DNA of 64,000 nucleotides from the NCBI GenBank assembly GCA_002633005.1, contig NMRA01000296.1:1-64000 (forward strand), read 5' to 3'. Position 1 is the stretch's first letter; the number at the start of each line of letters is the position of its first letter. The notes under the pieces were generated by a model. It made no database searches, was not told where the DNA came from, and saw only the letters and a list, made by a program, of their open reading frames with translations. The position numbers and the translations under genes are program-made. This DNA is from Phoronis australis (taxonomy: Eukaryota > Animalia > Phoronida). This document shows, one piece after another, positions 1 through 64,000 of the stretch.

Positions 1-85
1 GGCCGTGGCCGTGGCCGTGGCCGTGGCCGTGGCCGTTGCCGTTGCCGTTGCCGTGGCCGTGGCCGTGGCCGTTGCCGTTGCCGTG
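1..85. repeat. Hexanucleotide microsatellite (GCCGTG/GCCGTT)n, truncated by the window edge
   Basis: About 14 tandem GCCGTK units read directly; they produce the spurious (VA)n ORF at 5..202. Confidence 0.9.
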
Positions 86-109
86 GACAACAAACTTGAT
101 TGCAGAAAT

Positions 110-850
110 ATTTTGATTAAATGTAAGACAACAGCATCACATTTGAGCCATGTAAAACTTACGCCTAAAATAAGGCATAGTGATAGTTTTAGTAATAAAT
201 AACTTTTGTTAAATCTATTTCAAAATAAAAATCCAATTACTGCAAGACTGCGTGTTGTATGGACACAGCGACTTACTCGACAATTAACGTATTTTAGAAA
301 AAATTGTGATATAAGATTTATTCATACCACAGGCAAAGACTTCAAAAAAGGTTAGTACTTTGCTGTGTCTGTTGCCCGATATCCTGCTATGTATATTAAG
401 CAATGTCATGGCTGTTCCGCGAATCGTTTTGATAACTGTGTACAGAAACGTGTTATTGATGTCGTCCAGTGGAATATCCTTCGTATTACATTTATTTAGT
501 AACCAAAGCACATTTCAAAGGTTTTGACGGCAATCACCTCGTGTTGATCCCAGAACGTCCAGTCCACCACATGCATGCTTTGTTCCAACATAAACCCGGG
601 CGACTGCTTGGTTGATACTCGATAGAAACATGTGGGTATGATGGGATACGATAATTTTTATTGCAGATATATTTTGAGTAAATCTAAACAGCATCAAAAT
701 TTGACCGTGTAAAACTTACGCTTAAGATTAATATTGTGATAGATTGAACAAAAGTTAACCAATAATATTTTAAAATAAAAACCTTATTACAAACTGCACG
801 ATCAAGGAAACTTGAGATCGTATTCATTCATACCACAGGCAATGACATTG
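110..850. repeat. Degenerate local direct duplication (~510-560 bp offset)
   Basis: tgtaaaacttacgc occurs at ~151 and ~708; attcataccacaggcaa occurs at ~320 and ~826. Confidence 0.6.
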
Positions 851-1290
851 AAAATTTAATTCAGGTGACATCAAAACAGGTAAATACGTTGTCTTAGGGT
901 CTATTTACAATAATGAGCCTCAAAACAGTACACAGAGTACCTTCAAACTTATAAAAAAGTTATAAAACGCTTGAACACATAAAGATATGAGATATTGAAC
1001 ATGTCCAAATTCCACCAGTCGGAGCGTGATATGCATTGGAACACATAAAGGAATAAAACTTATTATTGACAGGGAGACTACAAATATGGTATTTTATAAA
1101 TACGCAGAAGGCTTGAACATAGTTTTCTCCGTTACCGTGAGATGTCACAGTCATCCATAATATGGTATCACCAAATGTTCCATCTATTGCACAGCCTTTA
1201 AAGGTTCACCATATTGCTAGAAGTACTTAACAATTAACTTTTAAAACACATGCATAACAGTACCCCCATGATAGTGATATTCAAGTTCAT

Positions 1291-2430
1291 GTGGTAATGA
1301 AAAACAATCCCACTGCAAAGATTACTCGAGCTGAACTCATGGAGCTATTCAAATTTGCTACCAGTAAAAACCATTTTGTATTTAATGGGGAGGTTTTTAA
1401 CCAAATTGATGGTATAGCAATGGGCTCACCTTTGGCTCCCATACTAGCTGACATGTTTTTAGGTCACCATGAGAAAACATGGATTGAGACATACACTGCT
1501 CCTCGCATCTATTTCTATCGACGATATGTAGATGATGTGTTTTGTATATTTGAAAATCAGCAGTCAGCCCAGGAATTTTTGGTGTATTTAAACTCGTGGC
1601 ATCCTAATTTGAAATTCAGTATAGAATTAGAGGTCGATAACATTTTGCCATTTCTGGACGTCTTAGTGCAGCGTGAGGGTATCTCAGTGATAACATCAGT
1701 ATTTCATAAGAAGACCTACACAGGACTGTACACTTGTTTTCATAGCTTCACATCCTTTGTTTGTAAAGTAGGTCTCATTAAAACTCTAATAGACAGGGTA
1801 TATCGCATTAACAACACTTGGGCTAGATTTGATTCTAATATTAAAGAACTTACAACGAATTTGCAAAAGAATGGCTATCCCCTAGAATTAGTCAATAGGG
1901 TACTGAAAGCAAGACTCCAACGTAACCCTGATGATGTTCATCCCGTAGACAAAACTAACTACAAGTACTTTAAAATACCCTATGTTGGGTTTTACGCCAA
2001 AATTGCTCAACGAAAACTAAACAAATTGGTGAATGATTACTGTGTGAACTTAAGAGTTGTATTAACATTCAAGTCTCTAAAACTGTCGAATTTATTTAAC
2101 CCTAAGGACAAAATTGCCATGGGTCTACGGTCCAATGTAGTATACAAATTTATCTGTGCTGGATGTGCCTCCAGTTATATAGGCGAAACTGTTCGCCATT
2201 TGAAAACCAGGATCAAGAAACATCTAAATTCTGACAGAAATTCACATGTTAATATTCACCTACAGAGCTCCAATCATTGTTATCAGCAGTGCTCTTTCAA
2301 TGACTCTGCAATAATAGACCAGGCAGTAACAACAAAGGAGCTTAAAATTCGTGAGGCTTTACACATCAGTTGGAGCAAGCCCAATCTCAATAGGCAACTG
2401 ACACACCACAGGTTGTCATTGTTGGTCTAG
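1291..2430 (+). CDS. 5'-truncated Penelope-like element ORF: reverse transcriptase C-terminal half plus GIY-YIG endonuclease
   Basis: RT motifs QIDGIAMGSPLAP and YRRYVDD, LPFLDV, and GIY-YIG VVYKFICAGCASSYIGETVRHLKTRI; uninterrupted 379-codon frame lacking the RT N-terminus. Confidence 0.95.
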   Translation: MVMKNNPTAKITRAELMELFKFATSKNHFVFNGEVFNQIDGIAMGSPLAPILADMFLGHHEKTWIETYTAPRIYFYRRYVDDVFCIFENQQSAQEFLVYLNSWHPNLKFSIELEVDNILPFLDVLVQREGISVITSVFHKKTYTGLYTCFHSFTSFVCKVGLIKTLIDRVYRINNTWARFDSNIKELTTNLQKNGYPLELVNRVLKARLQRNPDDVHPVDKTNYKYFKIPYVGFYAKIAQRKLNKLVNDYCVNLRVVLTFKSLKLSNLFNPKDKIAMGLRSNVVYKFICAGCASSYIGETVRHLKTRIKKHLNSDRNSHVNIHLQSSNHCYQQCSFNDSAIIDQAVTTKELKIREALHISWSKPNLNRQLTHHRLSLLV

Positions 2431-2513
2431 TTCATTGTCACTCCCTGTAACTGACTGTATCTGTGCTTCATTACTTGTTGCTGGGCCTATAGCTAGGTGG
2501 CCACTGTATTATC

Positions 2514-2559
2514 ACTTCTGAGGATGGTGTTTAATAAATGACACCGAAACATGTCAAGT
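2514..2559 (+). ncRNA. Minimal type I hammerhead ribozyme in the Penelope pLTR
   Basis: ACTT-CTGAGGA-T-GGTGT-ttaataaatg-ACACC-GAAA-CAT-GTC-AAGT: CUGANGA and GAAA core, stem II GGTGT/ACACC, palindromic stem III ACATGT, GUC cleavage triplet, stem I ACTT/AAGT. Confidence 0.88.
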
Positions 2560-5500
2560 TTTAAAACCGTTGTTGTTTTCTTGAATATATGCTGCTATTT
2601 GCTATCATGGAGATATTATGATTGAAACACGCAGGAGATACTACACAGACGATTAAATAGTCATTCAAAAGTGATCTAAGCCCATCCATGTCCTGTTTGA
2701 AACTACTTCATGGAAGAGCCAAAGCCTCTCGAAAGGATCCAAAACGTTTGGCAATGGCCAGTTTCCTGGTACTAAAAGTGTGCTGCTCCCCTGTCAATGG
2801 TTTTGCATCACTAATTTCTGGTCTCATGGATTGTCGAACTATCTAGCATTCCTTTCAGTCGGACTTGTGAACCTTTGGCTTGACAGGACCTTTCCAAAAA
2901 TTCTAATTTGTTGTATCATAGGCGTTATAACACTTGAGAACCTTCAGAGTATCGAGCTGTGTCTTATATATACTAATGCATTATGAAACGTAAGCAACGT
3001 TACTTTACTTCTTCCATTTTGGATATCCGTAGGTCCCAACGTATCGTGGGTATGGGTATGGCGTGTAAATAGATAAAAACGTGTATTAATAAAATTTTAA
3101 AAAACAGTCCGCTTCTGCTTGTGAAATCTGCAAAGGAATTGAATTAACACCATTCAGCATGCATTTTGGGGGTCTTGAACGTAATTTGGGTTCAGTCATG
3201 CCGTTGTTTTAGTATGTTAGGGCTTGTTTTAGAGTGTAAGTGTAATTGTTAGTCGGGATTAGAAAGAGCGCTAGCGTCTGCACAATTGTACCACCAAGAC
3301 TTGCAACAAATGTCTAGTGTAACAGACTTGATGGATGTATAGAGATCTATTCATTTGAAGTACATGTGCGTCATCACATCCAAACACTAATACTTGAGAA
3401 CAACCCAGGGTACAACAAAACTACAGTCAACTCTTAAGAACTATTACAATAATCTGGAAACCACACAGTTGTCACCGGTGGAGAGCTGTAAATTCAAGAC
3501 CCAAATGTTATCAATAACATAATTCAATCAGCACTATCGTCCTTCATGTATCTGGAAAGACAGCATCTTACAGCGTGCGCTCTCACGGAAGTGCAACTTC
3601 CGGTTCTTTTTTACCTTTCCGTCTCCGGTTTTATTTTGTGTCGGTTATCGGCGACATCTTAGGTTCTCTTCCAGTGGTAGCGAGGTCAAGGTGCTGCTTG
3701 CTCAGGTCCTGTATGATCCTAAAAAAGTCTCTATATTTCTCTCTCAGTTTGAATATTTAAATTCATCTCAGAAATAGCTGTTAGTGTGACCGCTGTTTTA
3801 CTATCAATGAGCTCTGTCTTTTGCTAAATACTATGATTTTTGAGAGAATGTGAGCTGAAACCAGGCGAGAAAGAGTGTAAATGAAAAAAGAGATGCCTGA
3901 ATGACTGGCGATTAGATGTTTCACTTTACCTTTCTATTTTAAACAAACTCGCATGCAGTCGAAACAAGTAACTTCCAGGAGATTTAAAGCTTAGCAGCAC
4001 CATACCTTTTGTCTCTGGTGTCATTAGTGTAAGTGGTACTGCAGCACATTTCGTACCACGTCACTGTTCTCAGCGTCAGATCCTGCATGCTAATGGTATA
4101 CTAGTCAGCCAAAGTCCAGTGGATCGACGAAAGGCCAAGTCGCTAAAAATCGACAATGAGGTTAAAAGGAAATCAACACGCCCGAAGTAGTAAAATCTAT
4201 ATGTCTTCAAATGAAAACTAGAAATTAAGAAAGGTATGACTTAAGGTATAAATTCACGATTTTTAAGTCTTCAAATTCGAAGATCAACACAATTCCTAAA
4301 CCCCATTAGTTCGAAAGCTAAAAGTTCAAACTTTCATGACACGAGGTTCCGAACGGCGATTTCGAGCAAAATATTCGGTAATTTGGAAGCACATGCCTGC
4401 TTGACACTAGTTCTTCGAAGAGCCTGTGCCTCTGGAAAGGAGGCAAACAACGTGGTTACCGCCACTAAAGTTTTGCTGTTCCGCTGCTTTTGAGGTTTCT
4501 GGTATCATAAATCTTGAAACCAGTTTTGATCTAACTAGCTTTCTTTTCTGTCGGAGTTGTAAACACTTGGCCAAATAGGGTCTTTTTAAAAACATTTCAT
4601 TTTCCGTATCATTGGGTGTCAGGACATGAGAACCTTCAGAGTGCCTGGCTGCATCCAAAATATATAGTGGCATTAAACGGAAACAACGTTAGTTCACCTA
4701 CATAACTTTCGTCTTAAATCCTTCGTCATCCGTTTTGGTTATCCGAGGTTCACAGCGTATCGTTGATGTACGGTTATACCGCGTAAATAGACAAAAAAAC
4801 TGTATTAATGAACTTTTCAAACAATCGAAAAATCCACAGTTTTCAATTTGCCACTCGGAGATCAATTGAAAAATCCTTGTCTCTACGCCGATAGAAATCG
4901 GTCACGGGAACCATTGTTCATCTCCATCTGGTTGTGGCATCTCCAGAAGAATTCAAATAAGAGCAATCAGCACGTATTTTGTTACCTTGAACGTCCTTTG
5001 GATTAATTCATGCCGTCTTTCCTGGTATGCTATGGCAATTGTTGGGCGGGATTAGAAAGTGCGTTAGCGTCAACGCGAAAGCACAAGCAAGAAAATTAAC
5101 AAACGTCTAGTCCAAGCGAATTGTAAATACAATTGACAAATGGGCAGATCTATTCACTAGAGTAAATGTGCGTCATCACGGCCTAAGCATTAATACATGA
5201 GTAGAACCAAGGGTACAACTAAAATGCAGGCAACACTTGAAGTCTATTACAACGAAATGGACACCAAACACTGTTAACAGGTGAAGACCAAAGTGTTATC
5301 AATAACGACAGTTACCCCTATCGTGCTTCATGCATCGGGTAAGACAGTACCTCATGGCATGTGGCCTGACGCAAGAGGCAACTTCCGGGCTTCTGTTACC
5401 TTTCTCACTCTGATGTCTTTTTGTGTTAGTGGCTCAGTGACATGTTTGGTTTGTTGCCAGTGGTGGATCCTGCTTGTTCAGATCCTGTATGACCCTAAAA

Positions 5501-5877
5501 GAAGTGTTAAGTACATTTCTCAGAAATAGCTCTTCAGATTTGTGTGAAACATTCAAATACTATTATTTAAACGTCGTTCACAAAACGAAAATGAAATGAT
5601 CATATTTTAGATTATCAACAGTGTTTCTGATACCACTTCTGAAATATTTTATCAAATGAAATTTGATATTGTTATGAACACTGTTGTTTTACTAATAATT
5701 TGCCTTTTTCTTTTGCTAAATTTTGCAGTTTTTGAGAGATTGTGCCCTGGAACCAGGTATGAAACAGTGTACATGAATGAAGACGGTGCCTGAATGAGTA
5801 GCGAATAGAATTTTCACTTCATTTTTCCGAATCAAACAAGTTGCACATAGGAGTACACACGTCCAGGACGTTTACAG

Positions 5878-6980
5878 TGTTGAAAATCATTTATTAGTTT
5901 AAAGTGTACGCAGCATGACTCTAGTACCTAAAAATAAATTTTATTATTATATCTTACTTGATTTCAGTGCCTTTAGTGCACAGCTCATAAAGAAACACGT
6001 AAAAATTGAAAAAAAAAATAATTATGTACAACGTCATGGGTTGAACCCAAGTCGTTCGGCACACTGTTCGGACCAGCAACTAAGCGTATAGAGTGAATTG
6101 AAAGTAAAGTATATTTAGCGTCGAGAAGGTTCGTAGAGGGATGAGAAGATGTGTTTGCGGAGGCTGCAGCAACAACAGTCAGTGTTCCGAAGGACGCCAA
6201 AGTTGCGCAGTAGTGGCATCGCTTCGTGCGCCGAACGAGAATGTGGGACCTCAGCGTTGACCAAGCGATTCTGTCCGGAGCCACTCTGTGTTCTGCCCAC
6301 TTAGAGGAGACGTGTTTCGACTCCAATCAGAGGAGATGTTACGATGAAGGCCTGGTTCAATAAAGGACATTATTTACTATTCAGAAACATCGGTTCTTTA
6401 TTCAGGATCGTCTGTTGGATGACTGGGTTGACTGGCCGAGCCCGAGGCCGCTTCTCTCGCGGGAAGATCCAGTCCGTAAGGCCTCAAAGTAGAAAAGTAC
6501 GCAGCTGAAAACATATCAAACTCGTTCTCGCTTTCCTGCAACCCCATTTCGTCATCCTAGCCACCATTCTCGTACGTTTCTTCATAGTATTTGTTCATTT
6601 GTTGCTCATAATCGTTGTCGCTTTCAAATTCCCTACTCTCCGCCGTTGTTCAATGCTAGTCGCTGATCTCTTGTGTTCAACCCATGTCCCATGGCGGGAA
6701 ATGTGAAAATTGGCAAATTTGAAAGAGAAATCAAAATTTCGAGCTAATGACACAAAATAATCATGGATTTGGCTAAATTTTACGTCATACATTTAGTCTG
6801 TGGCCACTGATAATTCGAAATGCGCAAAAATCCATGTTTAAGTTCCTTCTTCGTTACATCGACCGCATTATTACGATTAGTTGTTTCGTTGTAGTTAGTC
6901 TTTTTTGCACAATAGATTGGGTCATTCTCACGATGTGTTGTGGTTTCATTTTTGAAACCAAAAAGTGATATATTTCAACA
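5878..6980. mobile_element. 1.1 kb TG...CA-bounded insertion (solo-LTR-like) with 5-bp TSD, carrying a THAP pseudogene
   Basis: TACAG|TGTTGAAA...TTTCAACA|TACAG; the satellite sequence resumes on both sides. Confidence 0.75.
6141..6363 (+). pseudogene. THAP zinc-finger pseudogene (transposase N-terminus)
   Basis: MRRCVCGGCSNNSQ / frameshift / PKDAKVAQ*WHRFVRRTR...ATLCSAHLEETCFD, matching the C2CH, P and W residues of THAP. Confidence 0.8.
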
Positions 6981-9960
6981 TACAGATGAACTGCACCACA
7001 CCGTTTGACTCATAGTTTCGTCATAGTGGTCCTGCAAAACATTTGATATATTGTCACTGCTGGCAACTTCAGTTATCACACATGGATGGTATATTAGTCA
7101 GCCAAAGTCCGGTTGTTGGACACTGGGACAAGTCGCTAAAAATGAACTCCTTGAAAGTGATGAAGCAATACGACCTCAATTGAAATCTACAAGTGAGAAC
7201 TGTTTGGGCAGAAGGTATGAAATCACGGTATTCCTCGGTTTCAAGGTTAGCTAGACCAAGAATCCATAAATCTTAATATCCACTGAAGTCCGAAAGTTTA
7301 TCATTTTCAAAAGTAAACGTTCGATCTTTCAGGACACGAGGTTCTGAAAAGTGATTTCGTGAAAAAATTTGGGGTTAGTCTCTATACACGTGCCGTTTGA
7401 AACTAGTGATTCGAAGAGCCAGTGCATGCTTCTCAATGGGATCCAAACAAATTTTGTCAATGCTTACTGAGCTGCTACAGTTAGTGACATTATCAAATTT
7501 TGGAATACATCCAGTAAAATTTTGCTGCTCTGTTGTCAGACCTTGTCAATAGTTTCAACTAGACCTTCTTTTTGTTGGATTTGTGAACCTTCGGACAAAA
7601 GGTCCTTTTGAAAACGTTTTCATTTGTCGCATAATTTGCCTTCTAACTTGTACACCTTCGGAGTATCGAGCTCTATCCTATTTATACCAATGCATTATGA
7701 TTCCCAAGCAACTTCTTAGCTTTAGTATTCGGTTGTGAATTTTCTTCTTCCATGCTTCTTCTTCCGTTTTGATTATCCGTGGGTTGCAGCGTATCGCTGT
7801 TGCGTGGGTATGGCGAGTCAATAGACAAAAAAACATGTATTAACAAAATTTTTGTGACCTTTTACGTTATCTGGATTTATTCATGTTGTCTTTCTGGGTA
7901 CGTTTGGGCTTCTGTCAGTAGGTTAGTGTAATTTTTAGTCGGGATTAGAAAGAGCATCAGCGTCAACGCGAATACACGAGCAAGACAATTAAGAAACGAG
8001 TGGTTCAAGCGAATGGTGATAGATTTGATGGATGGAGAGGTGTATCCATTTAAAGTACATGTGCGTCATCACGAACCAAACACTAAAACCTGAGTATAAC
8101 CCATAGTACAAGTAAAATACAGCCAAAACTTAAAATATTTTACAACGACGCGACCCGGACACCACACAATTGTCTTAGGTGGAGAACTGTAACTGCAAGT
8201 GCCACCCAGACTAAAATATTATAAATAACAAAAGCTACAGTATACACCACTGTCGTCTTTCATGAATCGGTAAGACAGCAACTCATGGCGCGCGCCCTTA
8301 CGTTTAAGCAGCTTGCGAGACGTTTTTACCTTTTCCACTCTGGTGTTATTTTGTGTTCGTGGTTCAGCAACATCTTTGGTTCACTGCCAGTGGTGGCAAG
8401 GCCATGGTCTTTGTTGTTCGAAGCCTGTAAGACCCTAGAAAAGAACGTCTACGTTTCTCTAACGTTGTATCTCAGAAATGACAGTTCAGGTTGATGTAAA
8501 ACTTTCAAATACTATGATTTAAACACCGTTCAGAAAACGAAAATGATAAGAGCATATTTTATAACTTTAACAGAATTCAGAGATGACTTCTGGAACACCT
8601 TCATTAAATTAAATTCGATCTTGTTATTTATGCCAATGTTTTACCATTAATGTGCTTTTTGTCCTAAGCTAAATTTTATGGTTTTTTGAGAAATAATTTA
8701 TTGTGCCCTGAAACCAGGTGTGAATTGATGGGTCCTAGAATGCACATACGGTCAAAGCAAGTAACTTCCAGGATGTTTACAGCTTAATGGCACCATACTT
8801 TTTGGATATGGTGTCATTCGTGTAAGTGGTCCTGTGGTTTCATCCCACTGTTTGCAACGTCAAATCCCGCATGCCGCATGCTAGTGGTATATTAGTCAGT
8901 CCAGTGGTTCGAAGAAATTTGGCGAAGTCTCTAAAAACCTACAATAAAATTCAAACGAAGTCAACCCCTTGGAGGCAATGAAATCGTATGATCTGAATTG
9001 AAATCTACGAGAGAGAAAGAGTGTGAGCAGAAGGTATGAATTCAAGGTATTCATTGTTCTGAAAGCTTAAACGTCCAAAAATCTATAAATTCGAAGGTCC
9101 GCACCAGTCCGAAACTAAAAGTTAGAACTTTCATGTATCAAGATTTTGAAAAGTTGTTTGGAGAAGAAGGTTCGGGTGTTTATATGCACGTGCCTATTTG
9201 AAACTACTTTATGGAACCCTGAGAGCCTGTCGGAAGGATCAAAACAATATTCGGCAATGTGCAGAGATGTTGCATTTATTTACATTTTCAAATACTTGTT
9301 TACCACCACTACAATCTTGATGCTTCCTGTCGATGGCTAAATCACGTTTCAGGTATAATAGACCTTCGGACTAGTTTCGAACTAACTATCTTTTCTTTCA
9401 GTCGTATTTTTGAACCCTCGGGGTTAAAGGGCTCTTTTAGAAATATATGCAATTGTCAGACAAAATATTTTGGGATATTAAATACTCGAAGAGCCAGTGC
9501 CTCTGGAAAAGATCCAAACACAGCAATGTGCACTGAGCTTTCGCTTTCATTTACATTTTCAAACTTTGTTTTACCACCACTAAAATTTTGCTGCTTCGCT
9601 GTCGTTGACTTTGAATAACCGGCTTCTGGTTTCGTGGCCTTATTTCGGACAAACTAACTTTCTTGTCTGTCGGAATCGTGAACCTTGGGCCTGATAGGGC
9701 ATTTTTAAAAACATTTTTCGTTTCTCGTGTTATGGGTGTTTAGACTTGAGAACCTTCAAAGTATCGAATTGCAGTTATTTATATTAATGCAGTATGAAAC
9801 GCAACCAACGTTAGTTTACCTTCATAATTTTTATTCTAAATCCTTCTCGTGTTTTGGTTATCCGTGGGTCGCAGCACATCGTTGGGGTATGTGTATGGCT
9901 TGTAAATAGACAAAAACGTGTATTTTACAAACAACTGACAAAATCAAATTTTTCAATTTG

Positions 9961-10856
9961 CCACCAAGAAGCGCCACAGTAGTCAATTTCGTCGGAGCAA
10001 GACCATCAGCCGACCTTTTTACAGTAAAAACATGTATGCCAATGTTTAAAATCATCAGTAGAGTGGTTTGGTCGACAGAGAGGCGAACGACAAAAAGACT
10101 CGAAAACTGTAAAAAAAAAAGCCGCTAGGTGCCGCAAAATACTCCCAATCCATCCGGAAATGAAAGATGGGCACCATTTCACTAATATATGCCTATGTGC
10201 CAAATTTTGTGAAAATCCGTCGAAGAACCTTTGAATATACAAACTTTAGGTAAACTTAACAAAAAATTTAAATTGCCACTAGGAGGCACACCGGTAGTCC
10301 AATCCGCCCTGAAATCGTTGTCATCTTCATATAAAGATACTTGCTAAATTTAATAAAGATCTTGCAGAGCCATGGGCTGGGCGCAAAATCAACGGAAAAT
10401 GCCAATAGGAGGTGTCACGATAGTCGAAGTCGTCGGAAAGCCGTTGTCAGCTGCCTTCTTCATAGTAAGAACATATATGCCAATTTTCACAATCATCCTT
10501 AGAGTGGTTTGATTGATGGAGAGGTAGGTGCCAAAAATATACTAGAGGGCAGTACAATTTGTCATTAGGTGTCATCCGAAAACGAGAGGATAGAGTCATC
10601 TTATTGGCCCATAAGCCAAGTTTTATGAAAATCCGATGACCTTTGAAGAAACAGAGATAAACAAAAAAATGCCACCGGTAGGCGGATCCGTCCGAAATTC
10701 TTCGTCAACTGTCGTCAGCCTTATAGAAGCACATCTGCCAAATCTCATCAAGATCCTGTGAGGATTTAAGAGATACAGCTGTGGACGCCGTATCCCGGAC
10801 AACCGGGCAGGCAGAGATGACAAACATTCACATATAAATATGTGGGCGAATAAAAA
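9961..10856 (-). mobile_element. Truncated Helentron-associated element (HINE/DINE-1-like)
   Basis: Homologous to 16141-17785; ends in palindrome cacatataaatatgtg plus subTIR gtgggcgaat and an A run; ggac-rich tract nearby. Confidence 0.7.
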
Positions 10857-13800
10857 TGTCTACATTTCTCTAACTTTAAAGCTTCGTATCAGAAATAGCT
10901 GTTCAAATTTATGTAAAATTTCATTTCTATGATATAAATACCTTTTATAAAATGAAAATGAAATGCTCATATTTTAGAGCACTAACCGTATTTCACATCT
11001 GGATCATTTTCTTCAAATGAAATTCGGTCTTGTTAATGCCAGTGCCTTACTATCAATGTGCGCTTGGTTTTTGTGTTAAATTCTATGGTTTTTGAAAAAC
11101 TGTGTCATGAAATCAGGTGTGAAACAGTGTACATCAATAAAGTCAGATGCCTGAATGACTGGCGACTAAATATTTCATTTCGCTTTTCCAAATCAAAGTG
11201 TCGGTCTTTGATGACTCACAGGAGTACAAACGTTTAGTAAAAACCAGAAGATTCTATGATATTTACAAGTGAACGGAACCTTGATACCATCTCATGGTGC
11301 ACGCCCTCAGAAAAGAAACAATTTTCTGGATTTCTTACCTTTTCGACTCTGGTGTCATTTTAAGGTGATGGTTCAATGCTATCGTTGGTTCATTGACAGT
11401 GAGGGCCAGACCAGGGTCCTGCTAGTTAAGATCCTGTATGACTCTAGAAAAACGTCCAGAAATAGCAGTTCAGATTTAGGTAAATCTTTCAAATGCTGTG
11501 ATTTAAACTCCGTTCACGAAACAAAAATGAAATGATCATATTTTATGACATCAACGGTGTCTCTGAGATCACATCTCGAAATTTTTCATCAAATAAACTT
11601 CGATTAACTTACTGAAACCGTTGTTCAACTAGCAATTTGATATGGCCTTTTTTAAAACGTATTACGGGTACGGATTTGACTACCTTAAACATATTGAGCT
11701 GTACACTATTTATAGTAAATGCAATATGAAACCTTCATAAGTTGCACCTTAAAATCTTTCGGAATTCGTTTTGATTATCCGAGGGTCATGGGGGTATTGT
11801 TGGGGGTTGGGTGTGGCGTGTAAATATACATAACATGCATTGATAAAATTTACAAATAATAAAAAAATCGACTGTTTTCAATTAACCACACGCACATCTA
11901 TTGAAAAGACCTTGTCCTTGTCAAACTGTTTTAGAACTAATAAGCTTTTTCTCGAAATTGTGAACCTTCGGCCTTATAGCACCCTTTTAAAAATGTTTTC
12001 ATTTGTTGTATGATGGGTAGGGATTTAAGAACGTTCAAGGTATTGAGCTGTACACACTGCAGTATGAAACCTAAGTAACGATACTTTAGCTTTGTTATTT
12101 TCGTCTTAAATCTTTCTTCTTTCGTTTTGGTTAAAGGAAGGGTATGGGTATGGCGTGTAAATAGGAAAAAAGTGTATTGATCAAATTTACAAACAATCGA
12201 CCTATCAAATGCTTTCAATTTGCCGTACGCAAATCAATTGAAAAATCTTTCTCCCTACACCGGCAGGAATCGACCACGGGAAGCACTGCTCAGCTTCATC
12301 TTGCTTCTGCATCGGCACAGGGATTCAAATATTCCCTTCAGCATGGCTTTTGCGAACTTGAACGCCATTTAGATTAATTTGTGGTGTATGTCTTCGAATG
12401 TTAGGGCTTGTGTTTGTATGTTTGTGCTTTGTTGGGCGGGATTGGAAAGTGCGTTAGCGTTAATGCAAATCCACAGGCAAGAAAAGTAACAAACCTCTAG
12501 TCCAAGCGAATGGTAATACCATTGATAGATGGGCAGACCTGTCCATGGGATTAAAAGTAGGTCATCGCGGCCTAAGCTTTTATACCTTAGAAGAACCCAT
12601 CGTGCAATTAAAAACCAGCCAACACTTAAAATATTTTACAGCGACCTGGAAACCACAGTTGTCACAGGTGGAGAACTGTAACTGCACCTATCAGCAAGTC
12701 CAAAACGTTTTAATAACGAAATTTACACACCTTTATCCTCTTTTGTATTTTGGATAAGATAGCATCTTATGGCGCACGTCCTGATGGAAGAGGCAATTTC
12801 CGGGAGTTTTGATTTTTCCGACTCTGGTATCGTTTTGAGTTGGTGGTGCAGCGATACCTTTAGTCCGTTGCCAGTGGTGGCGAGGTCAAGATCCTTCTAG
12901 TTCAGATCCTGTATGACCCTAGAAAACTGAGCGTCTACATTTCTCTTGATTCAAAGGTTGCTATCTCAGAAATAGCAGTTCAGATTTATGTAAAACGTTC
13001 ACGTACTATGATTTAAACGTCTTTCACAAAACGAAAGTGCAATAATCACAATTTGGAACATCAACATTGTTTCTGAGATCACTTCACGAAACTTTTCATC
13101 AAATGATTATCGATCATATTTTGACACGGTTGTTTAATTAACAATGGGTCTTCGGTTTTTGCTAGCTTTTAATGGTTTTTAGGAGAACATGCCTTGAAAC
13201 TAGATGTGAGTCATTGTGAATTAATAAAGACATATGCCTGAATGACTGGCTAGTAGATTTTAAACTTCCCTTTTCCATATCGAAAAAATGTCGGTCATGT
13301 TTTGATGACACACAGTAGCACAAACGTATAGTAAAACCTAGAAGCTTCTATGATGTTTACAAATTAACGGAACCTTGACTCTTGTGCGATTCGTGTCAGT
13401 GGTCCTGCAGTACTTTTGGTATATTGTCATTGCTCGCAATGTCAGATCTCGCAAGTTAATGGTATACTGGTCAGCCAAAGTCAAATATTTCGACGAAAGG
13501 CCAAGTACCTAAAAGACCTAAAATAATGATAAAAGGAAGTCAACCCCTTGGAAATAATGAAATCATATTATCTGAACTGAAAACTACAAGTGAGAAAAAT
13601 TGTGGGGTAAAGTTATGAAATGCCGGTATTCCTTGTTTTCACAGACAAGCAAGTAAATAAATCCATCAATATCCACACAAGCCCGAAAGACTATTAGTTC
13701 GAAAACAAAAGGTTCGAATTTTCATGTCACGAAGCATTTTGAACAGTGATTTTGAGCGAAATGTTTGGAGAGTTGTAAGCACGTGGCTTCTTAAAACGAA

Positions 13801-14399
13801 TTCTTTGAACAGCCAGTGCCTTGGTAAGGTATCCAAACAACGTTTGGCAATGTGCACTGAACTGTCGTTTTTATTTTAATTTTCAAGTTTTGGTTTTCCG
13901 CCTCTAAAATATTGCCGCTCCTTTGTCATTAACTTTCAATCACTGACTTCTCGTCTCTCAGATCGTCGAATTATTTTCGCACTAATAAGGTTTTTTGTCT
14001 AATTTGCGAACATTCAGGCTGATAGGGCTTTTTTCAATGTATTTTCGTTTGTTGTATTATGGCCACTGATTTGAAAATCTTCAAGGTATTGAGCTGTACA
14101 CTGCAGCATGAAACCCAAGCAACGATTACTTTATCTTCATAATTTTCGTCGTAAATCTTTCTTCTTTCGTTTTGGTTTAACGAAGGTCGTAGCTTATCTT
14201 TGGGGTATGGGTATGGCGTGTAAATAGACGAAAACATACATTTTGCCTCTGGTGTGATTCTTGTCAGTGGTCCTACAGAAATTTTAGTATACTGTCACTG
14301 TTCCCAATGTCAGATCTCGCATGTTGATGGTGTACTAATCAGCAAATGTCAAATAGTTTGACGAAAGGCCAAGTATCTAAAAGGCATAGAATAATGTTA

Positions 14400-14550
14400 T
14401 CAAATAGATGTTGAAATGCCGTGCAGTTATTGACAGATAAGAATATAAAATAGTAAAACAAAAACGACGAGCGTCGGTACTAAAATATATTAAAATATCT
14501 CCACGTTTCGAGTGATGAGCTCATTGTCAAGGTTGTGCTACAGACTGTAC
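14400..14550 (-). mobile_element. 151-bp Penelope pLTR-like insertion with 10-bp TSD and a variant hammerhead motif
   Basis: AATAATGTTA at 14390-14399 and 14551-14560; absent from the sister unit at ~13520; minus strand reads CC-TTGACAA-T-GAG-ctcatca-CTC-GAAA-CGT-GG. Confidence 0.75.
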
Positions 14551-16140
14551 AATAATGTTAAAAGGAAGTCAACCCCCTAGAAAATTGAAATGATATGATC
14601 TGAATTGAAAATTTCAAATAAAAAGGTGTGGGCCAAAATTATGAAATCGCGGTATTCATGACTCCAAAGGTTTGCAAGGAAACAAATCCATCAATCCAAA
14701 TATCCTCACAAGTCCGAGAGACCATTAGTTCGAAAGCTAAAAATTCGAAATTTCATGTTACGAGGTTCTGAACAGTGATTTCGATTTGTAAGCACGTGCC
14801 TCCCTGGAACCAATTCTTTCAAGAGCCAGTGCCTTGGTAAAGCATCCAAGCAAAGTTTGACAAAGTTCACTGAACTGTCGCTTTTATTGACATTTTCAAC
14901 TTTTGGAATAGAGCCACTAAAATTGTGTTGCTCCTCTGTCGTTGAAGTTTGAATCACTGGATTCTGGTCTCTTTAATTGTCGAACTGTTTTCGAACTAAT
15001 AAGCTTTTTGTCGAGTTTGTGAAACTGCGGCCCGATAGAGCTTTTTGTAAACCTTTTCGTTTGTAGTATAATGGGCACAGATTTGAAAACCTTAAAGGTT
15101 TTGAGCTTCACCCTATTTAATGCAGTATGAAACCAAGGCAACAATAGTTTACCTTCATAATTTTCGTCTGAAGAACTTCTTCGTCCGTTTTGGTTATTCG
15201 AGGATCGCAGCGCGTTGCTGGGGTATGGGTACTGCATGTGAACACACTAAACGAGTATTGAAAAAATTTACAAAGAATCGCCAAATCAACTGTTTTCAAT
15301 TTCTCACACGCAGATCAATTGAAAATCCTTGTCCTTACTCCGCCAGTAATTGATACCGGGAACCACAGCCTAGCTCCATCCCGTTGTGGCATCTGTAGAG
15401 GAATTCAAATAATGACATTTAGCATACATTTTGTGACTTCGAATGTCAGTTGGATTAATTGATGATGTTTTTAGGTTTGTTAGAACTGGTATTAGTATTT
15501 AATTGGAACTGTTGGAGGGATTATAATGTGTGTTTGCAGCAACGTTAATGCATAAGCAAGAAAAGCAACAAACGTCTAGTCCAAGCGAATGAAACTACAA
15601 TTGATAGATGGAAAGATCTACAGTCTATCTATTGGAATAAATTAGCGTCATCACGGCCAAAGCATTGATATATGAGGAGAACCCAGAGTAAGTACAACTA
15701 AAATACAGCTAACACTAGAAATGTATTTCAACGACCTGGACAGCACAGTGTTGTAACAGGTGGAGAACTGTAATTGCACGTGACAGCCAGTCCAAAATGT
15801 TATCAATAAGTAAAGTAACGCACCTCAGTCGTAGCTTGTGTATCGGGTAAGACAGCATCTCATGACGTACGCCCTCAAGGAAGAGCAAATTTCCTGGATT
15901 TTTTACTTTTCCTATTCTGGTGTCATTACATGGTGACGGTTCAGTGACATTTTTGTTCGCTGCCAGTGGTGGCAAGGACAGCGTCCTGCTACTTCGGATG
16001 CTGCGTGGCCCTAGAAAGTGTCCACATTTCTCTAATTTTAAAGGTTGATATCATAGAAATGGCAGTTCAGATTTTTGTTAAATCTCCCATGTTAATGGTA
16101 TACTGGTCAGCCGGTAGTTTGACGAAAGAACAAGTCCCTA

Positions 16141-17785
16141 AACAAGAGCAACGCGAGCGTTGAATTGCGCCCACGAATGCATCGCAAATGGTGTGCATTT
16201 AGGGTTATTTATTTGTATCATAAAAATGGCCACTATGGCGTAAAAACGTACAATCCATCCAAAAACGGGAACATGCCATATTTCATAAATATCTGTCAAG
16301 GAACTTCAGAGAAACAAAGGAAAACAGAATAACATGAAATTGCCACTTGTGGGCACAGCGTTCGTTGGATCCGCCTGAAAGTCGTCGTCTGTTGTTATCC
16401 TCATATAAATACAATTACTAAATTTAATAAAGATCCTGAAGTGGGTTTAGGAGATATCGCTATGGGCGCAAAACAAAACATAACTACCACAAGGAGGCGC
16501 CACACTAGTCAGTTGCCATCATCAAACGTCCTCCTTGCACTGAAGACATATACGCCAATTTTCAAAACTATCCCTAGAATGATTTCGTTGATAGAGGGAT
16601 GGACGCCAAAAACAAGATTTGAAAACAGCAAAAATGGCCACTAGGTCGCGCAAAATACCTCAATTCCATCCAAAAACATAGATGCCTATATTCACAACTT
16701 AATGAAAATCTGTTTTGGACCTTTGAAGGTACAGACTGGTAAACGTAATAAAACTAAAATTGCCACTAGGGGGCACACCAGTAGTCAGATCCGTCCGAAA
16801 GTCGTCGTCGTCCGTTATCAACATCATATAAATACACTCGCTAAATTAAATAACGATCCTGCAAACGGTTTAGGAGATGAAATCATGAGCGCAAAAAACA
16901 AAAGTGCCACAGGAGGCGCCACAGTAGTCAAAGTCGTCGGAAAATCTTCGTCAGCCGTCCAATTTATAGTAAAAACATACATGCCAATTTTCATAATTAT
17001 CCTGAAAGCGGTTTCGTTGATGGATGACTGGACGCCAAAAACAGACTCGAAAACAGTAAAAATGGCCACTAGATGGCGCAAACTAGGTCGAAAATGGAGA
17101 GATAGCGTCACTTAATTAACAGATGCGTGTATGCCAAATTTTATGAAAATACGTTGAGGACGTTTGAACACACAGAGGTAAACGTAAAAAACTAAAATTG
17201 CAAGTATGTGGCACACCAGTAGTCAGATCTGTCCAAAAGTCGTTGTCTTCCGTCGTCAACATCACATAAATACACTTCCTAAATTTATTAAAGATCCTGC
17301 GAACGGTTTAGGACATGCAGCCATAGGCGCAAAAAACTGCCATTAGGAAAATCATCGTCATACATGCCAATTTTCACAATCATCCTTTGAGCGGTTTGGT
17401 TGATGGAGGGGTGGACGCAAAAAACAAAATCGAAACCACCAAAACATGGCCACTAGGTGGCGCAAACTACTTCGAATCCATCCGAAAACGGAAAGTTAGC
17501 CTCATCTCACTGATAGGTGCCTATGTACCAATTTTTAGGAAAATCCGTTCAAAACTTTTGAAGTTACAGAGGTAAACGTAAAAAACTAAAATTGCCACCA
17601 GGGGTCACACCAATAGCAGGATCCGCCTGAAAGTTCGCTCATGCCGTCCCATCTACGGAAGGAACACATGTGCAAAACTTCCTGAACATACGTCCAGGTG
17701 TTTTGGAGCGGACGCCGGACTCCGAACGGATGGACGGAGATGACGGCATAATGAGTCCACATATAAATACGTTTGCCCATACAAA
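16141..17785 (-). mobile_element. Helentron-associated element (HINE/DINE-1-like) with ~4 internal ~400-430 bp tandem repeats
   Basis: AACAAGAG end, stem-loop caacgc-ga-gcgttg, subTIR attgcgcccac (16164-16174); atggccacta at ~16226, 16634, 17061, 17446; cggacgg tract; inserted at an A/T run with no TSD. Confidence 0.75.
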
Positions 17786-19701
17786 CTATAATCAGGTTCG
17801 AAAGAAGTTAATCCCCTCGAAACAATGAACCCATATGATGTGAATTGAAAACTACAAGTGAGAAAAATTGTGGGCGGAAGGTATGAAATTACGGAATTCA
17901 TGGCTCTGAAAGTTTACAAGTCGACAAATAAATCAATCCGAAGATCAACACAAGTCTGAAAGAATACTAGTTGTTTTACTATCAGTTTGATAGAGCTGTT
18001 TTTAGAAACGTTTTTATTTGCCTGATAGGGTATTTTAAAAAAATCATTCAATGTTACATACCTTGCCTTCATGCTTGCGAACCTTCGGAGTATCGAGCTC
18101 CATCTTATATATACTAATGTACTCTGACGTGCACGCTACTTTAAATTTCCTTCTTAATTTTAATCTTCGGTTGTTAATTTTCAGTTTTTCATGCTTCTTC
18201 TTCCGTCTTGGTTATCTGCGAGTCGGATCGTATCGTTGTGGCGTGGGCATGGTAAGTAAATAAACGAAAACGTTCATTAATAAAATTTACAAACAATCGA
18301 TAAATCAACTATTGTTTTCAATTTGCCATTCGGGAACTAATTCAAAAATCCTTATCCCTGCCACGGTTGTAATCGATCACAGGAACCACTGATCAGCTCA
18401 ATTTGATCTCGGCATTTGGAGAGGAATTCAAGTAACATCACTCAGCATGCATTTTGTGACCTTGAACGTCGTTTGGATTTATTCATGCTGTATTTCTTGA
18501 TATGTTAGGTTTGATGTTAGTATGTTAGTGCAATTGTTAGTCGGGATTAAAAAGAGTGTTAGTGTCATCGCGAATGTACCAGCAAGACAAGTAACAAACG
18601 CTTAGTGCAAGCAAATGGTAATAGATATGATGGATGGAGAGCTTTATCTATTCGAAGTACATGTGCGTCATCGCAACCCAAACACTAATACTTGAGTACA
18701 ACCCAATTATCTGGACACCATACATTTGTCACAGGTGGGTAACTGTAACTGTAAGTGTCAGCCAGACAAAATGTTATCAATAACGAAAGTTACACACCTC
18801 TATCATCCTTTATGTATCGGGTAAGACAGGATCTCATGCTGCACGCCCTCACGTAAGAGGTAACTCCTGGGATTTTTTACCTTTCCGACTCTGTTGTCAT
18901 TTTGTGTTGGTGATTCAACGACATCTTGGCCGGGTGCACAGCCAGTTGTGGCGAGGTCCTGTACGACCATAGAAAAAACGTCAACATTTCTCTAACTTTG
19001 AAGCTTCAAAATCGTGTGCATTTCTTAAACTTTGAAGTTTTATATCTCAGAAATAGCTGTCCAGATTTATGTAAAACTTCTAAATCCAAGATTTTAAACT
19101 CCGTTTACAAAAACAATTCAAAATAAAATCATGATATTTTAGAACATTACTAGTATTTGGAAATTACGTCTTGGAACATTTTCATCAAATGAAATTCGAA
19201 CTTGTTATCGATACCGTTGTTTTGCTATTACTGTGCTTTTTTCTTTTTCGCTAAATTTTACTTAAGGAAAATACTCTTGTGAGGCAATCATTATGAATAT
19301 TAGACAAGTAAAAACCGAAATTTCAAATTTTACTAGGGTTTCTAGTTTCCGATAATATAAACATTTAAGGAGTTGAAATATTTAATTTTGTAAAAATTTT
19401 AGCTAAAATGGCATACTTGGCAATAAAGTCCAATCAACCTTCGAGGACGAATTTAACATACATGAGCCGAGGTGAGTGTATTTCATATTGTGAAGTGTAC
19501 ATTGAAAGAAATTTGGTTAGGAAACAAAAAGATGCCCCAACAAACTTGTAACTGCAGTGTAAAACATTTTAAATGCTTTTTTCTCATGAAAGTTGAACGG
19601 TAATACACTTTTCAACTCTGCTGTCAGCCGCATTAGTGGTACTGCAGGTACTTTTTGATGCACTGTAACCCGTCGTGACGTCGTGGTCCTGTATGGTCCC
19701 G

Positions 19702-20072
19702 TAAGGATGATAAACCTTATATTGATGATGTCAACCAATCCAGTTTCTGTCACCTGCTTTGCATCTTTAGTGTCAATCTTCCAAAGTAAAAGCAGGAGCC
19801 AACTGAAAAAACTCGTACTTCCTATCTTATCAATTGCACGTTGTGGTCCTTGACCGGTGGCCTTTTCCAAAGGTGCTGTGTAACTTGCTAAAAACGTAGG
19901 TCACGCTTGCCCGTTTAGCAGAATTTGTTAGAAGTTTTCAAAATTTCCTCCAGACTTTTGAGGGTTGGCGATAATTAAGTTACAAAGCATTGTTTTGTTT
20001 CAGAGAACTGGATGGGGAAAGTCGTTTTTAGTGTGTGTAAGTAGGCCAAAACCGACTTTGGTATCCTTTTAA
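19702..20072. mobile_element. ~360 bp TTAA-site MITE (Kolobok-type), copy A
   Basis: Colinear with 58666-59024 (ttctgtcacctgc...gtcaatcttcca...gtttcagagaactggatggg...tttggtatcc.tttaa). Confidence 0.75.
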
Positions 20073-20142
20073 TGATAAACAAACGGCCCAGCTCTAGTAT
20101 ATAACAAATGACAAAGTCGCTAAAATAAAATACAGTAATTAA

Positions 20143-21478
20143 AGGCGAAGGCAGCCTTTTTTCATGTCATTTTTAGCACAAATAAGGTTCGTTGATTATC
20201 CCAGACACATTTTTCATTTAATTACAGCTTTTCGTAATTTGATTCATTTCTCGTCCTCTACTCCGGAAGTGACGTTTTGGGAGGCAAGAGTTTCGCGCCA
20301 ATTTCTTTTCATTATAGTCTGATTGTGAGAGCTGTCGAGTCAGTCATTGTTCTACCTCGGTTGTGATAAGTTCGGTCGTCGTTTTCTCTTGTTTACAAGT
20401 CAGTCAACATGCCACGCTGTTGCTGCGTGTCGGGATGTACTCATTTTCGTCTCACACGCGCTTTGGGTACCTTGCGTCGCTTTCCGAAGGATGACACACT
20501 TCGCCGTACTTGGCTAGCTCGTTCATGTTAAGAACGCAGCGCTACCCGTCCACGCAACGTACAAAGCAGTGGAGGGTTACCGAGTGTGTGGTAAGCATGT
20601 TCTGCCGTCAGAGTATGACAGATGTTTACGCTGAATTGATGAAGGTCCCTGTGAAACAACGCCTGAAGAAGAGTACCATACCGTCGCTGTTGATTCCCGG
20701 CAGTGCCCCGTCGCCAACCCCGAGAAGTGCGTTTTTAAAGCCAGAAGCCTCACGAGCTGTGGCCACTATATACAGTGACTGGAGTCACTTCATCTACTAT
20801 CACCCGTGCCTCCAAACGTACCCTATTGCGTGCAATTCCGGTAACTAGCAGTGATTCGCCCTGTGCTGTTACCTCTTGCCCAGAGCCTGTAAGCAGCCCT
20901 GCAGCGATGTTGAGTAGTGGGAGTGAATACAGGCCCAATTCGACACCCAGTGAAGAGGACAGTTCGTCATCCAATGAACAGATCGGTGACTCAGAGCCTA
21001 AGTTTGATAAGTTTATAGTGGACTTGTATTGGAGCTATTTGGAAGGTGCCAGGTGTGTGGCGAGGGAGTCACACGGCGGGATGTAAGCAGTTTGGGTGCT
21101 CAGATCATCCTCCAGTGGGAGTGTGTCGCGGGACACTCGGGCAAGTGGGACAGTTATTCCCCTGCACGTGGGACGATAATGAGTACGTCGCAGTACGCAG
21201 CAACAGCGTGGTACGTTGACTGACTCGTAAGCAAAAGCAAACGACGACCGAACTTATCACAACCGAGGTAGAACAATGACTGACTCGACTGCTCTCACAG
21301 TCAGACTATACGAAAAGAAATTGGCGCGAAATTCTTGCCTCCCAAAACGTCACTTCCGGAGTAGACGACGAGTACTTGATTAAATTACGAAAAGCAGTAA
21401 ATAAGTGAAAGATATGTCTGGGAAAATCAACGAACCTTATTTTTGCTAAAAATGACACAAAAAAGGTTGCCTTCGCCT
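20143..21478 (+). mobile_element. Non-autonomous Kolobok-type DNA transposon with ~260 bp TIRs and TTAA TSD
   Basis: TTAA|AGGCGAAGGCA...TGCCTTCGCCT|TTAA; inverted repeat 20143-~20400 vs ~21230-21478; THAP and transposase remnants inside. Confidence 0.88.
20409..21165 (+). pseudogene. THAP-domain plus Kolobok-type transposase N-terminal remnant (stop codon, frameshifts)
   Basis: MPRCCCVSGCTH...RRFPKDDTLRRTWLARSC*, then YRVCGKH, then LKKSTIPSL (AVPTIF box), then LFGRCQVCG...QWECVAGHSGKWDS. Confidence 0.85.
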
Positions 21479-21834
21479 TTAAGACTTAATGTAGTTCACT
21501 TCCGAGAAGGAAGATAATACAGGCGACCCAAACAGAGAGCCTATAGTGTATTTTATACTGACAAGATGTCCCAGTTATACAATTACCAACGCACTTTTTG
21601 AGAGACTGTGCTAAAACCAGTTGTGAAACCGTGTACTTGAATAAAGACATATTCCTGAAGTAAATTTTTCACTTCGCTTTTCCAAATAAAACAAGTGATT
21701 GATCAAGTTTTGATGGCTCAAATGAGTACACACATGTAGTCAAAACCGGTAACTGTCAGGATACTGATTTACAGCTGAACGGCACCATATCTTTGGCCCT
21801 GGTGTCATTCGTGTTTGTGGTCCTTCTGCACTTT

Positions 21835-22192
21835 CAAGGTACCTAAACTACACTGTCAACGGACTCATAAACACTGGGCACGGACGCATGAACACGACTC
21901 ACGGACCTGCAAACACCGTCCACTGACTCACAAACACGGGAACGGACTCACAAAACACGATCCACGCACTCAAATACACGAGACACGGACTCGTATTCCC
22001 GAGGAAACACGGGTCACGGACAAAATTGAGATGTCAGCTGACCCAGGAGTCCGTGACCCGTGTTTGGCGGTCCGTTAACCATGTTTCCTCGTACTATGAG
22101 TCCGTGTCCTGTGTATTTGGGTGCGTGGATCGTGTTTTGTGAGTCCGTTCCCGTGATTATGAGTCCGTTGACCGTGTAGTTTAGGTACCTTG
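21835..22192. mobile_element. Foldback MITE with ~21-bp internal subrepeats
   Basis: CAAGGTACCTAAACTACACTGTCAACGGACTCATAA...TTATGAGTCCGTTGACCGTGTAGTTTAGGTACCTTG; acggactcac-like subrepeats; interrupts a satellite unit. Confidence 0.85.
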
Positions 22193-23683
22193 ACGTTTTG
22201 TACACTGTAACTGCTCGCGACGTCAGGTGCCGTGGGTCAATGGTACACTAGTCAGCCAAAGTCCACTAGTTCGACGACTTGCCAAGACGCTAAAAAGTGC
22301 ACAATAAGAAGTGATCAACGCTAGGTTTCGAACAGTGATTTCGAGCAAAACGTTCAGGGATTTATTTGCACACGGCTGCTTGAAAATAGTTCTTCGAAGA
22401 GCCTGTGCCTGGGATCCAAACATGAAGTTGGGCGATTCACTGAGTTGCTGTGGTTACTTACATGTTCGAAGTATGGTTTATCGCCGCCAAAATTTTGCTG
22501 CTTGGCTGTCGTTGACTTTGAATCGCTGGTTTCTGGCATCATAGACCTTCGGATTAGTTTCAAACTAACTAGTTTTTTTCTTTCTGTCGGATTTGTGAAC
22601 GTTCGGCCTTATAATGCCTTTTTATTCATTTGTGTTATTATGAGAGTTCGAACGTGTGAACCTTTGGAGCCGAGCTGTACCCTATTTATAATACAGTATG
22701 ACACGCAAGCAACGTTAGATTACATAAACCACCTGTTAGATTATCTTCTTAATTTTCATCTTCCACCTTTCTTCCGTCTTGGTTATCCGTGGGTCGCAGC
22801 TTGTCGTTTATGTATGGGTATGGCATGCAAATAGACAAAAACGTGCAGGAAATGAAATTTACAGACAATCGGCAAATCAACTATTGTTTTCAAGTTGACA
22901 CTTCGAGATTAATTGAAACATCTACCAAGGCAGTTATCGATCACGGGAGCCATTGTTCTGATCCATATGTTGGGGGTCATCTTGATGTGTTCCCGTTTTA
23001 TGCATATCGGGATTCTACATATGTACGTGTCCCGGGTTCGGTATGAACAGTTTTCATTGCATCGGACGGAGTTCTATGTGTCCTGGTGTGGTAGCTGTGA
23101 TTGTCCCCCTGCAGAGAATGTCCTAGCTGCATGTATTTGAATGCCGTTGTACTGGCACGTTAATCAGTGGATTAGCCGGATGCTTCATTCAAATACACGC
23201 AAGCCGGACAATTTCTCTAGTTGGATAATGGCTACTTTCACATAGAGTTCTATGTGTCATTGGCCAGTGCTCGATGAGCCAAGAGAATTAACATACTCAA
23301 GTTCGCTGTTTGCGACCTAGCCGAAATCTCGAAAACTAAAGGCGCATTTTCAAGAAGTGAGCTAGCATTCCAAAATTCCAGGGGGCATTGCTTCATATGA
23401 CAACGACCAGAATCCAATGCAACTCAGGAGAATGCAGAAAATAACACGTTACTTTATTACTTGTTGAACTTATGCCCTAAATCAGGATCGAAATGTCATG
23501 TGGGCCTAAATGGCAAGTGTTGCTAAAACTTGCACACTCGTCCGCTTAGCGTCTGGACCTAGTTAGTATGTTAGTACAATTGTTAGTCGGAATTAGAAAG
23601 AGCGTTAAATTCAGCAAGTCAAGTAACAAACGTCTAGTTCAAGCTAATGATAATACATTTGATAGATGGATAGATTTATCCAT

Positions 23684-23685
<2 letters not shown>

Positions 23686-23731
<46 letters not shown>

Positions 23732-23850
23732 TCACTTATTGTACATCAAGGCTTTGCTTACTCATACAGAAATACATAAATTCAAATGTATATTCAGAGT
23801 ATTTATACGGACAGCAGTTCTTCTCTTAAAGCCATAGTCTTCTCAGTGAA
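23686..23850 (-). mobile_element. 165-bp 5'-truncated LINE 3' end with (ATT)n tail and 9-bp TSD
   Basis: TATCCATTT at 23677-23685 and 23851-23859; (TAA)n at 23686-23730; minus strand ends an ORF FTEKTMALREELLSV*. Confidence 0.8.
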
Positions 23851-23886
23851 TATCCATTTGAATAAATGTGCGTCATCACGACCCAA

Positions 23887-24101
23887 NNNNNNNNNNNNNN
23901 NNNNNNNNNNNNNNNNNNNNNNNNNNNNNNNNNNNNNNNNNNNNNNNNNNNNNNNNNNNNNNNNNNNNNNNNNNNNNNNNNNNNNNNNNNNNNNNNNNNN
24001 NNNNNNNNNNNNNNNNNNNNNNNNNNNNNNNNNNNNNNNNNNNNNNNNNNNNNNNNNNNNNNNNNNNNNNNNNNNNNNNNNNNNNNNNNNNNNNNNNNNN
24101 N
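23887..24101. other. Assembly gap (N run)
   Basis: 215 consecutive N. Confidence 1.
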
Positions 24102-24424
24102 AACATCAACAGACGCACGTGTACAACCTGGGAATCTCATTTATATTGAGAAGAAAATTGTTGAAGGCATTGTATTCATATGTCTTCACACAGGTCATAT
24201 GTTGGTCACATCACGTGAAGACGTGACAAACGTGTAAATTGTTACTGTGGCACAATTACTTTTCTATGCAATTTACCAAAAAAAAACAACTATCGAGTTT
24301 AACATTATGTAAAATTTGAGTATTTGTTTCAATACTACATTTGTCCAATGTTTCATTACAGAGCACGTGTCGGATCGAGTCTACACAGTCACTTGTCTTT
24401 GAAAGTTTATTATTGGAGTTCATA

Positions 24425-25115
24425 GTGATTATTTAAAAACCCAATGACTTTGCAGAATGTATCCATTCTAGTAATGACGATGGTATTCTTCTATGTCAAA
24501 ATGTTTCGGATGTGAAACTTTTGTGATATGCTTATGATATGGCTTTGTGTACTTAATCTCCAGTTAAACTGCAAAAACTACTGTGTGGTTTAAGTAAGAT
24601 CTGACAGGAATGGAGCGTGTCTGAAAATTTAGTGAAGACCACGGTTATGGTGTTTGGAAAGGGAGGTCCCTTGAGAAATTGCGAGATGTGGTATTTTGGA
24701 GGTGAAAAAATCGAAGTGATTTCCATGCCAGCTGCAAGTATCTTGGTGTTGTGTTCACGCCAAAGTTATTGTGGACTATGGCTGCTCAGACCCTGTCAGC
24801 TCAAGCCACGGAGGTAGCCATTACAGTCGACAACCTACAAAGAAGCTGGACCATTTTTCAACCACGTGCGGCTTTTCAGACATTTGATAAAATAATTTGC
24901 CCCAGCTCATGCTATGGAGCCGAAATATGGGACTTACAAGAATGCAACTGGTTAGAACAAGTGCAAATTAAATTTTGCAGGCGTGTATTGGGTGTAGCTA
25001 ATTCATGCTGAAACAATGCTGCACTGAGCGCATGTCGGCGGTTGCCGTTATTTACTAATCACTATGTTGCCGTGATCACGTATTGGTTTAAACTTCTCAA
25101 AATGCTTCCTCGCAT
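24425..25115 (+). pseudogene. Decayed non-LTR retrotransposon reverse transcriptase (RTE/RTEX-like)
   Basis: VKLL*YAYD (YADD remnant), LVKTTVMVFGKGG, CKYLGVVF, CYGAEIW, LEQVQIKFCRRVLGV, YWFKLL, with stops and frameshifts. Confidence 0.85.
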
Positions 25116-25174
25116 GACTTTGACCAAAATGGTCGGCACTCCCGAAATTGAGCCACATCACTTAGACTTATACA

Positions 25175-26302
25175 GCCGATTTCATCAAGGTGGTTTAAAA
25201 TTAAACCTGATAATCTCCATTTCATAAAGTGGCTAAGTTTTAGACCAGCGGTCTAGTAAAACCTGGTTTAACTCCTATTTAGACTGGTCTAAGTCAATTT
25301 TTATTTCACCAACGAAGTCTATATTCTTTAGATCTGTATTAAGATCTTAAACCACGTTTAACTTTAGACTTGGTCAGACCTAGGTTTAACTGTTAAATAT
25401 GACAGACTTGCATGATATAGGTGCAACTGAATGAGGCCGCGGTGTGCATTTACGACGCAGTTTTATAGCGAAAATGGACTATTTTCAATATTCAGTTTTA
25501 CGACGACACAAGATCAAACATAGCAGGGGCGGAACCACGACTTTTAAGGGCTGGGGGTCGGTCAAGGATTTTTTAAAAGGGGGGACCAAGTCAATAATTT
25601 GAAGATTATAGATTTGATTTCAATAAAATCAAGAAAAAGGGAGTCCGGACCCCTTGACCCCCTTGGATCCGCCTATGTGTAGACCGGTTCGTGCTGGATA
25701 GTGTCCTGCGGATTCTTACGACTGGTCGAGCAGGGCGTCATTGTCATAAGCGCTACGGGTTTGACTGAAGACAGTATTTTCTGATTCTTCTGAGTTCCAC
25801 CTCTATTGGTCTCCGATTTAATGTTGCCGGGAAGTGGTCTTGCCCCCCTTTTGACCGCGAAAAATAAACACCAAAACGGCACGGAAATAAATTTGGACAT
25901 TTATGATATTACGGCTAATCGTGAGCATGTACTTTAATGTGAGTATGCGTGTGTTGGTCACACACATTACATTTTTCCTCATGAGAAAAGCTTTTACACC
26001 TTTTTTGCAAATGTCTGCACTGATTCTACTAGTGTGTGCCATTGTATACCCACGTGATCAAGGTTTCATTGAAGCGCTTCAATAGTTTCTTTGTTGGGTT
26101 AATCCAGATCGACACAGCAGGGTGGCTTTGATACTTTAAACCTGGTTTTACTAAACCGGCTCCCTGGTCTAACAAAACCAGGCTTTCAGACTTTTAAACC
26201 ACGTTGGTGAAATGCAAATTGGGTCTAGAATTAGACCAGGTGTAGGAAGACCAGGTTTAAGTTTTAAACTTGGTTTTGTTAAACCACCTTTATGAAAGCG
26301 GA
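25175..26302. mobile_element. Non-autonomous TIR element (PIF/Harbinger-like MITE) with aaacctggtttt-type subrepeats
   Basis: ccgatttcatcaaggtggtttaa ... ttaaaccacctttatgaaagcgg inverted termini; superfamily inferred from terminal style only. Confidence 0.65.
25524..25677. mobile_element. Short GC-rich MITE (CAGGGGCGGA...TCCGCCTATG) nested in the previous element
   Basis: Inverted termini; related copy at ~47972-48112 (caagagcggatccagg...aaatccggaaatg). Confidence 0.7.
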
Positions 26303-27534
26303 TGTTAATTATTTACTCCACGGTAGTGCTAACGGGCGTCGGCCTGTGCACACAAAATCTGTGAGTTAACCGGCACTCACCTTGCACGTTGCAGCCGTTT
26401 AAGTGAAAAACTATCTAGTAAACGCTATTTTCTTGCATAATCTTCCGCCTTTTGTAAGAAAAAGTCTGTCGTCCATGACCCGCACACGCACTCAGTCTCA
26501 TACGCAGACGAATATCAAAACAAACATCACGTGCCAACAACGTGTGTTCATCCAGAGATTTTTCTCGTGCTGTGGGGTACGATGTAGCGCAGATTTGGAC
26601 TTAATCGCAATTAATCTGCACTCCACATGAACTTTAAAAATTGTAAAACATAAGGAAGATTTCAGGTAATTTGTTGAGTCGAAACTACATTTTTATTCAA
26701 GAATTCAAGTTTTCCTATTGACGATCGCGATTCAGCGACGTGTCAGTCGGCAAGTTTTCGCCCTAGGATTTCAGCACAATTTTTTGAAAAAAGATCGTAA
26801 TTTAACAACGGAGTTTGATAGCAATGTACCTTAATTTTTTAGAAAGACTGTCATAGGCTACAAATACATCACAGAGCGTAAATTTGATGAATCCTAGCTT
26901 CCAATTTTACCCGTTTCGGAAACCGGGTTTCAACTGCCTTAGGTACAATAAGCGTCCCCTCCCCGTGAAATGAATTTTTCTATGAGTTTATTAGAGCCAA
27001 TACAGTATACAGCTTTCCACCAAGGCTAGGTGATGCTACGACATTATTCTTTGTTGCATTAGTTAACTGGTCTTGGCTAATTATCATTTTATGGCCTGGT
27101 CATCCATTCAGCCAAAAGTAGTTCCATAGGTGGCTTATCAGCCAATTATTCACGCATGCTGACTCACAATAGAAGCCTGATAAGAGTGAAGGTGGATAAA
27201 GGCGGTGTTCCTACAGTTTCTTGTGGTAGTGCATGTGTTCACGACATGACATTTTACATATCTAAATTTACAGCTTTAACATGCTATCCGACCAAAACGC
27301 ACATCACATTCAGCGTTAGAAAAAGCTCATGTAAACGTTCAACTTAAAGATCCGATGTGCTTTGTTTCATCCACGTGTGAACGCGGTAAAATTAGCAAAG
27401 GGTGTGCATCAGGTGCGCAATTTGCTTAAATACATATACCTGATGTAGAGTTGTTGTAAACTAACATATTGTCACTATCCCCCAGTAAGTTTGGGTTGAG
27501 ATGAACATTTCTTTCCTTTCACCATTAGAATAAC

Positions 27535-27672
27535 CCTGTCGTTCATCCACGTTAGTAGGCCGTCACTGACCAGGTCCGTCTTCTCTGATTTTTCCGTCTC
27601 ATCATGGAGTATTGCTACGTATCTCTCGTTTTCCTCAAGGTTCATCACAACCTCTTTCAGTTCATTTACAAC
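27535..27672 (-). pseudogene. Possible P-element/THAP9-type transposase exon fragment
   Basis: After a ttacag acceptor: VVNELKEVVMNLEENERYVAILHDE...TDLV, resembling the first catalytic DE(M) strand of P-element transposases; short and degenerate. Confidence 0.4.
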
Positions 27673-30600
27673 CTGTAATTGGGCAAACATGATCAGAGAC
27701 GGATTAATTCATTTAATTGTTCTCTAATCTAAAAACGTATGTGGAACCTAGCTGTATTTTGACGATAGTCTTCATACAGATACTGGCTGGCTAGCTGGCT
27801 ACACTGTGTGTTGAGCTCCGTTAGCTCCGAAATTTCGCACAGCCCAGGTAGTTCTGCTCCATTTTCACGAAAGACGTCGTTCTACGGGCTAGTCTGTCAC
27901 ATATGACACATCACATTTACAAAATATCGCGAAAAACGGGTGATTAGGCTGGATTTCGCGAGATCATATCGGTTCGTATCCGCGCCAAATAAACCGCAGA
28001 AAACCGTTTCGTCATTATTGTAATTTGAATGAGTTTTGTAGCAGTTTTTGAAAATGGTAATTAAAATCCTTGCAGATGAGAAAATCCGTATTTGTCGACT
28101 CGTTTACGTATCAAAATAAAGACTTATCTCCCTTGGCATGCATATTCGGAGAATTCCCTGTCAATAGAATCCCCGAGTAGAATCGCGACTAATGCGGACG
28201 ATATTGGAGTACCTGTAGTATTAATTGAAGCAATATTAAAACGAAAAACATCATTGAAACGATTTAGTTATCACTAAGTGAACATAAAAGGTTCACTGTG
28301 CGATTAAAATAAAATTAGCAGAAGAAGCACAGTTGATAGGTCAACTAATTGCTCTTTTGACGTTCCCACACTGAACTGCAATTTGTTTGCTTATTAGCCC
28401 TGTAGTTCACCAAACTTTAGTAGATCTTTGCCGTGCACTAATTACAATACCAGAATAGCAACAGTTTTTGCGAGACATTAGGATGATGATACTGATGATG
28501 AAGAAACTAGTGGTAACGTTTTGTTGTTCTGTTCCAGTGGCAGATCAGGGAACACAGAAGGGGGGAAGCTCAACATGTTGCCTCCGGGAATTGAGCAGAG
28601 CACGGTTGTATGTCTACAGGCGTCCCGAAAGTTGCTGTGGCCCGGAGTATGAACCTTCTGTTCGGGAAATCTATCGACTAAAAATAATTGAAAAAATAAA
28701 AAACGGGAACGAGAGCCAGCCACGATCTGGGGTCTGAGTCCNACATGTATCCCATACATTATGGCTACAGTGAATTCATTCTTATTCATACCAATATGTA
28801 GTGAATGACACATAGTAACAGAAGTGGTAGCCATGTGGACGATTTTCCACTTCTTTCACCATTTTCCAAAGAAGCGGCTTGTCATCCAGGTTCCTTATGG
28901 GAAGTCTGAGCAACCTTTTTCTGAAGTCTTGCAAAGGTCATCCAAAGATGTGCTGATTTTAAACAACAGTTTCTGATCAAATTGTTCGGTTGAATCTTTA
29001 GACATGTTTGACAAGAAAGGGTTGGATTGTTGATAATTCTCAGATACTGAATGCCCATGGTCAACTAACTGTTTCCTCGTGTTGGCTTCTTAGAAACAGA
29101 TGGCGAATCAATCCATTCATGTTTCTGTCGATCTTAAGACTGAGCAATGGGATTGCTTATTTCTGCAGCTGTGTGAGTTTTGAACAAAACGAAATGCCAG
29201 TTAGAGACGGTGTATTCGCCTGGTCAAGACAAGACATTTGCTGTCACTGGTGTGTTCCATCTGGCTAACACTAACAGTCTGACTCTGTGAGCTATAACTA
29301 GTGAACCTGCACTGAAGTTAATGTTGCAACATGTTGATAGCGTCATTCTCAAAACCAGGAAACATTGTATCCGACTTGTTACCAAAGTAGTTAGGTGTGA
29401 TAAGACTGAACTCTGAAGTCGAAGTGCAAGCGGCCACAGTCACAGTGATGTGTCGAAAATCACCAATTTACCTTCAATTCATACCCCTTTTCATTCACTT
29501 TTTATGCAAGTACAACCGTACAGGCTTACATGACTGGCCCCAGTTAGATTCCCCGTTCGGAAATTGATCTGAGGCGGTATTTACAATAGTTGTTCAGTAA
29601 CATTTACATTGATTCAGAAACGCGATAGGCCTACTCACTGCCTATGGTGGCACTGAATAGTTAGGCTGCGGCCGCCGCCAATTTGCACTGCCAAAATATA
29701 GAAATTTTGGGGTAGGCCAAGTTTGGGGGCATTTTGTAGGTGGGCATTGCACGTAGGCTCAGTGAATGTGGTTTGTTTGTATTTGTGAACATGCTGTGAA
29801 TAAAAAAGGCCACTTTCTTGGCTGTAACTGCACTCTTCTTCAAGATGGCGGCCCCCGGCTGCAATTGTGCATTGTTGGGTAGCGACCGAGAAATTGGCTG
29901 TGATTTTAGGTAGCCCTCAAACAAGCAAGAATTGCCAAAAAAATAGTTGGTTGACAGTACTTTTGGACCACATTTTCTGAATCGGTAGGAAATTTGCTTT
30001 CAGACTCTAAGTTTGGTTTTAGTCGTGCATCGGCAGGGAAGTGGTGTTTTTCGGGTGAAAAGTGCCGATTTTGCATTTTTTTGCCCTTATTTTTCTTAGT
30101 CTATCTTGGTTTTCAGTGGGAATGAAATGGTCAAAAATACAAGAAAGAATAAAGTTTCTGTGCTAATCTGCTGGGCTTTTTATGTGAAATAATTGAAAAC
30201 ATGCCATTCTTTGCATCCTGTTTTTGACAGAGTGAAGAAAAGGTGCGAGCCACCATGTTTACAAAAGCGCCATCTACCGAGAAAAAGGATAGAAGTGAAC
30301 TACTTTGTGGCAGGCTAATTTACTCCATATGAGTAAGATAATACACGCAGTGTTGGCTTACGTAGTAAATGAGTTGTGCTCGTCACCTCATCGTGAACAT
30401 GAAGAGCTAACGACCGGTGGGGTGCATGCAAAATCTGGAAGTCAAGTCAAGGGGCACTCATCTTGCCCTTTACTGCCGATTAAATGAAAAACAAATAAAC
30501 GTCATTTTCTTATAACAATAAGGAGTATGCCGTCATTTTGAAAACAGTACGCTCGTGTCACGTGCACGCCCCATTTCCTCATTTTGCGACATCTCTCGGG

Positions 30601-33600
30601 AAATCATAGCAACTTCGCAGCAGCAAAGTTTCGGTTTACTGGTAGCCTATTAAAATAAAAAATACTCAACTTGTTACAAAATGAAACCAGTTCGGATGAT
30701 TTGTTGTCCCATGTACGCAACCTCGTGGAAGAACGGTTGATTGAAGAATCGGGGAAATAAAGAAACTGGCCAATAGGTGACGCAATATTTCATGTCGCCA
30801 AAAGCCGGCACAAAAGGCCACTCCATAACTTTGAGTAGCAGAATAACGGTAGAACGCCAATTTTTTCCAACACCAGTAAATAATTTATTTTACTTAAAGA
30901 AAGAGTCCAGTTTTTAATGAAACATTTTGCGTCAGGTTTGATTTGGCCAGTTTTTTATCCATATCGGCGCAAAGCTGTACATGCCCCATTTAGTATACAG
31001 CTTTGCACCAAGCCAATGCTGCTATACTTGGCCCAAACAAAGCCCCTCTGAAACATGTATCCTCGAAATGGCTAGAACAAATAAATGGAATCTTCCTGTT
31101 AAAAAATGACTTGTTTGTCGATGCATTTGACTAGCTATGCTCCTAAAGTTTGTCCCTAAGTCAACAAACAATTCAATTATTGTCATTTGAATTGTAAAAA
31201 CATTTTGCGACACTTTGTAGAGTTGTCCGACATTCATTAACATCCTTGGGACTTATTTCAGATAAGCAAAGTTCGTTTAGTGTTCTTTGCTGTTTGGGGA
31301 TCGGATGATAGATCACATTTTCCCAGAATGTCAACCTGCATTTACAATGCATATATAAGTTCACAGAAGCATAGCCATTTCTTACAAGAATTGTCAAAAG
31401 TCTTCTGTTAATTAGTCGATTTTCGTAGATGCATAAACGTGTAAATCAGAAACCAATAAATTTTTTGTTTATCAAAACAGAATAAGCAATTCCCTAAGAC
31501 GTGCTCGGAGACTCTCGATGGACAATTGGAGAGAACATGGGAGACGTGGCATCACACAGGGTTTGGGGATCCCTAATAAGTTTCAGAACTTATTCATGCT
31601 CACGTGTATTTTTGCTCATTACGTACGGTTCACGAGTTAAACTCCAAAATAGCGCTTAAATCTTTGTTAATGATTGCCAATACTTCGAGAACCATCGTTT
31701 CACATGTACACGTTTATCAAAAATCGTACCCCCGCCAGCCTTTCCCACATGTGCGAATTCCTTACAAAGAACTCCTATGTAGTAACGATCTTCAAAACGA
31801 ATACAATTCTTGTTACACTATGCGGAAAATTTACTGTAAACACTATTTTATAAAGACATTAGAAATAGTCCTTTGAGTAATTCACAAATAGTGGTCTTCG
31901 CGTTCTTCAAACTTCCATCCCTTCGATGGCGGTCGATTCTATTGTCTTTCAAATTTTTTAGTTATTTGGACCGAATGCTTGAAATTTGATACTGCTGTGG
32001 TGTTGACGATTGTTTTGTATTTTTTGATGAATTTGGAATTCCAGCTCATTCTTTCGTGAATACGATTTTTGGCAGTGTCGGATTTACATGTATAGACGAA
32101 CAAAGAGAAAATTCCCCCAAACAGCCCCACCAAGAGAGGGCCCCTTCTGAAAGGGGGGCCCTTAAGATAAAAGGCTAAATATCAATAAGCATGGAAAGAG
32201 TGACAGTTAATTCCATCGTCGTGCGACCCTGCAAGAAGTGACCTTCCTCTACATGACTGAAAGATTGTACGATTTCCAATATTGGTACCTTTATAGCCTA
32301 AGTGACCCACCCCTTAAAGATTTATCAATAAAAGCACACGGAAAGGGTGAACACTTGAACGCCATCAACGGTCCCTCTCCGAGGGCTGGGCCCCTAAATG
32401 TGAATAGATCTTTTTGTATACTTTCAGAAAACAAAAAATGCTCAGCAACTGATGCTATCTGTCAGGCCATTTATTTTACTCAAGTGATATACAATTTCGA
32501 GAAAAGAGCGGAAAAATAGAGCTACAGTTGTCTCCGGAATCCCTTGCCAGAGTGGGGCCTCTGGAAAAATATAGTTTGGGATTTGGCAAAATTGTCTTTA
32601 TTACTTATGGGTAATGAAAATAAAGTTTTAAATTGGATACTTTTGCAATTAAAACATTTTATTTACCTATCCAGGTGAAAAAAATAATCCCCAGTTTCTG
32701 TCAGTTCCTTAAGATATTAGAAAGAGAATTTTATATTCAAAGAAGGATTTTATTAAATAATGGTAATTTAGATGAATACCATGCAACCTGGAGAAACTGG
32801 TTAACCATAACTTTTACCTGACAACATCCTACTAAAAGTAAGTTGGGGGGCGGGTGCGTGTGGCGTGTATGTTAAGGGTGAGAATGGCTTGATTTTTTTC
32901 TTACATATCTGTATTTCTGTTCTGTATACCAATAAAAAAAGAAAAAAAAATGTCTTTATTGAATTCAAAGCGAACCTTGTGAATTCAATACGCTCCACAA
33001 AAGTTGCACTTCACGAATGTTCTCGATGCTTTTCGAAATACATGCCTGTATAAATTACTAAGCGCACGTTTTCAAGTGCGTTTAGGTGACCTATTCCTCA
33101 AAAGGTGCCCCAGCCTAACAACAATGTCCTGGCCGGGGCCCTCAAAGGTTACTTGTTAAATGTTCTCTTGAATTTTCTCTCTTCTATCTCCTTGCTTTGA
33201 TGTTTTTCTTTTCTCGACTGCCCCTGACCTCACGCCTATGTCGGTTGCCACGGCTGTTTAACCCTGGCGCCTGCAAATTTTAGTAGGGGGAGGGCACACT
33301 TTTCCTACGGCCCTGCATAGTAAATTACATATATTCACACCTCAGGGATGCTAGCTATATGATATTGCCTGGTGCATGTAAGTAACTACGCAGGGCACTC
33401 AACTAAGTTACCGAATAGAAATGAAATCTCAGTGGAGAATGGTACGTCGTTGTTTCGAGTGATGCTCAGAAAATTAAATATTGGGCTAGATGATACACAT
33501 TAATCAAATCCGACGTTACGCCAATCAATAGTTTCGAAATGCCCAGTTGTGTTACATGGCATGTTTTTATTTCGACCATTGGACGGGGTCAAGGTCAGGG

Positions 33601-33943
33601 TCACAAGAATTATTCTTGCACGCAATGAGACTCAGTGTCGAAAGGGTCACGTTTTGTTATTATTTGATCGAATCTAGGTCAATCTTCAGCACGTAGTTAT
33701 TGAATAAAACTCAATCAAATTTGCCGTGTCATTCACTCGCGCAGTTGTTCAACGCTTTTAAATTCAGTTGTGGGTGTCATTGGACAGCTCAGTAGGGAAG
33801 CGTTGACGCGAGATAGTTACCACTCTGAACCAGACATCTTGAACGGTGAAGCCACGGTTACTCAAGCGGTTTATTGAACCCCGGCTGCTACTCTGTGCAT
33901 CTGAGACGCCTTTATAGACGAACCGTCGATCATTGAAACGAAA

Positions 33944-34423
33944 ATGTGTTTCAAGGCAACCTGCGACAAATGTAAGAAGACTACATGGAAAGGTGCAGTA
34001 ATTTATTTTGAATCTGGGTAGATAAACAAGTAACTGCTTGAGAGGTCCCCTGTCTCACTGCTACCTCTCAGTGCGTGCTAGCCGTCACAGTCAAGGGCTG
34101 TCTGTACGTACCGTTAGTTTGTTTCGTCAGATACTAAGCCAAAAACTTCAGTTGACACCTGACAATTTCCCTTTTCTCGTGAGAAACTGAAAAAATTGCA
34201 GTGATAAAGATTTGATTATGGCTATGAAATGTGGCCCTTCAGGGGCCAGTCATTAGGGGGAATGCAACTGCGAAAATTTCCGTTTTTTTACTAGATGAGA
34301 CTACTGTTACAGTGTTAACTGATTATTGGTTCCCCGTATATTCTAGGCTGTGGCCAACACGTAGACCAAGTGATGAAAGATATCCCAGTCGATCAGAGGT
34401 GCAAGTGTTCAAAAGAAAAATAG
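33944..34423 (+). CDS. 41-aa Cys/His-rich microprotein, 2 coding exons (33944-33992, 34347-34423)
   Basis: aaaATG start; phase-1 GT-AG intron joins in frame: MCFKATCDKCKKTTWKGCGQHVDQVMKDIPVDQRCKCSKEK*; matches from memory an uncharacterised CxxCxKxTWxGCGxH...CxC family. Confidence 0.88.
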
Positions 34424-37400
34424 GTAATTAAATCTAGGTCGTTATAAGACCAACGAGACCGAAGTCGACGGAACGCGACACTTTTTACTCTGGGAATTTC
34501 AGCTGTTGTTACCATGCATGGTAAAGACGATATCCTGATCTGTCATGGGGGGTTTCATTGGCTCGTCGTGTTCTCACGTCCTAGTCTTTCTTTTTACTAT
34601 TCACACGTTTTTTCAGATACTCGTCCGTTATCAAGTTTATAGCAAAAATATGTAAAGCATGCCAATATCATAAAATCATCTGTGTTGTAAGGTAACACTG
34701 ACAATAGGGGTTCGGATCTTTCCAAACATGGCTCATAAGTTAGAATACACGTGGGCAGAACGCTGTCGCAACTGCCGTTCGGCTACCCTTGAAATTTTAT
34801 GATCGAAGTCATCAACTTCGGATAAAAATCCAGGCCATCGAACGGTCTCCCGTTTTTATATTCTGGATCCTACAGTGTAGTGTTCCAAGTACGGTAAAGC
34901 TTCTTCAAATTAGAACACAGTGTGGCGGAACAGTAAAATTTTATGCTATCAAAATTTTCAACAAGAGTAAATAAGAAAAATTTACTTGCTTATTCGCAAA
35001 TTTTATTAGTAGGGCCTACTACTGTCATCAATAAAATTATTTGAACATATTTGGCAATACAGTGAGCGTTTGCAAAACGAAAAATTTATCGGAGTTTAAC
35101 TGACCAACAATTAAACAGCGCAATTAGTTCCTGTCGAAGATCCGTGAAATAGTAGCACACTCGAAAATGACTCCGTTGTACTGATTCTGAAAAGTCGCTT
35201 ATCGCTTTTGGACGACATACATTGACTTAAATGTAAAATAGTAATTTTGAATGATTTTTTTCATTTCAGAGATGGTTTGCCTGTTCTCCTCCCTGAAATT
35301 TTCTTCTTTCTCGGAACCAAGTTGCTCAATTTTCTTGCCACATGGGGTCTCCAACAACCGGCGTAAACTGACGTTGAAGGTCGGACGTCGTATTTTTTGG
35401 TTAGCTTAAAACAAAATTACCGTATGTTTGGATCATACCGTATTCTTTAATTACGCACGTAACGTTGCTGTAAGCAGAAAAAAATAGTAAACGGGAATGT
35501 TTGTTAACGAGCAGTGTTTTTTGTATCAAATGATCGTGAATTTTAAGATAGAGTTTGAGAATTCTTGCCACTTTTTGTTTTTCAGTGGCATGATATGCGT
35601 GTAACACATTTATTGATGAAGTGTTTGAATCCTTTATGTTTTTTTCTGTGCGGTAATATTTCAGTCGCTAAAGATCGTCGGCGGAACTAGCACATTTTAA
35701 AGAACAAACCATAGTAATACGAGGGAACGACAACCTTGTCTGAATTTTAACATTATTTATAGATGGACGGAAGTTTGTTGTTAAAAGTTGTTCTGATGTA
35801 GAGATACTCTTTGCATGCGTGCACCTGGGGGGTGGACAAAAAGGTCCGCCTCAGAGAAACGGAAAGTCCGACAAAACGAGACAAAAAGTCCACTAAAAAG
35901 GCGAAAACGCCAATTCACAGCTCTGGACGTGGTACCCCGTTTTTTTTAGCCCTTCGGCTTTTGTGTCGGTAAAAGGGTAAAATGTCCACATCGACGGAAA
36001 TTCGAGCTCCCCCCATATTAAAGGCTGGGTACGCGCGCATGGTTTGTGTGCGCGTCATCTTGTACTTCTCACGAAGCAAAACTTAAATTTAACCAACATT
36101 GTTTAATGTTTCTGTACCAGCATCGCATTCACTTTAGAACGATTTCCACGTTCTGTATCCTGCATGCCCGCATTTGCTTTAGCCAAAGTAAGAACGGAGA
36201 GCCAGTTGTGGACTGTCCGAAATGTGGTGCACGTAGGCTTTGGCGCACAGTGTTTCTATGCACACTCGTGTGATTATTGTATTTATTTCGTTGTTTGTCA
36301 TCTTTATATTTACACTTTTTGTATAAATGCGTCATATCTTTAGCCACACGTTGTTTTACTTTTTCAAACTGGTCAAAGCAGTCAGGGGCTGAATTCCGTA
36401 GACGCAGAACACACTCCGAACGAAAAAGCGAGATCACGCGAGTCTGCAAGATATCACCAAGCATTATAAGCAAAGCACGTGACCACACCAGCTTTACTCG
36501 CGAGTTTCTTGCGTTTAGGGAACACAATCCTGTACTGTAACGACGAAAACTGCCAACATTTTACTCGAAATCAAAAATCTGTCATTTTCGTTCTGCTTAC
36601 ATACGAACTCAAAATAATTGTCTATAAATCTGGTTTACATCCTAATTTGCGTGGATGATTGTGTTATCCCATTTTGTACATTGTGACCACAGCATTAAAG
36701 TCTGGGCCACAAATTTTGTAACAACGACTTGCGCTTCGAGCCACAACGCGGGTGCACCTCAACACGCTCTGTACGCAGGTCTGATGGTTGCTTGGCCCTA
36801 TATACACACCAGCCTCTTGATCTGAAGACCGGTAAACATATTGACACCTGTCAATCGTGCAGATAGCACTCGATAGCTTTTTCTGGTTGGGCTTGAAAAA
36901 CCTGGTGCACATAGTTCCACCTTTCGGTTCAGTCTACAAGGTGTATGAAACCTGGAAACACGAAGGTTTCAACATCTTTGCATAAGCTCAATAAAACTTA
37001 TTTCAATGTGAAATTTTCGATCTTTTATGACTGTGGCTTCCGCCAAAACAGTGCAAAATAACAACAGTAGGTTTATTTAGAGCGTTCTCTTTTGAAGTCA
37101 GCCTCTATACCGGGTCTATAGCTTCGATAAATGATGAAAGACACAAATTGCAATAAACACATACACATGAATGCAACTTACTTATAAGGTGAATACCTAC
37201 ACAGTTTATCCCAAAGGTTATTTGACCTCCGAATCACGCGTCAAATTGCTTTTCCCGCCTACCAGCGAACGCGGTGTACCCCAGCAAAGCACCGGAGCTA
37301 GATCGATCAACATGCAATTTGTTTGACCACCAGTCAAAATTATTTCACTCAAGATTACTGTTGGAGAACACCTCATTGCAGCGACAAAAAATGCACAGAA

Positions 37401-37974
37401 ATGTCCACTGGACCTCTTGGACTTATCTGCGGAATGCCCACCTGGACCACTTGCACACGTACGAACATATGAAATCATACCACAATGTTGGAAGTGGTTT
37501 TCCATCAATACTTTAGTCAAACACTTAGTCTTGATAATCGCTCAGTTTTCGCACATAAAGAAAGTAAATCATTGGTAGGCTGGAAATCACAAGCGTTCTA
37601 AACAAATAGAGTCCACGCAAAATTTCGAGAATAATTCCAACTTCACTGCGTCAAGAGGATTTAGAAGCTGTGTTTCACGATTCAGTCAAGAGGAGGTCCA
37701 GTAGCGAAGATGACCTTTGCCGCCATGGAGAACTATGGGCTTTCTTGTTTTTCAACATGATGGCAATTATTCCCGCTGGGTTTGAGCAGATCACGAATAA
37801 CTTTTGAAAGGTAAGGCTTTTGAGAATTTTTACTGAATAAAATGTTAATTCCATAATAAAGACATGAAGTGTACACGGAGAAGTGTTGCTCGTCTCGATT
37901 GGTATGATCCATAATTTCTACTAGTAACTGAGTAATGGAATTTATGCGATAGAGGTTTTTAAAGCTTCTGTTAA

Positions 37975-38320
37975 AAGGATACCAAACCCGGTGTACACCT
38001 ATTAACATTATACTAAAACGACTTCCACATCCATTTCTCTGAAACAGGCTCTGTAACCCTCCATAAATCTCAAAGGTTTGGAGGAAAATTGAAAACTCCT
38101 TTCAAAGTGCAAGCGTGACCTACGTTTTTTGCGAATTCCACGGCAACTGTGGCGAAAGACCACCAAACCCATAATGTCCAGTCTGTGACACAGGGAGTAA
38201 GAGTTTTCAGTTGATTCATGCCGTTAACTCCTTGGAAAGTTGACGCCACTGATGCATTAACAGGTGACAGAACCGTGACAAGGATTACTTGAAATCACCA
38301 GAACAGGGTTTAGTACCCTT
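37975..38320. mobile_element. ~350 bp TTAA-site MITE (Kolobok-type), copy B, ~220 bp upstream of the Nramp ATG
   Basis: TTAA|AAGGATACCAAACCC...GGGTTTAGTACCCTT|TTAA; reverse orientation to copies A and C. Confidence 0.85.
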
Positions 38321-38544
38321 TTAAGCAAGTTGAAGAAGAACATATGGTCTCTTGATATCAGTTATTGTTGAAAAAATAAAGTTTGAAAAAGTACTGGTCA
38401 TTTACCAACGTGAGTGTATCAAATAGTTGACTGGTGTAAAGAAACGATAGATTTTAGAGTTTATGTTAGTTGCGTACGTATCGCTACGCCTGGGTGTGAG
38501 CTTTATTTTTATATTTACACTTTTCTGTCACTAATAGTTCTACA

Positions 38545-41500
38545 ATGGCGTTCAGGCGCCCCCTGGAGGAAGAAAAGATACCACTGATGAAATATGGTGC
38601 ATACACACGAACGTTTGCAACAGCAGAGGAGCAACAAAGGGGGCAGCCTGAGACCAACTCGGAGTCAGTAAGTAGCAACAAAATAAAAACATCTCGTTTG
38701 TCGTCTTTGAATGGGGACTGTCAAATTAAATTTCTCATCGTTATTCGATTAATTTCCCGGTACAAATTCTGTACCAAAAGAAACGAACCGCGGGGTTTAA
38801 ATGTACGGTAATTCTTCCCTTATTTCGCACAGAAGTATTTTCCCATTTTTCAGAAAGCTGATAACTTTACTGCAAATAGTGGAAATCTTATCAAATGTTT
38901 TTTCATGACATTTACAACGTACAGATTAAGCTTGTAATAAACTGAATTTATCTTAAACTTTATTTTTGTCAAGAAATTTGACAAAATAGATCATCACCTG
39001 TCACAAATGGGTTTAAGTTGCACTAAATTGAATACGTCCACATAGGCTCCAAACCTAGCGACAACTCGCTCCAGGAGTAACTTGTTCTAGGGTACGGCTG
39101 TGCGGACGGCACTTTAGCCACTTTGTGTGCTAAATAAATGAAGAATGGTAGTACGGCCTTAGCATTCACGTGACGCTCAAACAATTAATTCTGGCGAATG
39201 TACAAAAATCTGAGTTCTTACATAGGCATTCAACTCATTTTCTAAGTACAGCATTAAATTGTAACTTATTTCAGAAAAATCTGAAAATTACAGAAGTTTC
39301 CATCATGGAATTAAGAATTGTTCATTTTATGAAAAGGTTGGCTTCAGCTTCAGGAAGTTCTGGTGGTTTATTGGACCCGGCTTTCTCATGAGTGTGGCTT
39401 ACCTTGATCCGGGCAACATCCAAGCGGATTTACAAGCTGGAAGCATGGCAAAATACCAGGTAAATATTGACAGTTTGAGCTACAAGTGTTTGACTTAGCA
39501 GTTACTCCGCATTCTATCCTAAAGTACAGGGTAACAGAGTAACGAGGTGACACAAATGCCTCCCCTCCCCCTCCGTGCCGCCATGCTGTTGGGGCCACCC
39601 GTGCACCCCTCTCCGTATCCCCTAGTTTCCTACGGCCAGACTAATACTCATAAAATTGAACACATTTTCCTGTTAAACTTGTTTCGTATGTTTCTTCCAC
39701 GAACAGTGCATATGTAATCATCGTTCATTCTTATGAGAAATGTCGAACTGTTGTCCGAGAGGGCGTAACCCTGGTCTAAAAGTGTGTGCGAAGTTTTTTT
39801 TAAATTTAATTTCCAATATAACAGAAACAGGATTTTACATTTTGCCAACTATAAGCTGAGAAATTTTACGTCATCATAATCAAGTTTTGGTTCTGCCCCG
39901 TGTAGCCATCAACAACTTAGCTATATTTTACAGAGATGTTAACGGTCTTTGAAAAGTAGTATTCGAAATGTTTGAGCGAAGCTCTAAAATCTATCGGGCA
40001 CTAAACGGCAAACGTAAAAGTATAGTTTTACAATCGATGCGCCATGTGTATCCACCCACGCGAGATATTGCGTGCATTCATTACAGCTGTTGTGGGCACT
40101 GCTATGGTCTTCAGTGATGGGAATTGGCGTGCAGATACTGGCCGTGAGACTTGCAAATGTCACAGGTAAATATAGCACTATGCTACGATATCGATATTCT
40201 TGGAAGATTGATTGAGTCCAATCAAATCTCTCGATGACATGACACACTTTTATTGAGTTGGGAAGTCTTCAGTAAAAACATGACTGCATCACCTGTATCA
40301 GGGCTTAGAATGACCAATGACAAAAAAGGAAAAATTTCCAGAAGCTGTATTAATCCACAAATAAAGGGGCTTGTGTGATAAAAAGACTTTTGTGTTGTAG
40401 ACATTTACTGAAATAAACGTTTTTGCATGAGTAAAGTCAGAATATGATAAAAAAGGAAACTGGAAGTCAAAAAGAGGAAATCGAAACCAAAAAAGAAAAT
40501 CCTCTTAAAAGAGGAATATTACAAGCCCTGATGTACCTTCATATAGATGACATCGTTTTACCGGTCATACGCCATAATATAAACCCGTTTAATCCGATAC
40601 CTGTTGCACATTTGCTAGGCATTCTGAATACGTAGAACACGGCGTTTTGTTTGTTTCAATTACAAGCATTCTGTAGGAACTGTCGCGTATTTACAGAAGT
40701 TATTTATTTAATCAAAAATAGTCGAGTGACCACTTGAGGCCTGCTTCACAATACAACGAAAGTGGCTTAAGACCAGCGTTCGAAATAGACGCTGGTCCGG
40801 TGTTCCGGGGCCAGTGGATTTGCAGCTGGGCCAGAAACTTTAAAAGTTAACTTGGCACCCGGGCCAGTAAATGTTCAGGCTAACTGGCCCGGCGGGCCAA
40901 CACATTTATTTGCTGAAGTTCGAATACTGCTCAAGGCTTTTGCCTTAAGCTTCCACTTAACAATTGGTGAAAATGTTCAACCAAGTAGGTATGGGTGTAT
41001 CCTAATTTATAGAAATTATCTCAGCAATTAACGGTTGAGTTTACATTCTCAGACTTATGCACTTTTACAGAAATGGTTTGAGAGTGTGTTCAGGTTGGCT
41101 TACGTAATAAATGTAAAAGTAAAACAAAATTCAAGCCACGTTATTGGAATTCTGTAAATTTGTATGAAACATATCTTTCTTCATCATTACCTTGAATCCT
41201 AATGTTTGCACACTAAATGCTCTATTATGACGTTTACTTGCAGGCTTGCACCTGGCTGAAGTGTGCCACAGGGAGTACACCCCCGTGGCGAGAATACTCG
41301 TCTGGCTTATGATAGAAATCTCTGCCGTTGCCACGGATATCCAACAGGTTGTTGTGTCAGCTCTCGGCATCTACTTACTCTCAAACAGTGTGTGAGTGCT
41401 CAAACTAAAAATGTACGCGACTCTGAAAAGGACAAACTTCCTATTTTTACTCAACGATTCTGATAATGGGGGTGTGGTTGTGTTTTTCCAAATTGCTCAG

Positions 41501-44500
41501 CGCTCAGGTAGTCATATTAATCACTGCCGTTAGCTGGGAAGTGAACAAGACTAACCTTAATCGTGTCGTGTACTGTGGCAACACCTAGCGGGTGTATGTT
41601 AGCAGACGAAGTACGAGTAGCGTCGACTACAATATCCGATTTTAGTTTTCAAATTCCAAATTGTAAAGTGTCTTTGTTTCAAATATTAAGAACGAAAGCA
41701 AAATATAGAGTAAATCAAAAAAATGGGCAGCAAAAATAATATACAATAACGAGAAATACACCATAAGCAAGAGGGTGACTCAGTGATCAGATGTGACCCA
41801 CTCAACCCAGGAGATACTTAGTCTTCACAGCGGGTGGTATAAGGTAATAGTTTGCAAGTGTGATCAGGCGTGATGCGTTTTAAACAAATTTATTAAGTCA
41901 CATCCTCATCCTCTCTGATCAGGCCACTGGCACGTGAGCCCACGTGACCAGTTGCCACATTGTCTCTGAACTGAAAGTCTCCCACTGCATTCACAACCGC
42001 CGACAGCAGACGTAACTGTCAGACTATATCAGATGCTGGTCTCTGCGTCACTTCCCAGAGGTCAGGGTATTCCTATTCCGCGGTGGTGTTACCCGGTTCT
42101 AAAGAAGGCATATTTCACGAATATTCGATTATTGCAATAATTTTTCTCTAAATAATGCATTCTGTAGAGGTCAGCCACCAAAACCATATCATCATTAACG
42201 TAAACTGTCAGGGTTGTCGTTTCCAACGTCGTTATTTATTTATTTATTTATTATTGTGATATTTAAAATGAGGTTGGCCTCTTCAGTGATAGCACTGCTT
42301 TCCAAGTTTTAACATTGACATCAAAAACATCATCGCTGTCGAAGACTTCGCCGTTGTTGCCACAAATACCCCTTACAAGTCAATACGTATGATCATACAA
42401 GAGCGGATGAGAGGGTACATACTCCCCGCATTCTCTGGTCGTAATCCAGTATCTATGCCTTCGTTTTATCCTCGTGACTTAAAGTAAGACTTCAGTCAGA
42501 AAGTTGGTCTTCCGCTGGCACTTCACGATTACCAAATAAAGGTTTTAACCTTTAACTTAAAAGTCATGTAATTATTGTCATCACTGCATGAAAATATCTG
42601 CTCAAAATGTTCTCAGAAAATAGCAGTTATGGGTATATTGCGGGATGTACTAGTACCTTTTCTAAAGTGCGCTTTATTTTTCAAAATTAGTTATGTGAAG
42701 TGTTAGATCAAATTTCTGTCTCACTCATGAATACGAACCCTGGACTCATACGCAACGAGTGTTAATTATTGTTACAAACAAAATCATAGATAGCCACACT
42801 TGCCTCGACAACTGTCATCAGCATTGCTGCCGTCACTAGAACATACATACTTGTTGCAGGATACCAGTTTGGGGAGCCATTCTAATCACATTTGTCGACA
42901 CAGTCACACTGTTGCTTACAGAGTTGCCTTGTTTGAAGAGATTCAACGTATTCTTTGCAGTCTTGTTCACCACCACAGCAGCATGTCTCCTCTCAGTGGT
43001 GAGTACATGCTCGAGAAAATGTTTAGAGGATAAGGACGCAGTCACTTGGTATAAAATTTGTGAATTTGAAAGAAACTACAAAATTTGACAATCGTCCTTA
43101 TAGGAGTTCAGGAGCTGCAGCCATGAACGCTCATAGACAGATGATGACAACCCACATACATATGTGGGTGTGGAGGGCATAAAAGTTAACCATGCAAAAG
43201 ACCTGATCAGGTGAAAAAGACAAATAAGAACAACATATTATACAACTATTATTTAATGATGACTAAGAAAACTATAACAGAAATATAACTGTTCTCAAAA
43301 TATAAGGTGTCTTAAAAATGTAAACAAAAATGTAAATACCAAAAAGAAGTTTACTGGGAACTGACCCTGTTTGATATTCCAGGAACCCCATTTTCTTTCT
43401 CACTGCATGGTCTTACAGTCTTCTTACGCTCCATATAGAATGAGGAGTTCTTTAAGTACTGAATCGAGGATACATAGACATGGGGTGTAATTTGGCAAGT
43501 CACTTACAGGGGTCCTGGATTTGAAGAACCAGTTTGACGCCTGTTATCCAAAGGAGAATACTGGTTCTCACAATGTGGAACCCCTGTAAGTGACTAATGC
43601 CTGTCTTTCAAAATCAGACCTAAAGGAAAACTTGGCCATATTTTACATACACACATTGAAACGAGTCATGGGTTTCGATCTGGATAGAAAAAACAGAGCC
43701 GTTGACCGTTACATTTTCTTATAGCTGGAAGTTTCAACTGATGTCCTCATAAAAGTGTATAATATTGCTAACCAAATGCTAATGACCTCAGCGTGCTTGT
43801 GGAAAAAATAATTTTCCGCACAGGCGCATACTAATCTGACTCTGATCCAGTTTCACCAGACTTCTTGCAACTTTTCACGTCACAGTGAAACGAATGACCA
43901 GAGATGTTGACTAGGGACATAACACCACCCAAAAAACCGGGTGCGAGTCGCGTCAGGAGAAATGTATAATTATAGCCACCACTATGGATCTCCTCGCCAC
44001 CACCAACATTAATAGATGGACGGAAAATACGGGAAACCCACAGATGAAATGAGTCATCACATTTCTCGCACTTATTTGAGGATCCGTGATCCACGCATGG
44101 CTCTACGTGAAGTGGGTCAAGGTCACCATCAGGTCGCTGACCCAAATGTATCATCCTCTGTCTTTCAGAACTAAACTCTCTTGTTTTTGGTTCTGTAGTT
44201 GGCGATATCTTTTGAGCCGATTTCTTGCTTTGTTTAGTGGTGCCAGACACCTCATCTGAACTGCTATCCCTTTCTTCAGCAGAACTATCGCTGTACATTG
44301 TGACACCTTCGTCGTCTTCTGGATCACTCCACTCAGGGTCGTCATGGAAACCAAAATAATAGGCGCAGACAGAGTCACTCATTTGCCAATCAACAGATAA
44401 TCCACCGACGTCTGTAATGTATTCAACATCAGCCACATTGAATATTTTGAATACCTGAAATACAAATATACAAACTTCAGTCTCCCCAAATGCAGATTAC

Positions 44501-47500
44501 AGATTATTAGATTAATTGCAAAATTAAACTCTTAGCGATAGAATCACAAAGATAATCTTGAAGTAAGTTTTACACTTCCAGTCTTGTGTTGAGAAACAGT
44601 TGAACAGTAAGGCTCAAATTTGACTACTAGGGTCCATTACTTTCAAAACACCTGTGAGGTGCTAGAGTGGTTCAAATGTTAGTCATGTACCTTAAGACAG
44701 TCAGACTAAAGTACAATAAAAAGTAATCGAGCATAAAAACTAAGGTTGGCTGGCAACTCTGGACGGTCCACCATGACAATATAATGTTATGACCCTTCAG
44801 ATTCAAGTTTGATCTCCCTACTCTAAGAATAAAATGTCGCTGTCCTGATGTATCTAACTTATAAAAGTTTCAAGAAACATTATATTTTGAAAGTCGCGGA
44901 AGAAAATATGCAATTTCATAGCTATGTCACCCATAAGGCAGCCATCTGTCCATTTCGTGGGGCCTTGTCTTGGTCAACACAGGAATTTCAATTTTGATTT
45001 GCCCCCCCCCCCTCCCCTCCCTGACCATTACAAAATGTTCCCCTGGTTGCCACTCATTTCGCCCCCCATGTTCACCAACAACATGGAGTCTGGCTTTTGT
45101 TTATTTTTCTGACTATGCCTGAGTGTAAATATACTTTACCCTGTGAGCAGACGGTAGAACATCTTGACTCCATGGGAAAAGGCACATGGTTGGATGGCCA
45201 GAGTACGAGCTATCCTCAACAACTATTTCTCTCTGATCCATTTCTTTCCTCATTTTGGTCAATACATGAAGAGCAAAGGCAAGCGATCGTGGATTATGTT
45301 GCAAAACAAGCTTGACATCGAAACTTGCAGGAACTGCTACCCTACACTTTAACATCGCTGGCGATGGGTCAAAATACGACTTGTAGGTCTCAAGATAAGG
45401 CTCGTCCTTCACTGCACAGTCATTCAATGAAGTATCAAAATACTGTCGAATATATCTCTGCCAAAACACGACACTGTCGGATAGAATTCGATTCCACCGC
45501 TTGCTGACTCGAATGCAGTGCGTGTTCAAATCAGTGGCACTAAGTCTTGAGAAAATACTCTCTAAGAGCTCGTCGCTGAGTGCGTTTATGTCACTTCTCG
45601 CTTGTGCCATCTTCAGAGCAGAGATTCTGAAACAGTTATCAGGCTTGGATGCGGCGGGAATGGTTTAAAAAGGTTTTACCGAAACAAAACAATGTCTAGG
45701 CATGTCTAGTACTTCGCTGGCTGCCAACCCGGAAATGTCATTTGCAGAGACACCTAGTGATCATTTTTAGCCGACAGTAGTGACATCTTTTAGCAGGTGA
45801 CCTCATCGTGTAGCACTAAAAATGTTCGCGCGCTAAATAACTCCAAAAGTTACGCACGGAGCTTACTTTGCCACAGCCTCCAACTCGTCACATAATGAAG
45901 ATAGAGTGATAAAAAACGATATACTGGAATATTTGGTCGAATTGGGCATGACCAAAATTAATTGGAACAAATAGATGTTTACTTAGTAAAAAACTAAATT
46001 TCCAACATATTGCATGCCCCCTAACGTCGCGACATAAACACCTAAATCCTCCAGTGAACATTAAAAAATTTTCGGGCTCCCTGACTTTTCTCACAAGACG
46101 CAGCAACCAGTTCACTAAACTATAACAGAGAGCATCTATGACTAGTTTTGCTATTTTGCTCATAAAATATATAGTTTTAATTTTTTCATCTTCATTTTTT
46201 ACGAACGTGTAACAAAGTTTCACCTTCTAGCCGGTCTTTGACGTGGGTAATAGGCGTCACAGAAGTTAAGCTACAAAAGAAACAACGCTAACAGATTAAT
46301 TTATCTTTTTCGAAACGTTTGAAATATTACCCGAATCTTTTTAGTTACGAACCGTACTTTGTGTTTATTACCCAAGATATAATTTTCAATAAAACAAAGC
46401 TAGCATAGAGGGCATCACAACTGCTGAAAAAAGTTTAACCAACTCTAGAAATAATTTAAGGAAATTGCCTCGCCAGTAAGTCATGTGCGTATTCTCAGAG
46501 ACTTTCCACTTTTTTCGGGTGAGATTTAATTACTTTTCTGTGACCTAAGTTACGATTCACTGAAAACCATTATATCTGGGCGTGATGACTTATTGAAACT
46601 GCTTTTCACCTTCTCTGTTATTTGTTTCAGTATGTTGTAGGACAGCCTGATCAAGTCGGCGTGTTGACCGGTCTGAGCGTTCCTTGGTGTAACGGGTGTA
46701 GTGCAAACGCCACAAGTGTTCTAGTAGTAATGATTGGGGCAATCGTGCAGCCGCACAATGTCTATCTTCTCACTGGATTGGTTGCGGTGGGTATCATATA
46801 GTAACTGCTTCCACTTATTCTATGAGAAATCAAGATCATACGGCCACAGTAGGGCTTCGTTTCGTAGACCCAAGAAACTTGCGAAAAACGAGATCACGCA
46901 AGACCAGTGATCGCAGAATCAAGCACATAGTTTCGTCTGACGGTTGTTCACGTGCTTTTTAGTTAGTGTGTGAATTTGCCTGATTAAAAATGGTGCTTTT
47001 CATTGCTTCGTCCTAACGGCTTCCAGCGAGAATCATATTACTTATTGGCGTTTTTATTTCTTTGTTAAAAGAGCAATAAGCTGAGTCGAATCTGATAAGA
47101 ATCATCTGCACTAGTACGTATACCTCTGTCCTGCATTGTCTTTTCATCCGTGTGTTGCGACGACTGTCTGAAAACGGCAGGGAATCTGTAAAAGCTTTTG
47201 GATATCACTTCTAGATTTAAAATCGGATGAATCACAAATACCTGATTGTATAGTATTGGTGTAATTTAAATACATTTAAATGGCATTTAACAGAGACAAA
47301 TAAATCCATAACTTTGAACGATTAGCCTATCACCGTATCAATTGATCCCTTTCGTTTAATAGAGTAATTCCGAATTTTACTCTCCATGTAGCTCCTACGA
47401 TCCCCCCACGAAAAACGTCGCTCACCTAATGAGGATCAGGAAAATCGGCCACCGAAATGCGCAATACCTAATATAGAGGTTGATGCAAAAAGACCAAATA

Positions 47501-50500
47501 GTGACCTACATAATTCTACAAGTTTACCACAAGGTGGCTCATGAAGTCATGAAACTTGCTGCGGACGCTAACTGTAATTGCTGTCCTTTCCCTTGTCAAA
47601 GTCTGGCGTCATGTATTTTGCTTTATTTGTTATTGTAGGAGAAAGACTTTGACAAGAACGTTAAGAAATACGTAAAGGAGGCAAATTTGTATTGTTCCAT
47701 CGAAACAGGTAGTGTCCATATATGCAGTTTCAATACAAGTTTGTTATGTGTGGTGCTGTAATGGTTTTTGAAGGTCAGTTCTATACGTAACAGACCCATT
47801 TTGTGTCACACACGTGGCCTAGTTTTCTATACTATTACTATGCGATTTTATATCGCAAACCATATCAATCGTAACACCGGGGTCGGTTTTGCGACAAGAC
47901 GATCTGATGACTACTATGGAGAAAGTGAGCCATAACACGCACGTGCTTATCAGGAGTTGAAGATGAGTGTCCAAGAGCGGATCCAGGATTTTGAGTTAGG
48001 GGGGGCCATAGCAGAGTATTAGCCAGGATTGTCCCCCTCAGGCATTCGCCGAAAGGAATATGGGATATTTTAGGGGCCATCGCCCCCTTGGCTCCCCTCT
48101 AAATCCGGAAATGGTGTCTACGTCTTTGCGTACGCACATGTTAGTATGCCGCGTAAAAATAAAGTACGTCTCAAGCTGTTTTCATAGATTAAAATAAGTA
48201 ACCGAAGTTAGGCTTTACTTATGACTTAGTTACATGTACAGTGACATAAAGATATAAAAAATGTATAGGCTTACTACATACGTAAAACATTTAGAAAATA
48301 ATTCTTTCCAACGTTTCTCAAAATTAAATTGGTGTGTAATAGATGCTCGGTGAATGTGCCATTGAGAAGTATCAAGATCGTCTCTTTTTCAGTCATTACG
48401 TTCTTCCTGTCATTTCTTGTGAACGTCTTCGTTGTTGGAACGTTTGCTGCAGCGTTTTCCAACTCTCCAGGCTTCAATCCATTACAGGCTTCACTGGCCA
48501 CAGCGGTAACTAAGACTTTCTCGCGAGGTTTGGATAATAAATACTGATGACACATTTATTCAAGACTTACCGGATTAATGCAATATTTCTGCTGGGCACT
48601 GCTTATCTGGCCTCAAGGACACGTGCCAAATTAATGGAAGGTTTTCAATTTTGTTGTCAGCTTCAAAGCAAAAATAGTGACTAAAAATTTTATACTGGGA
48701 GATCTTCACGCAGTCTTTGGGTTAGATTTCTTACCCTTAAAATCAATGTCAATAATTGTTTTCATAGTTGTCTTTACAGTCCTGTTAGACAGACTCGTCT
48801 GAGAGTAACGTAGAATAAACTTCCCCTTTTGTCGGAAGCTAATAAAATGTCCTTAATGTTAATTTGCAATGAGTGCTATGATGTGAATTTGGTCACAAAC
48901 CTTACTACGAGAGTAGTGAAAAATAAGTGCATCAAAATTATTCAGTATAAATCTTTGAAAACGCACGTAACGTAAAATCCAAAAGTCATCGTGTCGTCAC
49001 GTATTTTGAAAGGGCACTTGGATTGATCAAAAGTTTGGGGCAGGATTGAAGATCGCTTGGGGCATCGCATTACTGGCCATTGGACAGGGCATTACTTTCG
49101 CGGTGAGTATTCTGAGTTTGAAGCAGACCGAAAGATCTTCTAAATAATTGGCTAAAAGAACTCTAAAAAAACAAGGTTCGTATTTCCAGATGCTTTGGGA
49201 CAATGACGTAATAATTCTCGTGTGAGAGGCGCAACGCGCACAGTCACGCGCCCACCATCACTGGGCGTACTTGTTGTTGGAGCTTTTCTCGATGCCTTGC
49301 TGTTCCAGCCAGAAAGAAATTAAAAAATTAAAATAGTTTAATTGAACTACATTTCTACATTTTTGCCGATACCGGTCCTTATATTCTTGAAGGTCTAGTC
49401 GCAAGGATCTCAGGCGCAACATTCTGTCAATCGAATATGAACTCTAAATAACTCTGACATACACCACATATACTTGGCTGCTGTCACACATTGCAATTAT
49501 CTAATAATAATTGAGATTTTCATTGCAGGGCGGTTCCGTTGGCCAGTTCCTTATGAAGGCAAGTCTCAGGTTTATTAAGTTCTCTTGAAAATAATCCAGC
49601 CCAACGGTGATCATAATATTGCGTTCATTTTATCTTTTAAAGCTGGCAGCATTTTTAATAGACTAGTTCAATGAACTGTGGGTGTTGTGTATTTAAGACA
49701 TAATAAACACATTCCAGGGCTTCCTTAACGTTGATTGGATGAAATGGCAGAGGACACTCGCCATTCGTACCATCTCCGTAATACCAACACTGGTAATGGC
49801 CGTTGCAGTGAGTGACGTCAACAGTACACTGGCCATCCTGAACACTTGGATGAATGTTGTGCAAAGTATCCAGATTCCATTCGCCTTACTTCCACTCCTC
49901 CATTTTACCAGCAGTGAGCGCGTCATGGGATCCTTCAAGAACGGGATGTAAGTGCAAAAAACGAGGCATCGTAAAAATGGCGTCCAACTGACTGACTTTC
50001 TCCAACATCCGGTCTTGATTTACATCTGCATTTCGCTCGAAGTAGGCCTTTTACTCTCAAAAATGGGTCTCATGCTGTATTTTCCTTGATGCGATAGGAT
50101 TCTATGTCGTTTACCGCCAACAAAAACGTGGAAACTCTCGGCAAGCAACTCGTTTGGCCAACCCTGAAATTGCGAATTCGAAAATTGCTTAAGTTGCCTA
50201 CGCGTTGCCTGTGTTTTGAGTTGGTAATGGAAACAGAATTCTGTAACGGCAAGAGATAGTCCTATATTTAGTTAAAGTAAAAGGCCTGGTTCGATTTTCA
50301 TTTTTAGTGAGGTAAACTTGCAGGGCTAAACTTAAACAGAGCTTTTAACGTCCTTTTCTCTGACCGTAGAACACCAGGCCGTCCTAGTGTTCTACAAAGA
50401 CACGCACCACTGATAGGGGACTGAGAGGCTATAGCCCCCACTTTTTTGGCGGTGCACCACAGGGGGCTGGGGGCTATAGCCCCTCCACCTTTTTCAGTGG

Positions 50501-52145
50501 TGCGCCGCCCATGTCGTACTGATCTTGGGCACACAACTTCCTAAAATTTTTGAATACCTTAGGAGTATTCCTTTCAACACAAAGTGCAAGATGGCAATAA
50601 CTTGAGCCTCCACTAACCAAATGTTATTTTGACGTCTGTTGCAGAGTTGTGAGAATTTTCGGATGGCTTCTGGTTCTACTAGTGATTGGCCTCAACATCT
50701 GTTTACTATACTTATACCTCGTGAGTTTATGTTTTTCTTTCTTAACTTGTGTTCCTTCAGTAAAGCCACATTAAATGAAGAAATCTAGCGTTCAAAAGTT
50801 GGCGTTGTATATATTGAGGCTACTTTCAACCTGTCTTCCGCCGAACGACTTGCCGTTGTGGAATACGCGTCCCAATCTGTTCTTACTGAAAATGGAGCTG
50901 CATTGGCTGGAGAGGACTTGCAGTTCCTTACTTTTCGAGACCAGCTCACAGTCTTGAGCAAAAACAAGCTGATAGATTTTTTGAGCCCAGAACCACTGTC
51001 ATGTGATTATACAACAAGATGAGATGGCGAGTTGTGCAGATCATAACATAATTTGCTTCTTTGGCGGAAAGCCGGTTTGTAGCTGCTTTGATGGACGTTT
51101 TGTTATCACTTCCATCGACTTTAGTGGATTCGATCACCTAGTATTTTAATTGATTGTTTCTTTGTCCATTTGAACCCTATTATAATGACAATCATTAAAA
51201 GGAAAGATGGATGCAATGACGACGATGACGACGCCGCGTCATCGTTTTGATTTTTTTTCCAGTTTCAAGATACTCTACAGTGGTATTTGTACCTCATCTC
51301 TGGAATAGTCCTAACGATGTACTTCCTGCTCGTCATATACCTGGCTATTGACAGCTTAACCGTAGTCAAAATACAGGTACATCTAATCGATGTTTATCCA
51401 CCCTCAGCAATATTTGAGCAAATCTCACTAGATTACGAGCGTAAAATGTGGTCGTAAATTTTATTTGGATTCCGCACTCGTCCGCTCGGGTCCATAATTT
51501 CTTTTAGATTCCACTGAGCGTTACAAGTAGCATAGGCTCTTCATTGCCGAGAATCCAGTGGCTAAACAAGGAATTGATAGTTCTTGTACATTAATGATTC
51601 TTGAACTTCTCTTTTGAATGCCAATAGATGGATTTGTTTAAACTGTTGTTATTGAAGTTTACGAAACATACGAAAACACGAATCAAATTGACCTATACCA
51701 GACATCCGTTCTTTTCGTTTCATTTTCTACCACTTAAAGTTACGTTTGTTTACCGTCTCTAAACATCTTGCCGTCAATGTGCAGCATATAAACAGTAAAA
51801 AAAACAAGTATATTCATTGAGCAAGTTTGATTATTGCTAATTGCCAACGAATCTATACGATATGGTGTGACGTCATGTTTGTTACTAAAGATGAAACGAC
51901 ATGCAATTGAACTCACGCATAATTTATTACAATCCGATGGTTTTAAATTTTATCCCCAGATCTGGTTCTACGAGAAGCTTGGTGCCGACAGTTCTGTGGT
52001 GCGAGCTCGTTTGGAGGAACTACGTAATATCCGGTACACAATCAAATGCGCAGAACCGGAACAAGTTGTGAAGTCACTGTCATCTATGAAAATGTCCACG
52101 TATCAAACGGCCACGGTTGAAGCAACCATCACAGTTGTGTTGTAA
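38545..52145 (+). CDS. Divergent SLC11/Nramp-family divalent cation transporter, 14 exons, 558 aa
   Basis: Exons 38545-38667, 39337-39459, 40087-40165, 41244-41391, 42860-42998, 46631-46786, 47639-47708, 48393-48505, 49013-49102, 49529-49558, 49718-49947, 50645-50720, 51263-51376, 51960-52145 join in phase (1677 nt, no internal stop); motifs [80 protein letters not shown]. Confidence 0.93.
40774..40929. mobile_element. hAT-like MITE in Nramp intron 3
   Basis: CAGCGTTCGAA...TTCGAATACTG termini; 8-bp flanks cttaagac/ctcaaggc (6/8); gggccag subrepeats. Confidence 0.7.
43050..43185. mobile_element. HINE-like terminal fragment
   Basis: Palindrome cccacatacatatgtggg followed by gcataaaa, resembling the end at ~10830-10856. 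Confidence 0.45.
43498..43594. repeat. ~97 bp palindromic mini-MITE/hairpin
   Basis: agtcacttacagggg...cccctgtaagtgact with inner gaaccagt/actggttc. Confidence 0.75.
43831..45610 (-). CDS. F-box protein with uncharacterised C-terminal domain, 2 coding exons (45610-45140, 44454-43831), 364 aa, nested antisense in Nramp intron 5
   Basis: F-box [43 protein letters not shown]; phase-0 intron CACAGG|gtaaag...tttcag|GTATTC joins the two listed ORFs in frame. Confidence 0.9.
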
Positions 52146-54589
52146 GAATGTAGTAAATCAGAGAAGTTCAAAATAAATGAAGTACACGCAACATTTCTAA
52201 AGGGAAATACTGTATAAATAGGAAGCTTTCGTTGTTACCTTTGAGAGCAAAAAGATTGTTCGCTTTTTTACAATTTTTGACTGGCTAGCAGGCTACTTTG
52301 GTTCACAGCGATGGTTAATTACGCTTTGTCAGACAGAAAACATCGGGCATTGTACACACTCGCAGAATTGTCTTTAAAATATATCATATCGTCACGTTTT
52401 ACCGTATACATCGCAACACAAAATAAATGAGCTGGAAAGACTGAATATTGCTACAATCTTGTCCTTGTCCAACATTAGGCGGCGCATCACAGGGGGCTGG
52501 GTTATGTAGCCAACACCAACTATTTCAATGCTGCGCTGCCCATGAATAAGATAGGTTCGAAATCAATATGGTTAAGTGGTGACGATTTTACTTAATCCAC
52601 CAATTTGAAAATTTGCACAATGAAAGTTTCAAAAAGTATTCATGCTTATTCCAAGTGACAGTTTCTTCAGCGTTTCGGCTTCACTAAAAATTATTCAAAT
52701 CAGTCCACAATGTGGACAACAATAAGGCCACAAAAGAAAGTTCACAAGCACCAGAATTTTAGTTCAGTGACCGTGTTATCGATTATCTCACGTTTTTGTA
52801 AAACTCAAGAGACAAACAATGTTTTTGGTTTCAGTGAACTTTATTGTTCTATAATCAATAATTATGTAAAAGCACATGGATTGAAACACATTACTACGAA
52901 AAATTATCACATACTAGCTCAAATAAAATATTCGTAAACAATTGTAAAGAATATACGTAACACCGTTCATAAGTATAATATTACTCTTTACATCATTGAA
53001 TAAGAATCACAGTAACGCTCGCATACATGCTGAAAAGAATGATCGGAGAAATAATATAGCAAACACGTAATGTCAAGGCAAAATGCACCAAACATTTCAA
53101 ATAACAACATCAGGACGGAATGTAGACTTTCTTCCAATTCACTACTTGCACAAATTCGCCTTTATGCTTCAAAACAAGGTGTTGTGTCAAAACTACAATT
53201 GTTTTTCGTGTTTGGATGAACACGCGCGCTTTCATGTTTGCGTTGTTAAAACTGATGCTAAAACTAGCTTCACCACAATAAATAGTCTCTCCACGTACAT
53301 TGGAACCAGAAGCGTGACGTATCAGCAATAATAATTACTCGGAGATTTCCGGGAGATAGCCTCGTAAAATATAAACACGGTAAGAAACCACCACAGCTTC
53401 TTTTACATTTTGTGTACAAGTGGAAGGCAAAATGGTGCAAAATAAAGAAAACGGCTCTCACTCATAATCTTAGTTTGGCGCTTATAAGTTCATTTAGTAT
53501 CGGCAAATTGTTTCAGCCTTCGATAATGTACAAGTACCTTTTTAACTCGTGACGTTCTACACCCAATCAGAGCAGAAATTACCATGAAAAATGTCTTCCG
53601 GTTTTAAATATAGTCGAAATTAAGACGGTTGAAAATGAAATTTTTTACTTAATAAATACGCAAAACGTGGTTTATTACGATGGTCATTAGCTGCAAACCC
53701 AGCCTTTGGTAAAGTTTACGTGAGTTGCCATGCTTCGTTCTGACCGGTAGTGCTCGCAATAAAGTCGGCTTACGACCATCTTAGCTACAACCGAGCCTAC
53801 GAATTTTGACAAAACGGGCCTCCCGTGACTGCTCAAAGGCAAGTGACTTATAGCTCAAGTCAGATATTTTATCGAACATTCCCACTTCACTGTCACTGGA
53901 TGACACGTTTACAGTACAGACAGCTAGCAAACCACAGTTGCGCAATAACAAAAACCACGATGCAATCTGTTTAATCATAGAACTTTTCAAGAACCAGATT
54001 AAAAAAGTTGACTCCATTCAAAACATTACCCTTGCAAATTCACGAGTGTGTAAACACTAAGACCAGACCACAAGAACTCATGTCTCCTATATATTTTGGC
54101 GACAACGCTACTGTCATAAGGCGAAAAGGTGATAATGATCTCATCTTTTTAATCTCCAGAATACTGATGGATTTAATCTCATTTTGGATGCAGTGGACCA
54201 ACTGTGACACTGGAAGCGCCAACATGAATATCCTTAATGCTTTGCACTATTTTAAAGGAAGCTATCACAAACACAAGGCCCATTCACAAATTGAGAAAAT
54301 CCAATAAATATTTCACGGCTTATATACAGTTTCCTGGAATGTAAGTTCAAAATTACATAAAAATATGCCATGAATTGCAGCCCTGCTAATAGAGCATGGG
54401 TTTAAGGTTATACTCTGAACACCTGTAGTAACCATTGTAGGAAAATAAATGCTTAGATAAATAAATTTTAATCTCACCAACAAGAATCATATTAAACTGT
54501 ACTGGATATTTGATCCAACCAATCACCACAGGGATTGGCTACCCCAAGCCAGTCACCAATCAGATTATCTACTCCAGGCCAATCACCAA

Positions 54590-57500
54590 TCAAGTCAGCC
54601 TTTCCAGGGAATTGGTGAACTTGAGTAGGTCGACCAATCCCAGGTGTAGTTCTTCTTTCATCACTTTGTAGTAGAACTCAGGAGACGTGTGGCGCATTCG
54701 CACAAGCCCATGTACAAGTTTTCCATCAAAGTCGGCAAACCTACAGGTGTGACATTAAAAAACTCATGCACATGTACCAGTTTCTCAGAAAAGACCTCAC
54801 TACCTTTAAGGGACATTCTTGGTGAGAAAAGTTGTTTTAGACATCAGCAGTAGCGCCGAACCGAACACATTAGTTCTACAGTAGCTCTGCCCCTGAGCAG
54901 GGCTCGACATAACGAGCTGCAGGTCGCATTTGCGACCTGAAATTTGAAAATGCAAGCTGAGATTTCTGTCAGCTCATATCAAGTCACAAAATGCGACCTG
55001 GAATTTCCAACGAATGAAAGCTGAGGTTTTACACTTCTCGGCAGATACCTGGCAATGATATGAAAGCAAGTCTTGTTAATCCGACCGTCATTTGGTTGTT
55101 GCCAAATCCAAGTTCAAACGAACACTAAGGTCGATGTTCCCTAAGCCCTATATTCTATGCCCGTAGCCAGCTATTGCAAAATTGTGGTTAGCGAACTTTT
55201 TTCTTCTCTTCATACACCACNTAAAAAGGGCACAGTGTAGGTGGTATCGGTATCTAGGAAGTCACCCCTACTAGATGGGTTTTGTCTCGAAAAAATCGTA
55301 TTATTTTGTACCATTGCAGTCTTTTAATACCCCATTACCGCAAACACTCAGTTTACCGACTATCCTCTAAGCGTTCCTCCTCAACTTTTGAGAAATTCCA
55401 ACTGAGCGCCCACAGTTCAGGCTAGCGCACTACAAATGACCGCGCGTGGTTTAAAATTTACACGCAGCCTAAATGGTGTGTGACTCTCATTCTACGCAAC
55501 AAACTCAGTTTTCAAAAAATGTCTTTTCTCAATACGTAAAAACCAAATCCCGGCTTTGTTTTATGCCACCGAAAGAAAGTTAACACTAGTAACGTGCGTG
55601 TTGTTTTGTGACTGACCTATTTTTCCCGTGCTTGGAAGGTATATTGAGGAGCAAACTCGTCATTACCCGATGGAAACCTGCACGGAGGGAATCGAGAATT
55701 ATTTTGAGGTTATTCATTTCATGGAAAACTAATTGTTGAGTACGTAAACGGCATAAGTATCACATTTTGTTGTGAAATTTGCACTGAATTGTTCCCATGC
55801 ATCCAAATAGGTCATTCGGTTAGGGCATCGTTTCACGGATACTTTGACAGATGTTTTTCAAACATCGAGTTAAGTTGCAAAATTTGGGCTGCGAACAAAA
55901 AGTGGAGGGAATTTGCACTCCGAGTTAGTTTGAATCTTTAACGACTTTTATGACAGACACTAGCAGGTCAGACCTAGCAAAATCCAGGATACTTTTTCAC
56001 TTTTTCATCGGGCATTTTCTCCCTCTTCACATCGCAAACTTAGCTACTCGAATGCACGTGTCAGTTAGAGAGCGCTGATTCAACTTGCACGTCGGCAACT
56101 TGCCTTGCGCTCGGGAGCCTTTCAATGGTGGTCGTGAAGAACAGTAACGTCGTATCTGCATGAACGAAGTCACTTTTGCGATCTGAAATTTGTGGGTATT
56201 TAACGCTGCAGGTAAAAGCATAATCTAAACATTTTCTCCATAATCTAAAAAATCAATTTTGGCGCGTAAAAATGGAGGGAAAATTTGCGACCTGGCATTT
56301 ATGAATGCAAGTTGGATTTTGAAAATGCGACCTGGGATTTTGGCTAGGTCGCAAAATGCGACCTGGCAATTTTAATAATGTCGAGATCTGCTGAGCCAAA
56401 GCTTCTGAATAGATAGCAAAGTATTTTAAGCGGATTCAAATTGTGAAGACATCAACCTTGATTTCAATGAATGTCTGGCAGACAACACCAAGATTTGGTG
56501 ATTTGTAATAAAATCACAAAAACAACAGGTTTTCTTGTTTTAAAACTCTGGTCAAATTTTAATTAATAACTTCAAGAAATCTATCCCATCCAACAATAAT
56601 CATCAATATACTGCTTTTCGGCCGCAAAAACGAACATGTACCTTCAAAACAAATTCAGAACAAACAGAGTCCCCTGAATATAGTTCATGTTGACGTACAA
56701 GTATTCCTCTGGGAATGACACATACTCTTCAATATACGTGTGCACAATGCATGACTTGATAGTAAACGATTGGCAGTCATCAAAATGACGACAAAATTTC
56801 ATGAAGATAATGATGCGGGTGCAAAAAATAAAACCCCATGACGATCTTTCGAACCATTTGGCAAATAGGGAGGCGAACGCATCAAAACACTTAAATTGTC
56901 ACCAGGGGGCACACAACACAACAGAGCCATTAAAAAATTGTCTGGTGACATACCCTCAAACACATCTGCCAGGTTTTGAAAAGATCCATCGCGGTAGGGC
57001 GAATTGGTGACAATGACATTTGAAAAGTTAAGTCATACTACACCAACAATTTGACTTTTTTATCCGATACCAAAACCTTAACCTTACAAATACCCCAAAA
57101 TTGGTTAAAAAAATTCTTAACGATGATAGGATTTCGTTTTTGTTGCCATTAAAAAATCCAAAGTGCTTGGGAATAAAAAATACTTCACCCCACCCTGAAC
57201 AATATTGCTTCAATTTAATGGCAGGCAAAAATTTCAATTTCAAATAATAGTATGAGTTCCTCTTCCAAATCCTGTTCGATAGGCAAAGCTCACTTTGAAA
57301 GAATATTTCTTTACTTCATGGTTATGAAGTAAGTGAAACTGAAGCCCTACAAAGAAATACATAAAAAAGCAGAGTTCCATGAGTGAAGTAAGACACATGT
57401 ACTGGTGTGCCACAACCGTGAACAATTCATTTATACTTAGCGCCACATGAAAGTCTGCTATTACGTACTTGTGGGAGTGGTGCTGCAGGTCAAGTTTGGC

Positions 57501-60500
57501 AAGCCATTCCATGACGTCTTCATGCGTCCAGGAATCTAGGACACTAATCACAGGCATACTAGGTGGCGGTACTGAGACGGTGGTGGAAGAGACAAACTCA
57601 CCTGATTGGATAAAAGAAATGTATCTGATAATTTTGCCTTCTTTATGATTTGTACCTGAAACAACTCTACTGTTTCGAAAATTCTCCTGCCCATCAGTAC
57701 CTGAAACAACTGTATTGTCTCTAAAAATTCCCTTTCCCTCGAGTGAGCGAAGGTCCTGCTGTTGTCTAAGCTCTACTGATAAATGGTATTTCTATTACAT
57801 TGTGTGCATCCCATAGCACAAGCATCATCCCTCATGAACATGACATATTAAACGGTGGAGTCAAAAAATATTTGCAGACAAAATTTTATCATTTTCTCGT
57901 TTTATAAGTGTCACGGCACAATCCAGGGCTTGGAATGTCCCATGACAAAAAAAGCGGAAATTTTTACGGCCCGAAAGATGCGCGCACCCAGCCTTGAAAA
58001 TGGGGGGGCTCGTATTTTTGTCGATGCGGACCTTTTGCCGAAAAAACATCGGGAAGACTAAAAAAGGTACCGTCTGCGTCATTTCAGCTCGTCCGTCCAC
58101 TCCCACCTCCACACGTTTTTGGCTGCAGAGTCGTAGTATTTCTTACCGCGATTCACAATCTCACGAGACGCCATTGAGGAAAACCACGCTATCCCAGGTG
58201 TCCCGGCAATGATAACAATTTACGTTCCTCCGAAACATAAAGAGCAACTTACGCTTTTCGAAGTGAAAGTCGTCGGTAACGCCGCGGCAAGAAAGAAATT
58301 TGCTGCGGAAATTTTATATCAAATCTGATTTTTTTTTACCTGGAAATATAATAAAATGCGCGGACAGAACATTTGAAAAAAGCGGAAATCCGCGTTTCCG
58401 CGGAAATTCCAAGCCCTGACAAACTCACTGTCTGTGGTGTCCTCTTCTATCACCCCTAGCTTCCCACGATTCCTGAGCTCACGAATCACATCCTGCAGTT
58501 TCGTTGTCCAATCACATTGCTGGCTGAAGTCGAAGTACAGCTTATTACCTATCATGGCCCCCAGCCATCCGCTAGGTCTGAAGTCCTTTTGCAGCAACAA
58601 CGGCACTACATCTTTGCGTAAGCGGAATGTGTACTCACCCTCTGCAAATGAAGGCCAAAGTTTAAAAGGACACAAAACCCTGTTTTGATGATTTCAAGCG
58701 TTCATTGTTCTGTCACCTGCTAAAGCATCCTTGATGTCAATCTTCCAAGTTAAAAGCAAGAATCAACTAAAAACTCATACTCCCTGGGACACAGATTGGG
58801 ATTTTACGGTCCTTGGTGGATGGTCTTTACCACAGTTGCCACGTTATTCGCTAAAAGCAGAGGTCACTCTATCCCATCTGGCAGACTTTGAAAGGAGTTT
58901 CAAATTTTTCCTCCAAACTTTTGAGGGTTGTCAAGGGTCACAGAGCATTATTTTGTTTCAGAGAACTGGATGGGAAAGTTGTTTTAGTATATGTTAATGG
59001 GCCAAAACCGGGTTTGGTATCCCTTTAAGTACAAGTACCAAATCAAGATTCACAAGAATTTTCAACAATTGAAAAGTTTGAAAAATCATGGAACTTAAAC
59101 CAAAATGCAAGGCAAATCTGCACCAATATCTAGCAATGATTTAGCAATTACCGGTACTACTATGAAAGCCACTACTGTCATGGATTATCTTGTTGATACA
59201 GAGCGTTTTCGAGCAGAGATTTTCACCCATGTCCAGCACTGGAAACTCTCCCATTACATTAAGTAAGTGTTGCAACTGTGAACTCTCATACATACCAGTC
59301 CTACAGTTGGGACTGTCCATGTACTTCTGTGACATGCATACAATCACTACAGCGGCGTTCTCTACAGCATTAGCCATGGCCTCGAGTATGCTGCCCTCTG
59401 TAACAGGAACAATGCAAAGTGCTGATGTGTGCTCACAAGTGTGCCGTGCATGGTATTTTATCATGGGTCGTGTGGGATGTATATTAATTCCATGAAATAT
59501 GATTACTGAAGTCAGGTGGCAACCGTATCCAAGCTGAAAATCAAATAGACACACACCTACACACAAACAACCACACAAAAACACCCACACACAAACACTC
59601 ACACACAAACATAAAACCACACTTGAAAATAGGGTCCATGCATTGTACTGGGAAGACATCAACAGGAATGGTCAAGTGGCTAAACAATTTTTTGATGTTT
59701 TCCCAAAAGTATTAGCAGATGAAGTATTGTTTAACTGAGACAAAAATAATTAATGTAAGAAAGAGCAGACCTGGGTCCACAAAACATTATCAAGTTTCTT
59801 TATTTTAAGACTTGAGAAACAATGGCGTAATTATGCTTTGAAAACGATAAGTTCAACACACTATTATAATTGTAAAATCTCTTATGCATCTTATTCATGT
59901 CCATGATACCACAGACGTATAGCTGGTGTTTAATCAAATATACTTTCACTTGCCCAGATTTTCAGAAATCCACACCAGCTTGTTTGGCAAAAATATAACA
60001 AGTCAACACTGACAGAGGGTACATCATTATCTGCAGTATGCCTGAAACCTGTTCAATGATAAAACATCACTTTTCTGTCACAATTTTGCAATGTCCATAA
60101 TGGGCATGGTGAAGAAATGACCAATCAGGGATCCATAATTTATGAGGTCACAGTTCACAGAGATTTTCCTGGTTTTAAGGGTAAAACATGTCATATTCAA
60201 AGCACCTCATTGCCATTAGTTTCTGATCTTCAGGAACAGAACCAGTGTAATTTAGTAGGCGAATGCTTTCCAATTTCATAATGCAGTAATTAAATTGCTG
60301 GTAACTATGACAGTTCATTTTCACGTCATAATTTTGGAAAACATTTTTAACAAAACAAATGGAAATAGTTGTCCCTGGCAATGTCTTTGAGATCCCATAA
60401 AGAACTAACTGAACTTCAGACTACAAGCTCTTACAACTACTCTTTTGGAGAAATATTAGGTCACATCCTTTATCTGGAAAGAAGAACACAGTGAATTGAA

Positions 60501-62796
60501 TTACACTCGGAAGTAATCACAATCAACAGAAAATGCTAAAACTTTCATCTTCTCTTTGTTTCTTGGCAGACATTTATTACCATAAATTATGGGAAAACAT
60601 GCTCCAACAGACAAGGAAAATAGTGCAGAAAGCTATCACCAACAGGGGATGCTTCAGCAATCAAATTTGTGTGAAAATGGACTAGAGCTGAAACATTCCT
60701 ACCATAAGCGAAAACTTATAAATCATGACATCTGGAACTTACTATGAAAAAAATTCCCAACACTGTGGAGCCACCTGGCTCCTTTTACTGAGGATTTGTG
60801 ACTGACTAGTTCCCGAAAAAACTACATCGCCCTCTGTTGGTGTTCATAGACAACAGGTGCAATGCTTGTCTATTGAGAGAGGGTTTCTTTAACCCAGACA
60901 GCCTCTCTGCCACCTCTTTCAAACCAATATAACTTTCTCTGTCCAGTACACTCACTATGAACACCGGCAGAGGACGATGAAATTTTCGCTTGAATCAGTC
61001 AGTCATCATTCCCCAGTAGAAGGAGCTAGGCGGCTCCACAACGTCAGGAAATTTCATTCTATAGTAAGTTGCAGAAGTCATGACTTAAAAGTTTTTACAT
61101 CTAAATAGTCACCTGGATGAGTAATAATGTCCATCATCTAATCCCTTCCATACACATCTCTGTCAAATTTCATCAAAATCTGTCAGACCGTTCAATCAAT
61201 AATTGACGACCATACAGTATGTTGTAGAAACCGCCCACAGTTTGTACCGTGGTAGTCGAACTCATCATAAAATTAACTTGTGCTGGCGCATCTCCGTCAC
61301 AAAAAAATTGTCTTGATCCTTCAAGCAGTTTTGAGAAAATATACGGACGAACAGTGAACGGATGACAGACAGACTATATGTGACAGCATTTTGTGGGTAC
61401 ATAACAAATAAAACAGCTTTTAACTCACACCTTTAAAACTACACACAGTAACTTCTCACCAATGTTGGACAAAAACAACAGTTGAAATCCCCTGTTCTTC
61501 TGACATTGTTTTGGATGCTTACCATTTTTCAAAATGTTTAGTTACGACCATATGATCACCATGAAACACCCCCTATTTGTTTTCTATTACGGTACGTTTC
61601 AAAAACTTTTACACAATGTATTGTATAGCAAAAATTGCCACTTGGAATACTCCTTGCAACAGGATATAATTTTGGCGGCATTCCTAAACATTTTTGTAAG
61701 ACACCACATGTTCCTCCTCAGAGTACATACTTACCAACAAAAACACAAGGGCTGAAAGCAACTGATTTCTGACCAAGGTAAATTCCCCCAATAATGCCCG
61801 TGAGAGGCCATTTCATGAGTGGTCTTGCATATGTGACCCATCACGTTTACAAAAAAAAAATGCCAAAAACAAGTCATTAGGCGAGATCTGGAGAAACTTC
61901 TGTTGTATCCAAGACACAACGTGGTACGTACAGAGCACTCAATTTAATAACTAATTAGGCCAATATGTGAAAAAAGCCTACTTAGTTCTGGTCTGCACCC
62001 AACTCATTTTGAAACCCATGCTCACTACCCAAAGAAAAGAAAAATACCTGCCTGCATTAATTTTTTAAAAAGCCCCACAAAAGCACGGAAACAAGGTTTT
62101 AAACACCTGTTAGGCATGAGTGCTACCTCACACGTTTGCTCGTCTCAGGTGGATTTTTTTTGAAAAGTGAGCAGTTTACTGAAATACCTCACCACGACAA
62201 CAATTTTCAAAACATCCAAAGATCAGAACCACATTTGTTATTTTGGCCTAGAATATCGTTGACTGAAGTAGAAGATAATATGTGCAATTGTTGGCTTGGG
62301 TGGTAAATAACACACTTACTTGATAAGTTCTACACGTAACAGCAGAAGGTAAGACCTGTTAACTTCAAAAATACTGACACTATCCATTTACAGTATTGGC
62401 AAATATCTCCCTCACCACCAGGTTGCGCAGTACACATCAAAAGTTATCAGACCTCTTGTGACAGGTCATACCCACAACTCGAATGGAGAATTCCGCTTAC
62501 CCTCAGCCATCATGAAAACAAATTCTGCTTGAACTCAGCCGCCATAATGGGGATTTCCAAATAATTTTGTCCGATACTTTTTGGTGTGTACCGTAGAATG
62601 TCTACTATTTCCCCTCTGTCATTTACAAGACACATTTCCTCAGAAAACGTCGCACAAGATTTGAATGTATTACCCATTTGTTCAACATCCATCCACACTT
62701 TGTAGCCAGCCTCCTTCAGCTTGTCCTTGACCCATAACATCGTCTTCTGACTATCCCACTGATAACTAATCATCACGTGCTGCACGTTCTCATGAG
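54590..62796 (-). CDS. TIR + C-terminal SAM domain protein (5' exons not found in window); exons 62796-62674, 59397-59296, 58641-58429, 57601-57469, 54740-54590
   Basis: TIR: HVMISYQWDSQKTMLWVKDKLKEAGYKVWMDVEQMEGSILEAMANAVENAAVVIVCMSQKYMDSPNCRTEGEYTFRLRKDVVPLLLQKDFRPSGWLG; SAM-like: WTHEDVMEWLAKLDLQHHSHKFADFDGKLVHGL...LKFTNSLERLT*; all GT-AG, phases consistent. Confidence 0.92.
54898..56390. mobile_element. 1.5 kb non-autonomous hAT-type element with 5-bp TSD (hAT5-like)
   Basis: CTGAG|CAGGGCTCGACAT...ATGTCGAGATCTG|CTGAG; clustered TGCGACCTG subterminal repeats at both ends. Confidence 0.85.
57924..58418. mobile_element. hAT-like MITE inserted 10 nt from a TIR-gene splice donor
   Basis: CAGGGCTTGGAAT...ATTCCAAGCCCTG perfect 13-bp TIR; gcggaa subrepeats. 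Confidence 0.85.
58666..59024. mobile_element. ~360 bp TTAA-site MITE (Kolobok-type), copy C, ~22 nt from a splice acceptor
   Basis: TTAA|AAGGACACAAAACCC...GGGTTTGGTATCCCT|TTAA. Confidence 0.85.
60711..61096. mobile_element. Palindromic (foldback) MITE with ~140 bp arms
   Basis: aaaactt...tcatgac...aacttactat...gtggagcc...gctcctt...tgactgact mirrored by agtcagtca...aaggagc...ggctccac...atagtaagtt...gtcatga...aagtttt. Confidence 0.8.
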
Positions 62797-63289
62797 CTGC
62801 AAAATAAACCACATGAGTTACAACGATCATTTCGTTTCATGTAGGATTGACGAAGCAGTGACGATAAGACGAGACGAGTTCAGTAAATTTTCTTCACATT
62901 ACAACACAATATAGTGGAACAGTAAAATTTATATTTTAACAAAATTTTCAACACAAGCAAACAAGAACTAAAATTTTACTGATTAATAAAAATGTTATTT
63001 TTTATGGCTGTCATCAATAAACACACAATGAAAGTTTGAACATTTTTGGATTTTTGGCAATACACTGTCACAGTTTTGGTCATTATTTTTGTTTTAATTT
63101 GAGGAAACTTTAGCGTACTTTGTGTCTCAGGTGTACTACAACCGAACACACTGACAGTGAGTGACAATCTACTTTCATCTTTCACTCGAATCAATTTAAA
63201 GATTGCCTCAATACTATTTCATTACTACAAGTTTGTAAATTACCCCGATTACAAAATTTGTATTTAAAAGATCATGATATCAGAAAGCC

Positions 63290-64000
63290 AGGTATTCAAT
63301 TAAATCAGTTTTTGGCCACAATAAGATTAAAAACCGGACGATCGCCGCACAAATAAAAAAGTTCAAGTTCAATTCAATGTTTCGTCTTTTCATTAGACAT
63401 CATCAGGATCATATTTACAACAATTTAGGACAACAAGTGCCAACATACAGCTCAGGTAACATCCATAGAGTGAAGTGAGAGATACATAGAATATAGTCAG
63501 TAGCTGGTCATCACCATAGTTACAGGGTCACTGAGCTCTGCATGTTATTCAGAGAATCAGTGGCATGCTGGTTCTGAATGGCCAATGACTCTTTAATGTA
63601 CAGTAACTCATTAGGTTCTCAGCAGACAATACTAACATAGTTGGCTTGGTGATTGTAGCTAATACAATGCCTATATACGTTACTTTTCTCTGAGGTGTGA
63701 TGTTCTTTCAACCTGTCACAGAGGCGTCTCTGTGTGAGTCCTATATAGAATTCCTTACAGTTGTCACATTCAACCTTATACACAACATTGCTCTTGTTCA
63801 ATAAAGGGATGTGTGACTTCAGTTTACACAGCATATTGGAAAGTTTCCGAAGGGTTTGAAAACAACTATCAGTTCAACTGCTGGGTCTATGCAAATTTTG
63901 ATAGTGACGTAGCTATGATTTTCCAGTTATTGCGTGCCAATGGTTACCCTCTGAATTTTCTGAATAGCCGTAAAAGGCACTTTCTTTCAAAAATGAACGA
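63290..64000 (-). mobile_element. Decayed Penelope-like element (GIY-YIG end plus pLTR), probably in a TIR-gene intron, continuing past the window
   Basis: KSNVVYKVECDNCKEFYIGLTQRRLCDRLKEH...LYIKESLAI with stops and frameshifts; hammerhead motif downstream. Confidence 0.88.
63375..63408 (-). ncRNA. Degenerate hammerhead motif in the second Penelope pLTR
   Basis: Minus strand C-CTGATGA-T-GTCT-aatgaaa-AGAC-GAAA-CATT-G; core and stem II intact, stem III ACAT instead of ACGT. Confidence 0.6.

What the first reader, a model, noticed from the sequence alone, without database searches (positions are those of the whole stretch)
33944..34423. Hidden 41-aa Cys/His microprotein gene of a family I recall mainly from bacteria, fungi and plants
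Seen: a two-exon ORF MCFKATCDKCKKTTWKGCGQHVDQVMKDIPVDQRCKCSKEK with 6 Cys and 1 His, clean splice sites, and a TAG directly followed by a GTAATT donor (probable 3'-UTR intron, acceptors at ~34617 or ~35269). It is below the ORF-track cutoff. From memory, not a search, the MCxxxxCxxCxKxTWxGCGxH...CxC pattern is an uncharacterised small family seldom annotated in animals. Inference: a Zn/Cu-binding microprotein, either an overlooked ancient gene or an intronised horizontal transfer.
Basis: partly seen in the sequence, partly recalled or inferred. Interest (0 to 1): 0.72.

Follow-up and report, generated by a model that had tools for sequence, protein, structure and literature searches.

The report
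Expressed 41-residue cysteine-rich microprotein gene
This is a real, spliced and transcribed gene for a 41-residue cysteine-rich protein of an unnamed family shared by bacteria, fungi, plants and animals, and the protein likely helps cells handle reactive sulfur or metals.

Summary
Exon 1 (CDS 33944-33992) and exon 2 (34347-34423) join in frame, and RNA-seq of the same species crosses the predicted junction with 46 reads. 25 reads cross a 3'-UTR intron that begins right after the TAG. The ATG is the first in the roughly 235-nt leader. The spliced peptide matches, end to end, an unnamed family (70.8 bits, E 3e-24) that is absent from Pfam and NCBIfam. The family has 1055 clusters at 50% identity. 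Most named bacterial members are Actinomycetota. "Hypothetical" members occur in annelids, an oyster, rotifers, amphioxus, a choanoflagellate, fungi, a plant and a green alga. An intron at the same codon position occurs in other eukaryote-like contigs, and eukaryote monophyly is not rejected, so an old eukaryotic gene is more likely than a recent transfer. In a genome sample of one bacterial phylum, 9 of 29 family loci adjoin rhodanese, persulfide-dioxygenase-like, CsoR/CstR-like or thioredoxin genes, against 1 of 20 control regions. One cluster is fused to thioredoxin. I infer a zinc-stabilised small protein working in thiol/sulfane-sulfur redox handling. Metal binding and function are untested.

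The parts
33586..33603 (+). Three GGTCA half-sites spaced by 1 nt (DR1-type nuclear-receptor-like element). It is a candidate promoter element about 110-140 bp upstream of where RNA coverage begins. This role is inferred only.
   Evidence: sequence. GGTCANGGTCA occurs 3 times in the window against 0.15 expected, and two of the three overlap here.
33709..33992 (+). Exon 1, made of the 5' leader (start approximate) plus CDS 33944-33992 (16 codons and the first base of the Gly17 codon). There is no upstream ATG, and the start context is AAAATGT.
   Evidence: coverage starts in bins 33631-33784 and an X5 contig ends at 33709; no ATG in 33690-33943; translation.
33972..34346 (+). Minor alternative intron using the donor T|GTAAGA at 33971/33972. 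It is in frame and removes residues 11-17, including the invariant T14, W15 and G17. It is probably a non-functional by-product.
   Evidence: 2+6+2 reads against 46 for the main junction; in-frame 34-residue product.
33993..34346 (+). Intron 1, 354 nt, GT..AG, phase 1 inside the invariant Gly17 codon.
   Evidence: 15+9+22 junction reads and one X5 contig. The same intron position occurs in other eukaryote-like contigs.
34347..34423 (+). Exon 2, holding the rest of the CDS (last two bases of Gly17, 24 codons, TAG at 34421-34423).
   Evidence: translation. (HMM positions 17-40, E 3.8e-11). (coverage).
34424..35269 (+). Intron 2, 846 nt, GT..AG, starting directly after the stop codon (a 3'-UTR intron).
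   Evidence: 5+11+9 junction reads and one X5 contig.
35270..35700 (+). Exon 3, 3' UTR. It continues beyond 35700: an X5 contig has 408 more nt there. The 3' end is not mapped. It holds no other conserved ORF.
   Evidence: coverage to the end of the laid stretch, table 8. (ORFs of a modelled mRNA). (no other family hit in the window).

Best explanation
The window holds a transcribed three-exon gene whose first AUG opens a two-exon frame for a 41-residue member of an unnamed Cys6-His protein family; the protein is predicted to fold round zinc and likely acts in thiol/sulfane-sulfur redox handling beside thioredoxin and rhodanese-type enzymes.

Shown: the exon structure, the splicing, transcription from the + strand, first-AUG status, full-length family membership with every family-invariant residue, and the family's range across bacteria and eukaryotes.

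Inferred from the AlphaFold model and the residue pattern: a beta-hairpin carries the C7-x2-C10 knuckle, and C18-x2-H21 sits at the start of a short helix. This is a treble-clef-like CCCH site. C2 (exposed as the N-terminal residue once Met is removed), C35 and C37 would be left as a second metal site or as reactive thiols.

Inferred from bacterial gene neighbourhoods and a thioredoxin fusion: the family works with the sulfane-sulfur detoxification set (CsoR/CstR-type repressor, persulfide-dioxygenase-rhodanese, CoA-disulfide-reductase-rhodanese, TauE, thioredoxin). It could be, for example, a persulfide acceptor or carrier, or a thioredoxin-reduced thiol switch.

Inferred origin: an old eukaryotic gene, not a recent transfer.
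For: Gene and transcript. One search gives 46 reads over 33992|34347 and 25 over 34423|35270, all stranded for a + RNA, in three RNA-seq runs plus contigs of a fourth run. One search finds no ATG in the 254 nt before 33944.

Family membership; the peptide spliced by coordinates scores 70.8 bits (E 3.4e-24) over HMM positions 1-40 against 124 bacterial members, and is 72.5% identical to L027; in 150 representatives found by profile, C2 is present in 149/150; C7, C10, G17, C18, G19 and H21 in 150/150; C35 in 144; C37 in 126 (Gly in 17 others; His at position 38 in 19). The window has the consensus residue at each of these positions.

Family size. One search finds 2777 clusters at 90% identity and one search finds 1055 at 50%; all 124 complete bacterial ORFs start with ATG/GTG/TTG directly at 'MC'.

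Eukaryotic range: six animal species, Salpingoeca, four fungi, Morus and Tetrabaena.

Shared intron. Searches give 24 low-GC contigs in which exon 2 starts at an AG with no in-frame upstream TW. In 4 of them (L243, L259, L282, L283) exon 1 ends in G|GT upstream.

Function; 9 of 29 loci from an even genome sample of one phylum have Rhodanese, Lactamase_B(+Rhodanese), Trns_repr_metal or Thioredoxin within 1.5 kb (none has TauE), against 1 of 20 control regions in the same genomes for the set of five families including TauE (p 0.034). Rhodanese alone is 7/29 against 0/20 (p 0.032). One search shows an operon of CoA-disulfide-reductase-rhodanese, microprotein and thioredoxin. P0237 and P0326 are fusions of the domain to Thioredoxin (E 2e-11). 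(passages of PMC7533328): CsoR-like + PDO-rhodanese + TauE + rhodanese is a proven sulfane-sulfur circuit in S. coelicolor.

Fold; pLDDT is 87 over residues 1-30, with strands 3-6 and 13-16 and a helix at 22-26.

Cellular location; many eukaryote-like homologues end in a CaaX-like box, which implies a cytosolic protein with free or metal-bound thiols.
Against: No experiment or computation here shows translation, metal binding or any sulfur chemistry.

The neighbourhood signal comes from bacteria, is seen at about a third of loci only, and rests on a small control (20 regions). It cannot be checked in the window's own genome, which is not held.

CsoR-family repressors also sense copper or nickel, so the neighbour set is not fully specific.

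The thioredoxin fusion is one cluster of two truncated metagenome gene models.

No solved structure or fold match supports the treble-clef reading, and I could not inspect model coordinates.

The closest single sequence is bacterial and the tree is unresolved, so the origin is not settled.

The 3' end of the mRNA is unmapped.
Confidence: 0.45

Rival explanations
1. This is the reader's view: a metal-buffering or metal-chaperone microprotein (Zn, Cu or Cd) whose Cys/His residues bind metal as their function, not merely for structure.
For: The protein has six Cys and one His in 41 residues, all family-invariant or nearly so. CsoR-family metal-sensing-type repressors (Trns_repr_metal) lie next to bacterial members, and a FUR-family gene lies next to one. 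The leech member P0187 carries a Cys/His/Gly-rich tail. The strictly conserved N-terminal Met-Cys recalls, from my own knowledge, the N-terminal Cys metal ligands of HypC and CooT.
Against: No copper ATPase, HMA, CopZ or multicopper-oxidase domain appeared among the 144 + 123 flanking ORFs scanned. The recurrent partners are instead rhodanese, persulfide-dioxygenase-like MBL-rhodanese fusions, TauE and thioredoxin. The upstream region holds only one MRE-like and one ARE-like site, which is chance level. Cys content is 15% and the protein has Trp and Phe, unlike metallothioneins.
Confidence: 0.25
2. The gene entered this lineage recently from a bacterium by horizontal transfer and then gained its introns.
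For: The best single match is bacterial: 72.5% identity to a Myxococcota MAG protein and 70-74% to several unnamed ones (P0091, P0124, P0100, P0123), against 57-62% to named eukaryotic members. In the tree the window's nearest row by path is that bacterial sequence.
Against: Named members occur in six animal species, a choanoflagellate, four fungi, a land plant and a green alga. The same phase-1 intron in the Gly17 codon is found in 24 other low-GC contigs, 4 of them with exon 1 in view, and as a retained 60-nt insert in P0215. No starred branch joins the window to bacteria. The AU test does not reject one clade of all 15 eukaryotic rows (p 0.246). With only 41 columns and a highly conserved core, percent identity carries little weight.
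Confidence: 0.1
3. The transcript is a non-coding or regulatory RNA and the short ORF is not translated into a stable protein, or it serves only as a regulatory ORF.
For: The ORF is 126 nt in an mRNA of more than 1 kb with a long 3' UTR. Translation was not tested.
Against: The ORF starts at the first AUG in a good context. It matches a protein family end to end with all invariant residues. No other family-like or long conserved ORF lies in the modelled mRNA. Twelve variant sites seen in RNA reads all lie in the UTRs and none in the CDS; this is weak evidence, since about 2 would be expected in the CDS.
Confidence: 0.04

Closest known systems
CsoR/CstR-controlled sulfane-sulfur (persulfide) detoxification gene sets: the S. 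aureus cst operon (recalled) and the S. coelicolor ScCsoR-ScPDO-TauE-Rhod circuit (PMC7533328, passages read)
   Same: Bacterial members of the family sit next to, or inside, the same gene set: CsoR-like repressor, MBL-rhodanese fusion, rhodanese, TauE, CoA-disulfide-reductase-rhodanese and thioredoxin.
   Different: In the passages I read, the paper speaks of a four-gene circuit and mentions no small Cys-rich protein. The association is by neighbourhood only, holds at about a third of loci, and nothing comparable can be checked for the eukaryotic gene.
Zinc-ribbon / treble-clef zinc knuckle modules
   Same: The model has a C-x2-C turn in a beta-hairpin followed by C-x2-H at the start of a helix. 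One JGI record names a member 'predicted nucleic-acid-binding Zn-ribbon protein'.
   Different: No Pfam zinc-ribbon model matches and there is no fold match in the PDB. Three further conserved Cys (C2, C35, C37) lie outside a single four-ligand site.
Metallothioneins
   Same: Both are small, Cys-rich proteins without enzymatic domains.
   Different: This protein has only 15% Cys, a fixed spacing with invariant Trp, Gly and His, aromatic residues, and a predicted hairpin-helix fold. There is no Pfam metallothionein hit.
Proteins that use an N-terminal Cys left after Met removal: HypC/HupF and CooT metal ligands; Cys/Arg N-degron substrates such as RGS4/5, IL-32 and plant ERF-VII (all recalled, no call)
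   Same: The Met-Cys start is strictly conserved: 149 of 150 representatives have C2, and all 124 complete bacterial ORFs start there.
   Different: There is no sequence relationship to any of these. Whether Met is removed and what Cys2 does is untested.

Membership tests
Unnamed MC-x4-C-x2-C...TW-x-GCG-x-H...RC-x-C microprotein family (no Pfam/NCBIfam model) | The ORF starts directly with Met-Cys. | tested here: met
   ATG-TGT at 33944 and the first AUG of the mRNA. The family shows the same: 124/124; 30/30; C2 in 149/150.
Unnamed MC-x4-C-x2-C...TW-x-GCG-x-H...RC-x-C microprotein family (no Pfam/NCBIfam model) | Invariant C7, C10, G17, C18, G19, H21 and near-invariant K12, T14, W15, P30, R34, C35, C37. 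| tested here: met
   (column counts in 150 representatives, with the window residue beside each). (70.8 bits, HMM 1-40 aligned to residues 1-40).
Unnamed MC-x4-C-x2-C...TW-x-GCG-x-H...RC-x-C microprotein family (no Pfam/NCBIfam model) | A stand-alone small protein (37-71 aa in bacteria) with the domain at the N-terminus. | tested here: met
   The window protein is 41 aa.
Component of a CsoR/CstR-type sulfane-sulfur gene set | Located beside rhodanese, persulfide dioxygenase, TauE, a CsoR-like repressor or thioredoxin. | not testable with these tools
   This holds for bacterial relatives (9/29 against 1/20). Eukaryotic genes are not in operons, and no such Pfam domain was found among the 21 longest ORFs of the window.
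Component of a CsoR/CstR-type sulfane-sulfur gene set | Induction by sulfide or polysulfide, or control by the repressor. | not testable with these tools
   This needs expression experiments.
Zinc ribbon / treble clef | Two zinc knuckles giving four ligands, with a fold match to known members. | tested here: inconclusive
   The ligand pattern and secondary structure fit. Foldseek's best hit had E 4.3 and VIA-align found nothing at Z>=2. Small models rarely score.
Metallothionein | About 25-30% Cys in C-x-C / C-C clusters, few or no aromatic residues, and a match to a family model. | tested here: not met
   6 of 41 residues are Cys, and W and F are present. There are no Pfam hits.

The most novel reading that the evidence does not exclude
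The family is an unrecognised, near-universal small component of persulfide/sulfane-sulfur homeostasis. It would be a carrier or sensor that uses its invariant N-terminal cysteine, and it was kept from Actinomycetota to animals. In eukaryotes the same Met-Cys start would also make it an oxygen- or NO-labile Cys/Arg N-degron substrate, tying sulfide handling to oxygen sensing. Prenylated (CaaX) versions would work at membranes.
Probability: 0.12. Interest if true: 0.85.

Novelty: new member of a known kind. Interest (0 to 1): 0.6.

Why it matters
Gene finders and ORF cut-offs miss a 41-residue, intron-split gene, and this one is not in a 15-billion-protein collection. Yet it belongs to a family with over a thousand clusters at 50% identity that runs from Actinomycetota to annelids, molluscs, rotifers, amphioxus, fungi and plants. 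The family has no Pfam or NCBIfam model, no solved structure and, in my searches, no paper.

The bacterial neighbourhoods and the thioredoxin fusion give a concrete, cheap hypothesis to test. If the protein is a missing small partner in sulfide/persulfide detoxification, it would add a component to a pathway studied in bacteria and in animal mitochondria. It would also explain why the gene persists in animals of sulfidic habitats. If it is only a zinc-stabilised module of another function, the result still supplies a clean, expressed, conserved microprotein for annotation pipelines.

Tried and rejected
- **Family libraries.** Pfam on exon 2 alone, on 8 bacterial members and on 8 longer members, and NCBIfam on 8 members, gave no family above its cut-off for the domain itself.
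- **Protein Atlas.** Only unnamed bacterial clusters came back.
- **Solved structures.** The PDB sequence search with the family profile gave a best E of 0.046 (cerato-platanin) and 3.4 (a dendrotoxin), both chance matches on 'TW-x-GCG'-like strings. Foldseek against the PDB and VIA-align wide gave no match.
- **Single-sequence homology search.** It found only the query itself, because of the word index. Alignment queries were needed instead.
- **Tree.** It is unresolved: 7 of 57 branches are starred and none holds the window.
- **Upstream elements.** The metal- and antioxidant-response element scan gave one site each, which is chance level.
- **Taxon of the window.** It could not be established. 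Rfam found nothing. The weak SAM/TIR exons have no PDB relative, so the 'SARM1-like' idea was dropped. The Atlas search on the F-box exon was uninformative.
- **Run index.** No RNA holder is listed. Expression was instead shown by laying raw reads.
- **Complex prediction (thioredoxin with the microprotein).** It was not available, and nothing was folded.
- **Earlier findings of this scan.** Nothing was returned.
- **Literature searches.** No paper in the held library's main texts shows the motif strings or the six locus tags I tried. Supplements and papers outside the library were not searched.

Full report
**1. The observation.**
- An ATG at 33944 opens 16 codons, followed by a G.
- The donor is G|GTGCAG at 33992/33993 and the acceptor is TTCTAG|GC at 34346/34347.
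- The split codon reads Gly. Twenty-four more codons end in a TAG at 34421-34423, and GTAATT follows at once.

I worked with the two exon peptides by reference (P0001 is the exon-2 peptide) and spliced by coordinates only inside scripts.

**2. Transcription and splicing.**
Three RNA-seq runs of the same species label (raw reads; X6, X7, X8) and contigs of a fourth run (X5) were laid on 33400-35700.
- Coverage begins around 33700-33790.
- It covers exon 1, drops to zero in 34016-34323, covers exon 2, drops to zero again in 34478-35247, and resumes from about 35270 to the end of the laid stretch.
- Junction 33992|34347 (GT..AG, skips 354) has 15+9+22 reads and an X5 contig.
- Junction 34423|35270 (GT..AG, skips 846) has 5+11+9 reads and an X5 contig.
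- A minor donor at 33971|34347 (2+6+2 reads) stays in frame but deletes residues 11-17, which include invariant family positions. I take it as a by-product.
- All reads have the first mate on the minus strand, which together with GT..AG puts the RNA on the + strand.
- No ATG lies in the 254 nt before 33944, and the context is AAAATGT.
- In a modelled mRNA no other ORF looks conserved.

The 3' end is not mapped.

**3. More than chance.**
I had estimated about 4 chance matches.
- By record titles, 113 loci are Actinomycetota, 4 Chloroflexota, 2 Myxococcota, 2 Acidobacteriota and 1 unplaced.
- Of 127 matches, 3 ran off their locus. All 124 others are ORFs of 37-71 codons with ATG/GTG/TTG exactly six codons before the first pattern Cys, so they start with Met-Cys.
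- An HMM of these 124 scores the spliced window peptide at 70.8 bits (E 3.4e-24), aligning positions 1-40 to residues 1-40. The best pairwise identity is 72.5%, to a Myxococcota MAG protein (P0002).
- The HMM came from motif-selected sequences, so I checked against 150 representatives found by profile alone. C2 is kept in 149/150; C7, C10, G17, C18, G19 and H21 in 150/150; C35 in 144; C37 in 126 (Gly in 17 others; His at position 38 in 19); W15 in 131 (Tyr or Phe in the rest); T14 in 135; K12 in 133; P30 in 134; R34 in 127. The window has the consensus residue at every one of these.
- In a six-frame scan of the window's 3435 pieces, only the two exons hit. They hit as complementary halves: HMM 1-17 and 17-40.

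**4. The family.**
It has no Pfam or NCBIfam model, no solved relative by sequence and no fold match.
- It is large: 2777 clusters at 90% identity and 1055 at 50% identity, of which 127 have E below 1e-10.
- Every named member among those listed is 'hypothetical' or 'uncharacterized', apart from two JGI labels: 'predicted nucleic-acid-binding Zn-ribbon protein' on one, and a phage terminase name beside NCBI's 'hypothetical protein' on another.
- In 301 genomes drawn evenly from the phylum of one member genome (Actinomycetota by its locus title), 29 carry it. The first-look filter may miss some.

Named eukaryotic members:
- Animals: Helobdella robusta, Ridgeia piscesae, Magallana gigas, Adineta ricciae, Brachionus plicatilis, Branchiostoma belcheri.
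- Choanoflagellate: Salpingoeca rosetta.
- Fungi: Cladochytrium replicatum, Mucidula mucida, Lyophyllum atratum, Botryobasidium botryosum.
- Plant and green alga: Morus notabilis, Tetrabaena socialis.

Several of these models are visibly wrong.
- The oyster model's tail is a DDE transposase fragment.
- The amphioxus, Brachionus and Lyophyllum models appear to run out of the domain into what looks like intron sequence.

The window's own 41-residue protein is not in the collection. The family is poorly annotated in animals, not absent from them.

**5. Old gene or transfer?**
- It gave 26 hits with a family-type exon 2 that starts at an AG and has no in-frame 'TW' upstream. Twenty-four of them lie on low-GC (0.24-0.43) contigs with pyrimidine-rich acceptors.
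- In four of them (L243, L259, L282, L283) exon 1 lies upstream and ends ...W-x-G|GT. That is the same phase-1 intron in the Gly17 codon as here, with intron lengths of about 656, 628, 168 and 56 nt.
- The pattern itself favoured such cases, so this shows that the intron position is shared, not how common it is.
- A gene model in the collection (P0215) carries an in-frame 60-nt insert at the same spot.
- Other low-GC members, rotifer-like in sequence, have no intron there.
- A 61-row, 41-column tree is unresolved, and the window's nearest row is the Myxococcota sequence.
- The AU test does not reject a single clade of the 15 eukaryotic rows (p 0.246).

I read this as an old eukaryotic gene with patchy retention, at roughly 85% against 10% for a recent transfer.

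**6. What it may do.**
The function is unknown. The following is inference.

*Fold.* AlphaFold2 on P0002 with 134 aligned members gives pLDDT 87 over residues 1-30 and 79 over 31-40. It shows strands at 3-6 and 13-16 and a helix at 22-26.
- This puts C7-x2-C10 in a hairpin turn and C18-x2-H21 at a helix start, a treble-clef-like four-ligand site.
- C2, C35 and C37 (or H38 in a bacterial subtype) are left over.
- I could not see coordinates.

*Context, motif-selected loci.* Among the loci with 600-bp flanks (144 ORFs of loci L001-L074), the recurrent Pfam neighbours were:
- Rhodanese (5 loci).
- Thioredoxin (4 regions).
- Trns_repr_metal, the CsoR/CstR family (5 loci).
- TauE (2 loci).
- Lactamase_B (2 loci).

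*Context, even genome sample.* In 29 loci of 28 genomes, with 1.5-kb flanks and leaving out the centre genome that I had picked, 9 of 29 loci have at least one of these families.
- These include five Lactamase_B+Rhodanese fusions and one Pyr_redox_2+Rhodanese fusion.
- Twenty control regions of equal size elsewhere in the same genomes gave 1 of 20 (a TauE) and no rhodanese.
- Fisher tests give p 0.034 and 0.032.
- One operon reads reductase-rhodanese, microprotein, thioredoxin with gaps of 25 and 3 nt.
- No copper pump or HMA domain turned up.

*Fusion.* One cluster (P0237, P0326) fuses the domain to thioredoxin.

*Cellular location.* Many eukaryote-like homologues end in a CaaX-like box, which points to a cytosolic, possibly membrane-tethered protein. 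The window's protein has no such box.

In S. coelicolor the CsoR-like/PDO-rhodanese/TauE/rhodanese set senses and removes sulfane sulfur (PMC7533328, passages read; supplements not read). The passages I read speak of four genes and mention no small protein.

My best reading is a zinc-stabilised small protein that takes part in thiol/persulfide traffic with thioredoxin and rhodanese-type enzymes, at about 40-45%. The main rival is a metal-handling role, at about 25%.

**7. Limits.**
- The taxon of the window is not known to me. GT-AG introns, an RT+GIY-YIG (Penelope-like) ORF and an F-box exon show a eukaryote, but 'animal' was not tested.
- Translation, metal content and any sulfur chemistry are untested.
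- Literature searches cover only main texts of the held library.

**8. Verdict.**
- The gene is real and expressed, and it is a new, unannotated member of a recorded but unnamed and unstudied family.
- Interest is moderate to high because the family is wide, old and uncharacterised, and now has a testable functional lead.

Noticed in passing
window 33586-33603 (also 33645, 33677 and 44115-44125): GGGGTCAaGGTCAgGGTCA: three GGTCA half-sites with 1-nt spacing (DR1 type) lie just upstream of the transcript start, with two more GGTCA within 90 bp. GGTCANGGTCA occurs 3 times in the window against 0.15 expected.
   Followed up: partly
window 1258-2427 (+): A 390-codon open frame has a reverse-transcriptase match followed by a GIY-YIG nuclease match. 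Each is just under Pfam's cut-off. This domain order is that of Penelope-like retroelements (recalled).
   Followed up: no
window 45116-45664 (-); 57243-57791 (-); 59144-59671 (-): There is an F-box-like exon (36 bits, above the cut-off), plus weak sub-threshold SAM and TIR matches further on. The SAM and TIR pieces have no PDB relative by sequence, so a SARM1-like gene is not supported.
   Followed up: partly
metagenome loci L207, L209, L212, L223, L228, L234, L248, L256, L259, L270, L273, L281, L282, L283, L292: Eukaryote-like homologues end in a CaaX-like box (CVIL, CAIQ, CVAQ, CAIL, CAIV, CTVL, CILL and others), suggesting prenylated versions of the microprotein. The window's protein ends ...SKEK and has none.
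   Followed up: no
metagenome loci L194 and L219: The stop codon is directly followed by GT (TAAGTCATT, TGAGTCATT), as in the window's TAG|GTAATT. An intron right after the stop may be shared by some relatives.
   Followed up: no
proteins P0237 and P0326 (one ENA metagenome cluster): The family domain is fused to a thioredoxin domain with a WCAPC active site (Pfam Thioredoxin, E 2e-11).
   Followed up: partly
bacterial loci L009/L010, L039, L055, L076, L096, L098, L036/L037; genomes G042, G074: Many bacteria carry two or three copies, often side by side. One type is short, 'H-I-E-x-A-L', ending C-x-C. The other is longer, 'H-V-D-x-V-M', often with C-x-G-H and a GFFxRLFGR tail. Both types also occur among eukaryotic members.
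   Followed up: partly
protein P0187 (Helobdella robusta XP_009031894.1) and P0214 (Magallana gigas K1QLD1): The leech member has a Cys/His/Gly-rich tail after the domain. The oyster model's tail is a DDE_Tnp_4 transposase fragment, so that model is chimeric.
   Followed up: partly
window 33787-33832 and 35473-35633: Twelve variant sites between the assembly and the RNA runs all lie in the UTRs and none in the 126-nt CDS. About 2 would be expected by length, so this is only weak support for constraint.
   Followed up: no
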